A stretch of DNA of 64,000 nucleotides from an uncultured Candidatus Saccharibacteria bacterium. Its GTDB lineage: Bacteria > Patescibacteriota > Minisyncoccia > Phycocordibacterales > Zambryskibacteraceae. The position numbers and the translations under genes were made by a program. Positions 1 to 64,000 of this stretch are shown here, in pieces. Position 1 is the first letter of the stretch. Each line of letters begins with the position of its first letter. The DNA lies in assembly GCA_964582295.1 (NCBI GenBank), contig CAZOQP010000002.1, forward strand, positions 8,563 to 72,562. Reading direction: 5' to 3'. Under the pieces are notes generated by a model that made no database searches, was not told where the DNA came from, and saw only the letters and a program-made list of their open reading frames with translations.

Positions 1-152
1 AAGGCGGGCAGGCATCTGATGCGTGGTGGAGAATGGTCAATAACAAGATGACGGAAGAGGAGAAAAAACAAACTGCCGAAGATCTAAAAACTTATTGCGG
101 CTTGGATACCCTCGCCATGTACGCTGTGTGGAAACGCCTTTACAACCTGTAG
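1..152 (+). CDS. 3' end of an unidentified CDS entering from upstream of the window (last ~50 codons only)
   Basis: Frame is open from the window edge to TAG at 150-152. A short hairpin lies at 146-170. No family is recognisable from the fragment. Confidence 0.3.
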   Translation, partial: GGQASDAWWRMVNNKMTEEEKKQTAEDLKTYCGLDTLAMYAVWKRLYNL

Positions 153-163
153 ACACGGAGTGT

Positions 164-841
164 CTACAAGAGGGAGCGAAGTTGGACTTTGAGAGCTTCC
201 AAAGGAACTGCGCCGCTTAGCGGTATCTTCTGACCCTTTGGGCCGATAATTATAGAGTAGGGAGTGCCTGTACCACCTGCCGCAACTGCACTTTGGTAAT
301 CGCTCTCCACTCGCGCCGCTGTTCTGCCGCTTGTGGTGCATTCAATGAAATCTGTGCGGGAAATTCCGGCAGCTTCCGCCATTGAAGGAAGAAGTGTTAG
401 GTCTAAAGTATCATTTGATTTTGTAGTAGCGTAAAGATTATTGGTCATCTCCCAGAAAGCGTCGTTGCCGCCGAGAAGTGCCGCGCATTCAAGTGCCTCT
501 GCTTCAGTGCGGGCTTTTTTGTGGAGACTATCAAGAGGGAAATGGCGGTAAACCCACCTCACTTTACCGCTGAATTCTTTGTCTGCTGTAATACTTAAAA
601 GAGTGGAGTGAAAAACTTTGCAGAATGGGCATTCTGTATCTGAATATTCAATGATAGTAACGGCGGCATTGGCAGGCCCCACAGTGTGGTCGTTTTCATC
701 AACTGCTTTCACTGTTATCTCTTTAGGTACGGGTATTTTTTCGGCAGAGGTATTTACAGGTGTTTTAGAAAGATACAGGCCGCCTCCGATGAAAGCTCCC
801 GCAACGATTATAGACCCTGCAAGCACTAGTGTGTTTTTCAT
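164..841 (-). CDS. DsbA-like thiol:disulfide oxidoreductase (thioredoxin fold), N-terminal membrane anchor
   Basis: CPFC (CxxC) active-site motif in a thioredoxin-like context (..YSDTECPFCKVFH..). Hydrophobic N-terminus MKNTLVLAGSIIVAGAFIGGGLY. Confidence 0.75.
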   Translation of the reverse strand: MKNTLVLAGSIIVAGAFIGGGLYLSKTPVNTSAEKIPVPKEITVKAVDENDHTVGPANAAVTIIEYSDTECPFCKVFHSTLLSITADKEFSGKVRWVYRHFPLDSLHKKARTEAEALECAALLGGNDAFWEMTNNLYATTKSNDTLDLTLLPSMAEAAGISRTDFIECTTSGRTAARVESDYQSAVAAGGTGTPYSIIIGPKGQKIPLSGAVPLEALKVQLRSLL

Positions 842-893
842 CCCGTGATTATATCACTCTCGCAATATTACTCACAATCGGGATTTTAAAATC

Positions 894-1298
894 TTAAAAA
901 CGAAGACCCGTCACAGTGACGGGTCTTGGGGGAGCGGCTTTTACGGGCCGGAACTCAAAAATGAAGTTTGGTTCAGTGCCGTGGCGCACCAGGTCGTAGA
1001 GCTCGTTCGGCCTTAGGATTTCGGCAACGAAATTCGGAACAATAGCCCTGATGGGGTGTACACCGGCCGAATCACTTCCCAAGGCCTCCATCTTCACTTC
1101 GGTCATCAGACCATCCCAAGGACGGACAGAAATGATGCGATATTTTCCTGGTTCGAGGGTAAGGGTTGGGTATCTTGGTTGGCTCATGAACCATACCATA
1201 GAGATAAGCCACAAAAGACCGAAACCCCCAAGAAATCCAAGAGTCATACGCTTCTGAAAGCGAGTCCCTACAGGAAGAAGATACGGTGGAACGTGCAT
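894..1298 (-). CDS. hypothetical membrane-anchored protein
   Basis: 134-aa ORF with one N-terminal hydrophobic segment (GFLGGFGLLWLISMVWF). No recognisable motif. Confidence 0.4.
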   Translation of the reverse strand: MHVPPYLLPVGTRFQKRMTLGFLGGFGLLWLISMVWFMSQPRYPTLTLEPGKYRIISVRPWDGLMTEVKMEALGSDSAGVHPIRAIVPNFVAEILRPNELYDLVRHGTEPNFIFEFRPVKAAPPRPVTVTGLRF

Positions 1299-1360
1299 AA
1301 AGCTCCTCGTCTTATTTGTGTGAGAAGGGCCTTTCTGACGATACTATGCCACCAAATGCC

Positions 1361-1936
1361 CTAAAAAGGAAGTGAGTGAGTGAGAGCTGAAGCAGGGGCA
1401 TCTTCCCAACCTTCAGTGCTTACTACGAGCTCGCTTATTCCGTCGCCATGAGGTATTTTCACTTTTTTATGTTTTCGCATGTATTCAAAAAGGTCGCGTG
1501 TTATTTCCACATCCTTGAGGCAATATTCCGTTATAAGATCTATCCGGCCTTCCTTCCACCATTTGATAGCATCAAGACCTTGGCCGGATTTTGAAACGCC
1601 AAGAGTTGCAGAAGCCACATCCTGAAGTTTGATGCGTCTGCCGAGCGAGGCGCTTATGGATTTCATAAGGTCAATACTCCTTATTTTCGTGATGTCTCCA
1701 GGATAATATCTGTTCAAAAGCGGAATATCAAAGTGATCGGAATTGTAGCCCACCAAAGAATCCGCCTTTTCAAAATAGGGCCACATATCTTTGAACTGAT
1801 GCTCCTCAAACGCCCTAAGGGTTTTGGTGGCAGTGTCGTAAATACCTACTATGGAGATGTCTAAAAGAGCCGGGTCGTTTGAGCCGACATCAAAAAATGT
1901 GTTCTTGGTTTCTATATCAAAAATTAACGGAGCCAT
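1361..1936 (-). CDS. 3'-5' exonuclease, DEDD (DnaQ-like/RNase T-like) superfamily
   Basis: Exo I motif (F)DIET directly after MAPLIFDIETKN, plus a YNSDHFDIPLL Exo II-like motif. The ORF track extends to 2116, but that stretch overlaps the upstream gene and precedes the conserved N-terminus, so I place the start at the MAPLIF Met (1936). Confidence 0.6.
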   Translation of the reverse strand: MAPLIFDIETKNTFFDVGSNDPALLDISIVGIYDTATKTLRAFEEHQFKDMWPYFEKADSLVGYNSDHFDIPLLNRYYPGDITKIRSIDLMKSISASLGRRIKLQDVASATLGVSKSGQGLDAIKWWKEGRIDLITEYCLKDVEITRDLFEYMRKHKKVKIPHGDGISELVVSTEGWEDAPASALTHSLPF

Positions 1937-2042
1937 TGCGCAATATTGGTGGAGAGCTCTTTCATGGCTTTGTATTGTAGCAGAAAATGAAAAGGAGCCG
2001 AACGACAATTGTCGTTCGGCTCCCGGTTGAGCAAGAGCCTTT

Positions 2043-2669
2043 CTACAGAAGACCCTTTTTTCTGTTGAACTCCAGAACCCTCTGGAGTTCAACTTTTGGA
2101 GTGCGTGGGTCCTCATCCTGTGTAAACATATCCATGTAGCGCAAGGCGATGGCAGGGTTTCCGCACAAGGTACGGATAACCTGGCGCACAGTCACGTGGT
2201 GGTACCACGGACTTCTGACCTCTTCCATCTGTCGAAGGAGTTTTCCCGCGTCTGTCCAGCGCGGAATTCCCAGGATCTCATCTCCATCCGCTTGTTTCTC
2301 AACTTTAATACAGTCGCGAAGCTTTCCTTGGATCGATACCGACGATGCAAGGAAAGTTTCCTGGAGATGCAAACCTTCCGGATCGTCTTTATCCTTCTTA
2401 CCGACAGGATTGATTGGTGTGTCGAGGAAAAAAGAGATAGAGAACGGCTCCGACTCCTTTGCGAATTCCCCGATCAGGCGACGGATCGTAGCAGACATTT
2501 TTTCGTCTGACTCCCCAGTTTCCATCGGTAAACGCACTGTGGTCCTCTCGTTCTTCGTGTAGTCGAAATTGAGTATCTCGACTTCTCCATCACCTTGTAT
2601 CCGGAGCGGAGCTGCGCAAAGCGCAAAACTAACGAGGGGTTTGATGAGGGTTTGCACGGGAACCTCCAA
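2043..2669 (-). CDS. hypothetical protein (208 aa), co-transcribed with the downstream DEDD exonuclease
   Basis: Intact ORF lying between a consensus sigma70-like promoter and the exonuclease gene. Contains an HHVTV (HxTx-like) segment, but a 2H-phosphoesterase assignment is not supportable by eye. Confidence 0.45.
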   Translation of the reverse strand: MEVPVQTLIKPLVSFALCAAPLRIQGDGEVEILNFDYTKNERTTVRLPMETGESDEKMSATIRRLIGEFAKESEPFSISFFLDTPINPVGKKDKDDPEGLHLQETFLASSVSIQGKLRDCIKVEKQADGDEILGIPRWTDAGKLLRQMEEVRSPWYHHVTVRQVIRTLCGNPAIALRYMDMFTQDEDPRTPKVELQRVLEFNRKKGLL

Positions 2670-2719
2670 AATGTGAAAGAGCTAGAGGGTCGCGTGTTTG
2701 CGAAATCCCTTTGTTTTCT

Positions 2720-2747
2720 ATTATAGCATTTATAGTATAAAAGTCAA
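2720..2747 (-). promoter_or_regulatory. sigma70-type promoter for the 2669-1361 operon (TTGACT, 16-nt spacer, TATAAT)
   Basis: Minus-strand reading is gtacTTGACTtttatactataaatgcTATAATagaaa. The -35 is the reverse complement of agtcaa at 2742-2747 and the -10 is the reverse complement of attata at 2720-2725. Confidence 0.45.
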
Positions 2748-2799
2748 GTACTTTTTACATATCAAAAATAACGCCTAAACAGAGCCGTTTTTGGGTGCC

Positions 2800-4587
2800 T
2801 TATCTCTCGGCTTTTGAGCGGCCTTGCTGAGAGAGGATTTTTTTGCGAAGTCGCACGGATTTCGGAGTAACTTCCATATATTCGTCGTCCTGCATTATTT
2901 CCATCACGCGTTCTATTGAAAGTTTCCATGCTGGCGCTAAAAATATTCCTTCGTCGGAGCCCGAAGCGCGCATGTTGGTCAATTGTTTTCCTTTTGTCGG
3001 GTTCACATACAAGTCTTCGCCTTTTGAAGTGTTGCCGATAACCTGACCTTCATAAACTTCGTCCGATGGTTCCATATACAAAGTTCCTCTCTGCTGAAGA
3101 TTGTCCAAAGAGAAAGCCAAGCACTTGCCGGGCATCATGGATATCATGGCGCCGACCGCCTGACGCTTTATTTCTCCGGCGTAGGCGCGGAATTCAATGA
3201 AGCGGGATGAAAGAATACCGAGGCCTTTGGTGTCTATGATGAATTGGCCGCGAAAACCAAGAAGTCCGCGCGTAGGCATTTCAAATGTGAGGCGTTCCGT
3301 GGTGCCGCCGTGTTCACTTTTTACATTCATAAGAGAGCCGCGCCTTTCTGTCAGTTTGCCGATTATGGTTCCAGACATTTCTTTTGGCACATCTATAACT
3401 ACTTCTTCAAAAGGTTCGAATTTTACTCCGTCACGCTCCTCGGTGATAACTTCCGGTTCCGAGACCTGCAATTCAAAACCCTCGCGGCGCATATTTTCAA
3501 GAAGGATGCCGATGTGAAGTTCTCCGCGACCAGAAACTTTAAAACGGTCGTTCTCTGAAAAATCCACCTTGAGCCCCACGTTTACCTCTAGCTCTTTTTC
3601 AAGTCGATCGCGTATCTGGCGGGAGGTTACAAACTTTCCTTCACGGCCGCCGAAAGGGGAATCGTTCACCAAAAAGAAAAGGGAAATGGTCGGCTCATCT
3701 ATTTTAATGGCAGGCAATTGAGCCGCATTCTCATCAGTGGAAATGCTTTCGCCGATGAAGATGTCTGGAATGCCGGCTATCATCACGATGTCGCCTTCGC
3801 CTGCGTCATTTGTTTCCAGCCGAGAGATGCCTTCAAATGTGAAAAGCTTGGTAATCTTTCCTTTACGGGTAACACCTTCCGGGTTTTTCACGAAAACATC
3901 CTGACCGGTCCTGAATATTCCTTTATGAATGCGGCAGATGGCCATGCGCCCCAGGAAATTGTCATAAGCCAGGTTGAACGGCTGAGCAATGCCCGCTTCC
4001 GTATTTTCTTTTCCGCCAGAGGGTTTTACTTCTTCAATAATAGTATCTAAAAGGGGAGTGAGGTCGTTTGAAGTGTCTTCCATTTTTCTTTTTGCCCAAC
4101 CTTCGCGCCCAACTGCAAAAAGAGTAGTGAAATTGCACTGATCGTCTGTGGCTCCAAGTTCCAGGAAAAGCTCCAACACTTCGTTCTCCACATCTTTTAT
4201 GCGGGCCGCCGGCTTGTCTATTTTATTTATGATGACTATCGGCTTGAGGCCGAGCTCAAGGGATTTTTTCAGTACGAAGCGGGTTTGAGGCATGGGGCCT
4301 TCCTGTGCATCAACAACCAAAAGCACAGTGTCTACCGCACGAAGCACGCGTTCCACTTCAGATCCGAAATCCTGGTGGCCCGGAGTATCTACGATGTTTA
4401 TTTTCGTGTCTTTGTAGCGGATGGAGCAGTTTTTGGAATAAATAGTAATACCGCGCTCTTTTTCTAGGGCGTTTGAGTCCATGGATGTGCCCTCGGCGAC
4501 AGCCCCCGTTTGCTTCAAAATAGCATCGGTAAGGGTGGTCTTTCCGTGGTCCACGTGCGCGATAATTGCAATATTTCTTATTTCCAT
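2800..4587 (-). CDS. typA: translational GTPase TypA/BipA
   Basis: G1 motif [15 protein letters not shown] and NKID motifs; ~596 aa with EF-G-like domain order. Start placed at [18 protein letters not shown] rather than the upstream extension of the ORF track. Confidence 0.9.
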
Positions 4588-4640
4588 AAAAGCGGCGCGC
4601 CCTAAAGCGCGCGAGTCAAGCCGACATACTAACACAAAAA

Positions 4641-4669
4641 TTGTCACCAAGGCAAGTGTGCGGTAAAAT
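4641..4669 (+). promoter_or_regulatory. sigma70-type promoter (TTGTCA, 17-nt spacer, TAAAAT) with the -10 ending 6 nt before the ATG at 4676, implying a leaderless or near-leaderless mRNA
   Basis: ttgtca at 4641-4646 and taaaat at 4664-4669. No room for a Shine-Dalgarno between the -10 and the start codon. Confidence 0.35.
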
Positions 4670-4675
4670 GAATGT

Positions 4676-4906
4676 ATGCCAACAGGAGATATTCTCACCA
4701 TTCCCAATGTTCCAGCCGAGATTATATCTGGAGGGCTGACAGGTTTCTTTATTTTATTTCTGGTTGGATATGCCGTAGTGGCAGCGGTTCTGGTTTACCA
4801 CTGGCAAAAATATGGAGGTAGGACTAGGAGGATATTCATAGTGGAGACTTTATTCATTACCGTCTCCGTTCTTTTCTCCGCTATCGCATTTTTCGCCATA
4901 CCATAA
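4676..4906 (+). CDS. small membrane protein (76 aa, two predicted TM helices)
   Basis: Hydrophobic segments GGLTGFFILFLVGYAVVAAVLV and LFITVSVLFSAIAFFAI. Promoter directly upstream. Confidence 0.4.
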   Translation: MPTGDILTIPNVPAEIISGGLTGFFILFLVGYAVVAAVLVYHWQKYGGRTRRIFIVETLFITVSVLFSAIAFFAIP

Positions 4907-4916
4907 AAGCCAAAAC

Positions 4917-5456
4917 ATGCTCAATCTTGATCCAAATGAAACGATAGTTCTCGAGGTGCATAGGCACTGGTATGTCCTCATGCCGCGCATGTGCCTCGTA
5001 TTTTTCCTTGCTATCGCTCCGGCTATCTTTTCGTCCGTCCTATCCGCGACAACTCCCGTCCATATCTCGGAGCTTCTTTTCTCAAGCAGTACTTTCATTT
5101 ACATGCTCTGGCTGTTGCTTCTCTGGATATCATTCTTCATTACCTGGACCAACTATTATCTTGATGTCTGGTTCGTAACCGAAAAACGCATAATATCTAT
5201 TGATCAGGTTAGTATTTTTCACCGCAGGATCTCGAACTTGCGTTTCGACAAGATCCAGGACGTTTCCATAGAGATGAAGGGCGTCATGCAGACCATGCTC
5301 AAATTCGGAGATATTCACATCAGGACAGCGGGTGATGCCAGTGAGAATTTCTTTTTCAAAAACGCGGAAAATCCAGATGATGTGAGACGTATAATCTTTG
5401 AACATCATGCTGATGCTCTAGATAATACCCGCTCTTCAACCGTTCGCACAGAATAA
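4917..5456 (+). CDS. membrane protein with bacterial PH-like domain (YdbT/DUF304-like)
   Basis: N-terminal MLNLDPNETIVLEVHRHWYVL followed by two TM segments and a C-terminal soluble domain (...FGDIHIRTAG...); pattern typical of bPH_2 proteins. Confidence 0.5.
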   Translation: MLNLDPNETIVLEVHRHWYVLMPRMCLVFFLAIAPAIFSSVLSATTPVHISELLFSSSTFIYMLWLLLLWISFFITWTNYYLDVWFVTEKRIISIDQVSIFHRRISNLRFDKIQDVSIEMKGVMQTMLKFGDIHIRTAGDASENFFFKNAENPDDVRRIIFEHHADALDNTRSSTVRTE

Positions 5457-5474
5457 ACCTGTGCATTTTCCAAA

Positions 5475-6092
5475 ATGTTATTGATTGATAAACCAAAAGG
5501 CATGACGTCTTACGATGTCATACGTGTTCTCAAGAAAAAATATCCGGGACAAAAAATAGGCCACGCCGGAACTCTTGATCCGAACGCTACAGGGCTTCTC
5601 ATTGTTGCAGTGGGGAAGGAGACGAAAGAGCTTACGAAACTTTTGAAGCTTGATAAAGAATATGACGCGGTTATAGAACTGGGAGTAAAAACAGATACGG
5701 GGGACTGCGACGGAAAAATAATCGCCACTGCACCTGTTCCAAAATTAACAATGGATGTGGTGTTGGGGGCCGCGCAAGCTCTAGTGGGGTCTTATGAACA
5801 TGTTGTCCCCATCTTTTCCGCAATTAAGCAGGGAGGGGAGCCGCTGTACAAAAAAGCCAGAAGGGGAGATAATGTAGTGGCGCCGAGGCGAGTGATGAAA
5901 GTTTTCTCGGCAACGCCCGTCGTACTTGATACCCCATGTGTAACGATACGCTTCTCGGTTGCAAGCGGAACGTACATAAGGAGTCTCGCCGAAACATTCG
6001 GTGAGAAGCTCGGAACTTTAGCAACCGTACGAGATCTGCGACGCACCCAAATAGGGGGTTTTCGCGTCACAGAGGCTCAAAATATTCTTTGA
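5475..6092 (+). CDS. truB: tRNA pseudouridine(55) synthase TruB
   Basis: GLLLIDKPKGMTS...GHAGTLDPNATGLL catalytic-Asp motif (205 aa, minimal TruB). Confidence 0.85.
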   Translation: MLLIDKPKGMTSYDVIRVLKKKYPGQKIGHAGTLDPNATGLLIVAVGKETKELTKLLKLDKEYDAVIELGVKTDTGDCDGKIIATAPVPKLTMDVVLGAAQALVGSYEHVVPIFSAIKQGGEPLYKKARRGDNVVAPRRVMKVFSATPVVLDTPCVTIRFSVASGTYIRSLAETFGEKLGTLATVRDLRRTQIGGFRVTEAQNIL

Positions 6093-6214
6093 AAACCGTT
6101 CGATGGTGCTTAAGGCACACCTGACTCTCCGGAGGAAGGTGTGCTTCTGTGTCTCACAAGTTTCCCTGGTCATCTTAATTTTTAGTGTAAGAAAACCCCC
6201 TAACCCACGTCTAT

Positions 6215-6742
6215 ATGCCAAGAAGCAGCGAAGAAAATAACTTTTTAGCCTCCTACGACGCCTACTCGGACGCTATTTTCCGCTTTTGCTATTTCAAAAC
6301 CAGGGAGTATGAACTTGCGAGAGATTTGACCCAGGATACCTTTATGAAGGCCTGGGACTATATCTCCAAAGATAAGGTAGTGGCCAATATGCGGGCATTT
6401 CTTTACCGCATTGCCACCAACCTTGTGATCGACTGGTATCGCAAAGGCAAAACAGAATCTCTTGAGGATCTTGCCGAAACCGGCTTTGATCCGGCCGACC
6501 CGTGCATCAATCAAGCCGACCAGGCGGAAATATCCTGGGCAATGAAGCTTCTTCACAAGCTTCCAGAAGAAGAGCAGACCCTTATCACGCTTCGATACGT
6601 GGAGGGTCTTTCCCCGCGCGAGATCGCAGAGCAGATAGGTGACATCAAAGAAAACGTAGTTTCCGTGCGAATTCACCGTGCCATGAAAAAATTAAAAACC
6701 CTCATTAGCGAAGGAACAAACAACACGCAATATAGCCCATGA
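6215..6742 (+). CDS. RNA polymerase sigma factor, ECF (sigma-70 group 4) family
   Basis: Region 2 (..DTFMKAWDYI...FLYRIATNLVIDWYRK) and region 4 HTH (..LRYVEGLSPREIAEQIGDIKENVVSVRIHRAMKKLK). Confidence 0.8.
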   Translation: MPRSSEENNFLASYDAYSDAIFRFCYFKTREYELARDLTQDTFMKAWDYISKDKVVANMRAFLYRIATNLVIDWYRKGKTESLEDLAETGFDPADPCINQADQAEISWAMKLLHKLPEEEQTLITLRYVEGLSPREIAEQIGDIKENVVSVRIHRAMKKLKTLISEGTNNTQYSP

Positions 6743-6939
6743 ACATAAACACACAAACGCAAACAAACGAAAAAATAGACTCGTACTTTAGAACCCTTCA
6801 GGGGGTTTCTTTTTTATGTAACGATAAAGCGAATGTTCGCAATCGTCTTATCGCAGAGATGCAGATAAATGCACGTAGAGAAGAAGCTTCTTATTTTCCA
6901 GTGCTCAATTTCCTATTTAAGTTTCTTCATAACAAATAG
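6739..6939 (+). CDS. hypothetical small protein translationally coupled to the ECF sigma factor (possible cognate regulator)
   Basis: ATGA start/stop overlap with the sigma gene. 66 aa, not hydrophobic, no recognisable anti-sigma motif. Confidence 0.3.
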   Translation: MNINTQTQTNEKIDSYFRTLQGVSFLCNDKANVRNRLIAEMQINARREEASYFPVLNFLFKFLHNK

Positions 6940-6947
6940 TAAATAAC

Positions 6948-6976
6948 AAAACCCCCAGGATTATCCTGGGGGTTTT
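6948..6976. terminator. bidirectional intrinsic terminator hairpin between convergent genes
   Basis: aaaacccccagga-ttat-cctgggggtttt: perfect 13-bp stem flanked by an A-run and a T-run. Confidence 0.6.
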
Positions 6977-6981
6977 GTTAT

Positions 6982-7143
6982 TTATTCCTGCCGCGCTTCC
7001 TCCCTTGCGTGCTCCGTGTCATTCTTTGCGTCGTCGGCTTCTTTGCGTGCTGCCTCGGCCTCATCTTCTTTCTCGTCCGCTATCACTTCGCGCGCCGCTT
7101 GTATATCTTCTGTGGCCTCCTCTATATTATCTTTGTCTGCCAT
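6982..7143 (-). CDS. unannotated small highly acidic protein (53 aa, predicted helical)
   Basis: ATG at 7143 with GAGGAAG about 11 nt upstream; stop TAA at 6984-6982. Translation: MADKDNIEEATEDIQAAREVIADEKEDEAEAARKEADDAKNDTEHAREEARQE. Shorter than the 60-aa cutoff of the ORF track. The plus-strand ORFs listed here are antisense and low-complexity. Confidence 0.3.
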   Translation of the reverse strand: MADKDNIEEATEDIQAAREVIADEKEDEAEAARKEADDAKNDTEHAREEARQE

Positions 7144-7146
7144 TGT

Positions 7147-7323
7147 TACATTCTTCCTCTTGAGCGGCCGCTCATGCTGCTGTTGCGGCTTGAGCTTGCT
7201 CGTGAGGATGATGAAGAACCTTGACTGCGGGAGGAGCTTCGGCGCCCGTTCCTAGTTGAGGAGGCATTTTTCTTGTTAGTTTTTGAGCGGCTGTCATTGG
7301 AGCTGTTTCTGTTTGATGCCATG
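7147..7323 (-). CDS. unannotated small basic Ser/Arg-rich protein (58 aa), tandem with the acidic protein
   Basis: ATG at 7323, stop at 7149-7147. Translation: MASNRNSSNDSRSKTNKKNASSTRNGRRSSSRSQGSSSSSRASSSRNSSMSGRSRGRM. Weak ribosome-binding site; low-complexity, so a real gene is uncertain. Confidence 0.25.
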
Positions 7324-7410
7324 TGTATTTTTGTACTTTGTTAGCTTATAACTTTCCGCGAATATTGTTTGAGACGATTTCGTTATTTGTTTCTTACAGC
7401 TCTGCAACAC

Positions 7411-8043
7411 TTACACCTCTTCATCAACTCCTACGAATTCCGTAAACACCACTATTCTTTCGTCGTACATTCTTTGTGCCGGCATCCAGTCTCCGGTGCA
7501 AGTAATGAGATTCAGATGCGTTCCGTCTGACGAGAATACTTCTGCAGGTGCATCCTCGTAATCGTAACTTTTCTTTTTGGTTACCTTGAATTGAAAGACC
7601 GTGCCGTCTTCATCCACTATCTTCACAATGTCTCCCTCCACGAGTTTTTCCAGGTCATAGAAGACCGCCCGGGGTGTATTCCTGCCGTCCAGGTGCCCCG
7701 CTAAGACGGCGCTACCTTGTTCTCCGGGTCTCGGCCCCTCTTTGTACCAGGCGACATCCGTGTAGTTGGTTGGTATTCCCATATCTCCGTCCGCGGTGAG
7801 GCCCACATGCTGTACTTTTGTGTCCACTCCTATTTTAGGAATGATGAGCCGGGCGGGGAGGCCGGGCTTCTCTTCGGGATCTATATAACGAGAAGCGAGG
7901 GGCGCTTGAGGCCCCTCGCTTGTCGTTGTGATCTCGCTCCAGCGTGCCTGAAGGATTATGCTTCCTCCGACAGCTGCTACACCGATTACCCCAAGGATGA
8001 GAAGCCGCGCCCAGGATGACTTCACTCTTGAGTATTTTATCAT
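7411..8043 (-). CDS. sortase family transpeptidase
   Basis: N-terminal TM anchor and the catalytic LITCTG (TLxTC) motif near the C-terminus. His in the LAGH context. 210 aa. Confidence 0.8.
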   Translation of the reverse strand: MIKYSRVKSSWARLLILGVIGVAAVGGSIILQARWSEITTTSEGPQAPLASRYIDPEEKPGLPARLIIPKIGVDTKVQHVGLTADGDMGIPTNYTDVAWYKEGPRPGEQGSAVLAGHLDGRNTPRAVFYDLEKLVEGDIVKIVDEDGTVFQFKVTKKKSYDYEDAPAEVFSSDGTHLNLITCTGDWMPAQRMYDERIVVFTEFVGVDEEV

Positions 8044-8076
8044 CGGTTTAGGTCATTGATCGTTCTTTCAACTTTT

Positions 8077-8691
8077 CTATTGTGCTGATGCTCCGCCTCC
8101 AGTGTTTGGAAGACCTGGGATATTTACTACGTTGCCGACGACATTAATCGTACAGCTTGCCGATTCAGAGCCGCTCGTAACTGTGATCATACGGGTTCCT
8201 CCTGACGGGTAGCTTACATTGAAGCTTGTGCCTGTCGGGTTGATGACGACCAAGTTCTGGCCGGACCATGTGTAGAAGCCGTTACCGCCTGATGCGGAGA
8301 AGGTCACTGACTGACCAGCGTTGGCTGTCTGAACAGAAGGGCTGCAGGCTAGAGTGCCTGTGTTGGTGCCTGTGCCTGTCACCACGATGTTACAGGTGGC
8401 TGATTGGGTGCCACTAGCTACAGTGATGGTGTAGTTGCCGGCAGTGGAGTAGCTTACGTTAAGCACTCCGCCGCTAACACTCGACACATTGCCGCCGGGA
8501 GCTGCAAATGTGAATGAGCCGGTGCCGCCTGTGGCGACGATAGTTGCCGTCTGGCCGACGCTCACGGACTGGCCGGGATTACACGAGAGAACAGGTACTG
8601 TCTGCGCGAAGCTGACCGTTCCCACGCTCAACAGAAGTGCGATGGCAATCATCGCCGCTCCGGTCGTAAGGAATCTCTTTTGAGTTATCAT
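8077..8691 (-). CDS. secreted surface protein with two ~70-aa Cys-containing tandem repeat domains and C-terminal LPNTG sortase motif
   Basis: Signal peptide MITQKRFLTTGAAMIAIALLLSVGTVSFAQ. Two internally homologous Ser/Thr/Gly-rich domains, each with two Cys. C-terminus ...NIPGLPNTGGGASAQ then stop, with no hydrophobic tail. Confidence 0.6.
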   Translation of the reverse strand: MITQKRFLTTGAAMIAIALLLSVGTVSFAQTVPVLSCNPGQSVSVGQTATIVATGGTGSFTFAAPGGNVSSVSGGVLNVSYSTAGNYTITVASGTQSATCNIVVTGTGTNTGTLACSPSVQTANAGQSVTFSASGGNGFYTWSGQNLVVINPTGTSFNVSYPSGGTRMITVTSGSESASCTINVVGNVVNIPGLPNTGGGASAQ

Positions 8692-8815
8692 GATTTTCTT
8701 CTTTAATTTACTTGTAATGATTACGGGTATTGCAGAGTTTACCTCTGTATAACGTATGACGAGGTAACAATTTAAAAATTACGGATGAGAGCATGGGGGA
8801 ACACATTAAAAAAGC

Positions 8816-8852
8816 CCCGTACCAGAGCAAAGCTCGGTACGGGGCTTTTTTA
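8816..8852. terminator. bidirectional intrinsic terminator
   Basis: aaaaaagccccgtacc-agagcaaagctc-ggtacggggctttttt. Confidence 0.55.
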
Positions 8853-8862
8853 ATTCTGTTTA

Positions 8863-9048
8863 TTACCTCTTTCTCAAGCCCTGAAATGAAAGGTAGGCAC
8901 CCAGGACTACTGCTACCCAGCTCGCTCCCATCGGGACAAGGGTGTCACCTAAAGCTAAAGGTACGCTTTGCACTATCCTCCACAGGTGGACAAGCGTCAC
9001 CAGAAGAAAAATAACGCCCGCAATCTTTACGAATGTTCTTTGTTCCAT
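8863..9048 (-). CDS. small membrane protein (61 aa)
   Basis: Two hydrophobic helices. A terminator immediately downstream on the minus strand. Confidence 0.35.
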   Translation of the reverse strand: MEQRTFVKIAGVIFLLVTLVHLWRIVQSVPLALGDTLVPMGASWVAVVLGAYLSFQGLRKR

Positions 9049-9063
9049 GATATTTATTTACTT

Positions 9064-9441
9064 CTATGAAAATATTATAGCAAGACAAAGGAGGACTCCT
9101 CCTGCAAAACCAGTGAATATGTCCAGGAGGGAATCGGGGAGTGTCGGGGCGTATATCATTATTTCCGGTATGAGCCGGTTCCAGCCGAATTCCCAAACTT
9201 CCCACAGAAAGCTTCCGAAAGTTGCGGCCGCCACGACGGAGAAATATTTTAAAGCAGCAGAGGAATATTCTGTGCGCCGTGTGAACCACAGAAAAAAACA
9301 TCCGAGCATTACACCGCTTATGATGTGAAGGATGATATCTGTGTACCAGAATGTGTAATAAAGCCCGAGATTTCTCGCCGCGAGGTGCCCCGCGGCGACC
9401 ACTATTGCGAGAATTATGCCTATATACAGATATCGGCGCAT
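9064..9441 (-). CDS. integral membrane protein, unknown function
   Basis: 4 predicted TM segments. Start moved to MRRYLYIG because the longer ORF (to 9501) would run through the terminator of the upstream gene. Confidence 0.4.
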   Translation of the reverse strand: MRRYLYIGIILAIVVAAGHLAARNLGLYYTFWYTDIILHIISGVMLGCFFLWFTRRTEYSSAALKYFSVVAAATFGSFLWEVWEFGWNRLIPEIMIYAPTLPDSLLDIFTGFAGGVLLCLAIIFS

Positions 9442-9481
9442 ATATAAAATGGAGACGAGCTCCGAATACTTTTTTATCTTT

Positions 9482-9516
9482 AAAAAAATCAAACCCGCCA
9501 CTGGGGTGGCGGGTTT
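9482..9516 (-). terminator. intrinsic terminator for the 10336-9530 gene
   Basis: Minus-strand cccgccaccccagtggcggg followed by tttgattttttt. Nearly the same hairpin recurs at 11244-11276. Confidence 0.5.
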
Positions 9517-9529
9517 ATGTACAGAGCTT

Positions 9530-10336
9530 TCACTTTAGATATTGCAGTGCTTCCAAAAAGTAAGCACCTGCAAGGCTCCAGTCAACCGGGTCAAGTGAGT
9601 TTCCGCTCGGCCGGAGTTTGCCTTGAGCGTCAATGCTTATATCGGGAAACTCTTTCGCAAGAGGTCCGACCAAGTCCACCTTACCTGGTCCGAGTCCACC
9701 AGCTGCAACGAGGCCGATACCTGGGAACCTCTCTTGGATAGCTTGTGCGAATGGGAGAAGGAAGGGGGCATCCATACCTTTTCCTTTTCCTCCACTTTTA
9801 TCCAGAAGAACCCGATGAATTATTCCTTCGTAATCTTCCAGTTTCCTGACAACCAAGTCTCTGTCATTTCCTGCCGCATCAAGGGCCTTTTCTCCGACCT
9901 GGAGTATCACTTCTACCTTTTTACGGGATGTATGAACTCCATGTGCGACCTGGCCTGGATCAGGCCACGGCATGTCTAGTTGGATCGCATGGATATTGGT
10001 CCCGCCAAAGGTAATCGCCCTGGCAAGACTTCTCCACACTTCCGGGTCGCAACGGTCGTAATCTGCATAGTGGAGACAGTTGTAAACATTCTTTGAAGCG
10101 AAGATGCTGGCGATATGTTCCTTTGCCGGAAAAGCTTTTGACCACTTCGTATCCAGGCCATGAAGCGTTTTGTAGCTCATCATGACCCCGACATGAAGTA
10201 ATCTTTTGGAGCGATACGTGCGATGCATCTGGAAAATCTTGAGCATGGCCTGCACCTGCTCAAAACTTGTGAAATCGGTGATGCCGATATACGGTCGAAG
10301 GACCATCTTGCTCTCCTTGTTGAGTTCTGAATTCAA
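9530..10336 (-). CDS. TIM-barrel protein of the phosphoribosylanthranilate isomerase (TrpF/PRAI) family
   Basis: C-terminal half aligns by eye to TrpF: VLLDKSGGKGKGMD vs VLDNGQGGSGQRFDW, and LVAAGGLGPGKV vs LLAGGLGADNCV. No other trp genes are in the window. Confidence 0.45.
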   Translation of the reverse strand: MNSELNKESKMVLRPYIGITDFTSFEQVQAMLKIFQMHRTYRSKRLLHVGVMMSYKTLHGLDTKWSKAFPAKEHIASIFASKNVYNCLHYADYDRCDPEVWRSLARAITFGGTNIHAIQLDMPWPDPGQVAHGVHTSRKKVEVILQVGEKALDAAGNDRDLVVRKLEDYEGIIHRVLLDKSGGKGKGMDAPFLLPFAQAIQERFPGIGLVAAGGLGPGKVDLVGPLAKEFPDISIDAQGKLRPSGNSLDPVDWSLAGAYFLEALQYLK

Positions 10337-10397
10337 TACTACCTATTTATATAAACATGTACAATGACCGAAGAGTTTTGTACAAAAGCATTCATCT

Positions 10398-10622
10398 ATG
10401 GGAGGCACCATGTTCGCATTCTTTCGCCGATTGTTCGGCAGGGCTCCGCGCAAACCGGAAACTGATACTGAAAGATTAAAAAGAATTGTGAAGGAATTCA
10501 TTCGCAGACAGCGAAGAGATAGAGACTCGCTTGAGCCGGCTTACAGAGTGGACGGTTGTCAGGTGGTAGTGGGGGAAGCGAGGCCTTTGGCAGACAACTT
10601 CAAAGGAAGTAACGAGATCTGA
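10398..10622 (+). CDS. hypothetical small basic protein
   Basis: ORF with an internal alternative start at 10410 preceded by GGGAGG. Terminator immediately downstream. Confidence 0.3.
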   Translation: MGGTMFAFFRRLFGRAPRKPETDTERLKRIVKEFIRRQRRDRDSLEPAYRVDGCQVVVGEARPLADNFKGSNEI

Positions 10623-10631
10623 AGTAAAGAG

Positions 10632-10669
10632 ACCCGACGAAACTTTAAGTTTCGTCGGGTTGTTTGTTT
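10632..10669 (+). terminator. intrinsic terminator
   Basis: acccgacgaaac-ttta-agtttcgtcgggt followed by tgtttgttt. Confidence 0.6.
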
Positions 10670-10721
10670 ATAAAAAGAAAACCCGCCTCCGCAAGGATTT
10701 GGGTTTCCTTCGCGGGGCGGG

Positions 10722-10961
10722 CTATGAATGGCCATCCCCTTTGAAAATGCGAAGACAGAGGACCAACCTTTCCATGTCCGTTCTCGAGATGAATGGAGGG
10801 AGCACTATGCTAAAGGTGTCTGGTATCGGGCCCCTCTGCACTACGATCCACTCCTTGAGCTCGGTGCTTCGGAAACAGACACCATGTCCATCCTCCATTG
10901 AACGTCTTACCTGGCTTTCGAAAAGTACAGGCTCTCTTTCCTCGAAATCGATATATCCCAT
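10722..10961 (-). CDS. hypothetical protein (79 aa)
   Basis: ORF followed on the minus strand by an imperfect GC hairpin and T-run (10676-10721). Confidence 0.35.
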   Translation of the reverse strand: MGYIDFEEREPVLFESQVRRSMEDGHGVCFRSTELKEWIVVQRGPIPDTFSIVLPPFISRTDMERLVLCLRIFKGDGHS

Positions 10962-10982
10962 ACATGCCTCGGCGAGTTAGAG

Positions 10983-11198
10983 TCATTGGGCGTCGTCAGC
11001 AGCGCATTCATTCGAGCAATAAATCGCTAACTGCGAAGGGGGTATGGGATTCATACACACTTCATTCTCACACAATCTGCCGTGCGGATGTCCATCAGGT
11101 AACCACCCATTGTCGCCACAAATTGAGCAACCATGCCCACCGCAACCGCCACACTGGACCGCATTGCTAGGGAAGTCCTTATTCCTTGGGATATCCAT
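10983..11198 (-). CDS. small Cys-rich (zinc-finger-like) protein
   Basis: 10 Cys in 71 aa, including CGGCGGHGCSICG and CENEVC...CSNEC. Confidence 0.35.
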   Translation of the reverse strand: MDIPRNKDFPSNAVQCGGCGGHGCSICGDNGWLPDGHPHGRLCENEVCMNPIPPSQLAIYCSNECAADDAQ

Positions 11199-11243
11199 CG
11201 TGTCTCCATGTTCGGGTCCACGGTTATCTTACATATTTATCCA

Positions 11244-11276
11244 AAAAACTAAACCCGCCAACTGGATGGCGGGTTC
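11244..11276 (-). terminator. intrinsic terminator for the 11531-11283 gene
   Basis: Minus-strand cccgccatccagttggcggg followed by tttagtttttt. Confidence 0.5.
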
Positions 11277-11282
11277 GTTGGG

Positions 11283-11531
11283 TCAGTCTTGAGCTCTTTT
11301 TCTCTGCCAATTTTGCCATGCAAGAATCCACCAGCCGGAGGAAATAAGTATAAGACTTGCGAAGGTGAAATAGAGCCCGAGTGTCCAAATCACGAATACG
11401 TTGATGGTGAGAATAATCGCCGTCATAAGGCATGTTGCGAGGGCGGGCTTCTCACTACTTGTCATTGAGGGAATCAGGGCGACAAAAAACATTACCTGCC
11501 CAATCCCGAGTATCACATCTTGCCAAGTCAT
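11283..11531 (-). CDS. small membrane protein (82 aa, 3 TM)
   Basis: Hydrophobic throughout. No motif. Confidence 0.4.
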   Translation of the reverse strand: MTWQDVILGIGQVMFFVALIPSMTSSEKPALATCLMTAIILTINVFVIWTLGLYFTFASLILISSGWWILAWQNWQRKRAQD

Positions 11532-11652
11532 GTCGCGCTCCGCTGATAGAGTTTAGAGAACGTCTGTTTTCAGAATGCTCTAATGACCGTTTATTGTCAA
11601 TTACTGGAAGCTAAAAATTGGAAACCGAGTCTCCAATTTTTGGCTGTTTTTC

Positions 11653-14295
11653 CTATGCGGGGCGGATCATGTGCTTGATCTGTGCCTTATCCGAATTACC
11701 TTGTCTGCTCCTAAAGAACCACTTTGCTATCTCTATCAGCCCAATGTTTAAGAGGCCGATCAATGCAACGCCGATCACCCAGATGACAGGTAACGCCACT
11801 GTGTTGAAAACCGTTTGCAGTCCGGGTAAATAGATGGCCAGGGCCATAAGAATAATCCCGACGAGGATACCGCCGTTAAGGTATTTGTTTGAGAACAGCG
11901 GATACGAAAAAATACTTCTGTCCAAACTTCGCACTGAAAGAGCAACCAGCAATGTGTATGTTCCGAACGCCGCAAAGATAAATGTGCGCACGATGGTCTC
12001 GTCGTAGCCGAGTCGCATCAGGGCGTAATAAACAACAAAGAGCAGGGCACTTGTGGAAATGCCAATAACAAGGATAAGGAATTTCATGACCGGATCGAAG
12101 AGTTTTATCTTGCCCCTGTTGAGTGGCTTGTGCGCGAGGCCGTCCGGTTCTTTCTCGAACGCATAAGACATGGCCGGAAAACTATCGGTAAAGAAATTCA
12201 CCCAAAGGATTTGCAGTGCATTAAGTGGTAATGGCAGTCCGGTCAAAAGTGATCCGCCAATAAGAATAAGGCCGTCGGTAACATTAGAGAGCAGGTATAC
12301 GAGCACCTTGCGGATGTTTCCGAGTATCTGCCTACCTTCCTCAATAGCCGCGACAATGGTCTCAAAATTATCATCCAGAAGCACCAAGTCAGCAACACTT
12401 TGTGCCACTTCCGTGCCTGAACCCATAGCTATGCCTACGTCGGCTTGTTTGATGCTTGGTGCGTCGTTTACTCCGTCGCCTGTCATAGCCACTACTTCTC
12501 CCATCTCTTGGTAAAGTTTGGCGATGCGAAGTTTGTCGAACGGCGTGACACGGGAAATAACAGAGAGTTCCGGCAGTCTTTCTCGCAGGGCTTCTTCGGA
12601 CATTTTTGCGAGTTCAGATGCATCTAGTACTGAATGATCACCAAGCTTCATGCCTATTTCTCGGGCAACAGCGAGAGCTGTTCCCCGATGGTCGCCGGTT
12701 AGGATAACTGTTTTAATTCCAGCGTAGCCAACTCTCTCTATGGCGTGCTTGATACCCGGCCGAATAGGATCACGGAATGTAATAAGTCCGTTCCATGATA
12801 GGTGAGATGGTGACAGGTCTTTTGAAAATGAAAAACTCTCTGTGTTAGTAATCTCTTTAGATGCAACGCCGAGGACTCTTTCTCCGGAGAGTGCCAGAGA
12901 ATCAATTTGCAGAAGCATCGCTTCTTTTTCTTTTGCGCCAAGCGATGAATGACCGAGCAGAATATCGGGCGCCCCAAAAAAGACGAGAAGATGTTTGCCC
13001 GATTCCTTGACTAAGGATGCAGAGAATTTTTGTACCGCATTAAACGGCATGCTTTGAAGAACGTGCTCTTTGGCAGTGATATCGGCAAACGTCATTCCTC
13101 TAAGGCCGGCCGAACGAACGAGAGCGGTCTCCATGATCCTGCCATTCATGTGCCACGATTCCGGATCGTCATGCGGATTTTCAATGAGGACATTTGCGTT
13201 CGTCAAAGCTCTATCGAAAAGCTTTTGCTCACTCAACTCAAAAGGGATGATCTTTGACAGCACCATCTTAGCCATCGTCAAGGTTCCGGTTTTATCGGTG
13301 AGTATGATAGTGGCACTACCGAGAGCTTCGGCCGCAACGAGTTTGCGTACTACACCTTTTCGCTTCGCCATTCTCTCCACGCCGACAGCAAGGATAACCG
13401 TCATGGAGATTGGCAGTCCTTCAGGAATAGCAGATACAGCAATAGCAACGGAAGTGAGAAACATCTCAAAACCGGAGTATCCAGCAAGGATACCGATGCC
13501 AAATACAATAAAGGTCAAAACACCGAGTGCGATACTTGAATAGATACTGAAGTTTATGATGGCCTTCTGAAGCGGAGTTTTTTCGTTCTCGGAGATAGCG
13601 ATGAGCGAAGCGATCTTGCCGAGCTCGGTGTTTGAATCTGTACGGCAGACTATGGCGGCACACACTCCTTGGGTGACAAGAGTTCCGGCAAAGATCATGG
13701 AATTCTGATCCGAGAGCCCGGCTGATTCAGGCGATTTATCTGTTGATTTTGATACAGGTAAAGATTCACCGGTAAGCACCGCTTCGTCTACCTGGAAGTC
13801 GTTAATAAACATAACCCGAGCATCCGCTGGTACACGGTCGCCTTGTGCTAGTCGGATGATGTCGCCGGGAACAAGCTCTTCCGCATCAATTTCCCGTTCT
13901 TTGCCATCCCGAATAACTCGTGCTCTTTGTTTGAGGTAGGTTTTAAGTTCCGAAAGCGCACGTTCCGCTTTATTCTCCTGATAGAAGCCCAAGAGGGAAT
14001 TGACGATAACTGCAATGAAAATAAAGGTTGCATCACGGTAGTGCGAAATAGAGAGTGTAATGATACCGGCAACAATAAGAACAAGGATGAGAGGGCTTTT
14101 TAACTGATTTAGAAATATTTTTAATCCAACCGCTTTTTTGGAAGTACTGATAGTATTTTTCCCAAAAACAGAAAGGCGATCCTTAACCTCTTGTGAGGAT
14201 AATCCTTTTTCTGCATCTGTTTCAAATAACCGTGCAGTTTCTTCGGATGATAGATGCCAGAAGTTTTTGTTTTGTATTTGCGTATTTATAAGCAT
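11653..14295 (-). CDS. P-type cation-transporting ATPase (P2-type, Ca2+/Mg2+-like)
   Basis: DKTGTLT phosphorylation motif, the TGDGVNDAPSIKQADVGIAMG hinge motif, ~10 TM segments, 880 aa. Confidence 0.9.
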   Translation of the reverse strand: MLINTQIQNKNFWHLSSEETARLFETDAEKGLSSQEVKDRLSVFGKNTISTSKKAVGLKIFLNQLKSPLILVLIVAGIITLSISHYRDATFIFIAVIVNSLLGFYQENKAERALSELKTYLKQRARVIRDGKEREIDAEELVPGDIIRLAQGDRVPADARVMFINDFQVDEAVLTGESLPVSKSTDKSPESAGLSDQNSMIFAGTLVTQGVCAAIVCRTDSNTELGKIASLIAISENEKTPLQKAIINFSIYSSIALGVLTFIVFGIGILAGYSGFEMFLTSVAIAVSAIPEGLPISMTVILAVGVERMAKRKGVVRKLVAAEALGSATIILTDKTGTLTMAKMVLSKIIPFELSEQKLFDRALTNANVLIENPHDDPESWHMNGRIMETALVRSAGLRGMTFADITAKEHVLQSMPFNAVQKFSASLVKESGKHLLVFFGAPDILLGHSSLGAKEKEAMLLQIDSLALSGERVLGVASKEITNTESFSFSKDLSPSHLSWNGLITFRDPIRPGIKHAIERVGYAGIKTVILTGDHRGTALAVAREIGMKLGDHSVLDASELAKMSEEALRERLPELSVISRVTPFDKLRIAKLYQEMGEVVAMTGDGVNDAPSIKQADVGIAMGSGTEVAQSVADLVLLDDNFETIVAAIEEGRQILGNIRKVLVYLLSNVTDGLILIGGSLLTGLPLPLNALQILWVNFFTDSFPAMSYAFEKEPDGLAHKPLNRGKIKLFDPVMKFLILVIGISTSALLFVVYYALMRLGYDETIVRTFIFAAFGTYTLLVALSVRSLDRSIFSYPLFSNKYLNGGILVGIILMALAIYLPGLQTVFNTVALPVIWVIGVALIGLLNIGLIEIAKWFFRSRQGNSDKAQIKHMIRPA

Positions 14296-14367
14296 TTTTT
14301 ATTTTTCTTGATGCGCTAAGAGCTTTAAGTGCCAGCTCCATGTTATGGATGATGATTAGAACCTGCT

Positions 14368-14535
14368 TTAGTCAGAATTTTTCTTCCTGCTCTTTACTAC
14401 ACCTACAATACCGAGAATAACTATGAAGAGTCCGAGCAATTGCCCTCCGGGGCTATCGTCAATTTCACCATATATAAATAGAAACACACCGAGCGGTATT
14501 GCCATAAAAAAGGACAGCAATCTAATCTTATTCAT
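14368..14535 (-). CDS. unannotated small membrane protein (55 aa)
   Basis: ATG at 14535, stop at 14370-14368. Translation: MNKIRLLSFFMAIPLGVFLFIYGEIDDSPGGQLLGLFIVILGIVGVVKSRKKNSD. Below the ORF-track cutoff. Confidence 0.25.
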   Translation of the reverse strand: MNKIRLLSFFMAIPLGVFLFIYGEIDDSPGGQLLGLFIVILGIVGVVKSRKKNSD

Positions 14536-14601
14536 ACAAAAATATTACCACGACTGTGTGATTAATTAACGGAAATTTGCTCCGACTGACTGCAATAGTA
14601 T

Positions 14602-14650
14602 AAAAAGAAACCGCCCGACCCAGAGAGCCAAGCGGCTTCTGGTCGGGCGG
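14602..14650 (-). terminator. intrinsic terminator of the LysM/M15 gene
   Basis: ccgcccgaccag...ctggtcgggcgg long hairpin, followed on the minus strand by tttcttttt. Confidence 0.5.
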
Positions 14651-14668
14651 TGATATTACTCAAGAACT

Positions 14669-15748
14669 TTAGTTGTCGGCCCCTAGCGGAATCAACAATT
14701 TTTGACCAATCAGGATACGGTATGGCTTGGAGAGGCCATTGACTGCCGCGAGTCGCGCGACGGTGGTCCCGTACGCGTCAGCAAGTGTGGATAAATTATC
14801 ACCCCCAACCACAGCATGTTCTGCCACGGCAGAGATGAACAATCTGTCTCCTTCCCGGATTTCGTTCGGAGAGGAGAGGTTGTTTGCACTTTGAAGCTTG
14901 CGTGTGCTTACTCCATAGCGCTCGGCAATGAGGCTGAGCACCTCGCCGCGCTCCACTCGATGTACCAGCGCCGGAATTCGAAGCTCCTGACCAATGCGAA
15001 TCTGGTCTGAGCGCAGGCTGTTGACGCGTCGAATTGCTGCAACCGAGACGCCGTAGCGTTCGGCAATGAGCGAGAGTGCTTCGCCAGACCGAACGCGATG
15101 CGTAGTCCCAGCCGCCGACACAGGCACTGGCGTCCTAGCCGACGCGCGTACTGTTCCGGCTCGATCAGTTACCACCAATGGCCGACCGTTGAGCCGATTC
15201 ACATAGGCGGCGTACTGCTGCGGGTAAAGTGCCACGTGGTAATGTGGTGGTCTACGCTCGCGCGTCGCATTCAACACTCTTGCACCGTCAAGCGCGAGAA
15301 GTGTTCTCTCAAACCATGTCCTGCACTTGCCGGCTGGGGACAGTCGGAAGTCGACCGCCATTCCGGCCGGATGCACCGAGAGCGGGGAAGCATTGCCGGG
15401 CTGGCGACTGCGCGGCCTTGTGCCGCTGGTGACTACGAGCTTCTGCCTGCATACACTGCGATACTGCTTTGCCAACCGCTCGACAAAAAGCTTGACCTCC
15501 GGGCGTACATAGGGGAATGACACCCTGCCAATAGCGTAGTCTGCATTCCCTGGAAGCCGAACGAGAAGGCCGAGGCGCACAAACCTTGTCACTTCTGCCG
15601 TTGTTTCAAGCAGAGTGAAATCGTGCTCTATCGCGACACGGTGCTGCTCTAGCATTGCCGCGCGCGACCCAATTAAGGTCGCCTGCGCGGGAAGATTGCC
15701 AGCCCAGAAAAGGCAGAGCATGGCAACTGCAATAATGCGGTACAGCAT
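14669..15748 (-). CDS. secreted peptidoglycan hydrolase: M15-type (VanY/LAS-like) zinc peptidase domain fused to three LysM repeats
   Basis: N-terminal signal peptide. SGTRP...VHPAGMAVDF and HYHV (LAS metallopeptidase His ligands). Three LysM units (LSLIAERYGVS twice, STLADAYGTT once). Visibly more GC-rich than its neighbours. Confidence 0.75.
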   Translation of the reverse strand: MLYRIIAVAMLCLFWAGNLPAQATLIGSRAAMLEQHRVAIEHDFTLLETTAEVTRFVRLGLLVRLPGNADYAIGRVSFPYVRPEVKLFVERLAKQYRSVCRQKLVVTSGTRPRSRQPGNASPLSVHPAGMAVDFRLSPAGKCRTWFERTLLALDGARVLNATRERRPPHYHVALYPQQYAAYVNRLNGRPLVVTDRAGTVRASARTPVPVSAAGTTHRVRSGEALSLIAERYGVSVAAIRRVNSLRSDQIRIGQELRIPALVHRVERGEVLSLIAERYGVSTRKLQSANNLSSPNEIREGDRLFISAVAEHAVVGGDNLSTLADAYGTTVARLAAVNGLSKPYRILIGQKLLIPLGADN

Positions 15749-15823
15749 GTTCCACCTCCTAGGCGGTAAACGGTTAGTCAGCGTTTTTAGTTCCTAAATA
15801 ATCAAGGAACAGTACTTTTTTAA

Positions 15824-15852
15824 GTATAGCACCTTTTGATTAAAAAGTCAAG
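15824..15852 (-). promoter_or_regulatory. sigma70-type promoter for the LysM/M15 gene (TTGACT, 17-nt spacer, TATACT)
   Basis: Minus-strand gcTTGACTttttaatcaaaaggtgcTATACTtaaaaa, about 75 nt upstream of the ATG at 15748. Confidence 0.4.
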
Positions 15853-15960
15853 CACCTGTAATGGCTCCGATGATTGGACGAGTTCAGAACTCTCTAGTTG
15901 AGCAGTTCAGGACTCTTAATTGGGTAAATATAGCACAAGAGCTAGAGTTCAGCGGTCTCT

Positions 15961-16302
15961 CTAACCTAGTTTTAAGTAGGTAGTTAGGAAGTCTTTTTCT
16001 TCAACAGGATAGATTGTCAGCTCTGGTATCTTGCTAACTTCAACCCACTCAGGACTATAAGATTGCTTTTCATCCTTGTTATTCGCTTCTACGCTATCTT
16101 TATGAAGCTGTGCTTCGCCTGAGACATATTCACATAGAAATAATGAGTGCTTATCTCCTCTAGGGTCTATAAATTCAAGAAGGTTGTCTTTGAGGTTCGC
16201 TTCTACTGAAGTCTCTTCCTGCAATTCTCTAAGAACCGCTTGATTTAACTCTTCTCCTTCTTCTACTCCGCCACCAGGCAAATACCCAATACTCCTCTCC
16301 AT
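15961..16302 (-). pseudogene. N-terminally truncated NUDIX hydrolase paralogue (113 aa)
   Basis: The Nudix box GGGVEEGEELNQAVLRELQEETS starts at residue 10. The N-terminal beta-strands of the fold are absent, and an in-frame stop lies 6 codons upstream of the ATG. An intact NUDIX gene lies immediately upstream. Confidence 0.4.
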
Positions 16303-16365
16303 TATTGAAACGGTGCATCATCAAAAGTTTACCCTCTCTCAATACGACTGCAGTTGCCCGTGTCC

Positions 16366-16788
16366 TCATTGGAAGTACTTTTCAAGCACATCAAAATAAT
16401 CACTTCCATCATCCACCTCTTTATAATCGTTTTTATCAACCCATCTAAAGTTGTTGTGTTCTTCACTTAAAGAAACTTCACCAGAAAGATATTTAGTCTT
16501 AAAAGCAACCAAATAAACGACCTTTGGATAATTTCGGTGGCTTTTAGGGAACTCGTGATACCAAACAGCAAAGGGATTGAAAACTTCTATCTCAAGACCT
16601 GTTTCTTCTCTAACCTCTCTTTGAAGAGCGGTAATTAGACTAGAAGCATCAGCATCCTTTGCCTCATCTTCTTGAATTTTCCCTCCAGGGAAATCTAGTC
16701 CTTCTACTGGGTCAAACAACACTAGGACCTTTCCGTCTTTTTCAATGAAAGCTTTTTGACCAACACAGAACAAGGCATCATTTTTCAT
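16366..16788 (-). CDS. NUDIX hydrolase
   Basis: Nudix box GGKIQEDEAKDADASSLITALQREVREETGLE. 140 aa. Confidence 0.8.
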   Translation of the reverse strand: MKNDALFCVGQKAFIEKDGKVLVLFDPVEGLDFPGGKIQEDEAKDADASSLITALQREVREETGLEIEVFNPFAVWYHEFPKSHRNYPKVVYLVAFKTKYLSGEVSLSEEHNNFRWVDKNDYKEVDDGSDYFDVLEKYFQ

Positions 16789-17108
16789 ATAAGTTTAAAA
16801 TCTATCATCTTAATAGGCGTATCTAATGAGACCTTATCTCCATAATAACCCCTGTAGTGGTTAAGCATATCTTCTTGGTCCTTATATCCTTCGTGCCCAA
16901 CAAAATCGCTGTCTTCCAGCTCTCCAAGCTTCTTTTCCTTGACCTCAGTTATCTTTCCCTTAGCGAACTCTTCTCCTGTTTCCTTATTAAGCATTAGGAA
17001 GTCATCTCCAACACCAAGACCCTTATCGTCGAACAGTCTCCATGTCGAGGTCTTTTCCCCCGACAGTATCTTTGGAATTAGATGTGGCTTAAACTTCAGA
17101 GTTTTCAT
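16785..17108 (-). CDS. ASCH (PUA-like) domain protein
   Basis: N-terminal ...KPHLIPKILSGEKTSTWR typical of ASCH. ATGA overlap with the NUDIX gene downstream. Confidence 0.55.
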   Translation of the reverse strand: MKTLKFKPHLIPKILSGEKTSTWRLFDDKGLGVGDDFLMLNKETGEEFAKGKITEVKEKKLGELEDSDFVGHEGYKDQEDMLNHYRGYYGDKVSLDTPIKMIDFKLI

Positions 17109-17112
17109 TAAT

Positions 17113-17463
17113 TCAACGCTTAATACCTAGCCTTACTATGGACTTGAAAGAATCAAGTATTTTTCGGTAGATATCCAAAATAAAATTAAAAACAATAATA
17201 AAAAAATAAAAACACATTGATAGTATATAGAATTTGCCTATTGGAGATTTAATTGTTAAATAAATTATACCCGCAATCGGAAATCCATATTTTAGAATGA
17301 AAAGCACTACTACTTTTAGTCTAGAAACTATCTTTTTTGGGTCTGGGTTGTATGTCGTAAAAATTCTGTCAAAAAATGATTTACTAAAGGGCGCAACTAT
17401 CCCGCTGACTATAAAAGTAAAAACTAGAAATATAATTGTTTGTTTATCCATAATAATATACAA
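17113..17463 (-). CDS. integral membrane protein, AT-rich gene of unknown function
   Basis: 3 hydrophobic segments. First gene of the membrane-ASCH-NUDIX operon next to tRNA-Asn. Confidence 0.4.
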   Translation of the reverse strand: MYIIMDKQTIIFLVFTFIVSGIVAPFSKSFFDRIFTTYNPDPKKIVSRLKVVVLFILKYGFPIAGIIYLTIKSPIGKFYILSMCFYFFIIVFNFILDIYRKILDSFKSIVRLGIKR

Positions 17464-17502
17464 ATTTTAATCTAATTTTTAACAGGGTTAAAAAATTAAT
17501 AG

Positions 17503-17574
17503 CTCCCCGGGTAGGATTCGAACCTACGACCAATCGCTTAACAGGCGACTGCGCTACCGCTGCGCCACCGGGGA
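17503..17574 (-). tRNA. tRNA-Asn (anticodon GTT)
   Basis: Cloverleaf folds by hand. Acceptor stem TCCCCGG/CCGGGGA, D-arm GCGC-AGCGGTA-GCGC, anticodon loop CTGTTAA, T-arm GTAGG-TTCGAAT-CCTAC, discriminator G. Confidence 0.85.
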
Positions 17575-17810
17575 ATATTTTTTATGAACTGTCTTCCGCG
17601 ATAACTTTTTAGAGATTTTTCCCTCTTTAATGCGGAAGCTCTGTCGCTATAAACTTCTGAATATATGACTATCCATAAACCGTCATATTGGGAAGTGTAG
17701 CCCTTAAACTTATGTTCGTTATGAAGATCTAATCTTTGGTCTAAATCCTTTGTTTGGCCAATGTAGATCTTATTGTGTTTAGCGTTATGGATTGCGTAAA
17801 CAGTAAACAT
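17538..17810 (-). CDS. GIY-YIG nuclease-superfamily protein (small stand-alone YhbQ/COG2827-like)
   Basis: VYAIHNAKHNKIYIGQTKDLDQRLDLHN... (GIY...YIG motif plus conserved Arg/Glu region). Its 3' end overlaps the first 37 nt of tRNA-Asn. Confidence 0.7.
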   Translation of the reverse strand: MFTVYAIHNAKHNKIYIGQTKDLDQRLDLHNEHKFKGYTSQYDGLWIVIYSEVYSDRASALKREKSLKSYRGRQFIKNIPRWRSGSAVAC

Positions 17811-17825
17811 TTCAATTTACTTATG

Positions 17826-17869
17826 GAACTGCGCTACCTCCGCCAGCTGGCGGAGCGCCACCGGGGGAA
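17826..17869 (-). repeat. partial direct duplicate of the tRNA-Asn 5' end plus ~6 nt of its upstream flank; the D-loop is replaced by a 16-nt perfect palindrome
   Basis: actgcgctacc + [TCCGCCAGCTGGCGGA in place of GCT] + gcgccaccgggg + aatat matches 17547-17580. Cannot form an anticodon arm, so it is not a second tRNA. Confidence 0.6.
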
Positions 17870-17943
17870 TATGTTCTCTTGTGGAGAACAGGGGAAATGA
17901 TAGCAAAAAGGGTAGTTTTTTCACAGCGCGCTAAAATGGAAAG

Positions 17944-18168
17944 ATGCTTATACATGTGAAGGTTTCAGCAGGTGAGAAAAGGGAAAAATTTGAAGAAATT
18001 TCGGATACTCGTTTTGTGATATCTGTGAAGGAAAAAGCGGAAAGGAACATGGCCAACAGGCGCGTGATGGCCATACTGGCCGGACATTTCAAGGTTCCTG
18101 AAAGATCCGTAAGGGTAATAAGTGGTCACCATTCACCGTCTAAAATTATTGAAATAATAGGCAAATGA
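17944..18168 (+). CDS. DUF167 (YggU-like) protein
   Basis: 74 aa; ...VKVSAGEKREKFEEI...FVISVKEKAERNMANRRVMAILAGHFKV pattern characteristic of the YggU family. Confidence 0.55.
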   Translation: MLIHVKVSAGEKREKFEEISDTRFVISVKEKAERNMANRRVMAILAGHFKVPERSVRVISGHHSPSKIIEIIGK

Positions 18169-18180
18169 TATAATCGGGGT

Positions 18181-18591
18181 ATGAAATATTCATCATATGT
18201 GAAGGGGATGGAGAATACGCCGGCCATAGAAGCTTATTTAGATAAACGTTTGAAAGCGCTCCGGAAAGTGGTGAAGGATCCGGCGGCGCATGCGCAGGTG
18301 GAGATAGGGAAGACTACAAATCATCACAAGTCGGGAGACATTTTCCGGGCGGAAATAAAATTGATGATGTCCGGCAAGGAATTTTATGCGGCAGTGGAAA
18401 AGGATGACCTTTACGCGGCCATAGATGAAATGAGGGACGAGATAATCGCGGAGGTTAAAAAATTCAAAGGAAAATCTGAAACAGCTTTTCGTCGCGGCGC
18501 ACGAAGAATGAAAAGTATTTTGAAAGGGCTTGATCCTCGAGATTACAACTACAAGGATTGGAAGTTTTGGGAGAAGTGGCGGAGGAAATAA
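18181..18591 (+). CDS. hpf: ribosome hibernation promoting factor (HPF/RaiA family, long form)
   Basis: ...AIEAYLDKRLKALRKVV...DIFRAEIKLMMSGKEFYAAVEKDDLYAAIDEMRDEI... matches the sigma-54-modulation/S30AE fold signature. Confidence 0.8.
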   Translation: MKYSSYVKGMENTPAIEAYLDKRLKALRKVVKDPAAHAQVEIGKTTNHHKSGDIFRAEIKLMMSGKEFYAAVEKDDLYAAIDEMRDEIIAEVKKFKGKSETAFRRGARRMKSILKGLDPRDYNYKDWKFWEKWRRK

Positions 18592-18595
18592 AAAG

Positions 18596-18737
18596 TCGCT
18601 CGGGGTGTTTCTTGAAAATGAAAAGTACGCACTCGAACACGAAAAGAGACCACTCCGGGGCGTTTGCCCAAGTCTTAGTCTCTTTTCGTGTTCGAGTGCT
18701 TTACTCAAAAAACATTTTCAGGAAACACCCCTCGCTC
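18596..18737. repeat. intergenic palindromic repeat element, family member A (142 bp, bounded by TCGCTC hexamers)
   Basis: Starts 5 nt after the hpf stop. Outer arms gggtgtttcttgaaaatg / cattttcaggaaacaccc; inner perfect 22-bp arms gcactcgaacacgaaaagagac / gtctcttttcgtgttcgagtgc. Shares GAAAAG..GTACGCA with members B and D. Confidence 0.7.
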
Positions 18738-18764
18738 CTAAGTTGAGAAAAAATATAAACAAAG

Positions 18765-18806
18765 AGGCCGCGCGACGGATGTCGCGCGGCCTTACTGTTT
18801 TTTTTA
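18765..18806. terminator. intrinsic terminator (bidirectional)
   Basis: aggccgcgcgac-ggat-gtcgcgcggcct followed by tactgtttttttt. Confidence 0.6.
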
Positions 18807-19274
18807 TCCTATTTTCAATTGAACTCTCTCCTCTTTGCTCAATCTACTCTCCATTAGCTCGGCCGCAGTTTGAGCGAGCTCCGGGTTCCTTGCAATGACA
18901 GCTGCAAAGCGGATTTCAGCCCAACCTCTTTGGAGTTTGCACGTGAAGTAAAAGATGAGGGTTTCTTTATGCTCTGAAGGCAGTACTTCCTCAGGCAACC
19001 GCCCGACTTCCTCCATGAGAATATGTACACCCTCGAGAGCAGTTGCAAGTAGTGGTGGATGCATATTCGCAATTACTTGCTCAAACACGAGGTTGAGACT
19101 GAGCAGGTGTTTCCGATGACGCGGATCTGCCAGGTTCTTCCAAGCTTCAAGCGCTCTGATCAGATCTTCTGAGTCGCGGTTTACCACTCCATGCCTCCGT
19201 CGGCAAAAAGTGAATGTTCGGTTCCTTGAATGTTGTAGCACCCTTTCTCTCAAATCACAACTACATAACTCCAC
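18804..19274 (-). CDS. hypothetical protein (156 aa)
   Basis: Intact ORF starting 14 nt inside the 3' end of fmt. No recognisable motif. Confidence 0.35.
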   Translation of the reverse strand: MELCSCDLRERVLQHSRNRTFTFCRRRHGVVNRDSEDLIRALEAWKNLADPRHRKHLLSLNLVFEQVIANMHPPLLATALEGVHILMEEVGRLPEEVLPSEHKETLIFYFTCKLQRGWAEIRFAAVIARNPELAQTAAELMESRLSKEERVQLKIG

Positions 19275-20109
19275 GCAAAAAGTCCTGCCACGACATTTCT
19301 TTGCGCCCTTCGGGTGTTACGCGGTCTAAAACCAGCACCCCTTCTTTTATATGGGCTTCTTTTATTTTCACCCGCACCTTGCCGTTCTTGGTGCTGTGGA
19401 AAAAATATGCCCCAGGCCATTTTTCAAAGGCGTGTATCTTTCGCAGATTTTTTATCGGCCCGTCATTCATATCCATCTCCGCATCTTCCTTTGATATTTT
19501 TTTTGTGAAAGTGGCGAGGGTGTGATCCTGCGTTTGGGCTTTGATATTTTCATCCATCCAATCGGGAATAACGGATGCGAGAAGTTTTCCGCCTTCACTC
19601 CCTAAAATTTTCTCTGCCTCCGTGTATGCGGGCGGCTCGTCTCCAAAAACAACCGCCTTTTGAGCAAGAATGGGGCCATGATCCATTTCCTCGTCTATCA
19701 AAATTATACTAACCCCCGGTTTTTCTCCGGAAAGGATAGTGCATTGTATAGGGGCCGGCCCGCGCAGTTTCGGTAAAAGAGACGGATGCACGTTCAGGGT
19801 GCCTCGGGTGGGAATATCAAATACTTCCCTGGGAATTATTTTTCCGTATGAAGCTACAACGCCAAGTTGTGGGTTATAAGCTTTAAGTTGCAATACAAAA
19901 TCCGTATCCAATTTCTGCGGCTGAAGCACCGGGATATTGTGTTTGCCAGCCCACACTTTTGCAGGCGGGGGAGTGATGGTGAGGCCGCGCCCCTGCGGAT
20001 TATCCTCGGCACAAACTATCACCACAGGAACGAAGCCCCCTTTTTCAAGTTCATTCAAAACAGGAATAGCTATTGCATCCGATCCAAAAAAAGCAAAACG
20101 TACACTCAT
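19261..20109 (-). CDS. fmt: methionyl-tRNA formyltransferase
   Basis: N-terminal MSVRFAFFGSDAIAIPVLNEL and the GTLNVHPSLLPKLRG formyltransferase motif. Start at MSVRF, which overlaps the def stop by ATGA. Confidence 0.85.
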   Translation of the reverse strand: MSVRFAFFGSDAIAIPVLNELEKGGFVPVVIVCAEDNPQGRGLTITPPPAKVWAGKHNIPVLQPQKLDTDFVLQLKAYNPQLGVVASYGKIIPREVFDIPTRGTLNVHPSLLPKLRGPAPIQCTILSGEKPGVSIILIDEEMDHGPILAQKAVVFGDEPPAYTEAEKILGSEGGKLLASVIPDWMDENIKAQTQDHTLATFTKKISKEDAEMDMNDGPIKNLRKIHAFEKWPGAYFFHSTKNGKVRVKIKEAHIKEGVLVLDRVTPEGRKEMSWQDFLRGVM

Positions 20110-20645
20110 CGCTTTTTGCTTTTTACCGGAACGGGTTTCCACTCATGAAGGTCCGAGGCCTTGTCGGTGAAAAGCACTCCGTCCAAATGGTCACTCTCAT
20201 GCTGAAATATTTGTGCCACCAGGCCGGAAGCCCCGCGGCTGAATTTTTTACCTTTTTCGTCATATGCTTCCAGTTCCACTTTGTCCGAGCGTTTCACTTT
20301 TCCGTAAAGCCAGCGCACCGAAAGACACCCCTCTTCCATGGCTTTTTTAATACGTGAGCTTCTTAGGATCTTGGGATTTATGAAAACTTCGTCCGGATAT
20401 TGCGATTTCGCTTCATCTTCATTCGCAAGAATAGCCCTTACCCGTCCGGAAACCACGAAGATACGCAGAGGCACACCTATTTGGGGCGCGGCAATGGCTA
20501 CTCCGTCGCTTTCACCCTCCAGTGCTTTTTTCATATCTTTAAGTATCTTTTGTATGCGAGAAGAGGGAATTTCCTTCACGGAAACAGGCTCCGCCTTCTG
20601 GCGGAGTACGAGGGTCTCTTCCTCCTGAAAAATCCTGGCAGGCAT
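20106..20645 (-). CDS. def: peptide deformylase
   Basis: PDF motifs GVAIAAPQIG, EGCLSV and HESDHLDG. def-fmt gene order. Confidence 0.85.
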   Translation of the reverse strand: MPARIFQEEETLVLRQKAEPVSVKEIPSSRIQKILKDMKKALEGESDGVAIAAPQIGVPLRIFVVSGRVRAILANEDEAKSQYPDEVFINPKILRSSRIKKAMEEGCLSVRWLYGKVKRSDKVELEAYDEKGKKFSRGASGLVAQIFQHESDHLDGVLFTDKASDLHEWKPVPVKSKKR

Positions 20646-20685
20646 ATATTTAAGCTTACAGGTTCTCTTCTTAAGCTGCTAGTAT

Positions 20686-22566
20686 TTACAAAAGATCTTC
20701 AGGATCCACGGAAACGGCGAATTGCGGAGGCAGGGACATGAGGCGCATTACTGTGGTTTTGTCCGGCCATTCATTTGGCACTTCTATTTTTATAAGCCCG
20801 TGAAAACGATGCAAGCGCCCGCCTGCTCTCACTTTCACAATGTGCACCGTTTCGCCGAAAAGTTCCCGCACCAGTTCACTGTCTTTGGCGGCACGCGAAG
20901 GGCTGCCTTCCCATGCAATTTTTATGAAAAGGGAAAAAGGCGGGAATGCGAATTTTCTTCTTTCATCTATCTCACGCTCAAAGAATGGCAGAAAATTCCC
21001 TTCGGCCGCTGCAGAGAAAACAGGGTTCTCCGGACTCCTTGTTTGGAATATCACTTTCTCTCTACCCAGTGCACGAATGCTTGTAAGGATTGAAAGCAGT
21101 CTTTCATTCACACGAAAATCAGGCATTCCGATAAGCGAATCTGCAGAAACGACCGCCGCTACTTCAACAGGGCTTCTCACATAACGCAAAGCCATCTCGG
21201 TGCCGATAAGGATACCTCCGCGAGTATGTAAAAAATCATCTGCTGTGCGCATGGCTTTTGCTGGTGTAGGGGCGGCATCTTTATTCAGGTGGAAAATGAA
21301 AGGGTGGGGAATAATACGGCGGAGCTCCTTTTCAATAGTTTCAACTCCAATTCCCAAAGTGGCAAGCCGCCAGCCACCGCAATGCGAACACTCGTCTTTT
21401 GCTGGGCGTTTTTCACCGCACTTGTGGCAAAGAAAAAAATGATTGGCGCTCTCGTGAAGCACTAGTGGAGCTCCGCATACCGGGCAGGAGACGACCATTT
21501 CGCAATCACTGCACACAGTGAGAGGTGCCAAGCCTTTGCGGGCGCCAAAAAGGAAAACCCTTTTCCCGGCTTCAACTGCAGAAATAATAGTGCGCTCCAA
21601 ACGGTTAGAGAATATTTTGAAGCCCTCCTCGTCACCCTCTTGCCTTACCATGGAAGAAATGGAAACATCGGCGGTAGTGGGGGAGCGCATGTTCATGTGG
21701 CCCCATTCGTTGTATTCGTTCTCTTTTACTTTGTACAAAGTCTCAACACGCAGTATCTCGCTTCCGTAAATGATGCGGGCGCAATATTCATGTGCGAGCA
21801 TTTTTGCGAATGCCCGAAAATCTAAGAAAGGACGCGAAAGAGTGTTGTATGCGCGTGAGTTCTCTCTTTCGCAGAGAACTGTTTCGGTGTCCTCGCGCAT
21901 AAGGCAAAGGTAGGGAGGAGTGGCGATGATGAGGGCGGGGTGAGTTGGGTCATCCACTATCTTCAGGCGTTTGGTGAGTTCCTTTGCATTGCGAGGCGCT
22001 GGGAAAACAACAGTGAATTCCTCAATGCCGCGCGAAAGCTCTTTGTATGCGTATTCCGCATCCTCGGCCGTCGGTACCAGAAAAAAGAATGAGCGCTTGC
22101 GGGCGAAAGTTTCGCGTATAAGAGAGCGGTATTCAGCAAAGCGCTCCTCCGAGCCTGCCTGGAATGCGCTTACGTCTGCAACAAGCGTGCATTTGGGTTC
22201 AATGGGAACGACATTTCTTTTTGCTTCAAGGACTGCTTGAGGCAAAAGAACACTCAAGATGCTTGCAGTGCTTTGAGCGGAGTATTCCGAAAATGCGTCA
22301 GCCGCACGCAGGAAGGCGCGGCTGACGCACATCTTTCCTGCTGCTCCCGTGATTTTTTTAAGTGCAAAAGGGCCGGAGCGTATTTCCATGCGGGCTTTTT
22401 CCGCAGGATGGGTTTCCACTACCAGAGCCCTTACTGTTCTTGCGCGCAGAGGCACCTTCACGATAGTACCCGGCTCTATATCCGTGCCTGAAAAATAAGT
22501 AAGGGTTTCCGCGCCGGCACCTTTGGCGAAAGTTCTTGTGAGTGGTAATACGGAGACTGTGAACAT
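20686..22566 (-). CDS. priA: primosomal protein N' (PriA) homologue with degenerate helicase ATPase motifs
   Basis: PriA-type N-terminus (VSVLPL...LTYFSGTDIEPGTIVKVPLRARTVRALVVE) and the Cys-rich zinc region CSDCEMVVSCPVCG...CHKCGEKRP...CSHCGG. The positions where GxGKT and DExH are expected read GSEERFAEY and LMREDTE instead. Confidence 0.7.
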   Translation of the reverse strand: MFTVSVLPLTRTFAKGAGAETLTYFSGTDIEPGTIVKVPLRARTVRALVVETHPAEKARMEIRSGPFALKKITGAAGKMCVSRAFLRAADAFSEYSAQSTASILSVLLPQAVLEAKRNVVPIEPKCTLVADVSAFQAGSEERFAEYRSLIRETFARKRSFFFLVPTAEDAEYAYKELSRGIEEFTVVFPAPRNAKELTKRLKIVDDPTHPALIIATPPYLCLMREDTETVLCERENSRAYNTLSRPFLDFRAFAKMLAHEYCARIIYGSEILRVETLYKVKENEYNEWGHMNMRSPTTADVSISSMVRQEGDEEGFKIFSNRLERTIISAVEAGKRVFLFGARKGLAPLTVCSDCEMVVSCPVCGAPLVLHESANHFFLCHKCGEKRPAKDECSHCGGWRLATLGIGVETIEKELRRIIPHPFIFHLNKDAAPTPAKAMRTADDFLHTRGGILIGTEMALRYVRSPVEVAAVVSADSLIGMPDFRVNERLLSILTSIRALGREKVIFQTRSPENPVFSAAAEGNFLPFFEREIDERRKFAFPPFSLFIKIAWEGSPSRAAKDSELVRELFGETVHIVKVRAGGRLHRFHGLIKIEVPNEWPDKTTVMRLMSLPPQFAVSVDPEDLL

Positions 22567-22668
22567 GGTGATAGCTTATAGCTTTTAGCTACTAGCTTCC
22601 AGCTTATTCGGGGTAAAAGAAGGATAACTGGCGGATTATTACAAAAAAGCTTAAGCTGTAGGCCACAA

Positions 22669-23682
22669 ATGGCCTTTTTTACCAAAAAACTAGGTATTGA
22701 TCTCGGCACTACGAGCGTTCTTGTGTATGTGCCGGGAAAGGGGATTATCTTGAATGAACCGTCTGTTGTGGCCGTGTCTGAAGAGGACAGGAAAATTTTG
22801 GCGATAGGTGCGGAGGCAAAAAAAATGATAGGCAAGACGCCTGAAAACATCATTGCTTATCGCCCGATGAAAGACGGAGTCATTGCGGATTATCGTGTGA
22901 CGGAAGCCATGCTCCGATATTTTATCGGCAAAGCTCTCGGTAAATTTTCATTCATAAAGCCGGATGTTTTGATATCCGTTCCCGCTGGTGTTACCTCAAC
23001 TGAAAGGCGGGCTGTCATTGAAGCGGCTGTGAAAGCGGGGGCAAAGAACGCATATGTTGTGAAAGAGCCGATCCTTGCGGCTATCGGCGCAGGTATTCCC
23101 ATTCAGGAGCCGTCGGGCCAAATGATAGTTGATATTGGCGGAGGGACGACCGACGTGGCGGTTATTTCGCTCGGCGGCATCGTGGCTTCTACGTCGGTTA
23201 AGTGTGCTGGCAATAAGATAGATGCAGCTATCACCGACCATATGAAGAAAACTTATAATCTGGCGATTGGTGATCGCACGGCGGAAAATATAAAAATAAA
23301 TATCGGCTCTGCTGTGCCGGTGGAGGAGGAACTTTCAATGCAGGTGAAAGGAAGGGATTACGTTTCGGGTTTGCCCCGCTCGGTTGAAGTGAAAACAAAT
23401 GAGGTGGTGAAGGCCATTGGGAAAGAGCTTCGCGATATGGTGAAAGCTATAAAGGATGTGCTGCAGGAAACTCCGCCAGAACTCGCTTCAGACATTATTG
23501 ATAAAGGAATAGTTATGACAGGCGGCACTTCCCAGCTTCGCCATTTGCCCGAACTCGTTTTTCGCCGCACCGGAGTGAAAGCGGTGATGGCAAAGGATGC
23601 TTTGTATTGTGTGGTGAATGGGACGGGTATAGCACTAGAGCATTTGGATGCTTATAAGAAGGCGGTGATTTCTAAAAGATAA
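22669..23682 (+). CDS. actin-like rod-shape protein, MreB family (paralogue 1, 337 aa)
   Basis: LGIDLGTTSVLVYV, NEPSVVAV, DIGGGTTDVAVISLGGIV motifs. Confidence 0.8.
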   Translation: MAFFTKKLGIDLGTTSVLVYVPGKGIILNEPSVVAVSEEDRKILAIGAEAKKMIGKTPENIIAYRPMKDGVIADYRVTEAMLRYFIGKALGKFSFIKPDVLISVPAGVTSTERRAVIEAAVKAGAKNAYVVKEPILAAIGAGIPIQEPSGQMIVDIGGGTTDVAVISLGGIVASTSVKCAGNKIDAAITDHMKKTYNLAIGDRTAENIKINIGSAVPVEEELSMQVKGRDYVSGLPRSVEVKTNEVVKAIGKELRDMVKAIKDVLQETPPELASDIIDKGIVMTGGTSQLRHLPELVFRRTGVKAVMAKDALYCVVNGTGIALEHLDAYKKAVISKR

Positions 23683-23685
23683 TTT

Positions 23686-23791
23686 TCGCTCGGGGTGATG
23701 ACGAAAAGAGTACGCATAAAAATCTGCTGATTTTTTGCTCACCCTCGCGCCGTCGCGCTGCACAGCCTCTTTTCGTCATCACTCCTCGCTC
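23686..23791. repeat. intergenic palindromic repeat element, family member B (106 bp, TCGCTC-bounded)
   Basis: Starts 4 nt after the mreB-like stop. 19-bp arms gggtgatgacgaaaagag / ctcttttcgtcatcactcc. 105/106 identical to the reverse complement of member C at 32213-32318. Confidence 0.75.
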
Positions 23792-23856
23792 TGAAGTAAA
23801 AGTCGGCTCGCTTCAAAGAAAAAACAATCAATTTGTAAAAAGGGTAAAATGGGGGA

Positions 23857-24558
23857 GTGGGTGAGAACTTAAAAATATTAGAGGTGTTAAATGCTGGGCT
23901 TCATTCGCCACGCTCTTATTTGGTAAGGGGAGAAGAGGGGGTGGCTTTGGCAGTGCTTGCGGATGCCATACAGAATTCTTGGGGGATAACTTTTGCGGGG
24001 AACCCAAACATTTCTTTTTTCCGCGGAGTGGTTGGGGTAGATGAAGCGCGGGAACTTACAGATATCGCCGGCCGCTCCGCTTTTGGTGAAGATAGTCTGA
24101 GTATCATTTTTCTTGCTGCATCGCGGCTCACACATGAAGCCCAGAATGCTCTTTTGAAGATAACAGAGGAACCTAAATCATCACTTCGTATGTTTGTGGT
24201 GGTTGATAACGATGTAGAGCTTTTGCCGACACTTCTTTCGCGCCTTGAAGATATTACAGACGCGTTTGGACACCGGGTGTCCAAAACGGGAAATGCAGAG
24301 GCGGAGAAATTTGTTTCTTCAGGACTCAAGGAGCGTTTGAAAGTGGCAGAAAAAATAGCTAAAGATGAGGAGACTCATGTGTTTGAAGAATTCTTAAGGA
24401 ATATTGAAAAATTTGTGTGGCACTCCAAGTTTAAACACGAAGGGGAGCGGAAAACTGCCTTGAATGCCGTTGCCTTTGCAAAAAAACAGGCATCCTTTCA
24501 AAGTCGTCCCAAAAGGATGGTTCTTGAGGCCCTCGCCATTTCCTTGCCAGTGTTGTAA
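23857..24558 (+). CDS. DNA polymerase III clamp-loader delta-prime-like subunit (HolB-like, no Walker A)
   Basis: ALLKITEEP sensor motif typical of clamp-loader subunits, 233 aa, no P-loop. Confidence 0.5.
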   Translation: MGENLKILEVLNAGLHSPRSYLVRGEEGVALAVLADAIQNSWGITFAGNPNISFFRGVVGVDEARELTDIAGRSAFGEDSLSIIFLAASRLTHEAQNALLKITEEPKSSLRMFVVVDNDVELLPTLLSRLEDITDAFGHRVSKTGNAEAEKFVSSGLKERLKVAEKIAKDEETHVFEEFLRNIEKFVWHSKFKHEGERKTALNAVAFAKKQASFQSRPKRMVLEALAISLPVL

Positions 24559-24571
24559 TCTTTGAATATAT

Positions 24572-25087
24572 ATGGTGCTTTCAGTACATACGCTTGTGGG
24601 GGGAGCTCTAGGCGCAGCGATGAATGTTTCGCCGGCGCTCTCTTTGTTTGTGGGAATTATCTCGCACTTTGCTTTGGATGCTATACCTCATGCGGATTAT
24701 CCTCTGCATTCAATAGAAAAAGACGGCAACGGAAAAGGTACTCTTGTGAAAGACAGGCGCTTTGTACGGGATTTGGCAGTGTACGGTTTGGATCTGATAG
24801 TCGGCTTTACAGTACTTTTCCTTTTTACGCATGGCTCGCCAAATTTTTGGGCGGTTTTGGCGGGAGCTGTCGGCGGATGCATTCCCGACGGCCTGCAATT
24901 CCTGCATCTTCTTTTTCCTAAAATAAAAGGTCTTGGTGCTTTTCAAAAACTTCATGATTCAATTCACACCCCCAGGCGCATCTCTCTATATGTAGAAAAA
25001 CATGCCGCTCTGGCTTTTCTCACTCAGGCCTCTATCGTCGTTTTCGCTCTGTATTCACTTTCACATGTAGTACGAGCCTCATCTTAA
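24572..25087 (+). CDS. membrane-bound metal-dependent hydrolase-like protein (DUF457/YdjM-like)
   Basis: 4 TM segments with conserved His pattern (..HTLVGG...HFALDAIPH..) reminiscent of the YdjM family. Confidence 0.4.
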   Translation: MVLSVHTLVGGALGAAMNVSPALSLFVGIISHFALDAIPHADYPLHSIEKDGNGKGTLVKDRRFVRDLAVYGLDLIVGFTVLFLFTHGSPNFWAVLAGAVGGCIPDGLQFLHLLFPKIKGLGAFQKLHDSIHTPRRISLYVEKHAALAFLTQASIVVFALYSLSHVVRASS

Positions 25088-25106
25088 GATTTTATAAATA
25101 GCCATT

Positions 25107-25175
25107 ACAAAGGTTTATCCTTTGGCAAAGGATAAACCTTTGTACGTAGGACAGTCCTACGTAGATTTTGATTTT
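25107..25175 (+). promoter_or_regulatory. two consecutive perfect palindromes between the DUF457 gene and frr (candidate operator and/or terminator)
   Basis: acaaaggtttatcctttg-g-caaaggataaacctttgt (18-bp perfect arms), then acgtaggac-a-gtcctacgt, then gattttgattttt. Confidence 0.3.
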
Positions 25176-25202
25176 TGGTCATAAGTCGTTTATTCTTCTC
25201 CT

Positions 25203-25751
25203 ATGTACGATTTTTCTCACTTTAAAAAACAGGCGAAGGAGACGGTTGAATGGTTCAAGCGCGAGCTTTCAACCATCCGCACAGGCCGTGCCGCACCGGC
25301 CATTTTGGATGGGGTAACCGCTGAATGCTACGGCTCAAAGATGACACTTAAGGAAGTGGCGTCCGTCAACATTGAAGATGCCCGGTCTCTCCGGGTAGCC
25401 CCGTGGGATATGTCCCAGGCGAAGAATATTGAGAAAGGTATCGTTCTTGCAGACCTTGGTGTGTCGGTAACCGTTGATGACAAGGGGCTTCGTGTGATCT
25501 TTCCGGAGCTTTCTTCAGAAAGGCGGGTATCACTTATGAAAGTGGCGCGCCAGAAGCTTGAGGATGCACGTGTTGCTATTCGCGGTGAACGCGAAAAAGT
25601 GAAGGAAGATATTGACGCGAAAAAGAAAGCCGGCACTGTCGGAGAAGATGACAAATTCCGCTTTATGGATGAATTGCAGAAACAAGTGGAGACGTTCAAT
25701 AAGGAACTTGAAGCGGCTTTTGAGAGGAAAGAAAAAGAAATAGGAGAATAA
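25203..25751 (+). CDS. frr: ribosome recycling factor
   Basis: ...LSTIRTGRAAPAILDGVTAECYGSKMTLKEVASVNIEDARSLRVAPWD... canonical RRF. Confidence 0.9.
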   Translation: MYDFSHFKKQAKETVEWFKRELSTIRTGRAAPAILDGVTAECYGSKMTLKEVASVNIEDARSLRVAPWDMSQAKNIEKGIVLADLGVSVTVDDKGLRVIFPELSSERRVSLMKVARQKLEDARVAIRGEREKVKEDIDAKKKAGTVGEDDKFRFMDELQKQVETFNKELEAAFERKEKEIGE

Positions 25752-26851
25752 TGCTTACAGTAATAATATTTTTGGTCATATTGAGCGTGCTCGTGGCAGT
25801 GCACGAGGGTGGCCACTTCGCGGCCGCGAAGTGGGCCGGCGCGCGCGTCAAAGAATACGCTATCGGTTTTCCGCCGCGTATTTTTTCCCGTCGCAAGGGA
25901 CACACTCTTTATAGTTTAGGCGCGGTGCCATTCGGAGGTTTTGTGGCTATTGCCGGGGAAGAGGGTGAGGATGAGGAAGGTGAAGAGAAGATACCTATTG
26001 AAGAAAAACTTTCGGCCAAGCATCCTTTCAAAAAAATACTGGTTCTTGCGGCGGGTGTAACGGCCAATGTGGTTTTTGCTTGGTTCCTCCTTTCTATTAC
26101 TCTTGCGATGGGAACTTACGAGCCGGTGGCTGCCGGAGCGCCAGTACCCGAGAATGCAGAAGTGCTTTTGGTTTCCATCACTCCGCAGTCGCCCGCATCT
26201 GAAGCTGGCCTTTCCGCGGGAGACAGAGTTCTCAAACTCACATCTCTCAACGATACAGTGATCCCGAAAACTGCCGAGGATATGGTGGATTTTCTTTCAC
26301 GTCATCAGAACGACAAGATATCTCTTAATGTCTTGAGTGCCGGAGTAGAAAAAAATATTTCCGGAATATCCGCGGTAGAAGGAATAGCTGAAGGTAAAAA
26401 AGCGCTTGGTGTGGGAGTGAGTACTGCTGTAAAACGCTCATATTCTCTGCCTGTGGCTTTTGTGAAAGGAGTGAGTGTAACAGGGCAAACCCTTGAAATG
26501 ATCACTGTCGGTACCGGGCATGCATTGTGGGAAATAATCCATGGTCGCGGAGGGTTCCAGGATATTTCAGGACCTGTCGGTATCGGGAAAATAGTGGGGG
26601 AGGCGAGAACTCTTGGGCTGGTTTCTGTCATAACTTTTGCGGCGTTCATTTCTTTAAACCTTGCCATCATAAATATATTGCCGTTCCCTGCGCTTGATGG
26701 CGGACGTATTCTTTTCACGATATTTGAATGGATAACGGGCAAGCCAGTGTCCACCAAGATCTCGCGCGCTGTGCATGGTGCGGGCTTCGCATTTTTGATA
26801 TTTCTTATGCTCATCGTGACAGTTCACGACATCTCCCGTCTGTTTTCTTGA
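25751..26851 (+). CDS. rseP: RIP zinc metalloprotease RseP (site-2 protease, M50 family, with PDZ domain)
   Basis: HEGGH zinc motif in the first TM, a PDZ segment, and the C-terminal LNLAIINILPFPALDGG motif. Confidence 0.85.
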   Translation: MLTVIIFLVILSVLVAVHEGGHFAAAKWAGARVKEYAIGFPPRIFSRRKGHTLYSLGAVPFGGFVAIAGEEGEDEEGEEKIPIEEKLSAKHPFKKILVLAAGVTANVVFAWFLLSITLAMGTYEPVAAGAPVPENAEVLLVSITPQSPASEAGLSAGDRVLKLTSLNDTVIPKTAEDMVDFLSRHQNDKISLNVLSAGVEKNISGISAVEGIAEGKKALGVGVSTAVKRSYSLPVAFVKGVSVTGQTLEMITVGTGHALWEIIHGRGGFQDISGPVGIGKIVGEARTLGLVSVITFAAFISLNLAIINILPFPALDGGRILFTIFEWITGKPVSTKISRAVHGAGFAFLIFLMLIVTVHDISRLFS

Positions 26852-26923
26852 CCAAACTAAACCTCTGTTTCAGGCCTTTTGTTTTAGCCCTCTTTTTGGA
26901 GTACAATTCGGGGACTTATATTT

Positions 26924-28174
26924 ATGAAGCAGTCCCGGCTTTTTAGTAAAACCCGTCGCGAGGGTCCAAAAGATGAGGTATCAAAAAACGCCCTGCTTTT
27001 GACCCGTGCCGGATATGTCCATAAAGAAATGGCGGGGGTGTATTCTTTCCTGCCGCTTGGCCTTCGTGTGATAGAGAATATAAAAAAAGTGGTGCGAGAG
27101 GAGATGGATGCTATTGGCGGGGAAGAGCTTCACTTGTCGGCCCTTCAGGATCCGGAGGTTTGGATGAAGAGCGAACGCTGGAATGATTCCGTTCTTGATG
27201 TGTGGTTCAAAACGAAACTCAAGAACGACTCCGAGCTCGGTTTTGCGACCACTCATGAGGAGCCGCTGACGCGCATCATGCTTCAGAACATCCGCTCCTA
27301 CAAAGACCTCCCTGTTTATACATACCAATTCCAGACAAAGTTCAGGAATGAACTGCGCGCAAAATCGGGTATCCTCCGCGGACGCGAATTCCTGATGAAA
27401 GACCTGTATTCGTTCAACCGCTCACAGGAGGATCTAGATGCTTTTTATGAAAAAACAGCGGTTGCATACGAAAAAATCTGGGAGCGATTGGGGATAGGCG
27501 AGCGCACCTACAAAACTTTCTCGTCAGGAGGCGCCTTTTCAAAATGGAGCCATGAATATCAGACGATATGCGATTCCGGCGAAGACACCATTTATGTTGA
27601 TGAGAAAAAGCGCATAGCTGTCAACAGGGAAGTGAACACCCCTGAAATTCTGGAAGAGCTTGGTCTCAAGCAAACTGATCTGACGGAGAAGAAAGCGATA
27701 GAGGTCGGTAATATTTTCAAGCTAGGCACACGTTTTTCAGTACCTTTGGAGCTCAATTATCAGGATGAGGATGGTGTGATGAAGCCGGTCGTAATGGGCT
27801 CATATGGCATCGGTATTACCCGGCTCATGGGGGCATTGGTTGAAGTATTTGCAGATGAGAAAGGTATCGTATGGCCGAAAGAAGCAGCCCCTTATGAAGT
27901 ACATCTTGTATATATCCCGACAGATGATGCATCTGTAAAGCAAAAAGCCGACGATATGTATGAAAAACTTACCGCACGCGGCGTTCAGGTGCTTTATGAT
28001 GATCGAGATATCCGTGCAGGGGAGAAATTCGCCGAAAGCGATCTCTTAGGTATCCCGACAAGGGTCATCGTGAGTGAACGCTCTCTTAAGGAAGGCGAAG
28101 TTGAAGTGGTGGACAGGCAGACTGGAGAAACCAAAAAGATGCCTCTTGAAAAAGTGGCAGAAAAAATCTCGTAA
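26924..28174 (+). CDS. proS: prolyl-tRNA synthetase (short form lacking the editing insertion)
   Basis: Class II motifs (..FRNELRAKSGILRGREFLMKD.., ..GSYGIGITR..) and a C-terminal anticodon-binding domain. 416 aa. Confidence 0.8.
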   Translation: MKQSRLFSKTRREGPKDEVSKNALLLTRAGYVHKEMAGVYSFLPLGLRVIENIKKVVREEMDAIGGEELHLSALQDPEVWMKSERWNDSVLDVWFKTKLKNDSELGFATTHEEPLTRIMLQNIRSYKDLPVYTYQFQTKFRNELRAKSGILRGREFLMKDLYSFNRSQEDLDAFYEKTAVAYEKIWERLGIGERTYKTFSSGGAFSKWSHEYQTICDSGEDTIYVDEKKRIAVNREVNTPEILEELGLKQTDLTEKKAIEVGNIFKLGTRFSVPLELNYQDEDGVMKPVVMGSYGIGITRLMGALVEVFADEKGIVWPKEAAPYEVHLVYIPTDDASVKQKADDMYEKLTARGVQVLYDDRDIRAGEKFAESDLLGIPTRVIVSERSLKEGEVEVVDRQTGETKKMPLEKVAEKIS

Positions 28175-28185
28175 AAAATTCTTAT

Positions 28186-29259
28186 ATGGCAGAACGGAAG
28201 AAATTGACGCTTAGGGAAAGAATAAGGCGGTCGCTCTCAAACGACATCGGTATTGACCTTGGGACAGCGAACACGCTGGTCTTCGTGAAAGGTCGCGGAG
28301 TCGTTATCAACGAGCCGTCGGTGGTTGCTATCAACCAGAAAACCGGAGCGGTGGTGGCGGTAGGGAAGGAAGCACGTGACATGCTTGGCCGCACGCCCGG
28401 ACACATTATCGCTGTAAGGCCGGTCGTTGATGGTGTGATATCGGACTTTGAAGTAACAGAGGAAATGATCTCCTATCTTCTTTCGCGGGCGCAGGAAGGA
28501 CACAGGAAAATGCTCGGGCCGCGCGTGGTAGTTGGGGTGCCGTCGGGTATTACGAATGTGGAGATAAGGGCCGTTCGCGATGCTTGCCAGAACGCAGGGG
28601 CTAGCGAAGTGCATATCGTGGAAGAACCAATGGCGGCGGCTATCGGCATGCGCTTACCAGTGAAAGAGCCGGTCGGAAGCATGGTGATAGATATAGGCGG
28701 AGGTACTACGGACATCGCCGTCATTTCTCTTTCAGGTATCGTGCGTGCAAAAAATATACGTCTTGCGGGAGATGCTTTCAATGAGAACATCGCATCTTAT
28801 GTGCGGAATGAATTCAAAATATTAGTAGGAGAAAAAACGGCGGAGGAAGTGAAAATGTCTATCGGCTCGGTGCTTCCGGATGGGGAGTCGGCTGAAGCAG
28901 TGGTAAGAGGGAGGGATTTGGTGACCGGTTTACCGAGAGAGGTTGCTGTGACGGATGCGGATATCCGCGAGGCCATCGGTATTTCAGTCGGCAGCATAAT
29001 AGAAGGTGCGCGGGAAGTTTTGGAAACCACTCCGCCTGAAATTCTTTCGGACATCATGCACAGGGGAGTGTATCTTGCGGGCGGCGGTGCTATCTTCAAA
29101 GGATTGCCGGAACTTTTAGAGCATGAATTGAAGATACCGGTTCATGTGCCGCCTGACCCTCTGCTTGCAGTAGTTCGTGGCACCGCCGCCATCCTTGACG
29201 ATATTGATTACTGGAAAGATATTTTAATCGTCAACGAAGATGATATATCGGCCTCATAA
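28186..29259 (+). CDS. mreB: rod shape-determining protein MreB (paralogue 2, heads the mreBCD-mrdA operon)
   Basis: IGIDLGTANTLVFV, NEPSVVAI, DIGGGTTDIAVISLSGIV motifs. Followed by mreC. Confidence 0.9.
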   Translation: MAERKKLTLRERIRRSLSNDIGIDLGTANTLVFVKGRGVVINEPSVVAINQKTGAVVAVGKEARDMLGRTPGHIIAVRPVVDGVISDFEVTEEMISYLLSRAQEGHRKMLGPRVVVGVPSGITNVEIRAVRDACQNAGASEVHIVEEPMAAAIGMRLPVKEPVGSMVIDIGGGTTDIAVISLSGIVRAKNIRLAGDAFNENIASYVRNEFKILVGEKTAEEVKMSIGSVLPDGESAEAVVRGRDLVTGLPREVAVTDADIREAIGISVGSIIEGAREVLETTPPEILSDIMHRGVYLAGGGAIFKGLPELLEHELKIPVHVPPDPLLAVVRGTAAILDDIDYWKDILIVNEDDISAS

Positions 29260-30001
29260 AAACAGAAAAAATACTCCGAACTTCAGAGTGGTAATCGTTC
29301 TGGTGGTTGCTCTTTGCTTGGGGTTTATTCCGTTCATCCGCAATTTAGTTATAACAGCTTACGCACATAGCGCCTGGTTCGTGCGGGAATTCACGGTCCA
29401 TACTTTAGAAAAAGTCGCTTATCCGTGGAGGGAGGACAAGTCAAATACAGAGGATGAACCCCGTCAGGAAGTGGAGAGCGCGGAGCTCTCCTTGCTTAGA
29501 AAAGAGAATGAAGACCTGAAGGAGCTTCTTGGCCGCAAACCGACAGGGGCGGCTGTCCTCAGCCGTGTGCTCCTGAAGCCGCCCCAGGCCCCCTACGATG
29601 AGCTAGTGCTTGATGTGGGGCAGGATGAGGGGGTGGCCGATGGTGCGGAGCTTTACGACAAAAGCGGGGCTATCGTCGGAGTTGTTACATCAGCTGCGGA
29701 TTCCTTTTCTAGGGCACGCCTTTTCACCTCTCCCGGCGAAACTATAGAGGCAGAGCTTCTCTCAAGCGGCATCGTACTTCCTCTTTTAGGGTATGGCGAC
29801 GGAACATTCAAAGTGGAAGTGCCACGCGGGTTCGCAGTATCCGTCGGAGATGTGTTTGTGCTCCCCGGTCTCAAGAGCCATCCGCTCGCAAGTGTTGCAA
29901 GTATTGAAGAAGAGACTGGCGGCTCTTTCAAAACAATTTTTGCTCGTGGTGTTTTTGAACCCCGCCGCCTCACTTGGGTTTTTGTAGAGACGAAAAAATA
30001 A
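29240..30001 (+). CDS. mreC: rod shape-determining protein MreC
   Basis: N-terminal TM, coiled-coil LLRKENEDLKELL, then the PYDELVLDVG beta domain. Operon position after mreB. Confidence 0.75.
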   Translation: MIYRPHKNRKNTPNFRVVIVLVVALCLGFIPFIRNLVITAYAHSAWFVREFTVHTLEKVAYPWREDKSNTEDEPRQEVESAELSLLRKENEDLKELLGRKPTGAAVLSRVLLKPPQAPYDELVLDVGQDEGVADGAELYDKSGAIVGVVTSAADSFSRARLFTSPGETIEAELLSSGIVLPLLGYGDGTFKVEVPRGFAVSVGDVFVLPGLKSHPLASVASIEEETGGSFKTIFARGVFEPRRLTWVFVETKK

Positions 30002-30005
30002 AGAT

Positions 30006-30257
30006 ATGAGAAAAAATTATTGGTTGCGGGGTATTATTTTTGCGGGAGTTTTAATACTTTCTTTTTTCGTACCGTGGCAGCTGACGGCTCTTTTAGTAAT
30101 TCTCGCTTCTCTTGCTGTGCCATACCCACTAGAATACGCGATTATCACTATAGGGGTGTTTGGCATCGGCTTGTTATTCTATTTATTCTTGACGACGGCT
30201 CTTTTGGGCGGCTTCGTGAGGTCTCGTACTCGTATCGGAAGTCTCTTGCCGCTATAA
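30006..30257 (+). CDS. mreD: putative MreD (small polytopic membrane protein)
   Basis: 83 aa, fully hydrophobic, sitting between mreC and mrdA. Confidence 0.45.
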   Translation: MRKNYWLRGIIFAGVLILSFFVPWQLTALLVILASLAVPYPLEYAIITIGVFGIGLLFYLFLTTALLGGFVRSRTRIGSLLPL

Positions 30258-30265
30258 TTGCGGGC

Positions 30266-32002
30266 ATGAGGTTTTCCTTCAAAAATTTATTCAAAAAGCG
30301 TGGTCCCGGCCACGAAATTGCTCCGGAAGAAATATTGGCGGACGCTTCAAACCTCATCCATACAGACACCGGTAACATGGAGGGACACCTTATTCTTCCT
30401 ATAGAAAGGTCCTCATACGTTCTCCTTGTTGCTGTTCTTGTGTTTTTGACCCTCTTTGCGACAGTGCGCCTTTTTAATCTTCAGGTAGTGCGCGGGCAGG
30501 AGCTCGCTAAAAGGAGCGCCACCAACTCTTTGGATAAAACGATTGTCTTTGCGAACCGCGGGCTTATTTTTGACAGAACAGGTGAAGTGGTGGCAGGAAA
30601 TGCACCAGCTCAAAGATGGAGTGAAAGAAAATATTTGCCTCTCCCCGGTCTTTCGGTTATGGTCGGATATGTGGGATATCCGAAATCAGATTCAAGCGGC
30701 AATTTATACGACACAGCACTTGCCGGACGCGATGGGCTTGAAGAATATTTTGATGATGTACTTGCCGGAAGGAACGGCACTCTCATACGCGAAACAAATG
30801 CTTTGGGGGAGCTTGTTTCTGAAAGCACTGTGGAGAATCCGCGTGATGGGGTGAACATTACTCTCTCAATAGATGCGAAAGTTACCAGCCAGCTTTTCAC
30901 AGAACTCAAGGCACTTGCGGAGGAAAGAGGGTACGCGGGCGGAGCTGGTATTGTGATTGATATAGAGACCGGAGAAGTACTCGCTCTCACTTCATATCCT
31001 GAATACGACCACCAGGTGATGGTAGATGGAAAAGATAACAATGCCATTTCGGCATTTCTCGGGAATAAGAATAATCCTTTCCTTGACCGTGCATCCCAGG
31101 GTCTTTACATCCCGGGTTCTATCATGAAGCCCTACATGGCAGTAGGTGCGCTTGAGGAGAATATTGTTGATCCGCTTAAAAATTTCATGGCGAACGGAGA
31201 GATACGTGTTCCTAATCCTTATGATCCTAAGAACCCGACTATTTTCAAAGACTGGAAAGTGCACGGAATGGTTGATATGCGGAGGGCGCTTGCTGTTTCT
31301 TCAAACGTTTATTTTTTCACAATTGGTGCCGGCTATGAGGGGCAGAGGGGATTAGGTATTTCCAAGATAGAAGAATATATGCGCATGTTCGGATTCGGAG
31401 AAAAAACTGGTATTGAAATAGATGGAGAGGAAGAGGGTAACGTGCCGAGCCCCGAATGGAAGGAGGAAACTTTTCCGGATGATACTACCTGGCGCCTCGG
31501 AGATACTTACAATAGTTCTATCGGGCAATACGGATTTTCGATAACACCCATTCAGGCCGTACGGGCGACAGCGGCCCTCGCGAACGGCGGGTTTTTAGTG
31601 ACACCTACTCTTATAAAAGATGACGAGCAAAATCAGGATCTCCAAAAAGTGCTTTCCCAAAAAGGGGTGGAGTTAAAAAGAGAAAAAGAAACTGTTCCTG
31701 TGGCCCGTGAAAATATTCGCATAGTGCAGGAGGGAATGAGAAAGGCCGTGCTTGAGGGAACCGCTTCCGGATTGAATATTCCTGCCGTCGCCGTGGCCGC
31801 CAAGACGGGTACTGCAGAGCTTGGTGTTACCAAGCAGGCCGTCAACTCATGGGTTATGGGATATTTCCCTTATCAAAATCCGCGTTATGCATTTGCTATT
31901 GCCATGGAAAAGGGGAGCCGCTCAAACACTGTGGGTGCCACTTATGCCATGCGCCGCCTTCTTGAATGGATGGCTATTTATGCGCCGGAATATTTAAAAT
32001 AA
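30266..32002 (+). CDS. mrdA: penicillin-binding protein 2 (class B transpeptidase)
   Basis: SxxK (GSIMKP), SxN (SSNVYF) and KTGTA motifs. Start at MRFSF (30266); the longer ORF from 30020 overlaps mreD out of frame. Confidence 0.85.
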   Translation: MRFSFKNLFKKRGPGHEIAPEEILADASNLIHTDTGNMEGHLILPIERSSYVLLVAVLVFLTLFATVRLFNLQVVRGQELAKRSATNSLDKTIVFANRGLIFDRTGEVVAGNAPAQRWSERKYLPLPGLSVMVGYVGYPKSDSSGNLYDTALAGRDGLEEYFDDVLAGRNGTLIRETNALGELVSESTVENPRDGVNITLSIDAKVTSQLFTELKALAEERGYAGGAGIVIDIETGEVLALTSYPEYDHQVMVDGKDNNAISAFLGNKNNPFLDRASQGLYIPGSIMKPYMAVGALEENIVDPLKNFMANGEIRVPNPYDPKNPTIFKDWKVHGMVDMRRALAVSSNVYFFTIGAGYEGQRGLGISKIEEYMRMFGFGEKTGIEIDGEEEGNVPSPEWKEETFPDDTTWRLGDTYNSSIGQYGFSITPIQAVRATAALANGGFLVTPTLIKDDEQNQDLQKVLSQKGVELKREKETVPVARENIRIVQEGMRKAVLEGTASGLNIPAVAVAAKTGTAELGVTKQAVNSWVMGYFPYQNPRYAFAIAMEKGSRSNTVGATYAMRRLLEWMAIYAPEYLK

Positions 32003-32006
32003 AAAG

Positions 32007-32194
32007 TCGCTCAGATAACACCCTTTTTCAAACAGCTGCCGCTCCGGCGGTTACGAAATCATAGTCGTCTCATAACGTAAAATGGGCAACTCGTCGGCAC
32101 AATCCGCCTCCTCAAACACTCCCATTTTCCTACTCAACTCCTTGATTTCTAAAACCACCTCCCGCTTGTGTGAAAAAGGGTATTATCTTCGCTC
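32007..32194. repeat. intergenic palindromic repeat element, family member C1 (188 bp, TCGCTC-bounded)
   Basis: Starts 4 nt after the mrdA stop. Terminal arms agataacaccctttttcaaacag / ctt(g)tgtgaaaaagggtattatct. Starts aaaagtcgctc like member A. Confidence 0.6.
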
Positions 32195-32212
32195 CTTAAG
32201 GATTATAACTTA

Positions 32213-32318
32213 GAGCGAGGGGTGATGACGAAAAGAGGCTGTGCAGCGCGACGGCGCGAGGGTGAGCAAAAAATCAGCAGATTTTTATGCGTACTCTTTT
32301 CGTCATCACCCCGAGCGA
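32213..32318. repeat. intergenic palindromic repeat element, family member C (inverted copy of B; GAGCGA-bounded)
   Basis: 105/106 identical to the reverse complement of 23686-23791. Flanks outside the hexamers are unrelated between the two copies. Lies 18 nt after member C1. Confidence 0.75.
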
Positions 32319-32399
32319 CTACTGTTTGAAAAATGCTGCATTTTGAGCGGTCTTCATTGACAGGACGCCCCTTTACTCTATAATGCCGAGGAATTAAAT

Positions 32400-32867
32400 A
32401 TGAAGGAAGAAGGCACATACCTCACCAAAGAAAAATTTGATGAGTTCAAGACGGAACTCGATCACCTTACTCATGTAAGGCGCAAAGAAGTTGCTGAAAG
32501 TTTGGAATACGCAAAAGCTTTGGGAGATCTTTCGGAGAATGCAGAGTATCACGAAGCCCGCGATATGCAGGCGTCAATTGAAGACAGGATAGCCAAACTG
32601 GAGCAGATATTGAAATCCGCCGTCATTATAAAAGACCACGATACTGCCAAGGCATCTATTGGCTCACAGGTCACCATCCGCAAGGAAGGCGAAAAAGAAA
32701 AGAAGGTCTTCACTTTGGTGAGCCCGGAAGAAGCCGATCCGCGCGAAGGCAAGATCTCTATAAAATCTCCATTAGGCGGGGCAATGTTTGAAAAGAAGAA
32801 AGGGGAATCTTTTTCCTTCAAAACTCCGTCAGGCATCATGACCTACGAAATTCTTGGTATAGAATAG
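32400..32867 (+). CDS. greA: transcription elongation factor GreA
   Basis: N-terminal coiled coil (...LTHVRRKEVAESLEYAKALGDLSENAEYHEARD...) and C-terminal FKBP-like domain. 155 aa. Confidence 0.9.
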   Translation: MKEEGTYLTKEKFDEFKTELDHLTHVRRKEVAESLEYAKALGDLSENAEYHEARDMQASIEDRIAKLEQILKSAVIIKDHDTAKASIGSQVTIRKEGEKEKKVFTLVSPEEADPREGKISIKSPLGGAMFEKKKGESFSFKTPSGIMTYEILGIE

Positions 32868-32874
32868 AGAGAGT

Positions 32875-34368
32875 ATGGCTTCCATAGAAGAGATAAGAGA
32901 AGGGAGACTGGAGAAATTAAAACATCTCAACTCCAAGGGTATGAATCCGTACCCTATTTCTTCGCGCCAGGAATACACCTGCGTGCAGGCGGTAGAGAAT
33001 TTTGAAAAATTATCTCAGTCCGGAAAATCAATAAGTATGGTGGGTAGAATAATGTCTATCCGCGCCCAAGGGAAAATAACTTTCTTCCACTTTGATGATG
33101 GTACAGGGCGTTTTCAGGCACTCCTTAAATCAGGAGAGGGAATAGATGAGGAAGGTTTTGAACTTTTTGAAAGAGCTTTTGATATCGGTGATTTCATAGA
33201 GGTTAAAGGCACTTTGTTCCTTACAAAAAAAGGGGAACAAACCATTCTTGGAGAATCCGTGAAAATGCTTTCTAAATCTTTGCGTCCACTGCCTGAAAAA
33301 TGGCACGGCCTTCAGGATGTAGAAGAGCGTTTCAGAAAAAGATATCTGGATCTTGTGTCCAACCCGGAGGTCAAAGCAAGGTTCACTATGCGTTCAAAGA
33401 TCATTTCAAACATCAGGTTATTCCTAGACGAGGCGGGGTATTTAGAGGTGGAAACACCCGTTCTTCAACCTCAATACGGAGGAGCTACAGCCGAGCCATT
33501 CATTACCCACCACAACGCCATGGATATTGACCTGTTTTTGCGGATATCGGATGAGCTATATCTCAAAAGACTTCTCATTGGCGGATTTCCGAAAATATAT
33601 GAGATATCAAAAGATTTCAGGAATGAAGGCATTGATATGACCCACTGGCCGGAATTCACAATGCTTGAATATTACGAAGCGTATTCTGATGCGGAGAAGC
33701 AGAGGGATTTCGTGGAAAAAATGATGAAGTCTTTGTCAAAGATTACATCCGAAAGCGGAGTTATTAATTTTGAAGGAAAGGAAATAGATTTCAATAAAAA
33801 GTTTGAGGTCAAGAAATATTCAGACGCTATTTCTGAATTCACTGAATTAAAGGATCCTCTAAATACTCCTCATGGAGATCTTTTGAAGGAGGCCGAAAGG
33901 GTGGGGGCAAAAGTGAACCCTTCCGACAGCCCTGTAAAGATCATAGATGGAATATTCAAAAAAGCTGTCAGGCCGAATCTGTGGAGCCCTGTTTTTCTTG
34001 TTGATTACCCGATAGACTATCTGCCTCTTACCAAAAAGAAAGAAGACAATCCGAAGCTCGTAGACGCTTTCCAATTTTATGCAGGAGGGATAGAGCTTGT
34101 GAAAGCATTTTCTGAATTGAATGACCCGATAGATCAGAGGGAAAGATTCATGGGCCAGGAAAAAGTTTTAGAAAAAGGCGAGAAAGATGCTCAGCGCCTG
34201 GATGAAGAATTCCTTGAAGCTATGGAATACGGAATGCCACCGGCGGGTGGAGTGGGTATAGGCATTGATCGTCTAGCAATGTTAATGACCGACGTAAGGA
34301 ATATAAAAGAAGTCATTCTTTTCCCCACGATGAGACCTCGTTCGAAGGATCAAAACCAAGACTTGTAA
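32875..34368 (+). CDS. lysS: lysyl-tRNA synthetase (class II)
   Basis: OB anticodon-binding domain then the class II core (..FRNEGIDMTHWPEFTMLEYYEAY.., ..GGVGIGIDRLAMLM..). Confidence 0.9.
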   Translation: MASIEEIREGRLEKLKHLNSKGMNPYPISSRQEYTCVQAVENFEKLSQSGKSISMVGRIMSIRAQGKITFFHFDDGTGRFQALLKSGEGIDEEGFELFERAFDIGDFIEVKGTLFLTKKGEQTILGESVKMLSKSLRPLPEKWHGLQDVEERFRKRYLDLVSNPEVKARFTMRSKIISNIRLFLDEAGYLEVETPVLQPQYGGATAEPFITHHNAMDIDLFLRISDELYLKRLLIGGFPKIYEISKDFRNEGIDMTHWPEFTMLEYYEAYSDAEKQRDFVEKMMKSLSKITSESGVINFEGKEIDFNKKFEVKKYSDAISEFTELKDPLNTPHGDLLKEAERVGAKVNPSDSPVKIIDGIFKKAVRPNLWSPVFLVDYPIDYLPLTKKKEDNPKLVDAFQFYAGGIELVKAFSELNDPIDQRERFMGQEKVLEKGEKDAQRLDEEFLEAMEYGMPPAGGVGIGIDRLAMLMTDVRNIKEVILFPTMRPRSKDQNQDL

Positions 34369-34425
34369 TAATCCTAGCTTTATTGTATGGTATGAAAGGA
34401 ACCTTTTCTCTTACGGGAGGAGGGA

Positions 34426-34515
34426 ATGAAAAACACTTGGACTGTTTTGGTCGCCATCGGGACATTCCTGAATACATTCGTTGAAGTAGTTGTGCTCGGA
34501 AAAAGAACCCAGTAG
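34426..34515 (+). CDS. unannotated 29-aa hydrophobic peptide with strong SD
   Basis: GGAGGAGGG sits 5 nt upstream of the ATG. Translation: MKNTWTVLVAIGTFLNTFVEVVVLGKRTQ, one TM-length helix. Confidence 0.3.
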   Translation: MKNTWTVLVAIGTFLNTFVEVVVLGKRTQ

Positions 34516-34545
34516 TAAAAAGTATTCAACCCGACGGAGGAGCGA

Positions 34546-34713
34546 ATGCAAACATGCGCGAAGTGTGGCCGGAAAGCACGAGGGTTTGAGGAAGCTTGTT
34601 CCGGGTGTGGTTCGGCACTGATGGCGGCCACGGTGTCTGACCAAGGGGAACTACCCCCAACAAGGGAATCGGATTTGCAGCACCGGTCCGACCCGGATCA
34701 CCTATCAATTTGA
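34546..34713 (+). CDS. unannotated 55-aa zinc-ribbon protein with strong SD
   Basis: GGAGGAG sits 5 nt upstream of the ATG. Translation: MQTCAKCGRKARGFEEACSGCGSALMAATVSDQGELPPTRESDLQHRSDPDHLSI (CxxC-x11-CxxC). Terminator follows. Confidence 0.35.
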   Translation: MQTCAKCGRKARGFEEACSGCGSALMAATVSDQGELPPTRESDLQHRSDPDHLSI

Positions 34714-34736
34714 CATCCGTACAGGATGAAGAAAAT

Positions 34737-34770
34737 ACCGCCCCGACATCGTGTCTGGGCGGTTTTTTTA
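34737..34770 (+). terminator. intrinsic terminator after the small-ORF pair
   Basis: accgccc-cgacatcgtgtct-gggcggt then ttttttt. Confidence 0.5.
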
Positions 34771-34785
34771 TTTATAAACCATAAA

Positions 34786-34862
34786 GTGGGAGGGTGTGGA
34801 TAACTCTGGGGTGTAGTGGGATAAAGTGGCATATACTTATATACAAGTGGGAAAAAGTGGGA
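34786..34862 (+). promoter_or_regulatory. array of six GTGGN direct repeats with 10-bp phasing upstream of mraZ (putative MraZ operator in the dcw promoter)
   Basis: GTGGG 34786, GTGGA 34796, GTGGG 34816, GTGGC 34826, GTGGG 34847, GTGGG 34857. Three pairs spaced 10 bp, pairs about 30 bp apart. Confidence 0.5.
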
Positions 34863-34882
34863 CACCCACCAAAAAGAGAAGA

Positions 34883-35317
34883 ATGCTTATCGGAGAATTC
34901 ACTCATGCTCTCGACGACAAAAAAAGAATCTCGCTGCCATCAAGATTCCGAAAAGAAGTCGGGGCAAAAATCGTTGTCACGTACGGGCTAGATAAGTGCC
35001 TTTGGCTTTTTCCGATGAAAGCCTGGGAAAAGATTTCCGACAAGCTCGCGAATTTGGGACTGGGGCAGGGCGGTAATCGCCAATTCACCAGAGCCATGTT
35101 CGGAGGAGCGGGGGAAATAGAAGTGGATTCCGCAGGAAGGATCCTACTGCCTGAATATCTCTGCGATCATGCAGATCTCAAAAGCAAGGTGGTCTTCGTA
35201 GGAATTCACGACAGGGTGGAGTTGTGGAATGAAAGACAGTGGCTCATGCACAAGAAGGGAGCCCTCAAGCAGGCCGAAGCGTTAGCGGAAAAACTCGGCG
35301 GCTTGGGCATCCTCTAA
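34883..35317 (+). CDS. mraZ: transcriptional regulator MraZ
   Basis: Two MraZ repeats (...LDDKKRISLP... and ...VDSAGRILLP...). Start at MLIGEF rather than the longer ORF, which would overlap the repeat array. Confidence 0.85.
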   Translation: MLIGEFTHALDDKKRISLPSRFRKEVGAKIVVTYGLDKCLWLFPMKAWEKISDKLANLGLGQGGNRQFTRAMFGGAGEIEVDSAGRILLPEYLCDHADLKSKVVFVGIHDRVELWNERQWLMHKKGALKQAEALAEKLGGLGIL

Positions 35318-35326
35318 ACCGCATGT

Positions 35327-36229
35327 ATGTCAGCTGAACTTGAAACCACACACATATCAGTTCTTTTACAGGAAACCATAGAACTTTTAGCGCTCGCGCC
35401 GGGCCAGACAGTGCTAGACGGCACAGCTGGGGGAGGAGGGCATGCGGAGGCCATTGCGAAAGCAATTTCACCCTCAGGCACCCTTATTGCGCTTGATGTT
35501 GATCCATATGCGCTCGAGAGAGCTGAAGCACGTCTGAAAGGTACGGGAGTAAAGCTTCTCACGGAGAATACGAATTTTCGTGAGACATCCCGAGCGCTCT
35601 CTCGTCTCGGTATCTCTCATGTGGATCGCATTCTTCTTGATCTCGGCTTCTCAAGCGATCAGATGGATTCATCCGGCAGGGGATTCTCATTCAAGGGGGA
35701 TGAACCACTCTTCATGACATTGAAGCCCAATGCGCAAACGACCGCCATGGATTTCGTGAATACAGAAAGCGAAGAGGAGATAAGGCGGGCGTTAAAAGAA
35801 TATGGGGAAGAATCTTTTGCTAGGGCTATTGCAGAGGAGATAGTGAAAACACGGAAGAACGGCATCATAAGCCGCACAGGAGAGCTTGTAGATGTGGTTA
35901 TGCGGGCGACGCCAAGCTGGTATCACAAAAAGAAGATACATCCGGCCACCAAAACCTTCCAAGCCATCCGCATTGCTGTGAACGATGAGCTAGGGGCGCT
36001 TGAAAGCTTTCTTTCTTCGGCGCCCGCACTCCTTTCGTCTCACGGGCGGCTCGCTATCATCACCTTCCATTCGCTTGAAGACAGGATAGTCAAAAAAGAA
36101 TTCGCTAAGTGGGAAGAAGAGGGCAAGGTAAAGCTCATAAATAAGAAAGTGGTAACGCCTAGTCGCGAGGAGATCCTTAAAAACCGACGGTCGAGAAGTG
36201 CGAAGCTCCGAGTGTGCGAGTTCATTTAA
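35327..36229 (+). CDS. rsmH: 16S rRNA (cytosine1402-N4)-methyltransferase RsmH (MraW)
   Basis: HISVLLQE...VLDGTAGGGGHA SAM-binding motif. dcw position after mraZ. Confidence 0.9.
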   Translation: MSAELETTHISVLLQETIELLALAPGQTVLDGTAGGGGHAEAIAKAISPSGTLIALDVDPYALERAEARLKGTGVKLLTENTNFRETSRALSRLGISHVDRILLDLGFSSDQMDSSGRGFSFKGDEPLFMTLKPNAQTTAMDFVNTESEEEIRRALKEYGEESFARAIAEEIVKTRKNGIISRTGELVDVVMRATPSWYHKKKIHPATKTFQAIRIAVNDELGALESFLSSAPALLSSHGRLAIITFHSLEDRIVKKEFAKWEEEGKVKLINKKVVTPSREEILKNRRSRSAKLRVCEFI

Positions 36230-36233
36230 AACA

Positions 36234-36569
36234 ATGACAAAAGCAATTGTAGCTATACAACATTCAGTCAGGCATTCAAGAGCGTTTGGAAGCTATATGC
36301 TTGTTTTTGCGGCGGCTTTTTTGATGCTTTATGTCTCCTCCATCTTTTCCATAGTCAAGAACACAGCTATCCGCCAGCAGGCAGAGGCCGAGAGCACCCG
36401 GCTTTCAAGTGTGGTAGGGGATCTTGAATTTTCATACATCGCTCTTAAGGGAAGTATTAGCCCCGAGAGTGTTTCTGTGGCTGGCCTCTCTCCGGTTACA
36501 GAACTTTCATATGTATCACGCGCATCCCTTCAAACAGCTCTCGCCATCCCTACTTCTCGCGCGCAATAA
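36234..36569 (+). CDS. ftsL: putative cell division protein FtsL-like (single TM plus coiled coil)
   Basis: Position between rsmH and ftsI. One TM (LVFAAAFLMLYVSSIF) followed by a short helical region. Start chosen at MTKAIV downstream of the rsmH stop. Confidence 0.4.
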   Translation: MTKAIVAIQHSVRHSRAFGSYMLVFAAAFLMLYVSSIFSIVKNTAIRQQAEAESTRLSSVVGDLEFSYIALKGSISPESVSVAGLSPVTELSYVSRASLQTALAIPTSRAQ

Positions 36570-36584
36570 TGAGATAATAGGAAA

Positions 36585-38297
36585 ATGCTTTCGTACAAAG
36601 GAAGGATAAGACTCTTTTCTATCCTAATTTTCTGCTTCGCTCTGCTTTTGATAGGCCGTCTTTACATCGTCCAGATCGTGAACGGAAGTGATTTTCTATC
36701 GCAGGCGGACAGGCAGTATGTGCGCTCCACTTACGATTATTATGATCGCGGTTCCATATTTTTTGAGACCAAGGATGGCGATATTGTTTCTGCCGCCACT
36801 CTCAAGAGCGGTTTTATTTTGACCGTTCACCCCGATGAAGCGGGAGATGCCACTGCGACATGCCTGGTTTTGGAAGGTATTGTTTCCTTGGATCGTACGG
36901 AATGCATTTCAAAAGTTTCTAAAAAAGGCGACCCGGAGGAACGCCTGGCGAACCGTCTTAACAAAGATACCGCAGATAAAATAAGCGCTTTAGGTCTGCC
37001 TGGCATTCACTTGGTTCAGGAGCGCTGGCGCTTTTACCCGGGAGGGGAAGCTGCAGCCCATGCCGTGGGCTTCATCGGCTACGACAAGAACGATGATGTA
37101 TCAGGACGCTACGGCCTTGAGCGCTTTTATGAAGATACTCTCGGCCGAAACAACAAAGAGGTTTATGCGAATTTTTTCGTGGAAGTTTTCAGCGGCATTA
37201 AAAAAGTGCTTTCAAGCGAAGAAGAACTTGAGGGAGATATCGTGACGACTATAGAGCCGTCGGTTGAATCTTTCCTGGAGAAAAAACTTGGAGAAGTGCA
37301 GGCCGCATATTCATCCGATTACTCGGGCGGGATAATTATGGATCCTTATACGGGTGAGATATATGCAATGGCTATCGTCCCTACATTTGACCCGAACGAC
37401 CTGAAGAAAGAAAAGTCAGTTGATGTTTTTCAGAACAAGTTGGTGGAGAACGTTTTTGAAATGGGCTCTATCATAAAACCGCTCACCATGGCCGCGGCCC
37501 TTGATGTTGGGGCGATAACTCCTAAAACCACTTATTACGATGCCGGCTCTGTTGTTTTGGACGGTAAAAAAATATCCAACTTTGACGGCAGGGGCCGCGG
37601 CACCGCAACAATGCAGGATGTTCTCAATAATTCATTGAACACAGGGATGGTTTTTGTGATGCAGAAGATGGGCTCTAAAACATTTGCTGAATATATGAAA
37701 AATTATGGCCTGGGACAGGAAACGGGAATTGACCTGCCCAATGAAATTCACGGCCTCATTGATAACCTCAACAGCCCCCGGGAAGTTGAATATGCCACAG
37801 CCGCTTTCGGCCAAGGTATTGCCCTTACTCCTTTTGCAACTATCCGCGCCTTAGCTGCACTCGGCAATGGCGGTGTATTACCCGACCCTCATTTGGTGAA
37901 GAAAATAAATTACCGCCTGGGAGGGGGTAAAAGTGTCACTCCTAATCCGGAGAACCGGGTGTTGAAAACAGAAACATCTGAAACCATCACCGGCATGCTC
38001 GTGAAAGTGGTGGACGAAGCGCTTTTAGGAGGAAGCGTGAAGATACCAGATCATTCGGTGGCAGCAAAAACAGGTACTGCCCAAGTGGTGAAAGACGGCT
38101 CGTATTCCGAAGATCGCTATCTCCACTCTTTTTTCGGATATTTTCCGGCGTATCATCCGCGTTTTATAGTTTTTCTTTTCACTATGCATCCGAAAGGAGT
38201 TAAATATGCTTCGGAAACCCTCACTCATCCGTTTATGGATATAACCAAATTCCTGATAAACTACTACGAAATACCTCCCGATCGTGGAACCATATAA
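36585..38297 (+). CDS. ftsI: penicillin-binding protein, class B transpeptidase (FtsI/PBP3-like)
   Basis: N-terminal TM, SxxK (GSIIKP), SxN (SLNTG), KTGTAQ. dcw position. Confidence 0.85.
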   Translation: MLSYKGRIRLFSILIFCFALLLIGRLYIVQIVNGSDFLSQADRQYVRSTYDYYDRGSIFFETKDGDIVSAATLKSGFILTVHPDEAGDATATCLVLEGIVSLDRTECISKVSKKGDPEERLANRLNKDTADKISALGLPGIHLVQERWRFYPGGEAAAHAVGFIGYDKNDDVSGRYGLERFYEDTLGRNNKEVYANFFVEVFSGIKKVLSSEEELEGDIVTTIEPSVESFLEKKLGEVQAAYSSDYSGGIIMDPYTGEIYAMAIVPTFDPNDLKKEKSVDVFQNKLVENVFEMGSIIKPLTMAAALDVGAITPKTTYYDAGSVVLDGKKISNFDGRGRGTATMQDVLNNSLNTGMVFVMQKMGSKTFAEYMKNYGLGQETGIDLPNEIHGLIDNLNSPREVEYATAAFGQGIALTPFATIRALAALGNGGVLPDPHLVKKINYRLGGGKSVTPNPENRVLKTETSETITGMLVKVVDEALLGGSVKIPDHSVAAKTGTAQVVKDGSYSEDRYLHSFFGYFPAYHPRFIVFLFTMHPKGVKYASETLTHPFMDITKFLINYYEIPPDRGTI

Positions 38298-38302
38298 AGA
38301 AA

Positions 38303-39607
38303 ATGCTGAAAGATATATTTAAGAGGATAGTGGTGTGGAAGCTCACATGGCTTGCAAAAAAAGTCCTTGCAAAATACAACCCCAGGATAATTGCCGTTAC
38401 CGGCTCGGTGGGAAAGACGGGGACCAAGGACGCTATTTTCGCAGCTATTGCGCCGCGTTTTAATGTGCGGAAGAGCGAAAAAAGCTTCAACAGTGAGATA
38501 GGTATTCCTCTGACTATTCTCGGATGCGGCAATGCCTGGGCCAATCCGATATTGTGGATAGATAATTTTTTGCACGGCCTGCATCTTCTTCTTGTGCGAG
38601 CCGATTACCCGGACTGGCTGGTACTTGAAGTGGGGGCAGACAGGCCAGGTGATATTCAAAGTGTTTCCGAATGGCTTGCTCCGGATATAGTGGTCATTAC
38701 CCGTATTCCCAAAGTGCCTGTGCATGTGGAATATTTTTCATCACCCTTTGATGTTTCTCGCGAGAAAATGTTCCTTGCGAAAGCCTTGAAGCAAGACGGT
38801 GTTTTAATACTTAATGCGGATGACGAAGATGTGATGCTTCTGGGTGCGGAAATTGAAAGAAAAAAAGTAACGTACGGGGTTTTTAAAGACGCGGATGTTG
38901 AAGCGGGGGATATTCTGGTGAGATCTGAAGTAATAAATAAAGCGGACCTACCTACTGGTATTACCTTTGAAATAAGAACTGGCGGGGGAAGGGCCGATGT
39001 TTCCGTGAACGGCGTGGTAGGGGCTCAAACACCCCTTTCCGCGGCCGCGGCGGCTGCTGTAGGCATAGAGATGGGGCTTTCTCTTGGAGAGGTAGCAGAC
39101 AATTTGAAAGGACTTGAAACTCCTACAGGAAGAATGCGGATTATACGGGGCGTAAAAGACACTACGATAATAGATGATACGTATAATTCCTCTCCTTCGG
39201 CAGTTGAAGCAGCACTTGAAGCTTTAAATGCTATAACTGTGAGCGGTAGAAAAATAGCGGTGCTCGGGGATATGCTTGAGCTCGGAAGATTTTCCATAGA
39301 TGAGCATAAACGCATCGGTGCGGAGGTTGCGAAAATAGCGGACATCCTTGTAACGATCGGCGTACGTGCGCGCGGTATGGCAGAGGGGGCTCTTCAGTCC
39401 CGCAGAGCCGGGAAAAAAATATTTCAATATGAAGATCCGAGGGCGGCAGGAAGGGAGATTGAGCAGATGCTCAAAGCCGGTGACATCATTTTAGTGAAAG
39501 GTTCCCAAGGTGCCCGCACGGAAAAATTTGTTGAAGAGATAATGGCAGAACCCGAGCGAAAAGGAGAACTCTTGGTCCGTCAATCTAAAGAGTGGGTTTA
39601 TCGCTAG
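38303..39607 (+). CDS. murF: Mur ligase family protein, most likely UDP-MurNAc-tripeptide--D-Ala-D-Ala ligase MurF
   Basis: P-loop IIAVTGSVGKTGTKDAI and the DDTYNSSPSAVEAAL C-terminal domain motif. I cannot exclude murE by eye. Confidence 0.7.
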   Translation: MLKDIFKRIVVWKLTWLAKKVLAKYNPRIIAVTGSVGKTGTKDAIFAAIAPRFNVRKSEKSFNSEIGIPLTILGCGNAWANPILWIDNFLHGLHLLLVRADYPDWLVLEVGADRPGDIQSVSEWLAPDIVVITRIPKVPVHVEYFSSPFDVSREKMFLAKALKQDGVLILNADDEDVMLLGAEIERKKVTYGVFKDADVEAGDILVRSEVINKADLPTGITFEIRTGGGRADVSVNGVVGAQTPLSAAAAAAVGIEMGLSLGEVADNLKGLETPTGRMRIIRGVKDTTIIDDTYNSSPSAVEAALEALNAITVSGRKIAVLGDMLELGRFSIDEHKRIGAEVAKIADILVTIGVRARGMAEGALQSRRAGKKIFQYEDPRAAGREIEQMLKAGDIILVKGSQGARTEKFVEEIMAEPERKGELLVRQSKEWVYR

Positions 39608-39665
39608 GTGGGTTTTACAGGCCCGAGGGAGAGTGATAGGGTGATGCCAGAACACCCTATTTAGG

Positions 39666-42600
39666 GTGATGGTTATTTGTAAACCACTTAAGAAAACACA
39701 CAAAAAGGAGCTTCACGTGCTTACTCGTTTGTATCGTCAGATGAAGGATGGCCTGGAGTACTGTTTCTATATTGAGACAGAGGAAGGGTTGTCTGCAGAA
39801 ATGTTGGAAAAGATCACCTGGCTTATCCAGGAGACGTTCGAACCATTGTCAGCTAGACCGCTATCATTTTTTGCTTCAGAAGAAAAAGTGGTGGAAATAG
39901 GTCCTCGGATTTCGATCGAAACGCCTCTCTCTTCTAACGCAGTTTCGATCTGCCGTGCAATGGGAATCCCGCAGATAACTCGTATTGAGCGTTCTCGCCG
40001 CCATGCTGTTCGTAAAAATGGGGTTGAGCCCGTTATGGACCGCATGACAGAAGAAATATACACGTGCGGGCTCGAGAACTTTGATACCGGTATTACGCCG
40101 GAAGGTGTTAGGACGATCAATGTCATGAGGCGTGGAAAAACCGCTCTTGAAGAGATCAACACTGCCCTTGGGCTCGGGATGGATGCTCACGACATTGAGT
40201 ATTACTATCGTCTCTTTTCAGAAGTTCTGAAAAGAGATCCGACCGATGTTGAACTGTTCCAACTCGGCAATGCTAACAGCGAGCACAGCCGGCACTGGTA
40301 TTTCAAGGGACAAATTGTCATTGATGGAGTAGAGATGGATCGGACTCTCATGGATATAGTCCAAAGTCCGCTCCAGAGTATGGAAAATCTAGGATGTAGT
40401 CTGGTTGCCTTCCGAGACAATGCGGGGGTCATTATTGGCCCCACACCCGTGGTGACTGTTCTTGTACCGGAAATACCCGGCAAATGTTCGGAGCTTGTAC
40501 TCCACAGGAGGATCGTGGATATCACCTGTACTGCAGAGACGCATAACCATCCGACGTTCGTTGCACCTTTTCCAGGCGCCCAAACGGGTTCCGGTGGAAG
40601 GATACGCGACAACACTGCGGTTGGTCGCGGCGGCATTACAGGGATAGGTGCTGCCGGATATTTTGTAGGCAATCTTTTCATTCCTGGATATGAAATTCCG
40701 GGAGAAGTTGTCGGCAAAGACAAGCCATCTAGATACGCTTCGCCCCTCTCTATTCTCATTGAGGGTTCAAACGGCGTATCAAGCTACGGCAACCAGTTCG
40801 GAGAACCGCTTACTTTGGGGTTCACCAGAACTTTCGGGCAGATGGTGGATGGTGAGTGGCGCGAACCACGCAAACCCATCCTCTATAGTGGCGGTGTCGG
40901 TCATTTGTTTGGCGAACACGTCACGAAGGAGGCACCTGAAGTCGGAATGCTTATCGTACGTATTGGTGGCCCCGCATATCCTATTGGGGTAGGCGGAGGC
41001 AGCGCATCAAGCATGATGCAAGGTCAAAATACCGAAGCGCTTGATTTCAATTCCGTTCAGCGTGGAAATGCTGAGATGGAAAATCGAGCTAATCGGGTTA
41101 TTCGGGCCTGTGCGGAAATGGGAAATGAAAATCCTATTTCAAGCATTCACGATCAAGGTGCGGGTGGTCCAAGCAATGTTTTGACGGAACTCATGGAGCC
41201 GCTTGGCGGTACCATAGATATCTGGAAAATCGTTCTTGGCGACAAAACGATGTCGGTACTGCAGATATGGAGTGCTGAATTCCAGGAAGGATACGGACTG
41301 CTGGTGAGGCCGGAAAATATCGGACTCTTTCAGTCAGTCTGTAAGAGAGAACGTGTCAATTGCGAAGTTCTGGGAGTCATAGATGGCGGCGGAAAAGTTG
41401 TCGTTGAAGACTCTCAAAATGGAACAAAGCCCGTCGATCTCAATCTGGAGCAAATTCTCACGAATATGCCCCGGAAAACATTCAAGACAAACTGGCGTCT
41501 GAGAGATCTCAAACCTCTGGCTCTGCCGGAAATGGGTGTGGGGGAAGCGATAGAAAAAGTTTTCAAACTCCCCTCGGTAGGTTCAAAAGGATTCCTTGTC
41601 CATAAAGTGGACAGGAGCGTGACTGGTCTTGTCGCACAGCAGCAATGCTGCGGTATTGCTCAGATCCCGATATCGAATGTGAGCATCAATGCGCAGAGTC
41701 ATTTCGATATGACTGGAGCGGCAAGTGCACTCGGCGAGCAGCCAATCAAGATGCTCATTGATCCGAAAGCTGGAGCCAGAATGGCGGTAGGAGAAATGCT
41801 TACCAATATGGCTTCCGCTAGGATAACGGATATCGTTGATATCCGTTGCCGTGCGAACTGGATGTGGCCCGCGAAGCTTCCTCACGAAGGCGCCCTCCTC
41901 TATGATGCCGCAGTTGCGATGTCCGATCTTATGATCGAACTTGGTATTGCGGTTGACGGAGGAAAGGACAGTCTTTCAATGGCCGCGGATGTATCGGGAG
42001 AAATTGTAAAAGCTCCTGGCAGTCTTGTGGTCAAGGGATACGCGCCTGTTGCTGATATCATAAAAAAGCTTACACCCGACATTAAAAAAGCGGGGCAGAG
42101 CTTGCTTGTACTGTTAGATCTCGGGCAGGGTAAAAATCGCCTTGGCGGTTCAGCCCTCGCCCAAGCATTTGATCAGCTTGGCAACGAAACACCCGATGTT
42201 GATACTCCAAGGCTCCTCAAGAATGCATTTCTTGCGGTGCAAAGGATGATAGACGAAGGATTAGTACTTGCTTTGCATGACAGAAGCGACGGGGGTCTCA
42301 TAACTGCCGTTGCCGAGATGTGTATGGCGAGCCGGTGCGGGTTTTCTCTCCGGGTATCAACTCGTGAAAATGTGCTAACGGAGTTGTTTTCCGAGGAACT
42401 GGGTTTTGTCATGGAGGTGGAGAAAGGATGTTATTCGCAACTTGAAAATGTTGCGGATGCTTTCGATCTCCAAATGACAATAATCGGCCAGACTGTGAGT
42501 AATTCGCTTTGCACTATCAGCACAGAGAAAGAATCGTTGTTCCAGAGTGTTATAACGGAACTGCGATATTGGTGGGAATCCACAAGTGCAAAAATTGAAG

Positions 42601-43547
42601 AACTCCAGATGGATCCCGGATGTGCGAAGGCAGAGTATTGCCGGCATCAAAGTCAGCTTTATCGGGATGGTAATACTGCTCCATCGTACAAGCTCACCTT
42701 TGAGCCGATATGGACTTCCCCGGAAATTCTGAATGCTTCGGATAACCCACGCGTGGCAATTGTGCGCGAGGAAGGAACGAACGGAGATAGGGAAATGTCG
42801 TCTGCTTTCAAGGCGGCAGGACTTCGTCCTTACGACATCAATATGGAAGATCTCCTGTCGGGCGACGCGAATCTGGATACATTCCAGGGCATCGTTTTTC
42901 CCGGAGGGTTCTCCTATATGGATGTATGTGACAGCGCCAAAGGCTGGGCCGGAGCCATCCGCTTCAATGACAAGCTCCGTCGAATGTTCGACCGTTTCTG
43001 TGCAAGAGAGGATACTTTCTCGCTCGGTGTGTGCAATGGTGCACAGCTCATGGCGTTACTCGGATGGGTTCCGCAGAAGGGGATTGAGGAGGAAAAACAA
43101 CCGAGATTCATTCATAATGTTTCCGGCAGGTTTGAATCCCGGTGGGCACAGGTAGAAATCCTGCCGAGCCCAGCCATCCTTTTTTCTGGGATGGAAGGGT
43201 CACGGCTCGGTGTGTGGGTGGCACATGGTGAAGGTCAACTAGTCTATCCTGATCAGTTGATCGGGGAAGAGGTGATGAAGAATAACCTTGCACCACTCGC
43301 CTACATAGACCCGCATGGTAATCCGACAGGGGAGTATCCGTACAACCCGAACGGTTCACCAGGAGGGATAACGGCACTCTGTTCGCCGGACGGCCGTCAT
43401 CTTGCGATGATGCCCCATCCGGAAAGATGTTTTCTCAAGTGGCAGTGGCCGTATATGCCACAAGAGTGGAATGATCGCCTGGAGACTTCTCCATGGCTCA
43501 AGATGTTTCAGAATGCCCGAAGTTGGGCACTGGCGCATCGGGGCTAA
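39666..43547 (+). CDS. purL: phosphoribosylformylglycinamidine synthase, single-chain large form (PurL with C-terminal glutaminase domain)
   Basis: 1293 aa. Duplicated PurM-like AIRS domains and a C-terminal class I glutamine amidotransferase region (..GVCNGAQLM.., ..HPER). Confidence 0.9.
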   Translation: MMVICKPLKKTHKKELHVLTRLYRQMKDGLEYCFYIETEEGLSAEMLEKITWLIQETFEPLSARPLSFFASEEKVVEIGPRISIETPLSSNAVSICRAMGIPQITRIERSRRHAVRKNGVEPVMDRMTEEIYTCGLENFDTGITPEGVRTINVMRRGKTALEEINTALGLGMDAHDIEYYYRLFSEVLKRDPTDVELFQLGNANSEHSRHWYFKGQIVIDGVEMDRTLMDIVQSPLQSMENLGCSLVAFRDNAGVIIGPTPVVTVLVPEIPGKCSELVLHRRIVDITCTAETHNHPTFVAPFPGAQTGSGGRIRDNTAVGRGGITGIGAAGYFVGNLFIPGYEIPGEVVGKDKPSRYASPLSILIEGSNGVSSYGNQFGEPLTLGFTRTFGQMVDGEWREPRKPILYSGGVGHLFGEHVTKEAPEVGMLIVRIGGPAYPIGVGGGSASSMMQGQNTEALDFNSVQRGNAEMENRANRVIRACAEMGNENPISSIHDQGAGGPSNVLTELMEPLGGTIDIWKIVLGDKTMSVLQIWSAEFQEGYGLLVRPENIGLFQSVCKRERVNCEVLGVIDGGGKVVVEDSQNGTKPVDLNLEQILTNMPRKTFKTNWRLRDLKPLALPEMGVGEAIEKVFKLPSVGSKGFLVHKVDRSVTGLVAQQQCCGIAQIPISNVSINAQSHFDMTGAASALGEQPIKMLIDPKAGARMAVGEMLTNMASARITDIVDIRCRANWMWPAKLPHEGALLYDAAVAMSDLMIELGIAVDGGKDSLSMAADVSGEIVKAPGSLVVKGYAPVADIIKKLTPDIKKAGQSLLVLLDLGQGKNRLGGSALAQAFDQLGNETPDVDTPRLLKNAFLAVQRMIDEGLVLALHDRSDGGLITAVAEMCMASRCGFSLRVSTRENVLTELFSEELGFVMEVEKGCYSQLENVADAFDLQMTIIGQTVSNSLCTISTEKESLFQSVITELRYWWESTSAKIEELQMDPGCAKAEYCRHQSQLYRDGNTAPSYKLTFEPIWTSPEILNASDNPRVAIVREEGTNGDREMSSAFKAAGLRPYDINMEDLLSGDANLDTFQGIVFPGGFSYMDVCDSAKGWAGAIRFNDKLRRMFDRFCAREDTFSLGVCNGAQLMALLGWVPQKGIEEEKQPRFIHNVSGRFESRWAQVEILPSPAILFSGMEGSRLGVWVAHGEGQLVYPDQLIGEEVMKNNLAPLAYIDPHGNPTGEYPYNPNGSPGGITALCSPDGRHLAMMPHPERCFLKWQWPYMPQEWNDRLETSPWLKMFQNARSWALAHRG

Positions 43548-43563
43548 AGGCGATGCTTTACTA

Positions 43564-43596
43564 AAAGCTCCCGTTCTAGTGAACGGGAGCTTTTTC
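43564..43596 (+). terminator. intrinsic terminator of purL
   Basis: aaagctcccgttc-tagtg-aacgggagcttt then ttcg. Confidence 0.6.
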
Positions 43597-43599
43597 GTG

Positions 43600-43635
43600 C
43601 AACAAAACAGCTCGTCGCGAGTAGCGACGAGCTGT
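43600..43635 (-). terminator. intrinsic terminator of purM (convergent)
   Basis: cagctcgtcgc-gagta-gcgacgagctg, followed on the minus strand by ttttgttg. Confidence 0.5.
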
Positions 43636-43650
43636 GAACAATACGAACGT

Positions 43651-44784
43651 TTAACGCACGGCGAGTGTTTCGGCGGAGAATTCCAGATTTTCCGGTCGAA
43701 TGACAACTTTCTTCACTTTACTCTTCTCAATGTAGCCAGCATGTGTAACGGCATACTCAAATCCGGCAGTCTCACGGGCAACCCTCAATACTTTTTTGAC
43801 GTCTCGTGCGGGAACATAAAGTGCAAAACCTGCTCCCATATTGAAGTTCCCGTACATCTCCCTGTTACTGATCCGCCCGCTCTTTTGAATGAATCGAAAA
43901 ATATGCAGATCTGGTGGCATCTTTTCGATTACATAAGAGAAACTCCCGGGAGCTCGCATGAGCTTTCGCCATCCGTGACCAGTTATATTCACGGCATAGT
44001 GTATGTTCACCCCTGCTGTCAGACAATTTTCAACAAGAGGAACATAGATGCGAGTGGGTTTCAGAAGCACTTCCCCGTAGGTACCCCCGTCGCTGAATGG
44101 GGTCAGATATTTCTTGGGAAGTTTTTCCGCGATCTCTCGTGCGAGAGTCAGGCCATTTGCATGAATGCCCGAACTTTCTACAAGAAGGATCGCATCACCG
44201 TCCCGAATATTTGCAGGGTTGATTAGCCGCTTTTTATCAGTGATGATCCCAACAGTTGCGCCTGCAAGGTCTGCTGTTCCGGGAACGATGATGCCCTTGA
44301 GTGTGGGTGTTTCTCCACCACCCCACACTGCGCCAGCTATATCACATGCGTTTCGAGTGCCATTGATCAGACTCTGCCCCCGGCCTTTATCATCGAACCA
44401 TTCTGATTCTCCGACGGCCAGATACTGGCCGTATATGAGTGGAGAGGCGCCAACAGTGATGAGATCGTTGAAGGCCATAGCGGCATTACATTGCGCCACA
44501 TTGTAGTAAAGAGATCTACCATGGCTTCCTTTCATCTGCATTGCCAGTTGGTAGGCATCGGCAACCAAGTTTTTGGTACCCAATCCTTCAGTGACAAAGG
44601 CAAGGTAGCCGAGCGGTGTCTCCACAACAAAGGCACTTTCTCCTCTGCTCCAAGGAAGGACAGAGCATCCAAACCGGTGTGCATGGTGATTGGTCTCAGT
44701 GGCGGCTTGTTGCGCGTCTGTTTTGAAAGGGTCCATAGAGTTGTAGTCAACTCCAGCTCCTGCATACGTCATCCTTTTTGTCAT
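43651..44784 (-). CDS. purM: phosphoribosylformylglycinamidine cyclo-ligase (AIR synthetase) PurM-like
   Basis: AIRS/PurM-family signatures (..AGAGVDY.., GGGETPTLKG, NITGHGW, EMYGNFNMGAGF). Other AIRS-family members (HypE, SelD, ThiL) are not fully excluded. Confidence 0.7.
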   Translation of the reverse strand: MTKRMTYAGAGVDYNSMDPFKTDAQQAATETNHHAHRFGCSVLPWSRGESAFVVETPLGYLAFVTEGLGTKNLVADAYQLAMQMKGSHGRSLYYNVAQCNAAMAFNDLITVGASPLIYGQYLAVGESEWFDDKGRGQSLINGTRNACDIAGAVWGGGETPTLKGIIVPGTADLAGATVGIITDKKRLINPANIRDGDAILLVESSGIHANGLTLAREIAEKLPKKYLTPFSDGGTYGEVLLKPTRIYVPLVENCLTAGVNIHYAVNITGHGWRKLMRAPGSFSYVIEKMPPDLHIFRFIQKSGRISNREMYGNFNMGAGFALYVPARDVKKVLRVARETAGFEYAVTHAGYIEKSKVKKVVIRPENLEFSAETLAVR

Positions 44785-44876
44785 TTCCGTTGCCTCTGCT
44801 TAGTATTGTGAGAAGTGCTGTTCCAGCGCCGATACTAAAGAAAAATCCCTAAAAAGCAAATTATTAAAAACAACAA

Positions 44877-44906
44877 CGCCTCGTGACCATAAGTGGTCAC
44901 GAGGCG
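44877..44906 (-). terminator. perfect 12-bp-stem hairpin overlapping the stop of the 45289-44897 gene, upstream of purM
   Basis: cgcctcgtgacc-ataagt-ggtcacgaggcg, with ttgttgttttt on the minus strand after it. Confidence 0.4.
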
Positions 44907-45289
44907 TACAAATATGGCTTGAGCGAGTACAGACCTCTTTGAAATCGTGCGGTTGAGAGGAATCGTTCATAGTACCTCTCCCATTCCGGATCGAACTCCC
45001 GGACACAGACGATGAGACCCATGGATTTTCTGATTCTCCGGAGCTCCAGATAATACTGAAGGTCAAGGAGGGTTCTTTTGGATATTCCGAAGATCCCGAA
45101 GTCGTCACATACCTCTATGAGCTTGTGTCGAACCTGCTCTGTTCTTTCTTTTCCCATACACCCTTTTTCGTAGAACTCATAGGGGAGTGCCCGAAACGGA
45201 TTGATGGGGGCATTTCCCTGCGAGGCCACGAACTTCATGATGTCGTCGGTTCGATTAGCCAGGCGCGAAGGAGTGGATGTATAAACCAC
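44897..45289 (-). CDS. hypothetical protein (130 aa)
   Basis: Intact ORF. No recognisable motif. Confidence 0.35.
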   Translation of the reverse strand: MVYTSTPSRLANRTDDIMKFVASQGNAPINPFRALPYEFYEKGCMGKERTEQVRHKLIEVCDDFGIFGISKRTLLDLQYYLELRRIRKSMGLIVCVREFDPEWERYYERFLSTARFQRGLYSLKPYLYAS

Positions 45290-45372
45290 TCTAGGCTCGT
45301 GTACTACTGATTGAAGCGTTCAGGCTCCGGTTAAAGTCCGCGGCTCATCTTATAGAAATTATGAAAAAGTGT

Positions 45373-45699
45373 CTATTTTCGTACCACGAATGAATCCACC
45401 TTTACTGCTCCGTTATCATCTGTTGAGTAGGTAAAATCTGCCACATAAGCTACATGGCCATCTTCATATGCGACGGTACCCGTGCCTGCGTTCGCTTCCA
45501 CTTCCGTTACATAGAATTTGCCCCCGAGCACTTCTTTTTCGGGAGATAATTCTGAAATATTTTGCTTCACATACTCTTCAATGCTTACTCCCTGCAAGGC
45601 CGACTTTGCTTCTCCAGTAAAATTATTCGAAAGAGAAAGGGCATACCCGACAATTCCCGCTATCAGAAGAATCACAGCAATTAAAATAACTTTTTTCAT
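45373..45699 (-). CDS. secreted or membrane-anchored hypothetical protein (108 aa)
   Basis: N-terminal signal/anchor MKKVILIAVILLIAGIVGYA. Confidence 0.4.
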   Translation of the reverse strand: MKKVILIAVILLIAGIVGYALSLSNNFTGEAKSALQGVSIEEYVKQNISELSPEKEVLGGKFYVTEVEANAGTGTVAYEDGHVAYVADFTYSTDDNGAVKVDSFVVRK

Positions 45700-45839
45700 A
45701 TATTCATTATAAACAACGGCGAAAGAAGGTTTGTCTTACTTATACATTAATAGAAAGGGAGTAAATTGAGAAAGACAACAGAAAACCCGCTGCCGATACA
45801 GCCGACAGAAAGTTTCTGTTAGTGGCTCGGGAGCGGGCG

Positions 45840-46163
45840 TTACTTTGATTCGAGAATTTTTCGAAGCGCTTTCCAGGTACGATCAATCCGGTTGACCAGT
45901 CTGTAGATTTGCTGACCTTTGTCAGAAAGATTGAATTGTCGGTTGTCCCAGAGAGTGCTAGTCCGCGGCTGCGTTTCGACGATCAAACTCTTCTCTTTGA
46001 GCTTGTTAATCAAATTGAACCGCGTCTTACCACCGCCAGCCTTGAAGATGGACGACGGCCCGATGAGATCTCCAATTTGAGAGGTATCGAGAGTGCCATG
46101 CTTTCCAAGCACTTCAATCACTCGAAGCTCACCTGTGGAGAGCAATTTTCCTTCAGATTCCAT
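45840..46163 (-). CDS. putative winged-helix DNA-binding protein
   Basis: 107 aa; the ...ELRVIEVLGKHGTLDTSQIGDLIG... segment resembles an HTH recognition region. Family not assignable. Confidence 0.35.
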   Translation of the reverse strand: MESEGKLLSTGELRVIEVLGKHGTLDTSQIGDLIGPSSIFKAGGGKTRFNLINKLKEKSLIVETQPRTSTLWDNRQFNLSDKGQQIYRLVNRIDRTWKALRKILESK

Positions 46164-46225
46164 TTAAAATCCTCCTTGAAGTTCTTAGGGTTTAATATCA
46201 TGTTATATAGACTGTGTCAATGGTG

Positions 46226-46297
46226 TGACCCTACCGGGAATCGAACCCGGGTTTGAAGCTTGAGAAGCTTCCGTCCTAGCCGCTAGACGATAGGGCC
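46226..46297 (-). tRNA. tRNA-Glu (anticodon CTC)
   Basis: Hand-folded cloverleaf. Acceptor GGCCCTA/TAGGGTC with one G-U pair, 3-bp D-stem typical of tRNA-Glu, anticodon loop TTCTCAA, T-arm CCGGG-TTCGATT-CCCGG. Confidence 0.8.
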
Positions 46298-46324
46298 GTG
46301 CTTTGGCAGAATAACGAATAAAGA

Positions 46325-46597
46325 ATGACGAATCAAGAAACATTTTTCACTCGCTCGGTTATAAAAGTCGTAAAATCGATTCCTAAAGGCAAAACACTTT
46401 CATATGGAGAGGTCGCTCGTCGCGCGGGTAATCCAGGTGCGGCGAGAGCCGTGGGAAGCATTATGAAAAATAATCACGATAAAAAAGTTCCGTGTCATCG
46501 TGTGATACATTCAGACGGCAGGGTGGGGGATTACAACGGTGGCGGAGAAAAACAAAAGCGCGCACTTCTCGTGAAAGAAGGCGCGCTTACCGGTTGA
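46325..46597 (+). CDS. methylated-DNA--protein-cysteine methyltransferase, stand-alone C-terminal (catalytic, DNA-binding) domain
   Basis: PCHRV active-site motif (..KKVPCHRVIHSDGRVGDY..) in a 90-aa protein. Confidence 0.7.
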   Translation: MTNQETFFTRSVIKVVKSIPKGKTLSYGEVARRAGNPGAARAVGSIMKNNHDKKVPCHRVIHSDGRVGDYNGGGEKQKRALLVKEGALTG

Positions 46598-46607
46598 TCC
46601 CGGCGGG

Positions 46608-46964
46608 TTAGCAGTTTATGTACGGGCTGCCATCGTAGCGGCGGCCGACAAAGAGGTCGTTCTGCCGCTCGCCATAAAAGGAGCATTGCTGCTGAGTTCG
46701 TCCATATCGCGTAGTGGCGACAACCAGTCCCTGCCAGTATGCCGGGCAAGAGCTCGTAGAATACGAGCAGTCCTCGCTCGGCAGGTTGAGAGGATCCATC
46801 TCAGCTTTGGCGTAGGGCGGCATCAGGACCCGCTTGGGTCCGATGTCGATCGTGACACTGTCGGCATCACTGTACGCGATGATGAAGAACGAACGATCGG
46901 TGAGCATGGTGTCGCCGCACCCGATAAGGGAAATTGCGATGAGCACTTTGATGAACTTTTTCAA
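46608..46964 (-). CDS. putative lipoprotein
   Basis: Signal peptide ending in the lipobox-like LIGC. 7 Cys in the mature part. Confidence 0.45.
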   Translation of the reverse strand: MKKFIKVLIAISLIGCGDTMLTDRSFFIIAYSDADSVTIDIGPKRVLMPPYAKAEMDPLNLPSEDCSYSTSSCPAYWQGLVVATTRYGRTQQQCSFYGERQNDLFVGRRYDGSPYINC

Positions 46965-47041
46965 TGGCGTCTCCGGTTGAGGTTGGCTGTGTCTATATAC
47001 AGTATAGCATATACTAGTATTTTGTCAAGGGGATAAAAAGC

Positions 47042-47323
47042 TTGATTTTGAGGCCTATAAAAGCGACGATAAGGAAGCAGGATTTAACCGATAATAATAA
47101 AAAATTCATGGCTCTAGATATGCCGCAGGATATGCCTGAACAGACACCTCAACAGGCAGAAGTTACGATGACAGCCGAGGAACTGGAATTACTAAGACGA
47201 GACATGCAGCCCGGGGCTGAGCCTTACAGGGTAGAAGTTAGGGAAGATAATCAATATCGTGTGTTCCGTACAAAGGACGAGTACGACGCGTATCTCGAAG
47301 GCAAACGCGAAAATTCTAGATAA
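47042..47323 (+). CDS. hypothetical small acidic protein upstream of the large ATPase
   Basis: 93 aa. Ends 37 nt before the ATPase start codon; likely co-transcribed. Confidence 0.35.
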   Translation: MILRPIKATIRKQDLTDNNKKFMALDMPQDMPEQTPQQAEVTMTAEELELLRRDMQPGAEPYRVEVREDNQYRVFRTKDEYDAYLEGKRENSR

Positions 47324-47359
47324 ATTAATATCAAAAGCTTTAACTGCTTTTGATATACT

Positions 47360-50107
47360 GTGAGAATGGAAACAGCTCCTACAAAAGAGCGGATGCTCGT
47401 GGCTGAAGAAGAGCTTGCGTATTTGCGCGGGCAATTTGAAAAGCAAAAACAAGAGAATATTTCTTCCGCAAAAATGGGAGACGAAAAAACTCTCTCTCAT
47501 GCAGTAGTGCGTTCCTATGCGGAAGCTCACCCGAGAGAACTTTGGGGTGCTGGGCACACTGCGGCTGAAACAGTAATTGCGGGGCTAGCTTTAAAGATCG
47601 CGCCTGAACCTCATGATGTTCGCATGGAAGAGCTTTACAGGGTTATTCAGACGAAAGGAATATACACAGCTCTTAAGGTGGTAGAGAAAATGAATGACCC
47701 TCATTTGGAGGACGATTTCCACCGCTTCGTGGCTGAGCTTGTGCGTGGAGCACATGGCGTAAAGGGACTAAAGGAAAAAACAGAGCTTTCCCGTTCTGTA
47801 TCGCGAGTACTTTTTGAGATATCCCTTTCACGGAATAAAGATGAAGGAGATAAGGGGGGCTCTGGGCAGGGGCTTCGCGAGCTTGTCTCAAAAATGGAGA
47901 GCATTTATGCCATTCTTCAGGGTCATGAGAAAGACAGGGAAACTATAGTTTTGGAACTTGCAAATTCTGCGGGAAATTCGGAACTGGTTTTTTATGCGGC
48001 GGTTCCCGGAACATGGGCAAACCGTTTTGAAAATGAGATACGTACTGTATATCCGGAAGCGCGGGTGAACGAACGACCGGATGATTACAATGTTTTTGCT
48101 CAAGGCGGCCACATCGCGCTTTCATCTGCAAAGCTCTCTCGTTCTGCAGCTTTGCCGCTTAAAACATTTGAGACTTTTGAGCACGACCCCATGAATCTCC
48201 TAATTGGTGCTTTCGGAAAACTTCATCATGAAAATGAAGGGGCATTAGTTCAGATAGTGGTGGGCGCAGCTTCATCTTCTTTTGAAAAAACAGTGCGAGG
48301 TAAAAAAAGTGCCATAGAAAAAGGTGCTGACCCGAAGGAAGTGCTTGCCGAAAGGGGAGTATTAAGTGAGATATTCGGCATGTTCGGAGATATGTTCAAA
48401 AATTCGGGTGGAAAAAAGAAAGAGGAGAAAGAAAGTTCACTTCAAAAACATGCAGCAGTTCTACAAAAACTTGAGAGTAAATTGGCAAGGCCTATAAGCA
48501 CTGTGTGGATGCGCGTCGCGGCATCCGCCGCGACGCGCGAGCGCGCGGAAGCCATTGGACGCGACATTGAATCCTCTTTCAGACAATTCAGCGAACCCAC
48601 AGGCAATGAAATAATTTTCAAAAAAGTGCGCCCAAGGGAAATGCGCCGCGCCGTGAGGGCCATTTCCTTTCGGTTGCCGTCTTTTGGCGACGCTTTGTAT
48701 TTGAACACTGCTGAACTTGCAACCATTTTCCATTTTGAAAGCGCCGGCCTTACAGCATCCCCAACCCTCAAAACAGCGCAGTCTGTTTCCCATGCCGCAC
48801 CCCTTGATGTTCCAAAAGAGGGAATACTTATGGGGGTGAACGGAACGGCCCCCGATCAGAAAGAAATTTTCCTTGCAGACACAGATCGCCTGCGCCATTT
48901 GTATGTCATAGGCCAGACAGGAACCGGAAAATCAACGCTTCTTAAAAACATAGTTATTCAGGATGTGGAGCGCGGTCATGGCGTGTGCTTCATAGACCCG
49001 CATGGTTCGGATATTGAAGAAATACTTTCCCGTATTCCGCCTGAACGCCAAAAAGATGTCATTTATTTTGACCCAGCCAATCTTGAATATCCGATAGCCC
49101 TCAACATGCTTGAATACGATGCACGTTTTCCTGAACAAAAAACTTTCGTAGTGAACGAGCTCTTCGCAATATTCCAGAAATTGTACGGAGCTGTCCCTGA
49201 ATCAATGGGGCCCATGTTTGAGCAGTATTTCAGGAATGCTACTCTGCTTACTATTGAAGATCCTGAATCCGGCTCAACACTTCTTCATGTGTCACGAGTG
49301 CTTGCAGACAAGGCGTATCGCGAACATAAACTATCCAGATGCAAAAACCCAGTAGTGGTTTCTTTCTGGAAGGAAATAGCTGCAAAAGCGGGAGGGGAGG
49401 CCTCACTTGCGAATATCGTTCCCTATATCACTTCTAAATTTGATGTCTTCCTTGCGAACGACTATATGCGCCCTATCATCTCTCAAGAAAAGTCGTCTCT
49501 TCGTTTCCGCGAGATAATAGATGAAAAGAAAATTCTTTTAGTGAACCTTTCCAAGGGCCGCCTGGGCGAGATAAATAGCAATCTTCTTGGTCTTATTATC
49601 GTTGGCAAACTTCTGATGGCCGCTCTTTCACGTGTTGACGTTTCAGCAGATACGCGAAATCCTTTCCATTTGGTGATAGATGAATTCCAGAATGTTACGA
49701 CAGATTCCCTAGCGACTATTTTTTCCGAGGCCAGGAAATACGCGCTGTCTCTTACAGTCGCACATCAATACATCGCCCAACTGACGGAAAATATCAGCAA
49801 AGCGGTTTTTGGCAACGTGGGAACACTGGCGATCTTCCGAGTAGGCACGGATGATGCAGAGTATTTGGAAAAACAATTATCTCCGGCTTTTGGGGCGGCA
49901 GACCTGGCGAATCTTCCGAACGGCATGGCGGCATTGAAAATATTAGCGAACGGCATACCCCTTCCGCCTTTTGATATTCATACCTTCGGATTTGCGAAAG
50001 GGAATAGCGACGGGCAGGCGCTCAAAGAAGCATCTGCACATAAATATGGCACTCCACGAGAGGAGGTTGATAAGATCATAAACTCGTCTTTCACCCCTGC
50101 TTCTTAA
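47360..50107 (+). CDS. large soluble P-loop NTPase of the FtsK/HerA/TraG-VirD4-VirB4 superfamily with an unrecognised ~500-aa N-terminal region
   Basis: Walker A YVIGQTGTGKSTLL at about residue 520, CFIDPHG, Walker B HLVIDEFQNV, then ...SLTVAHQYIAQL... No TM segments. N-terminal half has no motif I can assign. Confidence 0.6.
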   Translation: MRMETAPTKERMLVAEEELAYLRGQFEKQKQENISSAKMGDEKTLSHAVVRSYAEAHPRELWGAGHTAAETVIAGLALKIAPEPHDVRMEELYRVIQTKGIYTALKVVEKMNDPHLEDDFHRFVAELVRGAHGVKGLKEKTELSRSVSRVLFEISLSRNKDEGDKGGSGQGLRELVSKMESIYAILQGHEKDRETIVLELANSAGNSELVFYAAVPGTWANRFENEIRTVYPEARVNERPDDYNVFAQGGHIALSSAKLSRSAALPLKTFETFEHDPMNLLIGAFGKLHHENEGALVQIVVGAASSSFEKTVRGKKSAIEKGADPKEVLAERGVLSEIFGMFGDMFKNSGGKKKEEKESSLQKHAAVLQKLESKLARPISTVWMRVAASAATRERAEAIGRDIESSFRQFSEPTGNEIIFKKVRPREMRRAVRAISFRLPSFGDALYLNTAELATIFHFESAGLTASPTLKTAQSVSHAAPLDVPKEGILMGVNGTAPDQKEIFLADTDRLRHLYVIGQTGTGKSTLLKNIVIQDVERGHGVCFIDPHGSDIEEILSRIPPERQKDVIYFDPANLEYPIALNMLEYDARFPEQKTFVVNELFAIFQKLYGAVPESMGPMFEQYFRNATLLTIEDPESGSTLLHVSRVLADKAYREHKLSRCKNPVVVSFWKEIAAKAGGEASLANIVPYITSKFDVFLANDYMRPIISQEKSSLRFREIIDEKKILLVNLSKGRLGEINSNLLGLIIVGKLLMAALSRVDVSADTRNPFHLVIDEFQNVTTDSLATIFSEARKYALSLTVAHQYIAQLTENISKAVFGNVGTLAIFRVGTDDAEYLEKQLSPAFGAADLANLPNGMAALKILANGIPLPPFDIHTFGFAKGNSDGQALKEASAHKYGTPREEVDKIINSSFTPAS

Positions 50108-50112
50108 AGAAT

Positions 50113-50150
50113 TGTGTCATTCCAACATTCTCAAGAATGTTGGAATGACA
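50113..50150. repeat. perfect 18-bp-arm palindrome immediately after the ATPase stop codon
   Basis: gtgtcattccaacattct-ca-agaatgttggaatgacac. No T-run on the plus strand. Confidence 0.5.
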
Positions 50151-50160
50151 CTTGTATACA

Positions 50161-50204
50161 ATAAAAACAGGCAAAACAAAACGGAGGGGTTGTTTTCCCT
50201 CCGT
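50161..50204 (-). terminator. intrinsic terminator for the 50505-50215 gene
   Basis: acggaggg-gttgtttt-ccctccgt, followed on the minus strand by tttgttttgcctgttttt. Confidence 0.5.
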
Positions 50205-50214
50205 CTCTGTTCCT

Positions 50215-50505
50215 TCATCTGTTGCAGAGGGCGATTGCCTCCTGCACGTACTTCTCGCGGCGAGCCGGAACAACTTCCTTCTCCGCCCTTCGCATATTCT
50301 CATCAAACATCTGAAGCATTGCACCTGTGACAATCTCGTCGTGAGTGTCGCTTCCATCAGGGAAACCCATGAGCTCCTCTACCGCGCGCGGTAGAGCAGT
50401 GATTTCCTCATGCGAGCTTCTTGCGCTGGCGAGTTTTTCCCGTGCCAGCTTCTTCACCCTTTCTTTCGTAACCTCGTCGAGGGCAGTCCACGCCGTCGTG
50501 GTCAT
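50215..50505 (-). CDS. hypothetical protein (96 aa)
   Basis: Intact ORF with a terminator downstream. No motif. Confidence 0.35.
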   Translation of the reverse strand: MTTTAWTALDEVTKERVKKLAREKLASARSSHEEITALPRAVEELMGFPDGSDTHDEIVTGAMLQMFDENMRRAEKEVVPARREKYVQEAIALCNR

Positions 50506-50619
50506 ATTCTCCTCCGGTTCAGGTGTAATGTCGTGCGGGAGCTTTCTAGATGAGTACTATACACCCCTAGCATGTATTTGTCAAGTGAAAAATAGGAATT
50601 TTATAAAAAATAGCTTACT

Positions 50620-51078
50620 TTAGCTCTGAAATAGGGACTCCACTACCACTTTTACGTCTGAACCGTCCGCACTACCCTTAGTTTCTTTCATTACTGCACC
50701 CATAAGTATCCCCATTTTTGTTTTGTCTGTAATACCAAGCTCTTGTTTCTTCGCTTCGGCTATTTTAATGATCTCTTCGCGGCTCATTTGAGCTGGAAGA
50801 TAGGAAGAAATTATATCCAATTCCTTTTTCTCGGCGTCGGCTAGATCGGCTCGGCCGGCTTTGGAGAATTGCTCTAAGGAATCTTTTCGCTGATTTGCAA
50901 GGCGCTTCATCACTGTGAGAGCGATGTCGTCTGGCACAGCTTCATTTGGCTTCTTTCCTTTTGACACTAGTTCGTTAGTGAACCCCGCAATGAGACTGCG
51001 AAGAGTGGTGGTTCGCATGGAATCTTTGGAGCGCATGGCCTCCAAAAGGTCACTTTTTATCCTTTCTTCAAATGTCAT
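50620..51078 (-). CDS. GatB/YqeY domain protein
   Basis: ...IKSDLLEAMRSKDS...LRSLIAGF... N-terminus and overall 150-aa helical pattern of the YqeY family. Confidence 0.65.
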   Translation of the reverse strand: MTFEERIKSDLLEAMRSKDSMRTTTLRSLIAGFTNELVSKGKKPNEAVPDDIALTVMKRLANQRKDSLEQFSKAGRADLADAEKKELDIISSYLPAQMSREEIIKIAEAKKQELGITDKTKMGILMGAVMKETKGSADGSDVKVVVESLFQS

Positions 51079-51112
51079 ATGGGCATTTTAGCATATTTGA
51101 TATAATGACCGT

Positions 51113-52156
51113 ATGACGACGCTTCTTATTACGCTCGTGGGACTAATGCTTCTCATTCAGCTCGCGGTTTTTTGGCGAATGTCGCAAGGAAAAAAAGATG
51201 CGGGGCCGGAGGGGTTGATGCTTCTTCAAAACCAGCTTTCCCATCTCACTAAATCTATAGATGAACGCCTTTCCGATTCTGCCCGCACGATGTTTGACAC
51301 AGTGGAAAAGCAGACCGACCAATCCATGAAAATAATCCGTGATGTAACGGAGCGCTTGACGAAGATAGATGAGACAAGTAAGCAGTTCACATCTTTTGCC
51401 GCGCAACTTCAGGACCTGCAGGATGTTCTGAAGAACCCGAAGCAGAGGGGGATTTTAGGGGAATATTATCTGGAAACTCTTTTGAAAAATGTTCTGCCAC
51501 CAGATGGATATGCCATGCAGTACGCTTTCAAGGACGGCACGGTGGTTGATGCGGCGGTTTTCGTGAAGGAAAGGATAATTCCTGTTGACTCAAAATTTTC
51601 GCTCGACAACTACCGCAGGGTGCTTGAGGAAAAGGACGAAAACCGCCGCAAGGAGCTTGAAAAACTTTTTGTGAACGATCTCAAGCTTCGCATCAGCGAA
51701 ACTGCAAAATACATAAAGCCGGCCGAAGGCACCATGGATTTTGCTTTCATGTTTATTCCACATGAAGCTATTTATTACGATCTCCTGGTGAATAAAGTGG
51801 GGGAGATAACAGAAGAAACAGAAAATCTCATAGAACGGGCAGCGCGCAAATATCACGTTATCATCGTCTCGCCGACATCATTCCTTGCATACCTTCAGAC
51901 CGTTCTTCAGGGATTACGCTCGCTTCAGGTGGAGGAGACGGCGAAAGAGATAATAAAAAATGTGGACGATTTGCGGAAGCACCTTGCGGCTTATTCCGAA
52001 TATCACAACAAGCTCGGAGTAGCTTTGGGAACTGTGGTGAACCACTACGGAAAATCCTCAAGCGAGTTCAAAAAGATAGACAAGGACGTTTTGCGTATTA
52101 CCGAAGAGCGTATAGGTATTACTTTGCCTGAAATAGAAAGGCCGGAAGTGGAGTAA
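51113..52156 (+). CDS. rmuC: DNA recombination protein RmuC
   Basis: N-terminal TM, long coiled coil, and the C-terminal RmuC nuclease-like domain (..FMFIPHEAIYYDLL..). Confidence 0.75.
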   Translation: MTTLLITLVGLMLLIQLAVFWRMSQGKKDAGPEGLMLLQNQLSHLTKSIDERLSDSARTMFDTVEKQTDQSMKIIRDVTERLTKIDETSKQFTSFAAQLQDLQDVLKNPKQRGILGEYYLETLLKNVLPPDGYAMQYAFKDGTVVDAAVFVKERIIPVDSKFSLDNYRRVLEEKDENRRKELEKLFVNDLKLRISETAKYIKPAEGTMDFAFMFIPHEAIYYDLLVNKVGEITEETENLIERAARKYHVIIVSPTSFLAYLQTVLQGLRSLQVEETAKEIIKNVDDLRKHLAAYSEYHNKLGVALGTVVNHYGKSSSEFKKIDKDVLRITEERIGITLPEIERPEVE

Positions 52157-52160
52157 GAAG

Positions 52161-52267
52161 GCGCTCGGCGTGTTGCCGAAAAGGGTACGCATAAAAATCT
52201 GCTGATTTTTTGCTCACTCTCAAACCGTCGTTTTCCGAGAGCCCCTTTTCGGCAGCACCCCTCGCTT
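52161..52267. repeat. intergenic palindromic repeat element, family member D (about 107 bp, CGCTC/TCGCT-bounded)
   Basis: Starts 5 nt after the rmuC stop. The central 35 nt (gtacgcataaaaatctgctgattttttgctcac) are identical to member B. The arms differ from B but remain mutually complementary (ggcgtgttgccgaaaaggg / cccttttcggcagcacccc). Confidence 0.7.
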
Positions 52268-52359
52268 CAAATCAAAGATACGTACAGTACCCTAAATCTG
52301 CCATAAGTGGCGGATTGAGGGGTTGTTTTTATGGGGGATTTGTGTAGAATAATCGTCCT

Positions 52360-52731
52360 ATGTCAGAGATTAAAAAGACAGCTAAAAAGACCCCAAAAGC
52401 AGCCCGTAAGCCGGTAGGTGTGGGTGCATTTGCTGTTGTGGAGACGGGAGGGAAGCAGTATATCGTCCGTTCCGGGCAGACTCTAAAGATAGAGAAACTT
52501 GAAGCGAAGGAAGGGGATAAAGTCACTTTTGATAATGTACTTCTCCATTCCGATGGCGCTGCTGTTTCCGTGGGTGCTCCTCATGTAACGGGTGTGAAAG
52601 TGGAAGCTACTGTGCTCGGTCAGGGGCGTGCAAAGAAAATTTTGGTAATGAAATACAGACCGAAGTCTCGCTATATGAAAAGGAATGGGCATCGTCAACC
52701 TTTCACTGAAGTAGAGATCACTACTGTTTAA
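52360..52731 (+). CDS. rplU: 50S ribosomal protein L21 (bL21) with a basic N-terminal extension
   Basis: ...FAVVETGGKQYIVRSGQTLKIEKLEAKEGDKVTFDNVLL...KKILVMKYRPKS... Confidence 0.9.
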   Translation: MSEIKKTAKKTPKAARKPVGVGAFAVVETGGKQYIVRSGQTLKIEKLEAKEGDKVTFDNVLLHSDGAAVSVGAPHVTGVKVEATVLGQGRAKKILVMKYRPKSRYMKRNGHRQPFTEVEITTV

Positions 52732-52816
52732 TAGTCTCCATAAATGCATAATCCCCAACCGAAGTAGGGGATTATGCATTTATATTAACGACAGAACTCT
52801 CTTTTTCTTACAATCA

Positions 52817-53032
52817 CTATGCGGCTCTCTGCTGGTCAGGATTTTCGTCAAGATTTGCAGTGATTCTGTTCGCTATTATGTCTTCCTCTATTCTTATTTG
52901 ATCCTCACTTACTCCTCTCTTTTGCATTTCGGCCCTTTTTTGTTCATCAAAGCGAAAACGCCTTTTGTTGGGCTGTTCACTAAATGGAATATTGTCCGGA
53001 GGCAAGCCTTCAAATGGTTGTTCTATAGCCAT
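52817..53032 (-). CDS. hypothetical small acidic protein downstream of recR
   Basis: 71 aa. Starts 10 nt after the recR stop. Confidence 0.35.
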   Translation of the reverse strand: MAIEQPFEGLPPDNIPFSEQPNKRRFRFDEQKRAEMQKRGVSEDQIRIEEDIIANRITANLDENPDQQRAA

Positions 53033-53041
53033 GCCTTTATT

Positions 53042-53662
53042 TTACCTCACTGATCTTCGCCCTGCAATTGCATTTTTCAGGGTCTCCGGATCAGCATATT
53101 CAAGCTCTGTACCTGTGGAAAGTCCTCGGCCGAGGGAGGTCATCTTGAGGTCGGGGAATTCGGCCTTCAGGCGGCCTGCGAGCCATCCTATAGTGAAGTC
53201 ACCATCTGGTGTGAGGTCTGAAGCCAGGATGATCTCTAAAAGGCCGGGACCAAGGCCTTTTACACGCTCTATAAGCTCCCGCAGGCGCACTTTTCTCTCC
53301 GGGGTGTCATCGAGCACAGAAAGAGTGTTGCCGAGTATGAAATAAAGACCTTTATATGCGCCACTTCCTTCTAAGTGCAAAAAGTCGCTGTCGCGTGGGA
53401 CCACGAGAAGGGAAGTCTTATCGCGTGAATCGTCGGCACAGGTGCGGCATATGATTTTTTCCCGGGTACCGGAAATAGGGAAGATCCGAAAACACTGACT
53501 ACAGGTTCCGAGTCCTGCTTTAAGGTCGTTTATATGAGATGCGAGGCGGGAAAGAAATTGAGGAGATTCATGTGCCAGGAAATATGCGAAGCGCTTGGCC
53601 TGCTTGGGGCCTATGCCGGGGAATTTGCGAAACATTTCTTCCAGGTCTTCAAAGGGGCTCAT
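53042..53662 (-). CDS. recR: recombination protein RecR
   Basis: HhH N-terminus, C4 zinc finger (CSQC...CRTC), and a Toprim domain. Confidence 0.9.
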   Translation of the reverse strand: MSPFEDLEEMFRKFPGIGPKQAKRFAYFLAHESPQFLSRLASHINDLKAGLGTCSQCFRIFPISGTREKIICRTCADDSRDKTSLLVVPRDSDFLHLEGSGAYKGLYFILGNTLSVLDDTPERKVRLRELIERVKGLGPGLLEIILASDLTPDGDFTIGWLAGRLKAEFPDLKMTSLGRGLSTGTELEYADPETLKNAIAGRRSVR

Positions 53663-53673
53663 AAGGAGCTATT

Positions 53674-55062
53674 TTACATTGTTTCGAACTCTTCTTCCGC
53701 CCCTCCGTAATTAGCGCGGTCTATTTCCACAAAAGATGTTTTCTGGTTATCAAACTGCATAAGCACAGAACCCACAGGACCGTTTCGGTGCTTGGCGATA
53801 ATTATTTTCTTTTCTGTCATTTGCTCGCGTCGGTTGTGCTCATCTTTCTTATCATCTCCGTGAATGAACATCACCACGTCAGCATCTTGTTCAATGGAAC
53901 CTGAATCGCGGAGGTCTGAAAGGCGCGGCTCGCCGCCTCTTTTTTCCACATCACGGGAAAGCTGGGAAAGGGCAAGGATGGGAATGTGCAATTCACGTGC
54001 CAAATGTTTGAGTGAGCGGGATATTTCCGTTACCTGTTGAACAAGTGAATCATGAGCGCGTGCATTGCCGGGCACCATAAGTTGAAGGTAATCAACAATG
54101 AGGAGCTTCAGGTCTTTTTCCATTTTCAATTTTCGAGCGGCCGAGCGCATACGCATTATGGTGTTGCCCGGCTGATCATCTATGTAAATGGGGGCATTGG
54201 AGAGTTCGCCGAGAGCATTTCGGAGGGCCACGAACTGGTCTCCTTTTATGCGCCCACGGCGAAGCATCCATGAATCCAGGCGAGATTGGGCGGCCATGAT
54301 GCGGTCCACAAGCTGATGTGAGCTCATTTCAAGAGAGAATATGCCGACAGATGTGCCGTGCTCCACGGCGGTGCGACGGGCGATATCCAAAGCAAGTGAT
54401 GTTTTACCGACCGATGGTCTTGCGGCGAGTATTATGAGGTCTGAAGGCTGGAAGCCGGCCAGGAGATTATCAAGACCTTTGAAGCCGGTTGGAACACCGC
54501 GCAATTCCTGGGGCGAATTAGATAGATGTTCAAGGCGTTCATATGCCTGATGAAGGAGGGGGCGGAGTTCTTTGAAATTTTGATTTAGGGAATATTTTTG
54601 AGTAACATCAAAAACTCTTTTCTCTGCTTCGTCCAAGAGACTTTCAAGCTCCGCCGCTTCGTCAAAGCCAAGACGCGTCACATGGTCGGCGGCTTCTATG
54701 AGAAGGCGCATCAAATGTTTCTTCTGGATTATCTCCGCATAGTGACGCGCATTCGCGGCAGTGGGAACACCTTGGGATATTTCACCGAGATAATGCCTGC
54801 CGCCTATGGCTTCCAGAAATCCTTTACTCTCAAGCCGTTCGGAAAGGGAAATGAGGTCAATAGGTTCGCGCTTGTTCATTAGTTCAAGCATCATTTCAAA
54901 AATGCGCGCGTGCTTATCGGCATAAAAAGAAGCAGGAGTAACAAGATCTATTATTTCGTAAAGAGCTTCAGGCCGCAGGAACACCGAACCGATAAGGGCT
55001 CTTTCCGCATCAAGAGATTGAGGGGGCACTCGCACGAATTGAGGACTATCTGCCATGTGCAA
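53674..55062 (-). CDS. dnaB: replicative DNA helicase DnaB
   Basis: N-terminal DnaB domain. Walker A ARPSVGKTSLALDIA, Walker B LLIVDYLQLM, and the arginine finger region. Confidence 0.9.
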   Translation of the reverse strand: MHMADSPQFVRVPPQSLDAERALIGSVFLRPEALYEIIDLVTPASFYADKHARIFEMMLELMNKREPIDLISLSERLESKGFLEAIGGRHYLGEISQGVPTAANARHYAEIIQKKHLMRLLIEAADHVTRLGFDEAAELESLLDEAEKRVFDVTQKYSLNQNFKELRPLLHQAYERLEHLSNSPQELRGVPTGFKGLDNLLAGFQPSDLIILAARPSVGKTSLALDIARRTAVEHGTSVGIFSLEMSSHQLVDRIMAAQSRLDSWMLRRGRIKGDQFVALRNALGELSNAPIYIDDQPGNTIMRMRSAARKLKMEKDLKLLIVDYLQLMVPGNARAHDSLVQQVTEISRSLKHLARELHIPILALSQLSRDVEKRGGEPRLSDLRDSGSIEQDADVVMFIHGDDKKDEHNRREQMTEKKIIIAKHRNGPVGSVLMQFDNQKTSFVEIDRANYGGAEEEFETM

Positions 55063-55138
55063 ACTATAAATGAAGGTAAGACCCTAGCAAAGCCGTTAAA
55101 AGTGGGGAAGGTGTGCGTAGGATGGGGAAAGCCCGGCT

Positions 55139-56494
55139 TTAAAGATTTTTTAGAGCTTTCGTTCCTGTGGGGGTGTCAAAAATGGAGTATTGAGCGGAAA
55201 TAATCTCGTCGCGGAGACGGTCGGAGGCGGAGTAATCACTCTTTTCACGTGCAGCGTTTCTTTCGGAGATCTTAGCTTCAATTTCAGGTGAAATGTTCTT
55301 AGCTTCTTCCGCGAGTTTCGTGATGGGCAACCCGAGGACTTTTTCCGCAAATTCAACATCTATATTTTCCATGGCCGCAATTGCTTGGGGAGTGTTCAGG
55401 TCATCCGCTATGTATTTCAAAAGTTCAGGATCCGCTTTTGTTTCTCCTGTTAGCGCATATTGATGTACTACTCTCTGGAGTGCAGCTTGAGCGGCTTCTA
55501 ATGCTTCCCAGGTGAAATCTACCGGAGTTTTGTAATGAGCAGTGAGAAAAAGATAACGAAGTGATAGGGGATTAAACCCTCGTTCCAAAACATCTCGCAT
55601 ACGCACGATATCGCCCTCAGATTTGGCCATTTTATCGCCGCCGAAATTCAAAAATGCCGAGTGCATGAAAAATCGCGCAAAAGGCTTGCCGGTAGCACCT
55701 TCGGATTGTGCTATCTCGTTGTTGTGATGAATAGGCGCGAGATCAATGCCTCCGGTGTGGATGTCTAAAGTCTCTGTCTGAAGAGTTCGCATAGACATAG
55801 CCGAGCATTCAATGTGCCAGCCAGGAAAACCTTTGCCATACGGACTTTCAAAACCGATCTCTGAATTCTTTTTCCAAAGGGCGAAATCACGCGAATTCTT
55901 TTTATTGGTGTTAGATGTACTTAAAAGTTCCTCTGGTTTTGGCAAGCCCGGTAATTTTCCGTAATCAGGGAATTGCTCGGTATCAAAATAGATACCATCT
56001 GCCGTTTCATAGGCAAGGCCTTTCGCCAAAAGTTTTTGGATAATATTCAGATCCTCACTTATATACACAGAATCAGATGCACGGGGCATGTGGTGAGGTT
56101 TCAAGATATTCAAGGTTGCAAGATCTTCTTTGAAAGCATTCATATATCTGGTGGCGAGGTCGTGCATCGCGGAAAGTGTCAAGGGTTGGTTCTCCCGCAC
56201 CAGAGCTTTTGTCATCTTGTCTTCACCCTCTGCATTGTCCCCTGAAAGGTGCCCTACATCTGTGATATTCATGCTTTGTTCCACTTGGAAACCCGTTGCC
56301 TCAAGTGCGCGGCGCAAGGTGTCTGCAAAAACGAAAGAGCGAAGGTTACCCACATGCACATAGTCGTAAACGGTAGGGCCACAATGGTAAAGAGTGACGC
56401 GGGGAGGCCCGCCTGATGACGAGGCAGGGGTCAATGGCTCAAAGGTTTCTTTCCGCCCTGTCAGGGAGTTGAAGAATTTCAGAGTATTGGGCAT
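55139..56494 (-). CDS. cysS: cysteinyl-tRNA synthetase
   Basis: HIGH-class motifs (..CGPTVYDYVHVGN..) and KMSKS-like KMAKSEG. 451 aa. Confidence 0.9.
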   Translation of the reverse strand: MPNTLKFFNSLTGRKETFEPLTPASSSGGPPRVTLYHCGPTVYDYVHVGNLRSFVFADTLRRALEATGFQVEQSMNITDVGHLSGDNAEGEDKMTKALVRENQPLTLSAMHDLATRYMNAFKEDLATLNILKPHHMPRASDSVYISEDLNIIQKLLAKGLAYETADGIYFDTEQFPDYGKLPGLPKPEELLSTSNTNKKNSRDFALWKKNSEIGFESPYGKGFPGWHIECSAMSMRTLQTETLDIHTGGIDLAPIHHNNEIAQSEGATGKPFARFFMHSAFLNFGGDKMAKSEGDIVRMRDVLERGFNPLSLRYLFLTAHYKTPVDFTWEALEAAQAALQRVVHQYALTGETKADPELLKYIADDLNTPQAIAAMENIDVEFAEKVLGLPITKLAEEAKNISPEIEAKISERNAAREKSDYSASDRLRDEIISAQYSIFDTPTGTKALKNL

Positions 56495-56554
56495 TTATGG
56501 CGCGATTATATCATGAGCTATTCAGATGGATTTGATGCGGTGCGTATGAGATAA

Positions 56555-57802
56555 TTGGCACTTATGAATGGATTTGACGGAACGAAAGCAAAGCGCATTG
56601 CCGTTGGCGTGCTCCTTGTCTTCATTGGTTTTTATATTGGGCTCAATGCCGGAGAAAGAAAATCTGGCCAGGCCGCTATTGATCTTATAAATACCGAGGT
56701 GGGGAAACCTGCAGGTGTTGATTTTGCTCCTTTCTGGCAGGCCTGGAAGCTTCTTGAAGAGAAATTCGTTCCCACAAGCTCTACCACTGTTGCTAAGAAC
56801 GAAGATAAGGTTTGGGGAGCCATAAAAGGTCTCGCAGATTCATACGGCGATCCGTACACAGTTTTTCTGCCGCCAGTTGAATCGGAGATATTTGAAGCCG
56901 ATGTCCGAGGTAATTTTGAAGGAGTTGGAATGGAAGTGGGGATGAGAGATAACACCCTCACGGTTATAGCGCCGTTAAAAGATACGCCCGCTTATCGAGC
57001 AGGAATAAAAGCGGGGGACATGATAATCCGCATTGACGGAGATTCCATCTCCGGATTTTCGACAGAGCAGTCCATTGCCATTATTCGGGGGGAGAAAGGC
57101 ACGCCTGTCACATTTACCATTGCCCGCGAGGGTGTGGCCGAACCTCTTGAAATAACCGTATATCGCGACACTATTTCCATTCCAACCATAAACACAGAAC
57201 GTCTTTCAAATGGGGTATTTGTGATAAGTCTTTACAATTTCTCATCTGTTTCGCCGGAGCTTTTCCGCCAGGCCCTACGTGAATTCATAGAATCCCGCAC
57301 CGATAAGCTCATTTTGGATTTACGCGGAAATCCGGGTGGATATTTGGAAGCATCTATTGATATGGCAAGCTGGTTCCTGCCTTTGGGGAGGCCTATAGTG
57401 ACAGAAGACTTTGCCGGAAAGGAAGAAAATATTGTGTACAGAAGCCGGGGCTATGATGTTTTCAACGACAAACTGAAAATGGTTATATTGGTTGACGGAG
57501 GTTCGGCGAGCGCATCGGAAATTCTAGCAGGAGCACTGCATGAGCACGGCATCGCGGTACTTGTGGGCGAAAAAACTTACGGCAAGGGATCCGTTCAGGA
57601 ATTAATGCATATCACTGCAGATACCTCGCTAAAGGTGACGGTGGCGCGCTGGCTGACACCAAAAGGGCTTTCAATATCTTTGAACGGTATTGCTCCAGAT
57701 TTTGCGGTAGTGAATGACAAAAAGGGGATAGACAGCCAGCGCGCCAAAGCCGAATCTCTGCTTCTGGATAACGATTATTGGGAGACTAGAAAATCACAAT
57801 GA
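56555..57802 (+). CDS. carboxyl-terminal processing protease (S41 family) with PDZ domain
   Basis: PDZ segment and S41 catalytic region (..DLRGNPGGYLEASIDMASWF.., ..VDGGSASASEILAGAL.., ..KTYGKGSVQ..). Confidence 0.8.
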   Translation: MALMNGFDGTKAKRIAVGVLLVFIGFYIGLNAGERKSGQAAIDLINTEVGKPAGVDFAPFWQAWKLLEEKFVPTSSTTVAKNEDKVWGAIKGLADSYGDPYTVFLPPVESEIFEADVRGNFEGVGMEVGMRDNTLTVIAPLKDTPAYRAGIKAGDMIIRIDGDSISGFSTEQSIAIIRGEKGTPVTFTIAREGVAEPLEITVYRDTISIPTINTERLSNGVFVISLYNFSSVSPELFRQALREFIESRTDKLILDLRGNPGGYLEASIDMASWFLPLGRPIVTEDFAGKEENIVYRSRGYDVFNDKLKMVILVDGGSASASEILAGALHEHGIAVLVGEKTYGKGSVQELMHITADTSLKVTVARWLTPKGLSISLNGIAPDFAVVNDKKGIDSQRAKAESLLLDNDYWETRKSQ

Positions 57803-58242
57803 AAGTCATACTTCTAAAAGATGTTCCGAAAGTAGGGAGGAGGTACGAGCTTAAAGAAGTCTCAGACGGTTTTGCAGCCAATTTTCTTTTCCCGCGCGGG
57901 CTTGCGGAAAAGGCCACTCCCACTGGTATTTCAGAACTTCAGAAAAAAATGGAGGCAGAAAAAGCATCTACAGAAGTTCAGGAAGAATTATTGAAAAAGA
58001 ATTTTGCAACGCTCAAGACATCGTCAATTGAATTAGCGAGACCTGCAGATGAAAAGGGGCACCTTTTCGCAGGTGTGCGAACGGCCGATATTTCAAAGGT
58101 CATAAATGAAAAACTCGGGATGAGTGTTCCCGAACATATGATAATACTTGAACACCCATTGAAAACGGTAGGGGAGCATGATGTAAAAATAGAATCCGGA
58201 GAGAACAAAACGAATTTGAAAGTAAGTATTGTGGGGCAATAA
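57799..58242 (+). CDS. rplI: 50S ribosomal protein L9 (bL9)
   Basis: MKVILLKDVPKVGRRYELKEVSDGFAANFLFPRGLA... ATGA overlap with the upstream protease gene. Confidence 0.85.
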   Translation: MKVILLKDVPKVGRRYELKEVSDGFAANFLFPRGLAEKATPTGISELQKKMEAEKASTEVQEELLKKNFATLKTSSIELARPADEKGHLFAGVRTADISKVINEKLGMSVPEHMIILEHPLKTVGEHDVKIESGENKTNLKVSIVGQ

Positions 58243-58260
58243 AAAGATAACCGCCACTCC

Positions 58261-58476
58261 CTAGTCGGGAAATGGCGGTTCACCTTTGTCTGGAATTATA
58301 GAGTTTTTTTGTTCCTGTGTCGGCTTGCGAGTGCATTTTGCTACGTGCTCGTCGTAAAAAGCTATCACTATGTTACCTCCACAGTGAGGACACTTTTCGC
58401 AACACGGCATTATGTGTACGACTGACGGATCTGTATGGCACTCGCAGTCACAGATTTCAAAATCACGAGCAGACAT
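58261..58476 (-). CDS. small Cys-rich (zinc-finger-like) protein
   Basis: 9 Cys in 71 aa (CDCEC, PCCEKCPHCGG). Confidence 0.3.
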   Translation of the reverse strand: MSARDFEICDCECHTDPSVVHIMPCCEKCPHCGGNIVIAFYDEHVAKCTRKPTQEQKNSIIPDKGEPPFPD

Positions 58477-58521
58477 TTTTATTCCTCCCGAGGATGGAAT
58501 TCTATTCAGAGAGTACCACAG

Positions 58522-58800
58522 TTACTGTGGGATGACATCAAAAACTTTCTTGGATTTGGAGACGCCGTTGAAGTGAGTTTTCCTTTTGGAACGCACATGG
58601 AGAGTACCGGCAACGAGGGCAAAAAGAGTGCGATCGGAGCCCATGCCTACATTGTGGCCGGGAATGATAAGGGTGCCACGCTGACGCACCAAAACAGCTC
58701 CTGGAAGCACTTTGGCTCCCGGATTGACCTTGACCCCAAGATATTGAGGACCCGAATCTCTGCCGTTTTTACTTTGGCCGGCTGCCTTCTTATGTGCCAT
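58522..58800 (-). CDS. rpmA: 50S ribosomal protein L27 (bL27)
   Basis: [16 protein letters not shown]...VRQRGT...[14 protein letters not shown]... Confidence 0.9.
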
Positions 58801-59206
58801 ATCGGTATAATGTTACAGCCAATGAGTATAATCAAAAACCTGACCGAGCGCAAGGAGTTGCGGGCGATAACGGAGAAAGACTGGAGATATTCTATATCTG
58901 TGGTTATTTTGGCATTTTCACTCGTTTTAGGGCTTATTTTCCTTATGAAAGGGCTGTCATCTCGGCCGGATGTGAAGATTTACACCGATCTTTCAGTCTA
59001 GGCAGGGCAGGGGACCACCAGCTTGCTAAAAGGCCAAAAAGTGGCCTGATGAATTTATGAAATATACGGCTACATAAAGCCATTTAATATGCTGTTTTCA
59101 GCGTAAAACACTTGACACAGCTATTCAAGTATGATATCATATACATAGCTCAGGAAACCCCTGAGTTTTTCGTTTGGCGTCGTTTCCGATCTAACGACAG
59201 TAGTGA

Positions 59207-59701
59207 TTGAAACCACTCGACGCTAATTACAAACTAACAAAAAGGCTTATCTTATCTTTGACAACCCTTGGTTTACTTGCGACAGCGGGCATGGGTATGA
59301 ATCCCTCCGTTCTCTCTGTGGACGCAAGCTCCGTTCCGGAGCATCCGGCCATAGTGATGCCAAAAGCAGGAAACAAGACTAAGACCGTTCGTGAACAGGT
59401 AGAGGAGTATTTTAAAGATATCCCTATCATGGTAAAGGTGGCACAGTGCGAATCCCGCATTCGCCACTTCCACAAGGACGGTTCTGTAATTCGCGGTGAG
59501 CTCACCCCAGCAGACGTTGGAGTGATGCAGGTGAATGAGGGTTACCATTTGGAAACCTCTCGTAAGCTTGGGATAAATATCCACACCCTGGAGGGAAACT
59601 TGGCATATGCCCGTTACCTCTATGAACGCGAAGGTCTTCGCCCGTGGATGTCGTCCTCTCATTGTTGGGCGAAAAACTCGGAACTTGCTCGCGCTAAGTA
59701 A
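59207..59701 (+). CDS. secreted protein with lysozyme-like (lytic transglycosylase/GH23-like) catalytic motif
   Basis: Signal peptide. ..VAQCESRIRHF..(n)..ADVGVMQVN.. resembles the E-S...GLMQ motif of SLT domains. Confidence 0.4.
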   Translation: MKPLDANYKLTKRLILSLTTLGLLATAGMGMNPSVLSVDASSVPEHPAIVMPKAGNKTKTVREQVEEYFKDIPIMVKVAQCESRIRHFHKDGSVIRGELTPADVGVMQVNEGYHLETSRKLGINIHTLEGNLAYARYLYEREGLRPWMSSSHCWAKNSELARAK

Positions 59702-59712
59702 AACTAATTAAC

Positions 59713-59750
59713 AAAAAACCGCCCCCGTAAAAAGGGGCGGTTTTTTGTTT
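59713..59750. terminator. bidirectional intrinsic terminator between convergent genes
   Basis: aaaaaa-ccgcccc-gtaaaaa-ggggcgg-tttttt. Confidence 0.6.
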
Positions 59751-60178
59751 TATACGCTCATTATTCTTTTTTGTTTTTTACGATGAAAAAGAGCGGTCCC
59801 GAAGAATAGGGTAGTGATGAGCGCGGAAAAGATGCAATAGAGGCACCAAGCGTAGAGCACGAATGCCTGTATGTATGTGAAATAAAGAGAAGCATGGAAG
59901 CCGATGCCAGACACAACGGTGATAGCCAAAATAATTTTCTGTGATTGCGGTTTTTCTAAAAACATCAATGAGCCGACAAAAAGAAAGAGGTAATAAGCCA
60001 GACCGAGATAGGGAAGGGGAATGCCGAAAATAACGGAGTAGGAACTTGTGGTCACTACATCGCACTGGAAGCCTTCCGTGCAGGGCGGAATAACACCTCT
60101 AAAATGCTCAACGGATAGAAAAAGAGTATCAAGGAACCCAAGGCCTGAAAGAATGACGAGAAGAATACGTGCGCGCAT
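59750..60178 (-). CDS. vitamin K epoxide reductase (VKOR) family membrane protein
   Basis: 4-5 TM segments. A loop Cys pair (PPCTEGFQCD) and a CLYC (CxxC) in the last TM region. Confidence 0.65.
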   Translation of the reverse strand: MRARILLVILSGLGFLDTLFLSVEHFRGVIPPCTEGFQCDVVTTSSYSVIFGIPLPYLGLAYYLFLFVGSLMFLEKPQSQKIILAITVVSGIGFHASLYFTYIQAFVLYAWCLYCIFSALITTLFFGTALFHRKKQKRIMSV

Positions 60179-60181
60179 GAT

Positions 60182-60856
60182 CTATTGAGACGTACCAGCT
60201 TCTACAGCTTGCAATGTATCGTCAATGACTTTTTGGAATTCTCCACCTGTCTGGGGTAGGGGAATGAGCTTGCCGTTCACGAAAAGGGAAGGCGTACCGG
60301 AGAGGTTGAGGGCCTTGGCATTCTCCCTGTCGGTCCTTATGACATTCTCTGCGGCCTGGGAACTTAGGTCTGTGTTGAATTTTTCCACATCAAGACCCAG
60401 GGTTCTTGCATAAGATGCAAACAATATTTCAGGAGTTGCCGATGTGGCCCACTCTTCCTGATTCAGATAAAGGAGGTCGTGCATCTCAAAGAATTTATCC
60501 TGTGCACCGGCAGCTTCCGCCGCTTTTGAAGAAATGAGTGCGTGAGGATGGATTTCTATAAGAGGGTAGTGCCTGAAGACCACAGCAAGTTCTTCTCCGT
60601 AAATCGCCTCGGCTTGCGTGAGAAGTGATGCGTATGATTTGCAAGCGGGGCACTGGAAGTCGCCATACTCAACAACTACTACTTTGGCCTTTGAAAGGTC
60701 TCCTCTTATATGGTCATTTTCTGTTACCGGATATGAGGAAAGGTCGCCTTCAATATTTAATGCACCCGGCCCTTTTTGAGAGGTGAGGCCTATTACCACG
60801 AGCGACCCAACCAGGAGCACTACTATCCAAATCCACATTTTTTTCATATTCCGCAT
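60182..60856 (-). CDS. DsbA-like thiol:disulfide oxidoreductase (periplasmic partner of VKOR)
   Basis: N-terminal anchor. CPAC active site in a thioredoxin fold. Stop 4 nt upstream of the VKOR start. Confidence 0.8.
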   Translation of the reverse strand: MRNMKKMWIWIVVLLVGSLVVIGLTSQKGPGALNIEGDLSSYPVTENDHIRGDLSKAKVVVVEYGDFQCPACKSYASLLTQAEAIYGEELAVVFRHYPLIEIHPHALISSKAAEAAGAQDKFFEMHDLLYLNQEEWATSATPEILFASYARTLGLDVEKFNTDLSSQAAENVIRTDRENAKALNLSGTPSLFVNGKLIPLPQTGGEFQKVIDDTLQAVEAGTSQ

Positions 60857-61154
60857 TATACGCTTTTTGCTGCTTTATTGAATAGGGAAGGGCTTCTGTA
60901 TCTTTAGGAGTACGTCGCACAATATATCTTTCGGTAAGTAACCTAGGGCAGACCTGTCCCCCTCCGTTAAAAATAATTTTTAGACCAATCATTAAATAAA
61001 TGGATTAAATTAATCTGCGAGGGTTTAATCCAGAAGTTTTTCCCACCACTCACCCGTCAAATTAAGCAGCACATATGCTGAACCGTAAATTGGCAACAAT
61101 ATTAGAAATAGGATTTTCTTTACCATTTTGGATTTCTTACGAACTAGTACTTAT

Positions 61155-61400
61155 TCACTGATTAGGCCCCGGTGATACAGCCCCGCCTATCTGCCTAAAG
61201 GCCTCAAGAAGGAATGGCTTCACGTGCTCGCTCCAGATGTCTCCCAGGATGGAGAAGAAGCGGATAACAGTGTCTTTAAGGCCGTCTTCCTTAACGCTTT
61301 GTATGACGTCAAAATCGAAAACGTATTTTAAAAGAAGCCAGGCCACCACAAGAAGGAGTAAGAACGGGATGAATCCCCTCTGATGAGAATTTTCTTTCAT
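61155..61400 (-). CDS. small membrane protein (81 aa)
   Basis: One N-terminal TM (FIPFLLLLVVAWLLL). Confidence 0.35.
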   Translation of the reverse strand: MKENSHQRGFIPFLLLLVVAWLLLKYVFDFDVIQSVKEDGLKDTVIRFFSILGDIWSEHVKPFLLEAFRQIGGAVSPGPNQ

Positions 61401-61445
61401 CGGGCTCTATTATATCAAATGAAGCTCTTGCGGGCGAGCGAATAA

Positions 61446-62732
61446 TTATATGGACGGCAAGTATACGAGCGGATCAAGATAAGCTGCTGGAGGCGCTATG
61501 GGTATTGAGATGTTCTGGCAAAAGCGGCTGGAGAGATATCTTTCAACTTTCACGCCGTCTGATGCAAAGATGCCGAGATGGAGGTGTGGGCCTGTGGAAA
61601 ACCCTGAGCCAGATGCTCCCGGCTGGCCGCCTGTGAAGCCGATAGTTTCTCCTGTGGCAACGGTAGCACCCTGCCCCACCTTGAGGCCTGAAAGATGGGC
61701 GTAGAGGGAAGAAAGGCCGTTATTGTGCCTTATGAGAGCCCAGCGGCCGTAAGAGTAGCATCCCCTCTGATCATCTGTGTTCCCCACCGCCACCACGACG
61801 CCTGCAAGTACGGCCTTTACTGGCGTTCCCACAGCCGCCCGGAAATCAATGCCGTTGTGGGTTCCGGAAACATAAAGACGTTTTGCAGATACGGTTGCTC
61901 CGAAGCGCTGGGTGAGAAATACAGATGCAAGAGGCCACTGTAAAATGCCTGGTCTTTGAGACGGGAGTTTACTCGGGTCAATAGTCCTTTCAAGTTGTGC
62001 TTCGTATTCAAAAATCTCTTTTTCAAATTGTTTGCCGAGTTCAATATTTGCCTTTAATTGTTTCTGATATTCGGATTCCTGGCTTTTAGTTTCCACTAAA
62101 AGTTTAGTTTTGGCGGCTTGGTTCTCTAAAACTATTTTTTGTTGAGTATTCAAAGTGCTCTGAAGATTTTGTAGCTCGCCTTTCTTTTGGCGAGATTCCT
62201 CCTGCTCCTTAGTGAATTCTTCCTTGGCTTCGCTTAATATCGTTATGTGGCCTCTCAGGGTTTCATTGAGCTGTTTCATTTCCTCAACTTCATTCCATGC
62301 GTCAGCCAGGGTTTTTTCCGCAAGAATGCTCGTCATCAGACTTTCCCGGTCTGAGGCGGCTATGTTCCGGAGAGACTCGGCAAGTGCTTCTCTACCATGA
62401 ACTATTTTCTGGCCGGCATCCCGTATGTTGAGACCTAATTTTTCTATTTCATATTGAGTGGCGCTTATATTGGTTTTGGTTGAATTGAGGTCATTCCCCA
62501 GTTTCTTAGCATTCTGATCAAGAGATTTTACGGCCGTTTGAAGAGTGGCTGCCTGCATTTGAGTTCTTCCTATCTCTTCCGTAAGGCGTTTATTTTCCTC
62601 TTCTATCCTTTGTTGTTCCGCCCTTTTTTGGTCTATAAGTTTTTGAAGTTCAGCTGGTGTCAGAGCAAAGGAAAACACAGGAGTGAGGATAAAAATACAC
62701 AATATAGATGCAAAAAAGTTTTTCAGGTTCAT
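61446..62732 (-). CDS. M23 (LytM) family peptidase with long N-terminal coiled coil (EnvC-like)
   Basis: Signal peptide MNLKNFFASILCIFILTPVFSFA, roughly 250-aa coiled coil, and the C-terminal M23 domain (HNGIDF, ...YAHL). The ATG overlaps the gltX stop (TAATG). The longer ORF-track start is a GTG inside gltX. Confidence 0.75.
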   Translation of the reverse strand: MNLKNFFASILCIFILTPVFSFALTPAELQKLIDQKRAEQQRIEEENKRLTEEIGRTQMQAATLQTAVKSLDQNAKKLGNDLNSTKTNISATQYEIEKLGLNIRDAGQKIVHGREALAESLRNIAASDRESLMTSILAEKTLADAWNEVEEMKQLNETLRGHITILSEAKEEFTKEQEESRQKKGELQNLQSTLNTQQKIVLENQAAKTKLLVETKSQESEYQKQLKANIELGKQFEKEIFEYEAQLERTIDPSKLPSQRPGILQWPLASVFLTQRFGATVSAKRLYVSGTHNGIDFRAAVGTPVKAVLAGVVVAVGNTDDQRGCYSYGRWALIRHNNGLSSLYAHLSGLKVGQGATVATGETIGFTGGQPGASGSGFSTGPHLHLGIFASDGVKVERYLSSRFCQNISIPIAPPAAYLDPLVYLPSI

Positions 62733-64000
62733 TATTTTTGTAAAAGTGAAAGTGCTTCTTTGAGGCGTGTGAGAGTTTCTTGTTTTCCGAAATAAATCAT
62801 GAGGGAAACAGGGTCTGGCGACCTTTCTTTCCCGGATAAAGCGACCCGAAGCGGCCAGAAGAAGCTTCCGGGGCCAATTTTTTGTGCTTCTGTGTCTAGT
62901 GCGGTTTTTAGAGAAGTTTTTTCCCACACGGATGCATCCAAATTTTCTATCACAGAAATTATAGTATTCATATTTTCAACAGTCTTTGCAGTATCGTCCC
63001 CGCCCGACTGAACGGTGTCAGTCGTTCGGGCGGGTTTTTTCCATATAAGCATTGATGGCTCACATATCGGCTTTTGGAAAAGGTAATCCCACTCCCCTCT
63101 TTCAAATTCATCCCGCAGTTCCTGGGCTAGTGAAATACGTTCCGAAAATAAAAACCCGGTCTTTCGTAGATCTTCTTCTTTGACATCTAATTCTTTTGCG
63201 TGTGAAGAAGAAAGAATGGCATTTGCTATGTATTCATTGGTGAATTCCTCACCTTTTATTTTGAGATATTCCTTGTTCATCCAGGAAAGTTTTTTCTCGT
63301 CAAAAATAGCACCTCCTTTTTGCACTCTGGAAATATCAAATATCTTCACAAGTTCATCAAGGGTAAAAATTTCCTGGTCTGTGCCGGGATTAAACCCTAA
63401 AAGTGCCAGAAAATTAAGCATGGCTTCGGGCAGAAAACCACGCTCTTTGTATTCGGTGAGGGAGACAGTTCCGTGGCGCTTTGAAAGTTTGGAGCGGTCG
63501 GGTCCGAGGATAAGCGGCAAATGGGCATAAACGGGCCTGGGTGCGCCCATTGCTTCCTGAATAAGTATCTGGCGGGGAGTGTTTGAAATATGATCCTCCC
63601 CTCTAATGACGTGCGTGACTCCGGACAGAAAATCGTCAACTACCACAGCAAAATGGTAAAGAGGTTCTGTTTTACTCTTGGCTATCACGAAATCACCAAG
63701 CTCTGTAGTATCAAATGAAACCTCCCCGCGTATTTCGTCGTGGAAAGTTACTCTTTTATTCGGATTTTTGAAACGAATAACCTCCGCTCTGTCCCCTTCT
63801 TTTTCTTGTTTTTCCTGGGATACGTAAACAGAACCGTTCTCAATAAGTTTGTTGAGCTCGCCTTCATAAATACTCGTTCTCTCTGACTGGCGATACATCT
63901 CATCCCACGAAAGCCCGAGCCATGAAAGCCCATCCAGGATATTTTTTTCAAATTCTTGAGTACTTCTTTCCTTGTCTGTATCCTCTATACGCAGAAGAAA
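62732..64000 (-). CDS. gltX: glutamyl-tRNA synthetase, 5' end beyond the window
   Basis: Catalytic-core and anticodon-binding regions. The frame stays open upstream of the listed Met through ...LRIEDTDKERS... to the window edge, so the N-terminus is missing. Confidence 0.8.
   Translation of the reverse strand, partial: FLLRIEDTDKERSTQEFEKNILDGLSWLGLSWDEMYRQSERTSIYEGELNKLIENGSVYVSQEKQEKEGDRAEVIRFKNPNKRVTFHDEIRGEVSFDTTELGDFVIAKSKTEPLYHFAVVVDDFLSGVTHVIRGEDHISNTPRQILIQEAMGAPRPVYAHLPLILGPDRSKLSKRHGTVSLTEYKERGFLPEAMLNFLALLGFNPGTDQEIFTLDELVKIFDISRVQKGGAIFDEKKLSWMNKEYLKIKGEEFTNEYIANAILSSSHAKELDVKEEDLRKTGFLFSERISLAQELRDEFERGEWDYLFQKPICEPSMLIWKKPARTTDTVQSGGDDTAKTVENMNTIISVIENLDASVWEKTSLKTALDTEAQKIGPGSFFWPLRVALSGKERSPDPVSLMIYFGKQETLTRLKEALSLLQK

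Follow-up and report, generated by a model that had tools for sequence, protein, structure and literature searches.

The near-identical palindromes B and C and a diverged third copy, D, are probably copies of a small non-autonomous mobile DNA element that belongs to a large superfamily in Paceibacteria (Patescibacteria/CPR). We regard it as a new family: a superfamily of small mobile hairpin repeats, MITE/REP-like in kind and so far undescribed. The copies are discrete and non-coding, occur in multiple copies in many genomes, and are present in some and absent from other close relatives. They also insert into one another, and their fold is kept by compensatory change. The analysis covered 64 kb of the source genome, hereafter the window, together with 8-20-kb pieces of other genomes (the related loci, given here by L numbers), in which genes were called crudely as longest ORFs.

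In the window lies a run of housekeeping genes from a Paceibacteria (Minisyncoccia) chromosome; the taxon names follow the closest MreB homologues. The genes include priA, mreB, holB-like, frr, rseP-like and proS-like genes, a second mreB, mreC, PBP2, greA, lysS, an mraZ-mraW-ftsI-mur cluster, purL, rmuC, rplU, recR, dnaB and cysS, among others, and B, C and D are all intergenic. Two tRNA genes were found, at 17503 and 46226, neither adjoining B, C or D. Pfam scans of the 61 long ORFs of the window identified no transposase, integrase, reverse transcriptase or HUH domain and no match to Y1_Tnp. The claim of an earlier, sequence-only reading that the window carries no transposase thus holds as far as these scans show, about 17 small ORFs having no Pfam match.

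Copy B occupies 23686-23791 of the forward strand (to 23792 with an extra T) and begins 3 nt past the mreB stop codon (23680-23682). Direct TCGCTC hexamers at 23686-23691 and 23786-23791, the second followed by T, enclose two 19-nt arms, a 5' arm at 23692-23710 and a 3' arm at 23767-23785, which in B and C read GGGGTGATGACGAAAAGAG / CTCTTTTCGTCATCACYCC. Two small hairpins lie between the arms. The first, H1 (23714-23738), consists of GCA, a bulged U, AAAAAUC, the loop UGCU, GAUUUUU and UGC; in DNA letters its inner hairpin in B and C is AAAAATC-TGCT-GATTTTT. The second, H2 (23747-23758), is GCGC, the loop CGUC and GCGC, or GCGC-CGTC-GCGC as DNA. Copy C, on the reverse strand at 32213-32318 (from 32212 with the extra base), is B inverted with one base different. 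Its arms lie at 32219-32237 and 32294-32312, its H1 at 32266-32290 and its H2 at 32246-32257. It sits within the unusually long spacer between PBP2, which ends at 32002, and greA, which starts at 32400, and is antisense to both of these neighbours.

Much of the sequence-only description of B and C stands. The two are reverse complements with a single difference, a T/C mismatch at 23782 in the 3' arm when B is aligned to the reverse complement of C, and the 19-nt arms and inner hairpin are as it had described them. It had also called the sequence outside the hexamers unrelated. The flanks indeed cannot be aligned beyond a few bases, but identity runs one base past the hexamer (TCGCTC...TCGCTCT, 106/107) and for about another 10 nt of the 3' flank a looser resemblance persists; the repeat finder reports a match of 116 nt at 96%. 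The ends of each element, located by extending the palindrome, are good to within a few bases, which weakens the analysis of target duplications. Within its 106-107 bp the element holds no ORF, as had been said; the sole overlapping frame, of 71 aa, runs into greA and is not conserved.

B and C are thus real, but they are not the only elements of the window: a third copy, D, two further hairpins, A and E, and H2 itself had been missed. Copy D (52161-52267, forward strand) is about 85% identical and begins 4 nt past the rmuC stop codon. It is bounded by GCGCTC (52161-52166) and TCGCTT (52262-52267), with arms at 52167-52185 and 52243-52261, H1 at 52189-52213 and H2 at 52222-52233, the last reading AAAC-CGTC-GTTT and extended by CTCTC/GAGAG. 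A 33-nt stretch, GTACGCATAAAAATCTGCTGATTTTTTGCTCAC, is unchanged in D. Its arms differ from those of B by paired changes, A-T to C-G and A-T to G-C, and in H2 the change from GCGC/GCGC to AAAC/GTTT is likewise compensatory. Over the 19 nt the arms pair perfectly in C, at 18/19 positions in B and at 17/19 in D. The arm pattern has five matches in the window, the fifth belonging to D, against 0.02 expected by chance. Each of the three copies is much more stably folded than shuffled versions (z = -5.3 to -6.6); B, as RNA, reaches -47.3 kcal/mol (z = -6.6). The covariance model described below finds only these three in the window: B with 68 bits (E = 8e-16), C with 68.9 bits (E = 4.5e-16) and D with 81 bits (E = 1.7e-19).

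Element A (18596-18737, forward strand) reads TCGCTC-GGGGTGTTTCTTGAAAATG ... CATTTTCAGGAAACACCCC-TCGCTC and begins 4 nt past the hpf stop codon (18589-18591). It keeps GTACGCA...TGC, with a 22-bp hairpin in place of the H1 stem-loop and without H2. Element E (32007-32194, forward strand) begins 4 nt past the PBP2 stop codon and ends 18 nt from C. It has arms of about 18 bp (AGATAACACCCTTTTTCA / TGAAAAAGGGTATTATCT), direct TCGCTC bounds and an unrelated interior of 140 nt without the H1/H2 core; a third, partial copy of its arm lies beyond C, at 32322-32349.

Direct TCGCTC bounds all five hairpins of the window (A-E), while ten control hexamers bound none. It is not a generally enriched word, 40 occurrences being found in the window against 36 expected; only its pairing around hairpins is special. 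The flanking repeat of the window copies is always TCGCTC (GCGCTC/TCGCTT in D) and always in one orientation, and a duplication that varies from copy to copy was not seen among them. The orientation of the hexamer relative to the core is constant in the window, L044, L052, L076, L077 and L091, and a loosely conserved YTAAGTT lies 3' of it. In L044 the hexamer lies inside a further outer stem, a 6-bp helix closing outside TCGCTC. This fixed orientation and pairing rule out a random target duplication and leave two readings: TCGCTC belongs to the element itself, or it is a strict target with a set orientation. The sequence-only reading had taken the hexamers as mere boundaries, a view that does not survive, since the same oriented hexamer flanks every family member in this lineage. 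Its proposal that aligned copies might reveal a target-site duplication likewise led to the fixed, oriented TCGCTC and to no ordinary duplication. No unambiguous target duplication or pre-insertion sequence can be defined for B, C and D because their flanks are too diverged. A scan of metagenomes with a 32-mer specific to the window subfamily returned only one further locus, seen twice, which is the L077 locus.

Comparison with relatives in which MreB is 93-94% identical and gene order is kept shows that the copies come and go. The orthologous sites, sought in close relatives as had been suggested, are empty in L084, L085, L096 and L098. The mreB-holB gap measures 174 nt in the window and 23 nt in L084; the PBP2-greA gap 397 nt in the window, 47 nt in L084 and 44 nt in L085; and the rmuC-rplU gap 203 nt in the window, 56 nt in L096 and 40 nt in L098. 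Other relatives carry other hairpins at these sites: a different long hairpin in L082 and L085, three nested hairpins in L087/L089, and superfamily members with different arms and a different H1 stem behind mreB in L091 and behind rmuC in L095. The same three intergenic sites thus hold different family members in several related species. In the lineage of the window, 9 of 10 elements point the same way as the gene behind whose stop codon they stand. Such recurrent site use and co-orientation could mean either selection at the RNA level or strict targeting. A Logan contig of the same organism ends 32 nt past mreB, inside B, as repeats are apt to cause in short-read assembly.

The family extends far beyond these relatives. 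A scan of genome collections with the core 23-mer ATAAAAATCTGCTGATTTTTTGC found at least 80 loci in about 39 Patescibacteria assemblies. The taxa among the matches listed are Paceibacterota, Nomura-, Taylor- and Kaiserbacteria and MAGs labelled Saccharibacteria, all of them Patescibacteria, and more than 35 of the listed loci lie in a single MAG, CAZFHL01. Because the scan used the exact 23-mer as its seed and at least 80 loci were listed, the figures for copy number and taxonomic breadth are minimum values. Among 2.9 million viral contigs none carries the 23-mer, and an origin from phage was rejected on this ground. A covariance model built from 38 copies detected 116 copies in 0.55 Mb (80 loci listed), about 30 of them without the exact 23-mer, which removes the ascertainment bias on H1. 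A search for further copies had been suggested, and D and these loci supply them. The central claim of the sequence-only reading, a discrete, non-coding and recently copied element mobilised in trans, is supported by the occurrence of copies at unrelated loci, the empty sites, the dozens of copies elsewhere and the assembly break in B.

Wherever it occurs, the 23-mer sits in a long stem with the same apex. The stems, 20-50 bp long and lineage-specific in sequence, are unrelated across genomes and yet always pair. The apex is a conserved three-way junction of H1 and H2. H1, the most conserved module of the superfamily, has a consensus of 3 bp, a bulged U, seven mostly A/U pairs and a UGCU tetraloop; 9 of its 10 pairs covary, and loop and bulge are conserved. 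H2, a covarying 4-bp stem that UGC...GCA often lengthens, is capped by a conserved C(A)GUC loop. In variants such as GGA-U-AUUUUUU[UGCU]AAAAAAU-UCC, GGA-U-AAAUUCC[UGCU]GGAAUUU-UCC and CUGGCAU[UGCU]AUGCCAG, the UGCU loop and the bulged U stay while the letters of the H1 stem change. Across the alignment 90.8% of cells are paired, compared with 42-53% when the registers are slid by 1-3 columns. Double-sided changes affect 625 cells against 153 in shuffles, both sides change in 29 of 30 pairs, and none of 500 shuffles reaches the observed values. The covariation supporting a common fold is very strong.

The fold matched no family of known RNAs in Rfam. At gathering score, Rfam matched only tRNAs in the window, the element alone and nine related loci, and at E up to 10 only chance miRNA-like hairpins were added. 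Hammerhead, twister and other ribozyme cores, the SRP Alu domain, Y RNA and a tRNA-like gene were considered from the sequence and rejected on mismatched conserved nucleotides, on the lack of an ARAGORN tRNA call there and on the multi-copy occurrence of the element. The TIGR arrays of CPR organisms are tandem arrays (PMC12045711), whereas the elements described here are dispersed and single. In the literature searched we found no description of such repeats in these phyla and no occurrence of the H1 sequence.

Such strong covariation, with loops and bulge conserved across distant lineages, would suit a functional structured RNA. The element would then be a cis element in mRNA 3' ends (a stabiliser, a processing site or an unconventional terminator) or a multi-copy small RNA, with H1/H2 binding a protein and mobility only the means of its spread. 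Position speaks for this as well: A, B, D and E and the elements of L077, L085, L087, L091 and L095 all start 0-9 nt past a stop codon in sense, the same intergenic sites are occupied in several species by different members, and a terminator-like hairpin follows the element in relatives linked to tRNA genes. A functional RNA is expected to tolerate G-U pairs, not A-C pairs, and to keep one orientation relative to transcription, and the stems of the superfamily show neither. When the 5' arm was compared with the reverse complement of the 3' arm, using one representative per family, 50 transition mismatches would be G-U on the core strand and 43 on the other, so that neither strand has an excess. 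A 2:1 G-U excess in a first count disappeared with this direct arm alignment and one representative per family; it had come from about 30 near-identical copies of one MAG and from the bias of minimum-free-energy folding. Young copies within CAZFHL01 have 55 A-C and 23 G-U mismatches. H1 and H2 exchange Watson-Crick pairs, and one-sided wobble intermediates are almost absent.

Nor is orientation biased across all families. Of the copies flanked by co-directional genes, 28 are sense and 20 antisense; a further 18 have convergent and 11 divergent neighbours, and C, as noted, is antisense on both sides. The lack of a G-U excess together with the unbiased orientation argues for a mobile element at the DNA level over a classical RNA gene. 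A DNA palindrome whose arms are kept complementary by copying, or by selection on both strands, fits these data better than a classical RNA does. Other observations point the same way: no conserved promoter is present, the identity of B and C ends at the element ends, Rfam holds no matching family, and canonical terminators directly adjoin element A, so that the hairpin is not needed for termination there. We consider a functional RNA an unlikely explanation. In the window lineage the 9 of 10 sense elements make an RNA-level effect, or an orientation-specific insertion, possible.

If the element is mobile DNA, as we favour, one rival model would be an ordinary MITE, that is, an internally deleted derivative of a DDE-type IS whose transposase binds the terminal inverted repeats, the hairpin being a by-product. 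The MITE-like character proposed from the sequence holds in so far as the elements are small, have inverted-repeat arms and no ORF, and occur as many dispersed copies that are polymorphic between relatives. It fails in that, across genomes, conservation peaks in the covarying apical core and is lowest at the variable termini, the opposite of what an element recognised by its terminal repeats would show. Some subfamilies do show flanks of the expected kind. Several copies of the main family, with arms GTGAATTACGAAACTC...GAGTTTCGTAATTCAC, are flanked by AT-rich direct repeats of 6-8 nt (TTTAAAA, TTCTTTA, TTAATTT, GATTTT and ATACTAAT); among 89 distinct copies, 5 have repeats of at least 6 nt, where shuffled pairings predict 0.7. 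Family F1 of CAZFHL01 is flanked by TA and has entered F2 elements at one and the same TA within their H1, in either orientation. Variable repeats of 6-8 bp are seen, however, only in subfamilies other than that of the window, whose copies are bounded by the one fixed, oriented hexamer. The 20-21-nt repeats of the tRNA-linked members described below are too long for a staggered-cut duplication.

A parent element did not turn up either: neither an IS with matching ends, nor a longer element that shares these ends, nor a transposase was identified in the window or the roughly 0.55 Mb of related loci, and a search of these loci for two half-elements flanking an ORF gave nothing convincing. The suggestion that a transposase gene with ends GGGGTG...CACCCC might be found accordingly gains no support from these loci, and the arm sequence is in any case lineage-specific. 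All-against-all clustering of the ORFs in the 80 listed loci yielded only housekeeping families (ABC-F, IleRS, pilin, IF-2, DnaK, RF2 and CCA-adding enzyme), and a protein associated with the copies was rejected. Taken as a whole, an ordinary MITE seems to us quite improbable.

A further type of insertion is found beside tRNA genes, where GC-rich variants lie 2-43 nt downstream of the gene on the opposite strand. Read on the tRNA strand, the tRNA is followed by a terminator, a diverged copy of its 3' end in inverted orientation, H2', H1' and an exact repeat of the tRNA 3' end. This repeat starts in the T-loop and measures 21 nt for tRNA-Ser (L014/L050) and 20 nt for tRNA-Val (L060). In L014, L050 and L060 an exact direct repeat of the tRNA 3' end, 20-21 nt long, is thus present at both junctions; the window copies have no such repeat. 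The tRNA-linked elements are 150-190 nt long and form tandem units in L050, L028 and L040. This layout is expected if a small circle carrying the tRNA 3'-end sequence S and an inverted copy of it integrates at S. A systematic test for resemblance between arms and flanks gave no signal outside the tRNA-linked subfamily, and an apparent derivation of the 5' arm of B from the last 20 nt of mreB (14/19 by eye) was therefore rejected as chance.

These features recall a miniature integrative cassette that enters by site-specific recombination, as integron attC sites and the folded attP of the CTX phage do. In this scheme the folded single strand would be the substrate of a tyrosine recombinase, perhaps one of the host Xer proteins, and strands would cross over within TCGCTC or a tRNA T-loop; the scheme is a specific version of the mobile-element reading that we prefer. 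The flanking TCGCTC core is fixed and oriented, as such a cassette would have it. An element joined end to end would read CATCACCCC-TCGCTC-GGGGTGATG, with inverted arms around an asymmetric 6-bp spacer, a layout that, judged from the sequence, would be that of a tyrosine-recombinase core site. The stems of the main family have a conserved internal bubble between two helices, UCUUUCUU against UGCGACGA, which resembles the unpaired spacer of attC. Integration of small circles at tRNA 3' ends would suit both the S...rc(S)-core-S layout and the tandem copies, and cassette exchange would produce the different members seen at one site in related species. The empty site of L096, TAAATAGCTCTCTAATTT, resembles the 5' flank, one core and the 3' flank. 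Against this, no integrase lies near any copy in the window or the related loci, the consensus boxes of attC are absent, and the flanks of A, B, C and E are unlike the arms, which leaves a target without obvious recombinase-binding arms. The variable AT-rich duplications at several main-family copies also fit transposition better. We view a cassette of this exact type as possible but rather unlikely.

The various end signatures, namely TCGCTC, AT-rich repeats of 6-8 bp, TA and tRNA 3' ends, are not easily fitted to one mechanism. They may reflect different partner enzymes that share a structural cofactor site, or one shape-specific enzyme with lineage-specific targets.

The elements share features with several known systems. 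Bacterial MITEs, including Correia/CREE of Neisseria and RUP, have been reviewed (PMC3184786). Like these, the elements described here are about 100-150 bp long, non-coding, dispersed in intergenic regions and polymorphic between relatives; they have inverted-repeat arms, would form long hairpins if transcribed, and in some relatives of the window element have TA or short AT-rich flanking repeats. Unlike these, their arms differ completely between lineages around a conserved, covarying three-way junction, no parent IS is known, and the fixed, oriented TCGCTC stands in place of a target duplication. ERIC elements have a conserved central part and sit in transcribed intergenic regions. With ERIC/IRU of enterobacteria and bcr1 of the Bacillus cereus group (about 127-155 bp), our elements have in common an imperfect palindrome found in both orientations. 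A published drawing of bcr1 shows a cruciform that has two independent stem-loops (PMC3184786), a shape close to the H1/H2 junction. In contrast to ERIC/IRU and bcr1, the elements occur in a different phylum, show no sequence similarity to them and have far more variable stems. To our knowledge, neither ERIC nor bcr1 inserts beside tRNA 3' ends with repeats of 20 nt.

REP/REPIN-RAYT systems and the ends of IS200/IS605 elements are non-autonomous hairpins that are recognised by shape in single-stranded DNA and have imperfect stems with an extrahelical base. IS608 and RAYT insert in an orientation-specific way beside a short fixed sequence and make no classical target duplication. The elements described here would resemble them in the hairpin, the extrahelical base and the oriented insertion at a fixed short sequence. 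Unlike REP/REPIN, they have no GTAG-type 5' tetranucleotide, and H1 and H2 are unrelated to each other and are not two inverted REP units. Nor is a RAYT or TnpA gene found in the window or the related loci, and the elements are longer, with a branched apex. With attC of integrons and attP of CTX they share the conservation of structure over sequence and a long hairpin, imperfectly paired, that contains an internal bubble and ends in a variable or branched tip; like attC, they lie directly behind the stop codon of the preceding gene in fixed orientation. They differ from attC in that the arms contain no R'' RYYYAAC or R' GTTRRRY boxes, arrays beside intI are absent, and the neighbours are core housekeeping genes in conserved synteny rather than cassettes. 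In working mode the family is most like REP/REPIN-RAYT or the folded DNA of attC/CTX, and in appearance most like ERIC, bcr1 and the Correia MITEs. At least one defining feature of each known system fails, which places it among small palindromic repeats and outside every named family.

We infer that the unit that moves is the whole hairpin. An enzyme acting in trans would recognise the folded core rather than the termini, most likely on single-stranded DNA; such recognition would account for stems that may vary freely provided they still pair and that carry no strand-specific G-U signature. Covariation by itself fits folded DNA and RNA alike. The paired TCGCTC may be the short core at which strands cross over or are cleaved when the element inserts in a site- and orientation-specific way, and an end-to-end junction would read arm'-TCGCTC-arm, like a lox or dif core site. 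No candidate for the mobilising enzyme lies near any copy in the window or the related loci. Where the hairpin stands behind a stop codon it is probably transcribed in the 3' UTR, which we would regard as a side effect and not as the family's reason to exist. A bolder version, which we put forward as an improbable one, is that the H1/H2 junction is the recognition module of a single-strand- or shape-specific enzyme that integrates folded DNA circles of 100-190 nt at short cores. The cores would be TCGCTC behind stop codons or the tRNA T-loop, and the lineage-specific stems would mimic or present the crossover site. Candidates for it would be tyrosine recombinases and HUH nucleases, perhaps including a housekeeping enzyme of the host like Xer.

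The genomes of CPR/Patescibacteria are very small and, by the usual account, contain little mobile DNA. The family reaches dozens of copies in one small genome, nests within itself, breaks short-read assemblies and marks core genes and tRNA genes at their 3' ends. With its conserved core and free arms it is built the opposite way to a textbook MITE, which points to recognition by shape. The covariance model and the 23-mer provide a handle for finding the enzyme, for annotating repeats in MAGs and for tests at mRNA 3' ends. If the forms linked to tRNA genes and to TCGCTC use site-specific recombination of folded DNA, the attC/CTX paradigm would be extended to a new phylum and to elements without cargo. 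Should the integration of folded circles prove true, no smaller class of site-specific integrative elements would be known, and CPR bacteria would have a genome-shaping system of their own.

Element A (18596-18737), a hairpin between direct copies of the hexamer TCGCTC with outer arms GGGGTGTTTCTTGAAAATG/CATTTTCAGGAAACACCCC, carries within it a perfect 22-bp hairpin (18629-18650 / 18678-18699). The inner hairpin lies between GTACGCA and TGC, at the position of H1, one of the two small hairpins of the conserved apical core, and its stem has ACGAAAAGAG in common with the arms of B, the copy of the mobile hairpin element at 23686-23791. Element A looks like one family member nested within another. 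In the MAG CAZFHL01, hairpins of family F1 sit, in both orientations, at one same TA inside H1 of family F2 hairpins (loci L005, L016, L022, L027, L055, L073, L074 and L080). In some of these copies just one half of the F2 host survives, either the left or the right, an indication that dispersed copies have recombined with one another. In the mreB-holB spacer of a relative (L087/L089, 5088-5358), where the window has B, three hairpins are nested within one another, and each of them has TCGCT-like motifs at its boundaries.

The spacer between PBP2 and greA (32003-32399) is 397 nt long, compared with 44-47 nt in relatives, and consists of piled-up palindromic elements. Element E (32007-32194), another TCGCTC-bounded hairpin, is followed after 18 nt by the inverted element copy C (32213-32318), and then by a partial copy of the E arm with GAGCG (32322-32349), the third copy of that arm. 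The ORF called on the minus strand of this spacer (32203-32418) is probably spurious. In some relatives a DoxX-family gene lies between PBP2 and greA (L082, 19524-19970; L090, from 20754; L091, 19581-20027), at the site of elements E and C in the window. The spacer is a variable spot within the lineage.

GC-rich relatives of the element are found a short distance downstream of genes for tRNA-Ser, -Val, -Leu, -Ile and -Ala (L014, 3343-3600; L050, 2453-2900; L060, 2990-3238; L028, 2800-3103 and 5680-5965; L040, 193-1000), some of them arranged in tandem. They lie between direct repeats, exact or decayed, that copy the tRNA 3' end from the T-loop onward, and their stem is made from an inverted copy of the same tRNA's 3' end.

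At gene ends the window carries short palindromes, perfect or nearly so, with arms of 15-25 bp and loops of 1-12 nt (6940-6984, 8805-8854, 18752-18805, 25106-25144, 50114-50151, 52740-52783 and 59710-59749). In several of them a T-run stands on each side, the pattern of bidirectional intrinsic terminators. They are unrelated to the element represented by B, C and D (52161-52267).

Up to ~20 kb the GC skew stays around zero or below it, and from ~22 kb onward it is clearly positive. Most genes are on the minus strand as far as 22.6 kb, a point between priA and mreB, where the orientation turns to plus. This switch near 18000-23000 may correspond to a replication origin region, or may just be coding-strand bias. 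The window encodes two MreB paralogues (22669-23682 and 28186-29259) at a distance of 4.5 kb, with mreC and PBP2 behind the second; this arrangement is kept in all relatives examined. A 915-aa ORF (47360-50107) has weak matches to TraG/VirD4/TrwB-type coupling proteins and HerA-like ATPases; it is conserved beside yqeY-rmuC in the relatives L095 and L098.

A 5058-nt Logan contig from SRR6868922 (L081) encodes an MreB identical to that of the window and ends within copy B, 32 nt past the mreB stop codon. Hairpin repeats of this kind fragment short-read assemblies of such genomes.

Follow-up and report, generated by a model that had tools for sequence, protein, structure and literature searches.

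Two hairpin elements downstream of mrdA and an apparently undescribed family of three-way-junction repeats in Patescibacteria

The DNA analysed is a stretch of 64 kb (here denoted the window) with a G+C content of 0.47. Its genes follow in the order mreB, mreC, a small mreD-like ORF and mrdA, encoding PBP2, and then greA and lysS. The spacer between mrdA and greA is 397 nt long and is occupied by two different palindromic elements, C1 and an inverted copy, denoted B2, of a second element, B (Table 1). Between the TAA of mrdA and the TCGCTC that opens C1 at 32007 stand the four letters AAAG, and the 18 nt separating C1 from B2 are made up of two right-flank motifs that meet tail to tail, CTTAAGG... 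belonging to C1 and CTAAGTT... (minus strand) to B2. A first-pass annotation of this DNA had reported both elements, their distances from the stop codon and from each other and the inversion of B2, all of which our analysis reproduced. Beyond B2 we noticed a third arm of the C type, degenerate, which is probably the remnant of an earlier element; the inverted repeat to which it belongs (I1) pairs 32008-32047 with 32310-32349 over 40 nt, with 75% complementarity and a 12-nt exact match, CTGTTTGAAAAA.

Table 1. Features of the mrdA-greA spacer and related hairpin elements in the window (R1, covariance model of the B core)
Feature	Position	Strand	Remarks
Element A	18596..18737	+	Termini like those of C1 and B; starts 4 nt past hpf; fold z = -10
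B1	23686..23791	+	Starts 3 nt past the stop codon of an actin/MreB-like gene (22669-23682); R1 82.8 bits
mrdA (PBP2) ORF	30020-32002	+	PF00905 and PF03717
mrdA stop codon, TAA	32000..32002	+	C-terminus (...PEYLK, stop) aligns with relatives
C1	32007..32194	+	188-nt orphan hairpin; termini TCGCTC...TCGCTC, the right one at 32189-32194
C1-B2 spacer	32195..32212		18 nt, CTTAAGGATTATAACTTA
71-aa ORF across B2	32203..32418	-	No Pfam family; overlaps B2, greA promoter and greA start codon
B2	32213..32318	- (canonical orientation)	106 nt; GAGCGA at both ends; R1 match 32223-32308
Third, degenerate C-type arm	32319..32349		Complementary to the left arm of C1
greA promoter	32357..32384	+	TTGACA-16-TATAAT; 12/12 consensus positions; intact, downstream of C1 and B2
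B3	52161..52267	+	P3 intact; 4 nt past an rmuC-like gene (51113-52156); R1 103 bits

The gene greA retains its own promoter, and an equivalent TATAAT precedes greA in four related genomes (L003, L005, L007 and L010). Between 31800 and 32600 there are no terminator-like sites, and neither an intrinsic terminator nor a U-tract separates mrdA from greA; hence C1 and B2 are probably transcribed together with mrdA, C1 in its own sense and B2 in antisense. The minus-strand ORF across B2 is an artefact of an open frame over the element and not a gene, as the annotation had judged, and no called gene with such a product is on record. The outer junctions of the region are reproduced in an independent Logan assembly of the sequencing run SRR6868922, that of mrdA with the left arm of C1 on one contig and that of the B2 arm with greA on another (L002 and L001, respectively). 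Logan contigs end inside the hairpin elements, as repeats make assemblies do, and a further 1.45 kb of Logan sequence from the source genome contained no additional element.

The closing stem of B2, denoted P1, has arms of 19 nt (32219-32237 and 32294-32312) that are 100% complementary. Its fold has a predicted energy of -33.3 kcal/mol (z = -7.3), equalled by none of 200 shuffled sequences, and the 19-mer of the arm has five matches in the window against 0.02 expected. B2 differs from B1 at one nucleotide in 106 (98% identity, inverted, when aligned to 23686-23797) and is 83% identical to B3, again inverted (alignment 52156-52266). We scanned the window for CGCTC, a 12-nt stem, a distance of at most ~300 nt, the complementary stem and TCGCT. 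The scan returned exactly five members, namely A at 18597-18736, B1 at 23687-23790, C1 at 32008-32193, B2 at 32214-32317 on the minus strand and B3 at 52162-52266, and the 64 kb thus hold three B copies and the related element A. A body-less junction of termini follows B1 at 23797-23820. Element A keeps the junction of B (GTAC-GCA...TGC), with an inner hairpin expanded to 22 perfect base pairs and P3, the second inner hairpin of B, absent; it sits between the hpf stop codon and a canonical terminator of its own, i.e. within the transcript.

C1 is of a different make. Its arms (32004-32034 and 32167-32197; the arms proper span about 32013-32034 and 32167-32188) are 31 nt long and 81% complementary, they enclose a non-palindromic interior of 132 nt, and the fold (-28.9 kcal/mol, z = -5.6) was again equalled by none of 200 shuffles. 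The 64-kb window holds no second copy, the arm pattern gave no match in JGI metagenomes and viral contigs, BLAST of the interior against all fetched loci gave none either, and the ORFs inside C1 are on record in no assembly. C1 and element A are alike only in their termini, the left 12 nt (AAAAAGTCGCTC) agreeing at every position and the right ends both reading TCGCTCCT(T)AAG, which gives the common terminus pair AAAAAGTCGCTC...TCGCTCCTTAAG; beyond these C1 has nothing in common with A or B. Judged by its sequence, C1 is an orphan, tied to the hairpin family through its termini and, as far as can be tested, not a repeat. The annotation had counted it as a family member, which holds for the termini and fails for the body and the copy number. 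We infer a putative mobility of C1 from its termini alone. The lack of a second copy anywhere searched speaks against it.

Alignment of the B copies (alignment A2) revealed that the B core is a conserved three-way junction. The variable closing stem P1 is followed by the junction strand GUAC, by P2 (GCA-U-AA..C-UGCU-G..UUUGC, its base, GCA-U-AA/UUUGC, being invariant and its loop UGCU), by the junction strand UCA and by P3, which comprises P3a (CUCUC:GAGAG) and P3b in the variants GCGC:GCGC, AAAC:GUUU and AGAC:GUCU. Paired cells amount to 89.7%, against 72% in column shuffles; none of 500 shuffles matched the observed values, 21 of 35 pairs are altered on both sides, and pairing falls to 38-56% when the partners are slid as a control. 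RNAalifold, to which no structure was supplied, arrived at the identical fold. The copy L015, from a related genome, differs from B3 by compensatory changes in both the outer stem and an inner hairpin. These substitutions show that the B fold is maintained by compensation, and the annotation's description of B as a palindrome, which is correct, has to be extended to a branched core with covariation. Among 300 cells we counted 265 Watson-Crick pairs, 4 G-T and 8 A-C; such near-strict Watson-Crick pairing suits DNA hairpins better than RNA. Reading the conserved stretch as a peptide, or as the product of stop-codon readthrough, was rejected, since copies stand in different phases to the upstream frame (GTC GCT CGG against TCG CTC GGG) and the covariation in P2 alters the would-be amino acids.

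The covariance model built on this core (R1) found B2 with the same score as B1 (82.8 bits, E = 3.6e-18 for B2) and nothing further above 17 bits in the window. At other loci it found 12 copies with 37.7 to 105.5 bits, one of them a weaker copy of 45.8 bits in a contig from Saccharibacteria (L042:658-744). The copies fall into two subtypes, one with P3 intact and one, to which B1 and B2 belong, with a TGCACAG variant that has lost the P3a pairing; both subtypes occur in the window and in one metagenome contig (L085) and are therefore old. No Rfam 15 family matches B: two tRNAs alone reach threshold in the window, and B2, element A and the metagenome copy L087 gave only sub-threshold matches to generic miRNA hairpins. 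Full-text literature searches did not find a description of the B family, and a string search of the literature with the core sequence gave only a coincidence with dif sites (see below). B thus appears to be an undescribed three-way-junction repeat family of Paceibacterota.

The closest PBP2 sequences in a collection of 5.8 billion proteins are labelled Minisyncoccia, Parcubacteria or Patescibacteria and are at most 69% identical; a 100% match is found only in the Logan assembly of SRR6868922. This places the organism in the Patescibacteria (CPR), at a distance from every sequenced genome. B1 and B2 are nearly identical even though PBP2 of the nearest known genome reaches only 69% identity, which speaks for movement of B. 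In four related lineages (PBP2 64-69% identical) the mrdA-greA interval measures 44-47 nt (L007 and L010) or holds doxX (L003 and L005), and neither C1 nor B is present there in any of the four. The annotation had proposed this comparison. That the 397-nt spacer is a decayed doxX was rejected, as tblastn found nothing.

We scanned 185,579 GTDB species representatives, a set that does not include the source genome, with a B end pattern that matches the three window sites. Of the 66 loci returned nearly all are chance matches in G+C-rich genomes, and two are real: L042, the Saccharibacteria locus mentioned above, and L015, which follows murJ in a relative, the MAG JBAQOA01 (the genome of L005). 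Scanning JGI metagenomes with a pattern for the core (GTACGCA..CTGCTG..TGCTCAC) gave 18 loci with ten full elements (L077-L080, L083, two in L085, L087, L090 and L093), on contigs with a G+C content of 0.39-0.64. One of these contigs, L079 (G+C 0.63), is assigned to Paceibacterota/Parcubacteria by its DnaG. Viral contigs gave one match each for core and ends, both without structure and attributed to chance. Apart from murJ, the genes preceding B elsewhere are rpsI, secY and a GT2 glycosyltransferase gene, and one copy lies between murB and rnr. The L079 copy lies near dnaG, and the orthologous site is empty in relatives whose DnaG is 86% and 73% identical. Occurrence at non-orthologous loci, together with absence from the orthologous sites of relatives, indicates that B moves or is copied.

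Other hairpins occupy gene ends in the same lineage. At the orthologue of the B1 site, L007 and L003 have unrelated hairpins and L005 and L010 have none, and the greA-lysS spacer of L003 contains another hairpin three times over, as a stack of one perfect copy and two that have decayed. The annotation had read the stacking behind mrdA as a sign of a hotspot; these findings bear out that gene ends are one. Identical cores can have unrelated stems: L079 and L093 are identical at 60 of 60 core positions and at only 11 of 28 positions of P1, and in two L003 elements (E1 and E2) the 27-nt apex is the same while the 21-bp stems below it, each perfect, are unrelated. Gene conversion limited to the core, insertion into existing palindromes and stems generated at insertion could each be the cause. 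Short BLAST of ten stems against all collected DNA, with the stems considered as guides or copies of other sequence, found only the stems themselves. A variable P1 on a conserved core is not explained by simple cut-and-paste or copy-and-paste; a conserved core with a variable closing stem also reverses the pattern of classical MITEs and REPINs and to that extent speaks against a mobile repeat.

To describe the position of the elements we surveyed 18 hairpins, 14 of the B-core, A or C1 type and four of other or divergent families (L007x, L003 E1 and E2, L042b). Eleven of the 18 start 1-5 nt past the stop codon of an ORF that runs in the same direction and has 140 aa or more. Where the neighbour is clear, as it is for 15 copies, about 13 lie in the sense of the upstream gene, the antisense ones being B2 and L079. 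Sense orientation in such a proportion would also fit selection at the RNA level, which weighs against a purely mobile repeat. The cumulative GC skew has its minimum at ~18-22 kb, with A to its left and B1, C1 and B3 to its right, all sense to their upstream genes. This weakly favours orientation tied to gene direction over replication direction. The 44-47-nt mrdA-greA spacer of the relatives consists almost wholly of the greA promoter and ribosome-binding site. With the rest of a short spacer so taken, only the first bases past the stop codon are free, and selection is the simplest reason for the position of the elements.

The ends of B form a conserved asymmetric motif, (G/T)CGCTC-stem...stem-TCGCT(C/T), in which the arms are long and inverted and yet the outermost hexamers are direct (TCGCTC...TCGCTC), so that the tips are not inverted. 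Folded, the hexamers lie below P1, where they form two G-C pairs and a 2x2 internal loop of pyrimidines, a motif whose conservation extends from Minisyncoccia to a contig from Saccharibacteria. The annotation had suggested successive insertions into one target hexamer. TCGCTC shows no enrichment, with 40 occurrences in the window against 36 expected, and the variant pair GCGCTC (left) and TCGCTT (right) is common to B3, L015 and L042b, which come from three genomes and lie at unrelated loci. Variants thus travel with their subfamily, and the hexamers are therefore part of the element rather than created from a target. Repeated, sequential colonisation of gene ends is the part of the suggestion that stands; the common target hexamer does not. 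No clear target-site duplication was seen, the flanks being alike only loosely and TAAG-like. By eye, TAA or TAG lies 0-4 nt before the left motif, with a purine-rich gap, in 10 of 10 copies, and TAA, TAG or TGA lies 0-2 nt past the right motif in 9 of 10; these triplets may represent a short duplicated target or belong to the element. B1 and B2 share TAAGT (5 nt) past the right hexamer and nothing before the left one, so the unit that is copied seems to begin with the left hexamer and to end a few bases beyond its right counterpart. The string TCGCTC(C)TAAGTT is common to A, B2 and the L007 element.

Taken together, C1 and B2 are most likely non-autonomous mobile hairpin repeats. With a probability of roughly 0.6, we read them as separately acquired, non-coding, REP/ERIC/MITE-like dispersed repeats in the 3' UTR of the mreBCD-mrdA operon. 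B would be recognised in single-stranded, folded form by a candidate enzyme supplied in trans, our best guess being a nuclease that recognises hairpins, of the HUH/Y1 type or another. Among the window ORFs scanned, about half of them by eye or synteny, there was no transposase, HUH protein, integrase or reverse transcriptase, and no RAYT (PF01797), tnpA, tnpB or parent autonomous IS. Copies would survive almost only in the few bases past a stop codon, the 20-50-nt spacers of compact genomes being otherwise occupied. At mrdA an older C-type insertion, possibly two (C1 and the one that left the third arm), would have come first and decayed, and B2 may then have landed beside C1 recently, tail to tail. 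By its perfect stem and its single difference from B1, B2 looks young, and by its 81% complementary arms C1 looks old, which fits sequential arrival. The analysis supports repeated, sequential colonisation of the gene ends of this lineage.

A more specific proposal, which we put forward tentatively and as less probable than its alternatives combined, is that the B core is a Patescibacteria-specific structured mobile module of a new class, ~66 nt long (GGG-UAC-P2-UCA-P3-CCCC), and as such the real heritable unit. It would acquire locus-specific closing stems, or be inserted into them, directly after stop codons and would act folded and single-stranded. Its role there would be that of a substrate for an undescribed enzyme which recognises hairpins, or that of a 3'-UTR RNA with an influence on termination or on the decay of the mRNA. 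If this is true, the identical cores on unrelated stems in L079 and L093 and in E1 and E2 of L003 reflect mechanism, not drift.

The strongest rival holds that B, perhaps also C1, is chiefly a functional 3'-UTR RNA, a three-way junction past the stop codon whose spread is secondary, and that it binds a protein, blocks 3'-5' exonucleases or interferes with terminating ribosomes; we regard this, roles included, as unlikely. E. coli REP sequences no more than 15 nt from a stop codon reportedly interfere with terminating ribosomes. The unpaired GUAC and UCA, the UGCU loop and the bulged U are invariant while the stems covary across hosts of widely different base composition, the copies are largely sense and begin just past stop codons, element A lies inside a transcript ahead of its own terminator, and mrdA-greA is free of terminators, all of which would suit such an RNA. 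Against it, G-U pairs are not in excess of A-C, B2 and L079 are antisense to their neighbours and B2 is nevertheless intact with a perfect stem, and the B1/B2 subtype has given up the P3a pairing. A density of ~4 copies per 64 kb, a pair of copies with 99% identity and differences in presence and absence give B the look of a mobile repeat, and no Rfam family matches.

It is very unlikely that a tyrosine recombinase uses the hairpins as attC-like or Xer/dif-like sites for single-strand recombination, with the upstream genes as cassettes. A gene followed at once by an imperfect palindrome of 60-190 nt does recall integron cassettes, and in some dif sites of gamma-proteobacteria the XerC arm equals the invariant GGTACGCATAA, e.g. 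in AGTACGCATAA of Sodalis (PMC2731167). This match arose post hoc from a string search, no XerD arm follows GGTACGCATAA, and we treat it as a coincidence. The ends do not fit the R''/R' boxes of attC (RYYYAAC...GTTRRRY), the upstream genes (mrdA, secY, rpsI, murJ and hpf) are housekeeping genes in conserved synteny, and the scanned ORFs include no recombinase.

We consider it highly improbable that C1 and B2 are one composite element, inserted or inherited as a unit. The two are adjacent, and the third arm, by pairing with the C1 left arm, allows all of 32008-32349 to be folded on paper into a single large hairpin. B nevertheless stands alone at 23686 and at 52161 and occurs without C1 in other genomes, no further C1 was found in the searches described, and the apparent ages differ, the stem of B2 being 100%, the arms of C1 81% and the outer arms 75% complementary. 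The annotation had held the two to be independent and had named a fixed pair in all relatives as the observation that would overturn this; B without C1 is what we found. Ordinary intrinsic terminators or chance hairpins are scarcely credible, since, for all the gene-end location and the stable stems, 31800-32600 has no U-tract or terminator-like site, element A has a canonical terminator behind it, and repeat statistics and fold z-scores exclude chance.

Genomes of Patescibacteria (CPR) are tiny and densely packed, and our literature searches gave no relevant description of dispersed palindromic repeats in them. Within such genomes the mrdA-greA stack is best seen as an ordinary outcome of repeats piling up at one of few permissive sites, and it is the wider result, a conserved three-way-junction repeat family, that makes the locus moderately interesting. 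The B family would give a handle on the genome dynamics of uncultivated bacteria and would account for spurious small annotated ORFs. Hairpin repeats are a practical cause of assembly breaks, as the Logan contigs that stop within them illustrate, and B, as a structured nucleic acid, is a candidate partner of a protein in a new kind of pair.

Several known systems resemble these elements in part. Integron attC sites are likewise imperfect palindromes directly past a stop codon that act folded and single-stranded, with a structure more conserved than the sequence of the stem; here there are no R''/R' boxes, no integrase among the scanned ORFs and no cassette genes, and the apex, variable in attC, is conserved. 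Classical bacterial MITEs (derived from IS630, IS5 or IS200/605, the last including PATEs) are also small, non-autonomous, multi-copy and hairpin-forming. Several copies per genome, as in a MITE, are found for B and not for C1, whereas B has inherited hexamers in place of a target-site duplication, terminal inverted repeats that seem to fall short of the tips, and internal hairpins P2 and P3 with a compensatory evolution that a MITE does not need. To our knowledge no parent IS has ends matching B, A or C1. PATEs derived from IS200/IS605 have two different subterminal hairpins and a fixed left target of 4-5 nt with no duplication; our elements form one large hairpin, and the left flank in all 10 copies read is a stop triplet with 0-4 purine-rich nt. 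The enterobacterial ERIC/IRU (127 bp) and the Correia/NEMIS elements of Neisseria are likewise imperfect palindromes, ~100-150 nt long, that lie in intergenic DNA which is transcribed. They are conserved between genera, orthologous sites differ in whether they hold a copy, and stacking or nesting occurs at times. They differ by conserved terminal inverted repeats and a TA target duplication, where B, A and C1 end in direct hexamers, show no clear duplication and have a conserved core that is branched. REP/BIME sequences and REPINs of Proteobacteria, moved by RAYT, a Y1 HUH transposase, are short, multi-copy, non-coding palindromes too, extragenic but transcribed and often a few nucleotides from stop codons, with conserved stem mismatches, no transposase of their own and long persistence. 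REP carries a 5' GTAG beside the hairpin where our elements have CGCTC...TCGCT, and the host here is a member of the Patescibacteria, with no RAYT seen in the window. In REPINs the arms are conserved and the loop is variable, whereas in B the apical junction is conserved and the closing stem varies.

The copied unit of B, the hairpin repeat with a three-way-junction core, seems to have no fixed boundary. Comparison of copies on metagenome contigs showed that the B cores at L079 6905-7010 and L093 4183-4296 are identical at 60/60 positions, whereas the stems that close them are unrelated (11/28). The L077 and L093 copies have in common the core plus ~10 nt on either side, and diverge beyond. 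At locus L003 of a relative, the hairpins 3287-3356 and 12870-12938 carry the same 27-nt apex (TCACGGAGAGATATACCGCGCTCCTAA) on wholly unrelated perfect 21-bp stems, and two decayed hairpin copies in the greA-lysS spacer of this locus (12800-12850 and 12950-12985) are flank-adjacent to one of the pair.

Element A, which follows hpf, retains the B junction (GTAC-GCA...TGC) and has no P3. The outer stem of A and P1 of the B copy L085:4303-4414, which belongs to a different genome, are homologous. At L007 3289-3361 of another relative, which is orthologous to the B1 site and likewise follows the actin-like gene, we noticed a different, perfect 21-bp hairpin flanked by AAGTCACGAG...CTCGCTCTAAGTT; the right-end motif of this hairpin is that of A and B2.

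The B family may reach past Paceibacterota. The Saccharibacteria contig L042 holds two B-like hairpins, 658-744 and 6462-6549, one of which was detected by the covariance model built on the B core (45.8 bits); the other matches the ends CGCTCGGGGTG...CACCCCTCGCT exactly and includes a hairpin with a UGCU loop. We also observed that the hairpin AGCGAGGGGC...GCCCCTCGCT at window 7887-7927 bears the family end motif CCCCTCGCT, yet lies within a sortase-like ORF (7411-8043, minus strand).

Immediately 3' of B1 we noticed AAAAGTCGGCTCGCTTCAAAG (window 23797-23820), which on its sequence looks like a left terminus joined to a right terminus with the body absent, and may represent either a solo site or an element that has collapsed. 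So read, the window would hold two cases of stacking, this one and that of B2 beside the orphan hairpin element C1 after mrdA. B2 is in turn adjoined by a degenerate third C-type arm (32319-32349), complementary to the C1 left arm over 40 nt (75%, 12 nt exact), a hint of a C-type element of greater age or size at the mrdA-greA site. The B2 arm and the spacer together make up a promoter-like TCGTCA-18-TATAAT (10/12; window 32231-32202, minus strand), directed antisense, toward C1 and mrdA.

Element A and other features of the window
Feature	Position	Strand	Domains	Remarks
GIY-YIG nuclease ORF, 90 aa	17538-17810	-		overlaps same-strand tRNA gene 17503-17574
Element A	18596-18737	+		nested palindrome, outer 19-bp stem around perfect 22-bp inner stem; starts 4 nt past hpf
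Bidirectional terminator	18752-18805			downstream of element A and separate from it
TraG/VirD4-like coupling ATPase, 915 aa	47360-50107		PF12696, PF02534	housekeeping genes around

A homologue of the TraG/VirD4-like ATPase is found at the edge of L010, a locus of a relative. The cumulative GC skew of the window reaches its minimum at ~18000-22700, where the gene strand flips, at 22566/22669, between priA (minus) and the mreB-like gene (plus); this region is a possible replication origin.

The B core contains the invariant string GGTACGCATAA (e.g. window 52183-52193). Since a XerD arm was looked for after GGTACGCATAA in the B core and none was found, its likeness to dif is probably a coincidence: the same string forms the arm bound by XerC in certain gamma-proteobacterial dif sites, for example that of Sodalis (PMC2731167).

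Follow-up and report, generated by a model that had tools for sequence, protein, structure and literature searches.

A soluble coupling-protein-type ATPase with a DUF8128 domain among the housekeeping genes of Patescibacteria

The stretch of DNA analysed here (64 kb; hereafter the window) carries a large ATPase gene a short distance from a tRNA-Glu, with three small ORFs between them, and the locus raises the question of whether this set was acquired as a unit or whether the ATPase belongs to the chromosome proper and, if so, what it drives. The first-pass annotation viewed it as horizontally transferred DNA lodged beside the tRNA, an accessory, conjugative or anti-phage cluster. This appears highly improbable in the light of the data presented below, being already contradicted by synteny and distribution, and the ATPase is instead a vertically inherited chromosomal member of a family found throughout the ultra-small Patescibacteria (Paceibacteria-type genomes).

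The individual elements of the locus are largely as first described. The tRNA-Glu (anticodon CTC; 46225–46297, minus strand, by ARAGORN) does lie next to the cluster, and the 90-aa methyltransferase domain that follows (46325–46597, plus strand) is borne out by its ORF, by profile matches (PF01035, E-value 1.3e-28, 99 bits; TIGR00589, 82 bits against a cut-off of 46) and by a PCHRV motif containing the PCHR active-site cysteine. It is a stand-alone MGMT C-domain protein, with the N-terminal Ogt domain absent; syntenic counterparts in loci L001 and L002 are 68–72% identical, and a DNA_binding_1 gene occupies the MGMT position in L096 and L097. On the opposite strand lies a small lipoprotein of 118 aa (46608–46964, minus strand), the N-terminus of which (MKKFIKVLIAISLIGC) comprises a signal peptide and an LIGC lipobox, preceded by a near-consensus promoter (TTGACA-16-TATACT with TG, 47028–47001). 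The lipoprotein and its strand were called correctly, whilst the label 'Cys-rich' is mildly overstated for a protein with 5 Cys. Its ORF has a weak codon-usage score (0.03) and a GC content of 0.555, and both L001 and L002 have a lipoprotein-like gene at the equivalent place, that of L001 being 22% identical over 128 aa; it is a fast-evolving protein that has kept its position. The third small ORF (93 aa; 47042–47323, plus strand) is likewise present, although 'acidic' again goes a little far (pI 5.0; 19 D/E versus 16 K/R). Its only match among 5.8 billion proteins is itself (P0286), and it is absent from the corresponding gap of about 120 bp in L001, L002 and L096. A codon-usage score of 0.169 puts it in the range of coding sequences (mean 0.193, against -0.158 for the null 95th percentile); it is probably a coding, lineage-specific orphan.

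A tRNA-linked genomic island was considered for this set and rejected. Neither an integrase nor repeats flanking the cluster could be found in the window, the GC content of the ATPase gene (0.467) is not anomalous against the window mean (0.471), and both gene order and tRNA are conserved in relatives. Adjacency to the tRNA had been read as a mark of acquisition, but of the 12 related loci with a YqeY/RmuC context, 10 carry tRNA-Glu(CTC) at a distance of 0.5–4.5 kb upstream from the ATPase, and the tRNA is a conserved syntenic neighbour rather than an integration site. Full-length relatives of the ATPase (>120 found; 44–69% identical) are encoded by at least 570 species-representative genomes of Patescibacteria, in every case amongst housekeeping genes. 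The order MGMT, lipoprotein, ATPase, YqeY, RmuC, L21, RecR, DnaB is shared by the window and its closest relatives (L001, L002 and L096 being syntenic), and other contexts, such as spc-operon/Adk/Map upstream with Ndk downstream, or MurA-MreB, are also of housekeeping character. Across the lineage this is a conserved gene in housekeeping surroundings, and by the refuting condition that accompanied it the accessory reading fails. Nor do the four genes behave as a functional unit, since the MGMT-lipoprotein-ATPase linkage is confined to the closest relatives examined (63–69% identity) and no homologue of the 93-aa ORF was found anywhere; the MGMT protein, the lipoprotein, the orphan and the tRNA are neighbours of the ATPase, not partners.

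Some observations do lean towards acquisition or defence. Besides the adjoining tRNA, PADLOC returns a weak mad8 match for the ATPase (48.6 bits) together with HerA matches limited to the P-loop, a Bradyrhizobium plasmid encodes a relative of the ATPase half flanked by CHAT and TPR genes, and ATPase-only relatives are present on viral contigs. Against this, the DUF8128-containing form described below is absent from viral contigs, PADLOC gives no matches for the neighbouring genes, and none of the partner genes of anti-phage ATPase systems (HerA-Sir2/DUF4297, MADS and other PADLOC systems) was found with it. Comparison of homologue neighbourhoods similarly reveals none of the conserved nuclease, Sir2 or pilus partners that had been envisaged, nor any other conserved effector gene adjoining the ATPase.

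The ATPase gene itself was first annotated as encoding 915 aa, and the ORF is real (47360–50107, plus strand, when read from a GTG at 47360). The start is, however, most likely the ATG at 47366, because homologues and the database copy (P0001) begin there, giving a protein of 913 aa (47366–50107). The gene is single-copy within the window. Immediately 5′ of the ATG is an element (47328–47359, plus strand) in which a hairpin with an 11-bp stem (47328–47356) overlaps an extended -10-like sequence, TGATATACT (47351–47359), ending 6 nt ahead of the start codon. A -10-like hexamer is found 6–14 nt 5′ of the called ATG in seven loci (L096, L001, L002, L007, L005, L006 and L003), the distance being 6–7 nt in four of them. 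This arrangement suggests that the gene has its own putative promoter and a leaderless mRNA.

At the other end, the perfect palindrome reported after the stop codon is present (50114–50151), with 18-nt arms at 50114–50131 and 50134–50151, between convergent genes. The arm occurs once in the window, and a metagenome scan returns just 13 single-strand matches; it is not a repeated element. Relatives harbour unrelated GC-rich hairpins at this position, and the 131-nt stretch 50095–50225, which includes a second hairpin, folds at -48.6 kcal/mol (z -7.8 versus shuffled sequence). The palindrome is most likely a terminator hairpin, and the ATPase gene appears to be bounded by signals of its own, a candidate promoter and a candidate terminator. 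The second hairpin, followed by a T-run (50178–50207, minus strand), resembles an intrinsic terminator serving the downstream minus-strand gene, a convergent 96-aa ORF of no known family (50215–50505; codon-usage score 0.183), in the slot of which relatives carry small non-homologous ORFs.

With regard to the protein, both nucleotide-binding motifs proposed for the C-terminal half were found in the translation. Walker A (GQTGTGKS, extending to GQTGTGKST; residues 516–523; 48911–48934, plus strand) and Walker B (LVIDEFQ; residues 769–775; 49670–49690, plus strand) contain core residues that are invariant across 71 homologues (G516, Q517, T518, G519, G521 and K522; D772, E773, F774, Q775 and N776), and mean identity across homologues in this half is 63%. 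Its class had been given broadly as FtsK/HerA/TraG, and it is the last of these that holds. Pfam profiles of the coupling proteins score above their cut-offs (TraG-D_C, 32.2 bits versus 22; T4SS-DNA_transf, 22.0 versus 20.1; TrwB_AAD_bind, 24.8 versus 20.5), identifying a type IV coupling protein (T4CP) nucleotide-binding domain, whilst the FtsK_SpoIIIE match, like those to HerA, is limited to the P-loop (E-value 0.008). The predicted RecA-like ATPase domain (residues 487–913; 48824–50104, plus strand) has a TrwB-like fold with an all-alpha insertion (residues ~591–705) between the Walker motifs. By these profile matches, the C-terminal half is assigned to the VirD4/TraG/TrwB clade.

The remaining ~480 residues had been described as resembling nothing recognisable. 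They do fall outside the classical families, but precomputed annotation places PF26449 (DUF8128) on the identical database protein P0001 and on nearly all homologues. Two regions can be distinguished. The DUF8128 core (residues ~140–460; 47783–48745, plus strand) is an alpha/beta domain with a VirB4-type N-terminal domain fold, found in 3,032 clusters at 50% identity, and the overall protein is thus a T4CP-clade ATPase joined to an N-terminal VirB4-like domain. Ahead of it is a helical extension (residues 1–135; 47366–47770, plus strand) with modelled helices at residues 13–127 and a nearly invariant HLEDDFHRF motif (residues 113–121), in which H113, D116, D117, F118, H119 and R120 are invariant in the homologue alignment. 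This extension is restricted to the long form of the family. Short-form proteins of about 800 aa, such as P0220 with its hydrophobic N-terminus, have a transmembrane helix in its place and align to the family profile only from about position 135. A 19-residue hydropathy scan of the whole window protein finds no transmembrane segment, with the peak value (1.76, residues 736–754) falling within the ATPase core, so that the earlier description of the protein as soluble is upheld; it lacks the N-terminal membrane anchor of T4CPs and carries the conserved extension instead.

The VirB4-like fold invites the view of a VirB4-like paralogue that docks on VirB3/VirB8-like membrane proteins and, instead of receiving substrates, serves as an ATPase for assembly or energy supply. 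Its two-domain layout and size are those of VirB4, and Foldseek returns a full-length, co-linear alignment with TrwK, in a structure model of which the inter-domain arrangement is uncertain (pTM 0.55). At the sequence level, however, VirB4 profiles essentially fail (TIGR00929, 17 bits versus a cut-off of 643; no match to CagE_TrbE_VirB, TraC_F_IV or AAA_10), and hhalign against a VirB4 N-domain yields a probability of just 0.25%. In an Embleya plasmid cluster encoding PrgI, VirB4, a T4CP of the same type and a relaxase, our family HMM gives the T4CP 239 bits and the genuine VirB4 adjacent to it 4 bits. Canonical VirB4 is moreover reported in the literature at about one copy per Patescibacteria genome, near dnaA/dnaN and hence in another context. 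We regard a VirB4-like role as improbable.

Plasmids and phages supply further relatives. Proteins from Peribacillus and Bacillus plasmids (870–898 aa) are encoded directly upstream of relaxases, and the ATPase halves are 25–37% identical to such plasmid proteins. For the N-domain profile, hhalign gives a probability of 70% over 329 columns against the N-terminus of an 850-aa protein from a B. albus phage-plasmid, and 45% over 270 columns against that of the 870-aa Peribacillus protein, a related Bacillaceae plasmid product; both alignments speak for homologous N-termini. Amongst phages, phrog_5156 spans residues 189–905 of the ATPase (E-value 4e-82), the family HMM matches a 906-aa protein of Goe16 across profile positions 150–911, and gp156 of Bacillus phage G and SPO1-like phage proteins also match. 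The Firmicutes plasmid proteins (Peribacillus, 870 aa; B. altitudinis, 898 aa), the actinobacterial one (Embleya, 812 aa) and the phrog_5156 proteins resemble the window ATPase in size and in their combination of N-terminal core and ATPase, whilst differing in residing on mobile elements, often beside relaxase and TcpC/TcpE- or PrgI-like genes, where the window gene is chromosomal. Some possess transmembrane helices, which the window protein does not, and their records give no characterised function. Because this architecture is found in Bacillus phages and, on Firmicutes plasmids, beside relaxases, the Patescibacteria gene may have been domesticated from a monoderm mobile-element ATPase.

Like TrwB, VirB4 and HerA, the ATPase would form a hexameric ring driven by ATP, and the VirB4-like domain and helical extension could recruit this ring peripherally to the membrane. 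There its motor would provide coupling or energy for the type IV secretion apparatus that Patescibacteria encode elsewhere on the chromosome without a relaxase, in parallel with the T4CPs of Gram-positive conjugation systems that have no transmembrane domain. A soluble hexameric motor working with such an apparatus is most likely the function, and we consider this account as a whole, domesticated origin included, to be probable, albeit by no means secure. It is homology that connects the ATPase with secretion, because neither a T4SS gene nor a relaxase was found in the 64-kb window, or within three genes of the ATPase in 84 related loci; similarly, no VirB3, VirB6 or VirB8 homologue, integrase or defence partner was found with it.

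The same lack of linkage speaks for an exapted, T4SS-independent motor. This would be a hexameric translocase with a housekeeping role and with nucleic acid or protein as its substrate, for instance in host DNA/RNA import, DNA segregation or substrate handling for another envelope machine. Patescibacteria T4CP homologues are found in more genomes (2,918) than VirB4 (2,417), and the one homologue examined genetically, the t4cp homologue of Southlakia epibionticum, is not essential for epibiotic growth, whilst T4SS genes are (PMC12102498); both facts favour independence from the T4SS, as does the want of a recognisable coupling protein in the Southlakia T4SS cluster. Soluble homologues also exist in lytic Bacillus phages, which have no T4SS. 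Genes of nucleotide and DNA metabolism recur as neighbours (Adk, PurC, PurL/PurM, MGMT or AlkD-like, RmuC, RecR/DnaB), Ndk being the gene directly downstream of the ATPase in 22 loci and lying no more than three genes away in about 30. These associations are, however, phylogenetically non-independent, and chance co-occurrence is likely in gene-poor genomes. Furthermore, the ATPase showed no sign of a DNA-binding or FtsK-gamma-like module, and its closest relatives of interpretable context adjoin relaxases and VirB4. Exaptation strikes us as the less likely alternative, albeit one deserving more credence than a VirB4-like role, and the secretion-coupled motor is retained as the preferred reading.

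Set against known systems, the ATPase is likened to TrwB of R388, VirD4, TraD, DotL and Cag-beta by its RecA-like domain with helical insertion and its above-cut-off T4CP Pfam scores, and to TraJ of pIP501 in having no transmembrane domain, T4CPs of this kind being a recognised subclass (PMC7434980). It differs from T4CPs in falling far below the NCBIfam TraD/VirD4 equivalog cut-offs (best 55.7 versus 366 bits), in its chromosomal location and vertical inheritance, and in the lack of an accompanying relaxase or T4SS gene and of a small membrane partner next to it; the ~480-residue N-terminal region, combining helical extension and VirB4-like domain, is not shared with TrwB or VirD4. In comparison with VirB4 and TrwK of R388 it is co-linear over its whole length, yet it is a gene separate from canonical Patescibacteria VirB4, with no VirB4 signal in its sequence and no linkage to VirB3, VirB6 or VirB8 genes. 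The DUF8128/VirB4-like N-domain, and the split between soluble and membrane-anchored forms, are not described in the survey of Quinonero-Coronel et al. 2025 (PMC12102498). That study nevertheless counted 5,713 VirD4-type T4CP homologues in 2,918 Patescibacteria genomes, found just 148 of these close to virB4 and raised the prospect of their exaptation, and the window gene fits by description amongst these abundant homologues, present in nearly every Patescibacteria genome, rarely near virB4 and possibly exapted.

The layout of the locus proved much as the first-pass annotation had described it. A minus-strand tRNA-Glu(CTC) gene, identified by ARAGORN at 46225-46297, is followed by four ORFs, the first of which (46325-46597, plus strand) encodes a stand-alone 90-aa MGMT C-domain methyltransferase mini-protein, with matches to PF01035 (E 1e-28) and TIGR00589 (over cut-off) and a PCHRV motif. 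Next, on the minus strand, is a 118-aa lipoprotein ORF (46608-46964) with a signal peptide, a LIGC lipobox and five cysteines, preceded by a near-consensus promoter. The third ORF (47042-47323, plus strand) encodes 93 aa with codon usage resembling that of coding sequence, and its earlier description as acidic applies only mildly (pI 5.0). The fourth (47360-50107, plus strand) is the ATPase, a soluble protein without a transmembrane helix, in which the ATPase motifs GQTGTGKST and VIDEFQ are intact and strongly conserved. Whilst the ORF does span 915 aa, the most likely start, judged from sequence comparison, is the ATG at 47366, which agrees with both the database copy (P0001) and the homologue consensus and yields a protein of 913 aa. 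Downstream of the stop codon lies the reported palindrome, with perfect 18-nt arms (50114-50151).

Signals at either end of the ATPase gene suggest an independent transcription unit. A -10-like element with a TGn extension, TGATATACT, is found upstream of the start at 47351-47359, and a -10-like hexamer (TATACT, TATAAT or TATGAT) occurs 6-14 nt before the called ATG in the window (region 47328-47366) and in seven relatives (L096, L001, L002, L007, L005, L006 and L003), the distance being only 6-7 nt in four of these. No Shine-Dalgarno sequence precedes the ATPase start in the window or in the same seven relatives, and the arrangement suggests that the gene has its own promoter and a leaderless mRNA. 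At the 3′ end, a 131-nt stretch around the palindrome, which includes a second, T-tailed hairpin at 50178-50207, is predicted to adopt a very stable fold (z -7.8). Relatives harbour unrelated GC-rich hairpins directly 3′ of the stop codon, between convergent genes, and it is this terminator position that the palindrome and the T-tailed hairpin appear to occupy in the window. The palindrome was also considered as a mobile or repeated element, and this was rejected, with one copy present in the window and only single-strand matches returned by a metagenome scan.

The surroundings of the ATPase gene are those of ordinary chromosomal backbone. The closest relatives examined (63-69 % identity) keep the gene order of the window: MGMT, a minus-strand lipoprotein-like gene, the ATPase, a small minus-strand ORF, YqeY, RmuC, L21, a small ORF, RecR, DnaB and CysRS. 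Across 84 loci this YqeY/RmuC context is the second most common (10-12 loci), with tRNA-Glu(CTC) upstream in 10 of 12. Most often, Ndk lies on the downstream side (30 loci), with Map, Adk and SecY on the upstream side (24-26 loci), an arrangement in which the ATPase gene comes after the spc ribosomal operon; a MurA-MreB context is found in a further four loci. Within the window, every ORF with a Pfam match is of housekeeping type (PriA, Def, Fmt, MreB, HolB, RRF, RseP, aminoacyl-tRNA synthetases, PBPs, a MurE-like ligase, PurL, PurM and DnaB amongst them), the GC content of the ATPase gene (0.467) is close to that of the window (0.471), and neither an integrase nor flanking repeats were found there. 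The first-pass annotation had proposed a tRNA-adjacent acquired island, and had itself named housekeeping synteny and wide distribution as the pattern that would speak against this; both are what the comparison returned. The tRNA is indeed adjacent, yet an acquired island or defence reading is now highly improbable, the synteny and distribution results running against the former, and membership of a defence system being rejected on a PADLOC match limited to weak mad8.

No partner gene is linked to the ATPase. The nucleases or Sir2 proteins suggested earlier as partners to look for do not recur amongst the 84 loci, and neither does any T4SS component or relaxase; when approximately 1,090 ORFs neighbouring the gene at 88 loci were clustered, only housekeeping families emerged. 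MGMT is kept in the closest relatives alone, whilst at other YqeY/RmuC loci (L010 5203-5919, and also L049, L055 and L040) an AlkD-like 'DNA alkylation repair enzyme' gene (PF08713) fills the slot, such that two non-homologous alkylation-repair genes share one position. The lipoprotein keeps its place, yet its identity to the counterpart in L001, a locus with the gene order of the window, is no more than 22 %, and with conservation that is purely positional it was dismissed as a partner. Its codon-usage score is marginal (0.03), with the opposite strand scoring similarly. The two minus-strand genes flanking the ATPase (46608-46964 and 50215-50505) have a GC content of 0.555-0.557 against the window mean of 0.471. 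Searched against 5.8 billion proteins, the 93-aa ORF matched nothing besides its own record, and relatives have a gap of around 120 bp without it; the most plausible reading is an orphan specific to this lineage, and it was likewise set aside, as was a 96-aa downstream ORF for which the corresponding slot of relatives showed no detectable homologue.

In approximately 14 of the 84 loci a large same-strand ORF (700-1,600 aa) directly adjoins the ATPase. Eight of these were scanned (L011 3315-5903, L031 3324-5936, L017 2683-5889, L006 7770-9914, and those of L038, L066, L048 and L075); they lack signal peptides, match no Pfam family and have charged N-termini. Those of L011 and L031 are homologous end to end and have their C-terminal ~100 aa in common with L017, the remainder being mutually unrelated. 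With none having a counterpart in the window, they too were rejected as partners. A separate difference concerns the region upstream, where window positions 39666-46297 differ from L001 4303-5234 (MurE, tRNA-Glu, two small genes, MGMT). Between the MurE-like ligase and tRNA-Glu the window has in addition a fused PurL/FGAM synthase (1293 aa), PurM and three small ORFs of no known function (130, 108 and 107 aa), which places the variable segment upstream, not downstream, of the tRNA. Purine-synthesis genes are noteworthy here, the lineage being generally characterised as auxotrophic for nucleotides.

The two halves of the ATPase display distinct affinities. The C-terminal half (residues ~487-913) matches the T4CP families TraG-D_C, T4SS-DNA_transf and TrwB_AAD_bind, together with DUF87, all slightly over their Pfam gathering cut-offs, whilst NCBIfam gives TraD and VirD4-like matches that are all below threshold and essentially no VirB4 signal. 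An internal control is provided by an Embleya plasmid bearing a row of genes for PrgI, a VirB4-type ATPase, a T4CP-type ATPase, a relaxase and an NlpC/P60 hydrolase, in which the window-family HMM scores 239 bits on the T4CP versus 4 bits on VirB4. The AlphaFold model (71 homologues as input; mean pLDDT 82.9) has a fold within the T4CP/VirB4/HerA group; the modelled fold alone would place the protein in this assemblage, and sequence profiles point more specifically to the T4CPs. The N-terminal half, said earlier to match nothing, does lie outside the classical families, but corresponds to Pfam PF26449 (DUF8128) according to precomputed annotations. It is the more divergent part, with a mean identity amongst homologues of 35 %, against 63 % for the C-terminal half. 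A separate model of residues 1-485 (pLDDT 77, pTM 0.72) comprises a helical extension (residues 13-127) and an alpha/beta core (~147-455). Its fold is VirB4-like, with Foldseek aligning the full-length model to TrwK chains across ~900 columns; at the sequence level similarity to the VirB4 N-domain is absent (hhalign probability 0.25 %). Sequence-profile searches of the PDB matched TrwB and DotL at P-loop level only for the full-length protein, and gave no credible match for the N-domain. From these profiles and models, the predicted architecture is a hybrid, with a VirB4-fold N-domain in front and a T4CP-clade motor behind. A VirB4-like assembly role for the ATPase is improbable.

Much of bacterial diversity falls within the host-dependent Patescibacteria, and across this group the ATPase is distributed broadly and in a core-like manner. 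A word-indexed search returned more than 120 full-length homologues (44-69 % identity), with every match that bore an organism name deriving from Patescibacteria, Paceibacterota, Parcubacteria or Minisyncoccia. The N-domain profile recovered 3,032 clusters at 50 % identity among 1.84 billion representatives, 441 of them at E ≤ 1e-30, and when one genome per GTDB species was scanned, at least 570 contained a relative; named records among the matches listed were all Patescibacteria-type genomes, and the 80 loci kept each have a near-whole-protein match. Amongst the N-domain matches is a short form (~800 aa) without the first ~135 residues, in place of which one example, P0220, has an N-terminal transmembrane helix. 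Short forms were located at L088 8001-10415 (P0220) and L089 8001-10523 (P0233), the former within a same-strand run of unannotated membrane or secreted proteins (240, 165, 251, 188 and 532 aa) positioned downstream of an FtsQ/POTRA gene. These neighbours were considered as hidden T4SS components and discarded, none having a Pfam family at either locus. Two full-length copies (L019 and L076) occur on different contigs of one species-representative assembly, CALRBL01 (Candidatus Nomurabacteria MsH-01oct19-81), and could be a paralogue pair or reflect a mixed bin.

The family is already catalogued as a DUF, and its members are known to the literature collectively as 'T4CP homologues'; a literature search for DUF8128 retrieved no papers. 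Quinonero-Coronel et al. (2025; PMC12102498) recorded 5,713 VirD4-type T4CP homologues, distributed over 2,918 of 3,035 Patescibacteria genomes and in just 148 cases near virB4, with VirB4 itself in 2,417 genomes and typically close to dnaA/dnaN. Exaptation was raised there as possible, the t4cp homologue of Southlakia epibionticum being non-essential and the T4SS genes essential. In Southlakia, the only species examined by genetics, the essential T4SS cluster has neither a coupling protein nor a relaxase that can be recognised (Wang et al. 2023; PMC10633639). A 2026 bioRxiv paper on RNA-feeding Patescibacteria mentions VirB4 alone, and nothing on the DUF8128 family. Three features seem undescribed: the N-domain with its VirB4 fold, the division of the family into soluble and membrane-anchored forms, and the architecture held in common with Firmicutes plasmid and phage proteins.

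As a working model, the ATPase would form a hexameric ring, be recruited peripherally to the membrane via its N-domain and conserved helical extension (HLEDDFHRF motif), and serve a chromosomal, relaxase-less T4SS encoded elsewhere as its coupling or energising motor. The identity and architecture can be advanced with considerable confidence and the T4SS-coupling role only tentatively, with identity, architecture and coupling motor taken together as one statement being somewhat probable. The main alternative, an exapted translocase operating independently of any T4SS, is rather unlikely, yet draws on the absence of linkage to T4SS genes, a distribution wider than that of VirB4 and the existence of phage homologues. 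A bolder proposal is that the ATPase no longer belongs to a secretion system and is instead a lineage-wide housekeeping motor through which nucleotide-auxotrophic epibionts would take in RNA or DNA of their host, or other macromolecules. The wider spread, the absence of T4SS linkage and the purine and repair neighbours fit such uptake, the ATPase gene lying between Adk/Map and Ndk in a third of loci and adjoining PurC, PurL/PurM or DNA-repair genes elsewhere; even so, it is a doubtful reading. Were it true, the T4CP/VirB4 superfamily would gain a physiological role new to it, and the way in which Patescibacteria feed on their hosts would become easier to approach. The abundant 'orphan' T4CP homologues of Patescibacteria lack an assigned role, and the Paceibacteria-type example combines a soluble T4CP motor with a VirB4-like N-domain. 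A hybrid ATPase with core-gene-like conservation also bears on the divergence of VirB4 and T4CP ATPases.

Beyond the Patescibacteria, the same architecture is found in Firmicutes plasmids and Bacillus phages. The PHROGs family phrog_5156, of unknown function, spans ATPase residues 189-905 (E 4e-82), and homologues are present in 37 Bacillus phage records. In phage G, gp156 spans residues 175-868, and the SPO1-like phage Goe16 encodes a soluble 906-aa protein (L117 5167-7887) matching family profile positions 150-911. Lytic SPO1-like phages, phage G and a B. albus phage-plasmid (L093 7392-9944) carry soluble proteins of ~850-906 aa with a DUF8128 core plus ATPase, all annotated as hypothetical, whilst viral metagenome contigs harbour only ATPase-only relatives of ~430-456 aa. 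The DUF8128 profile is co-linear with the N-termini of the 850-aa B. albus phage-plasmid protein and of a Peribacillus protein (hhalign probabilities of 70 % and 45 % across 329 and 270 columns). Amongst plasmids, tblastn finds the ATPase half at 25-37 % identity in 723 records. A plasmid relative of the ATPase half, a 708-aa protein of Bradyrhizobium plasmid p131_1 (L090 6056-8182; 34 % identity), is flanked by CHAT-domain and TPR proteins; the plasmid is non-mobilisable, and the arrangement resembles a conflict system more than a conjugation module. T4CPs lacking a transmembrane segment are themselves a recognised subclass, exemplified by the pIP501 protein TraJ, whose partner in the membrane is TraI (PMC7434980). 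In Peribacillus and B. altitudinis plasmids, proteins of 870-898 aa are encoded directly upstream of replication-relaxation (relaxase) genes, which are followed by 'conjugal transfer protein' genes and, in Peribacillus, also by a TcpE-family membrane protein; this placement is the usual position of a T4CP.
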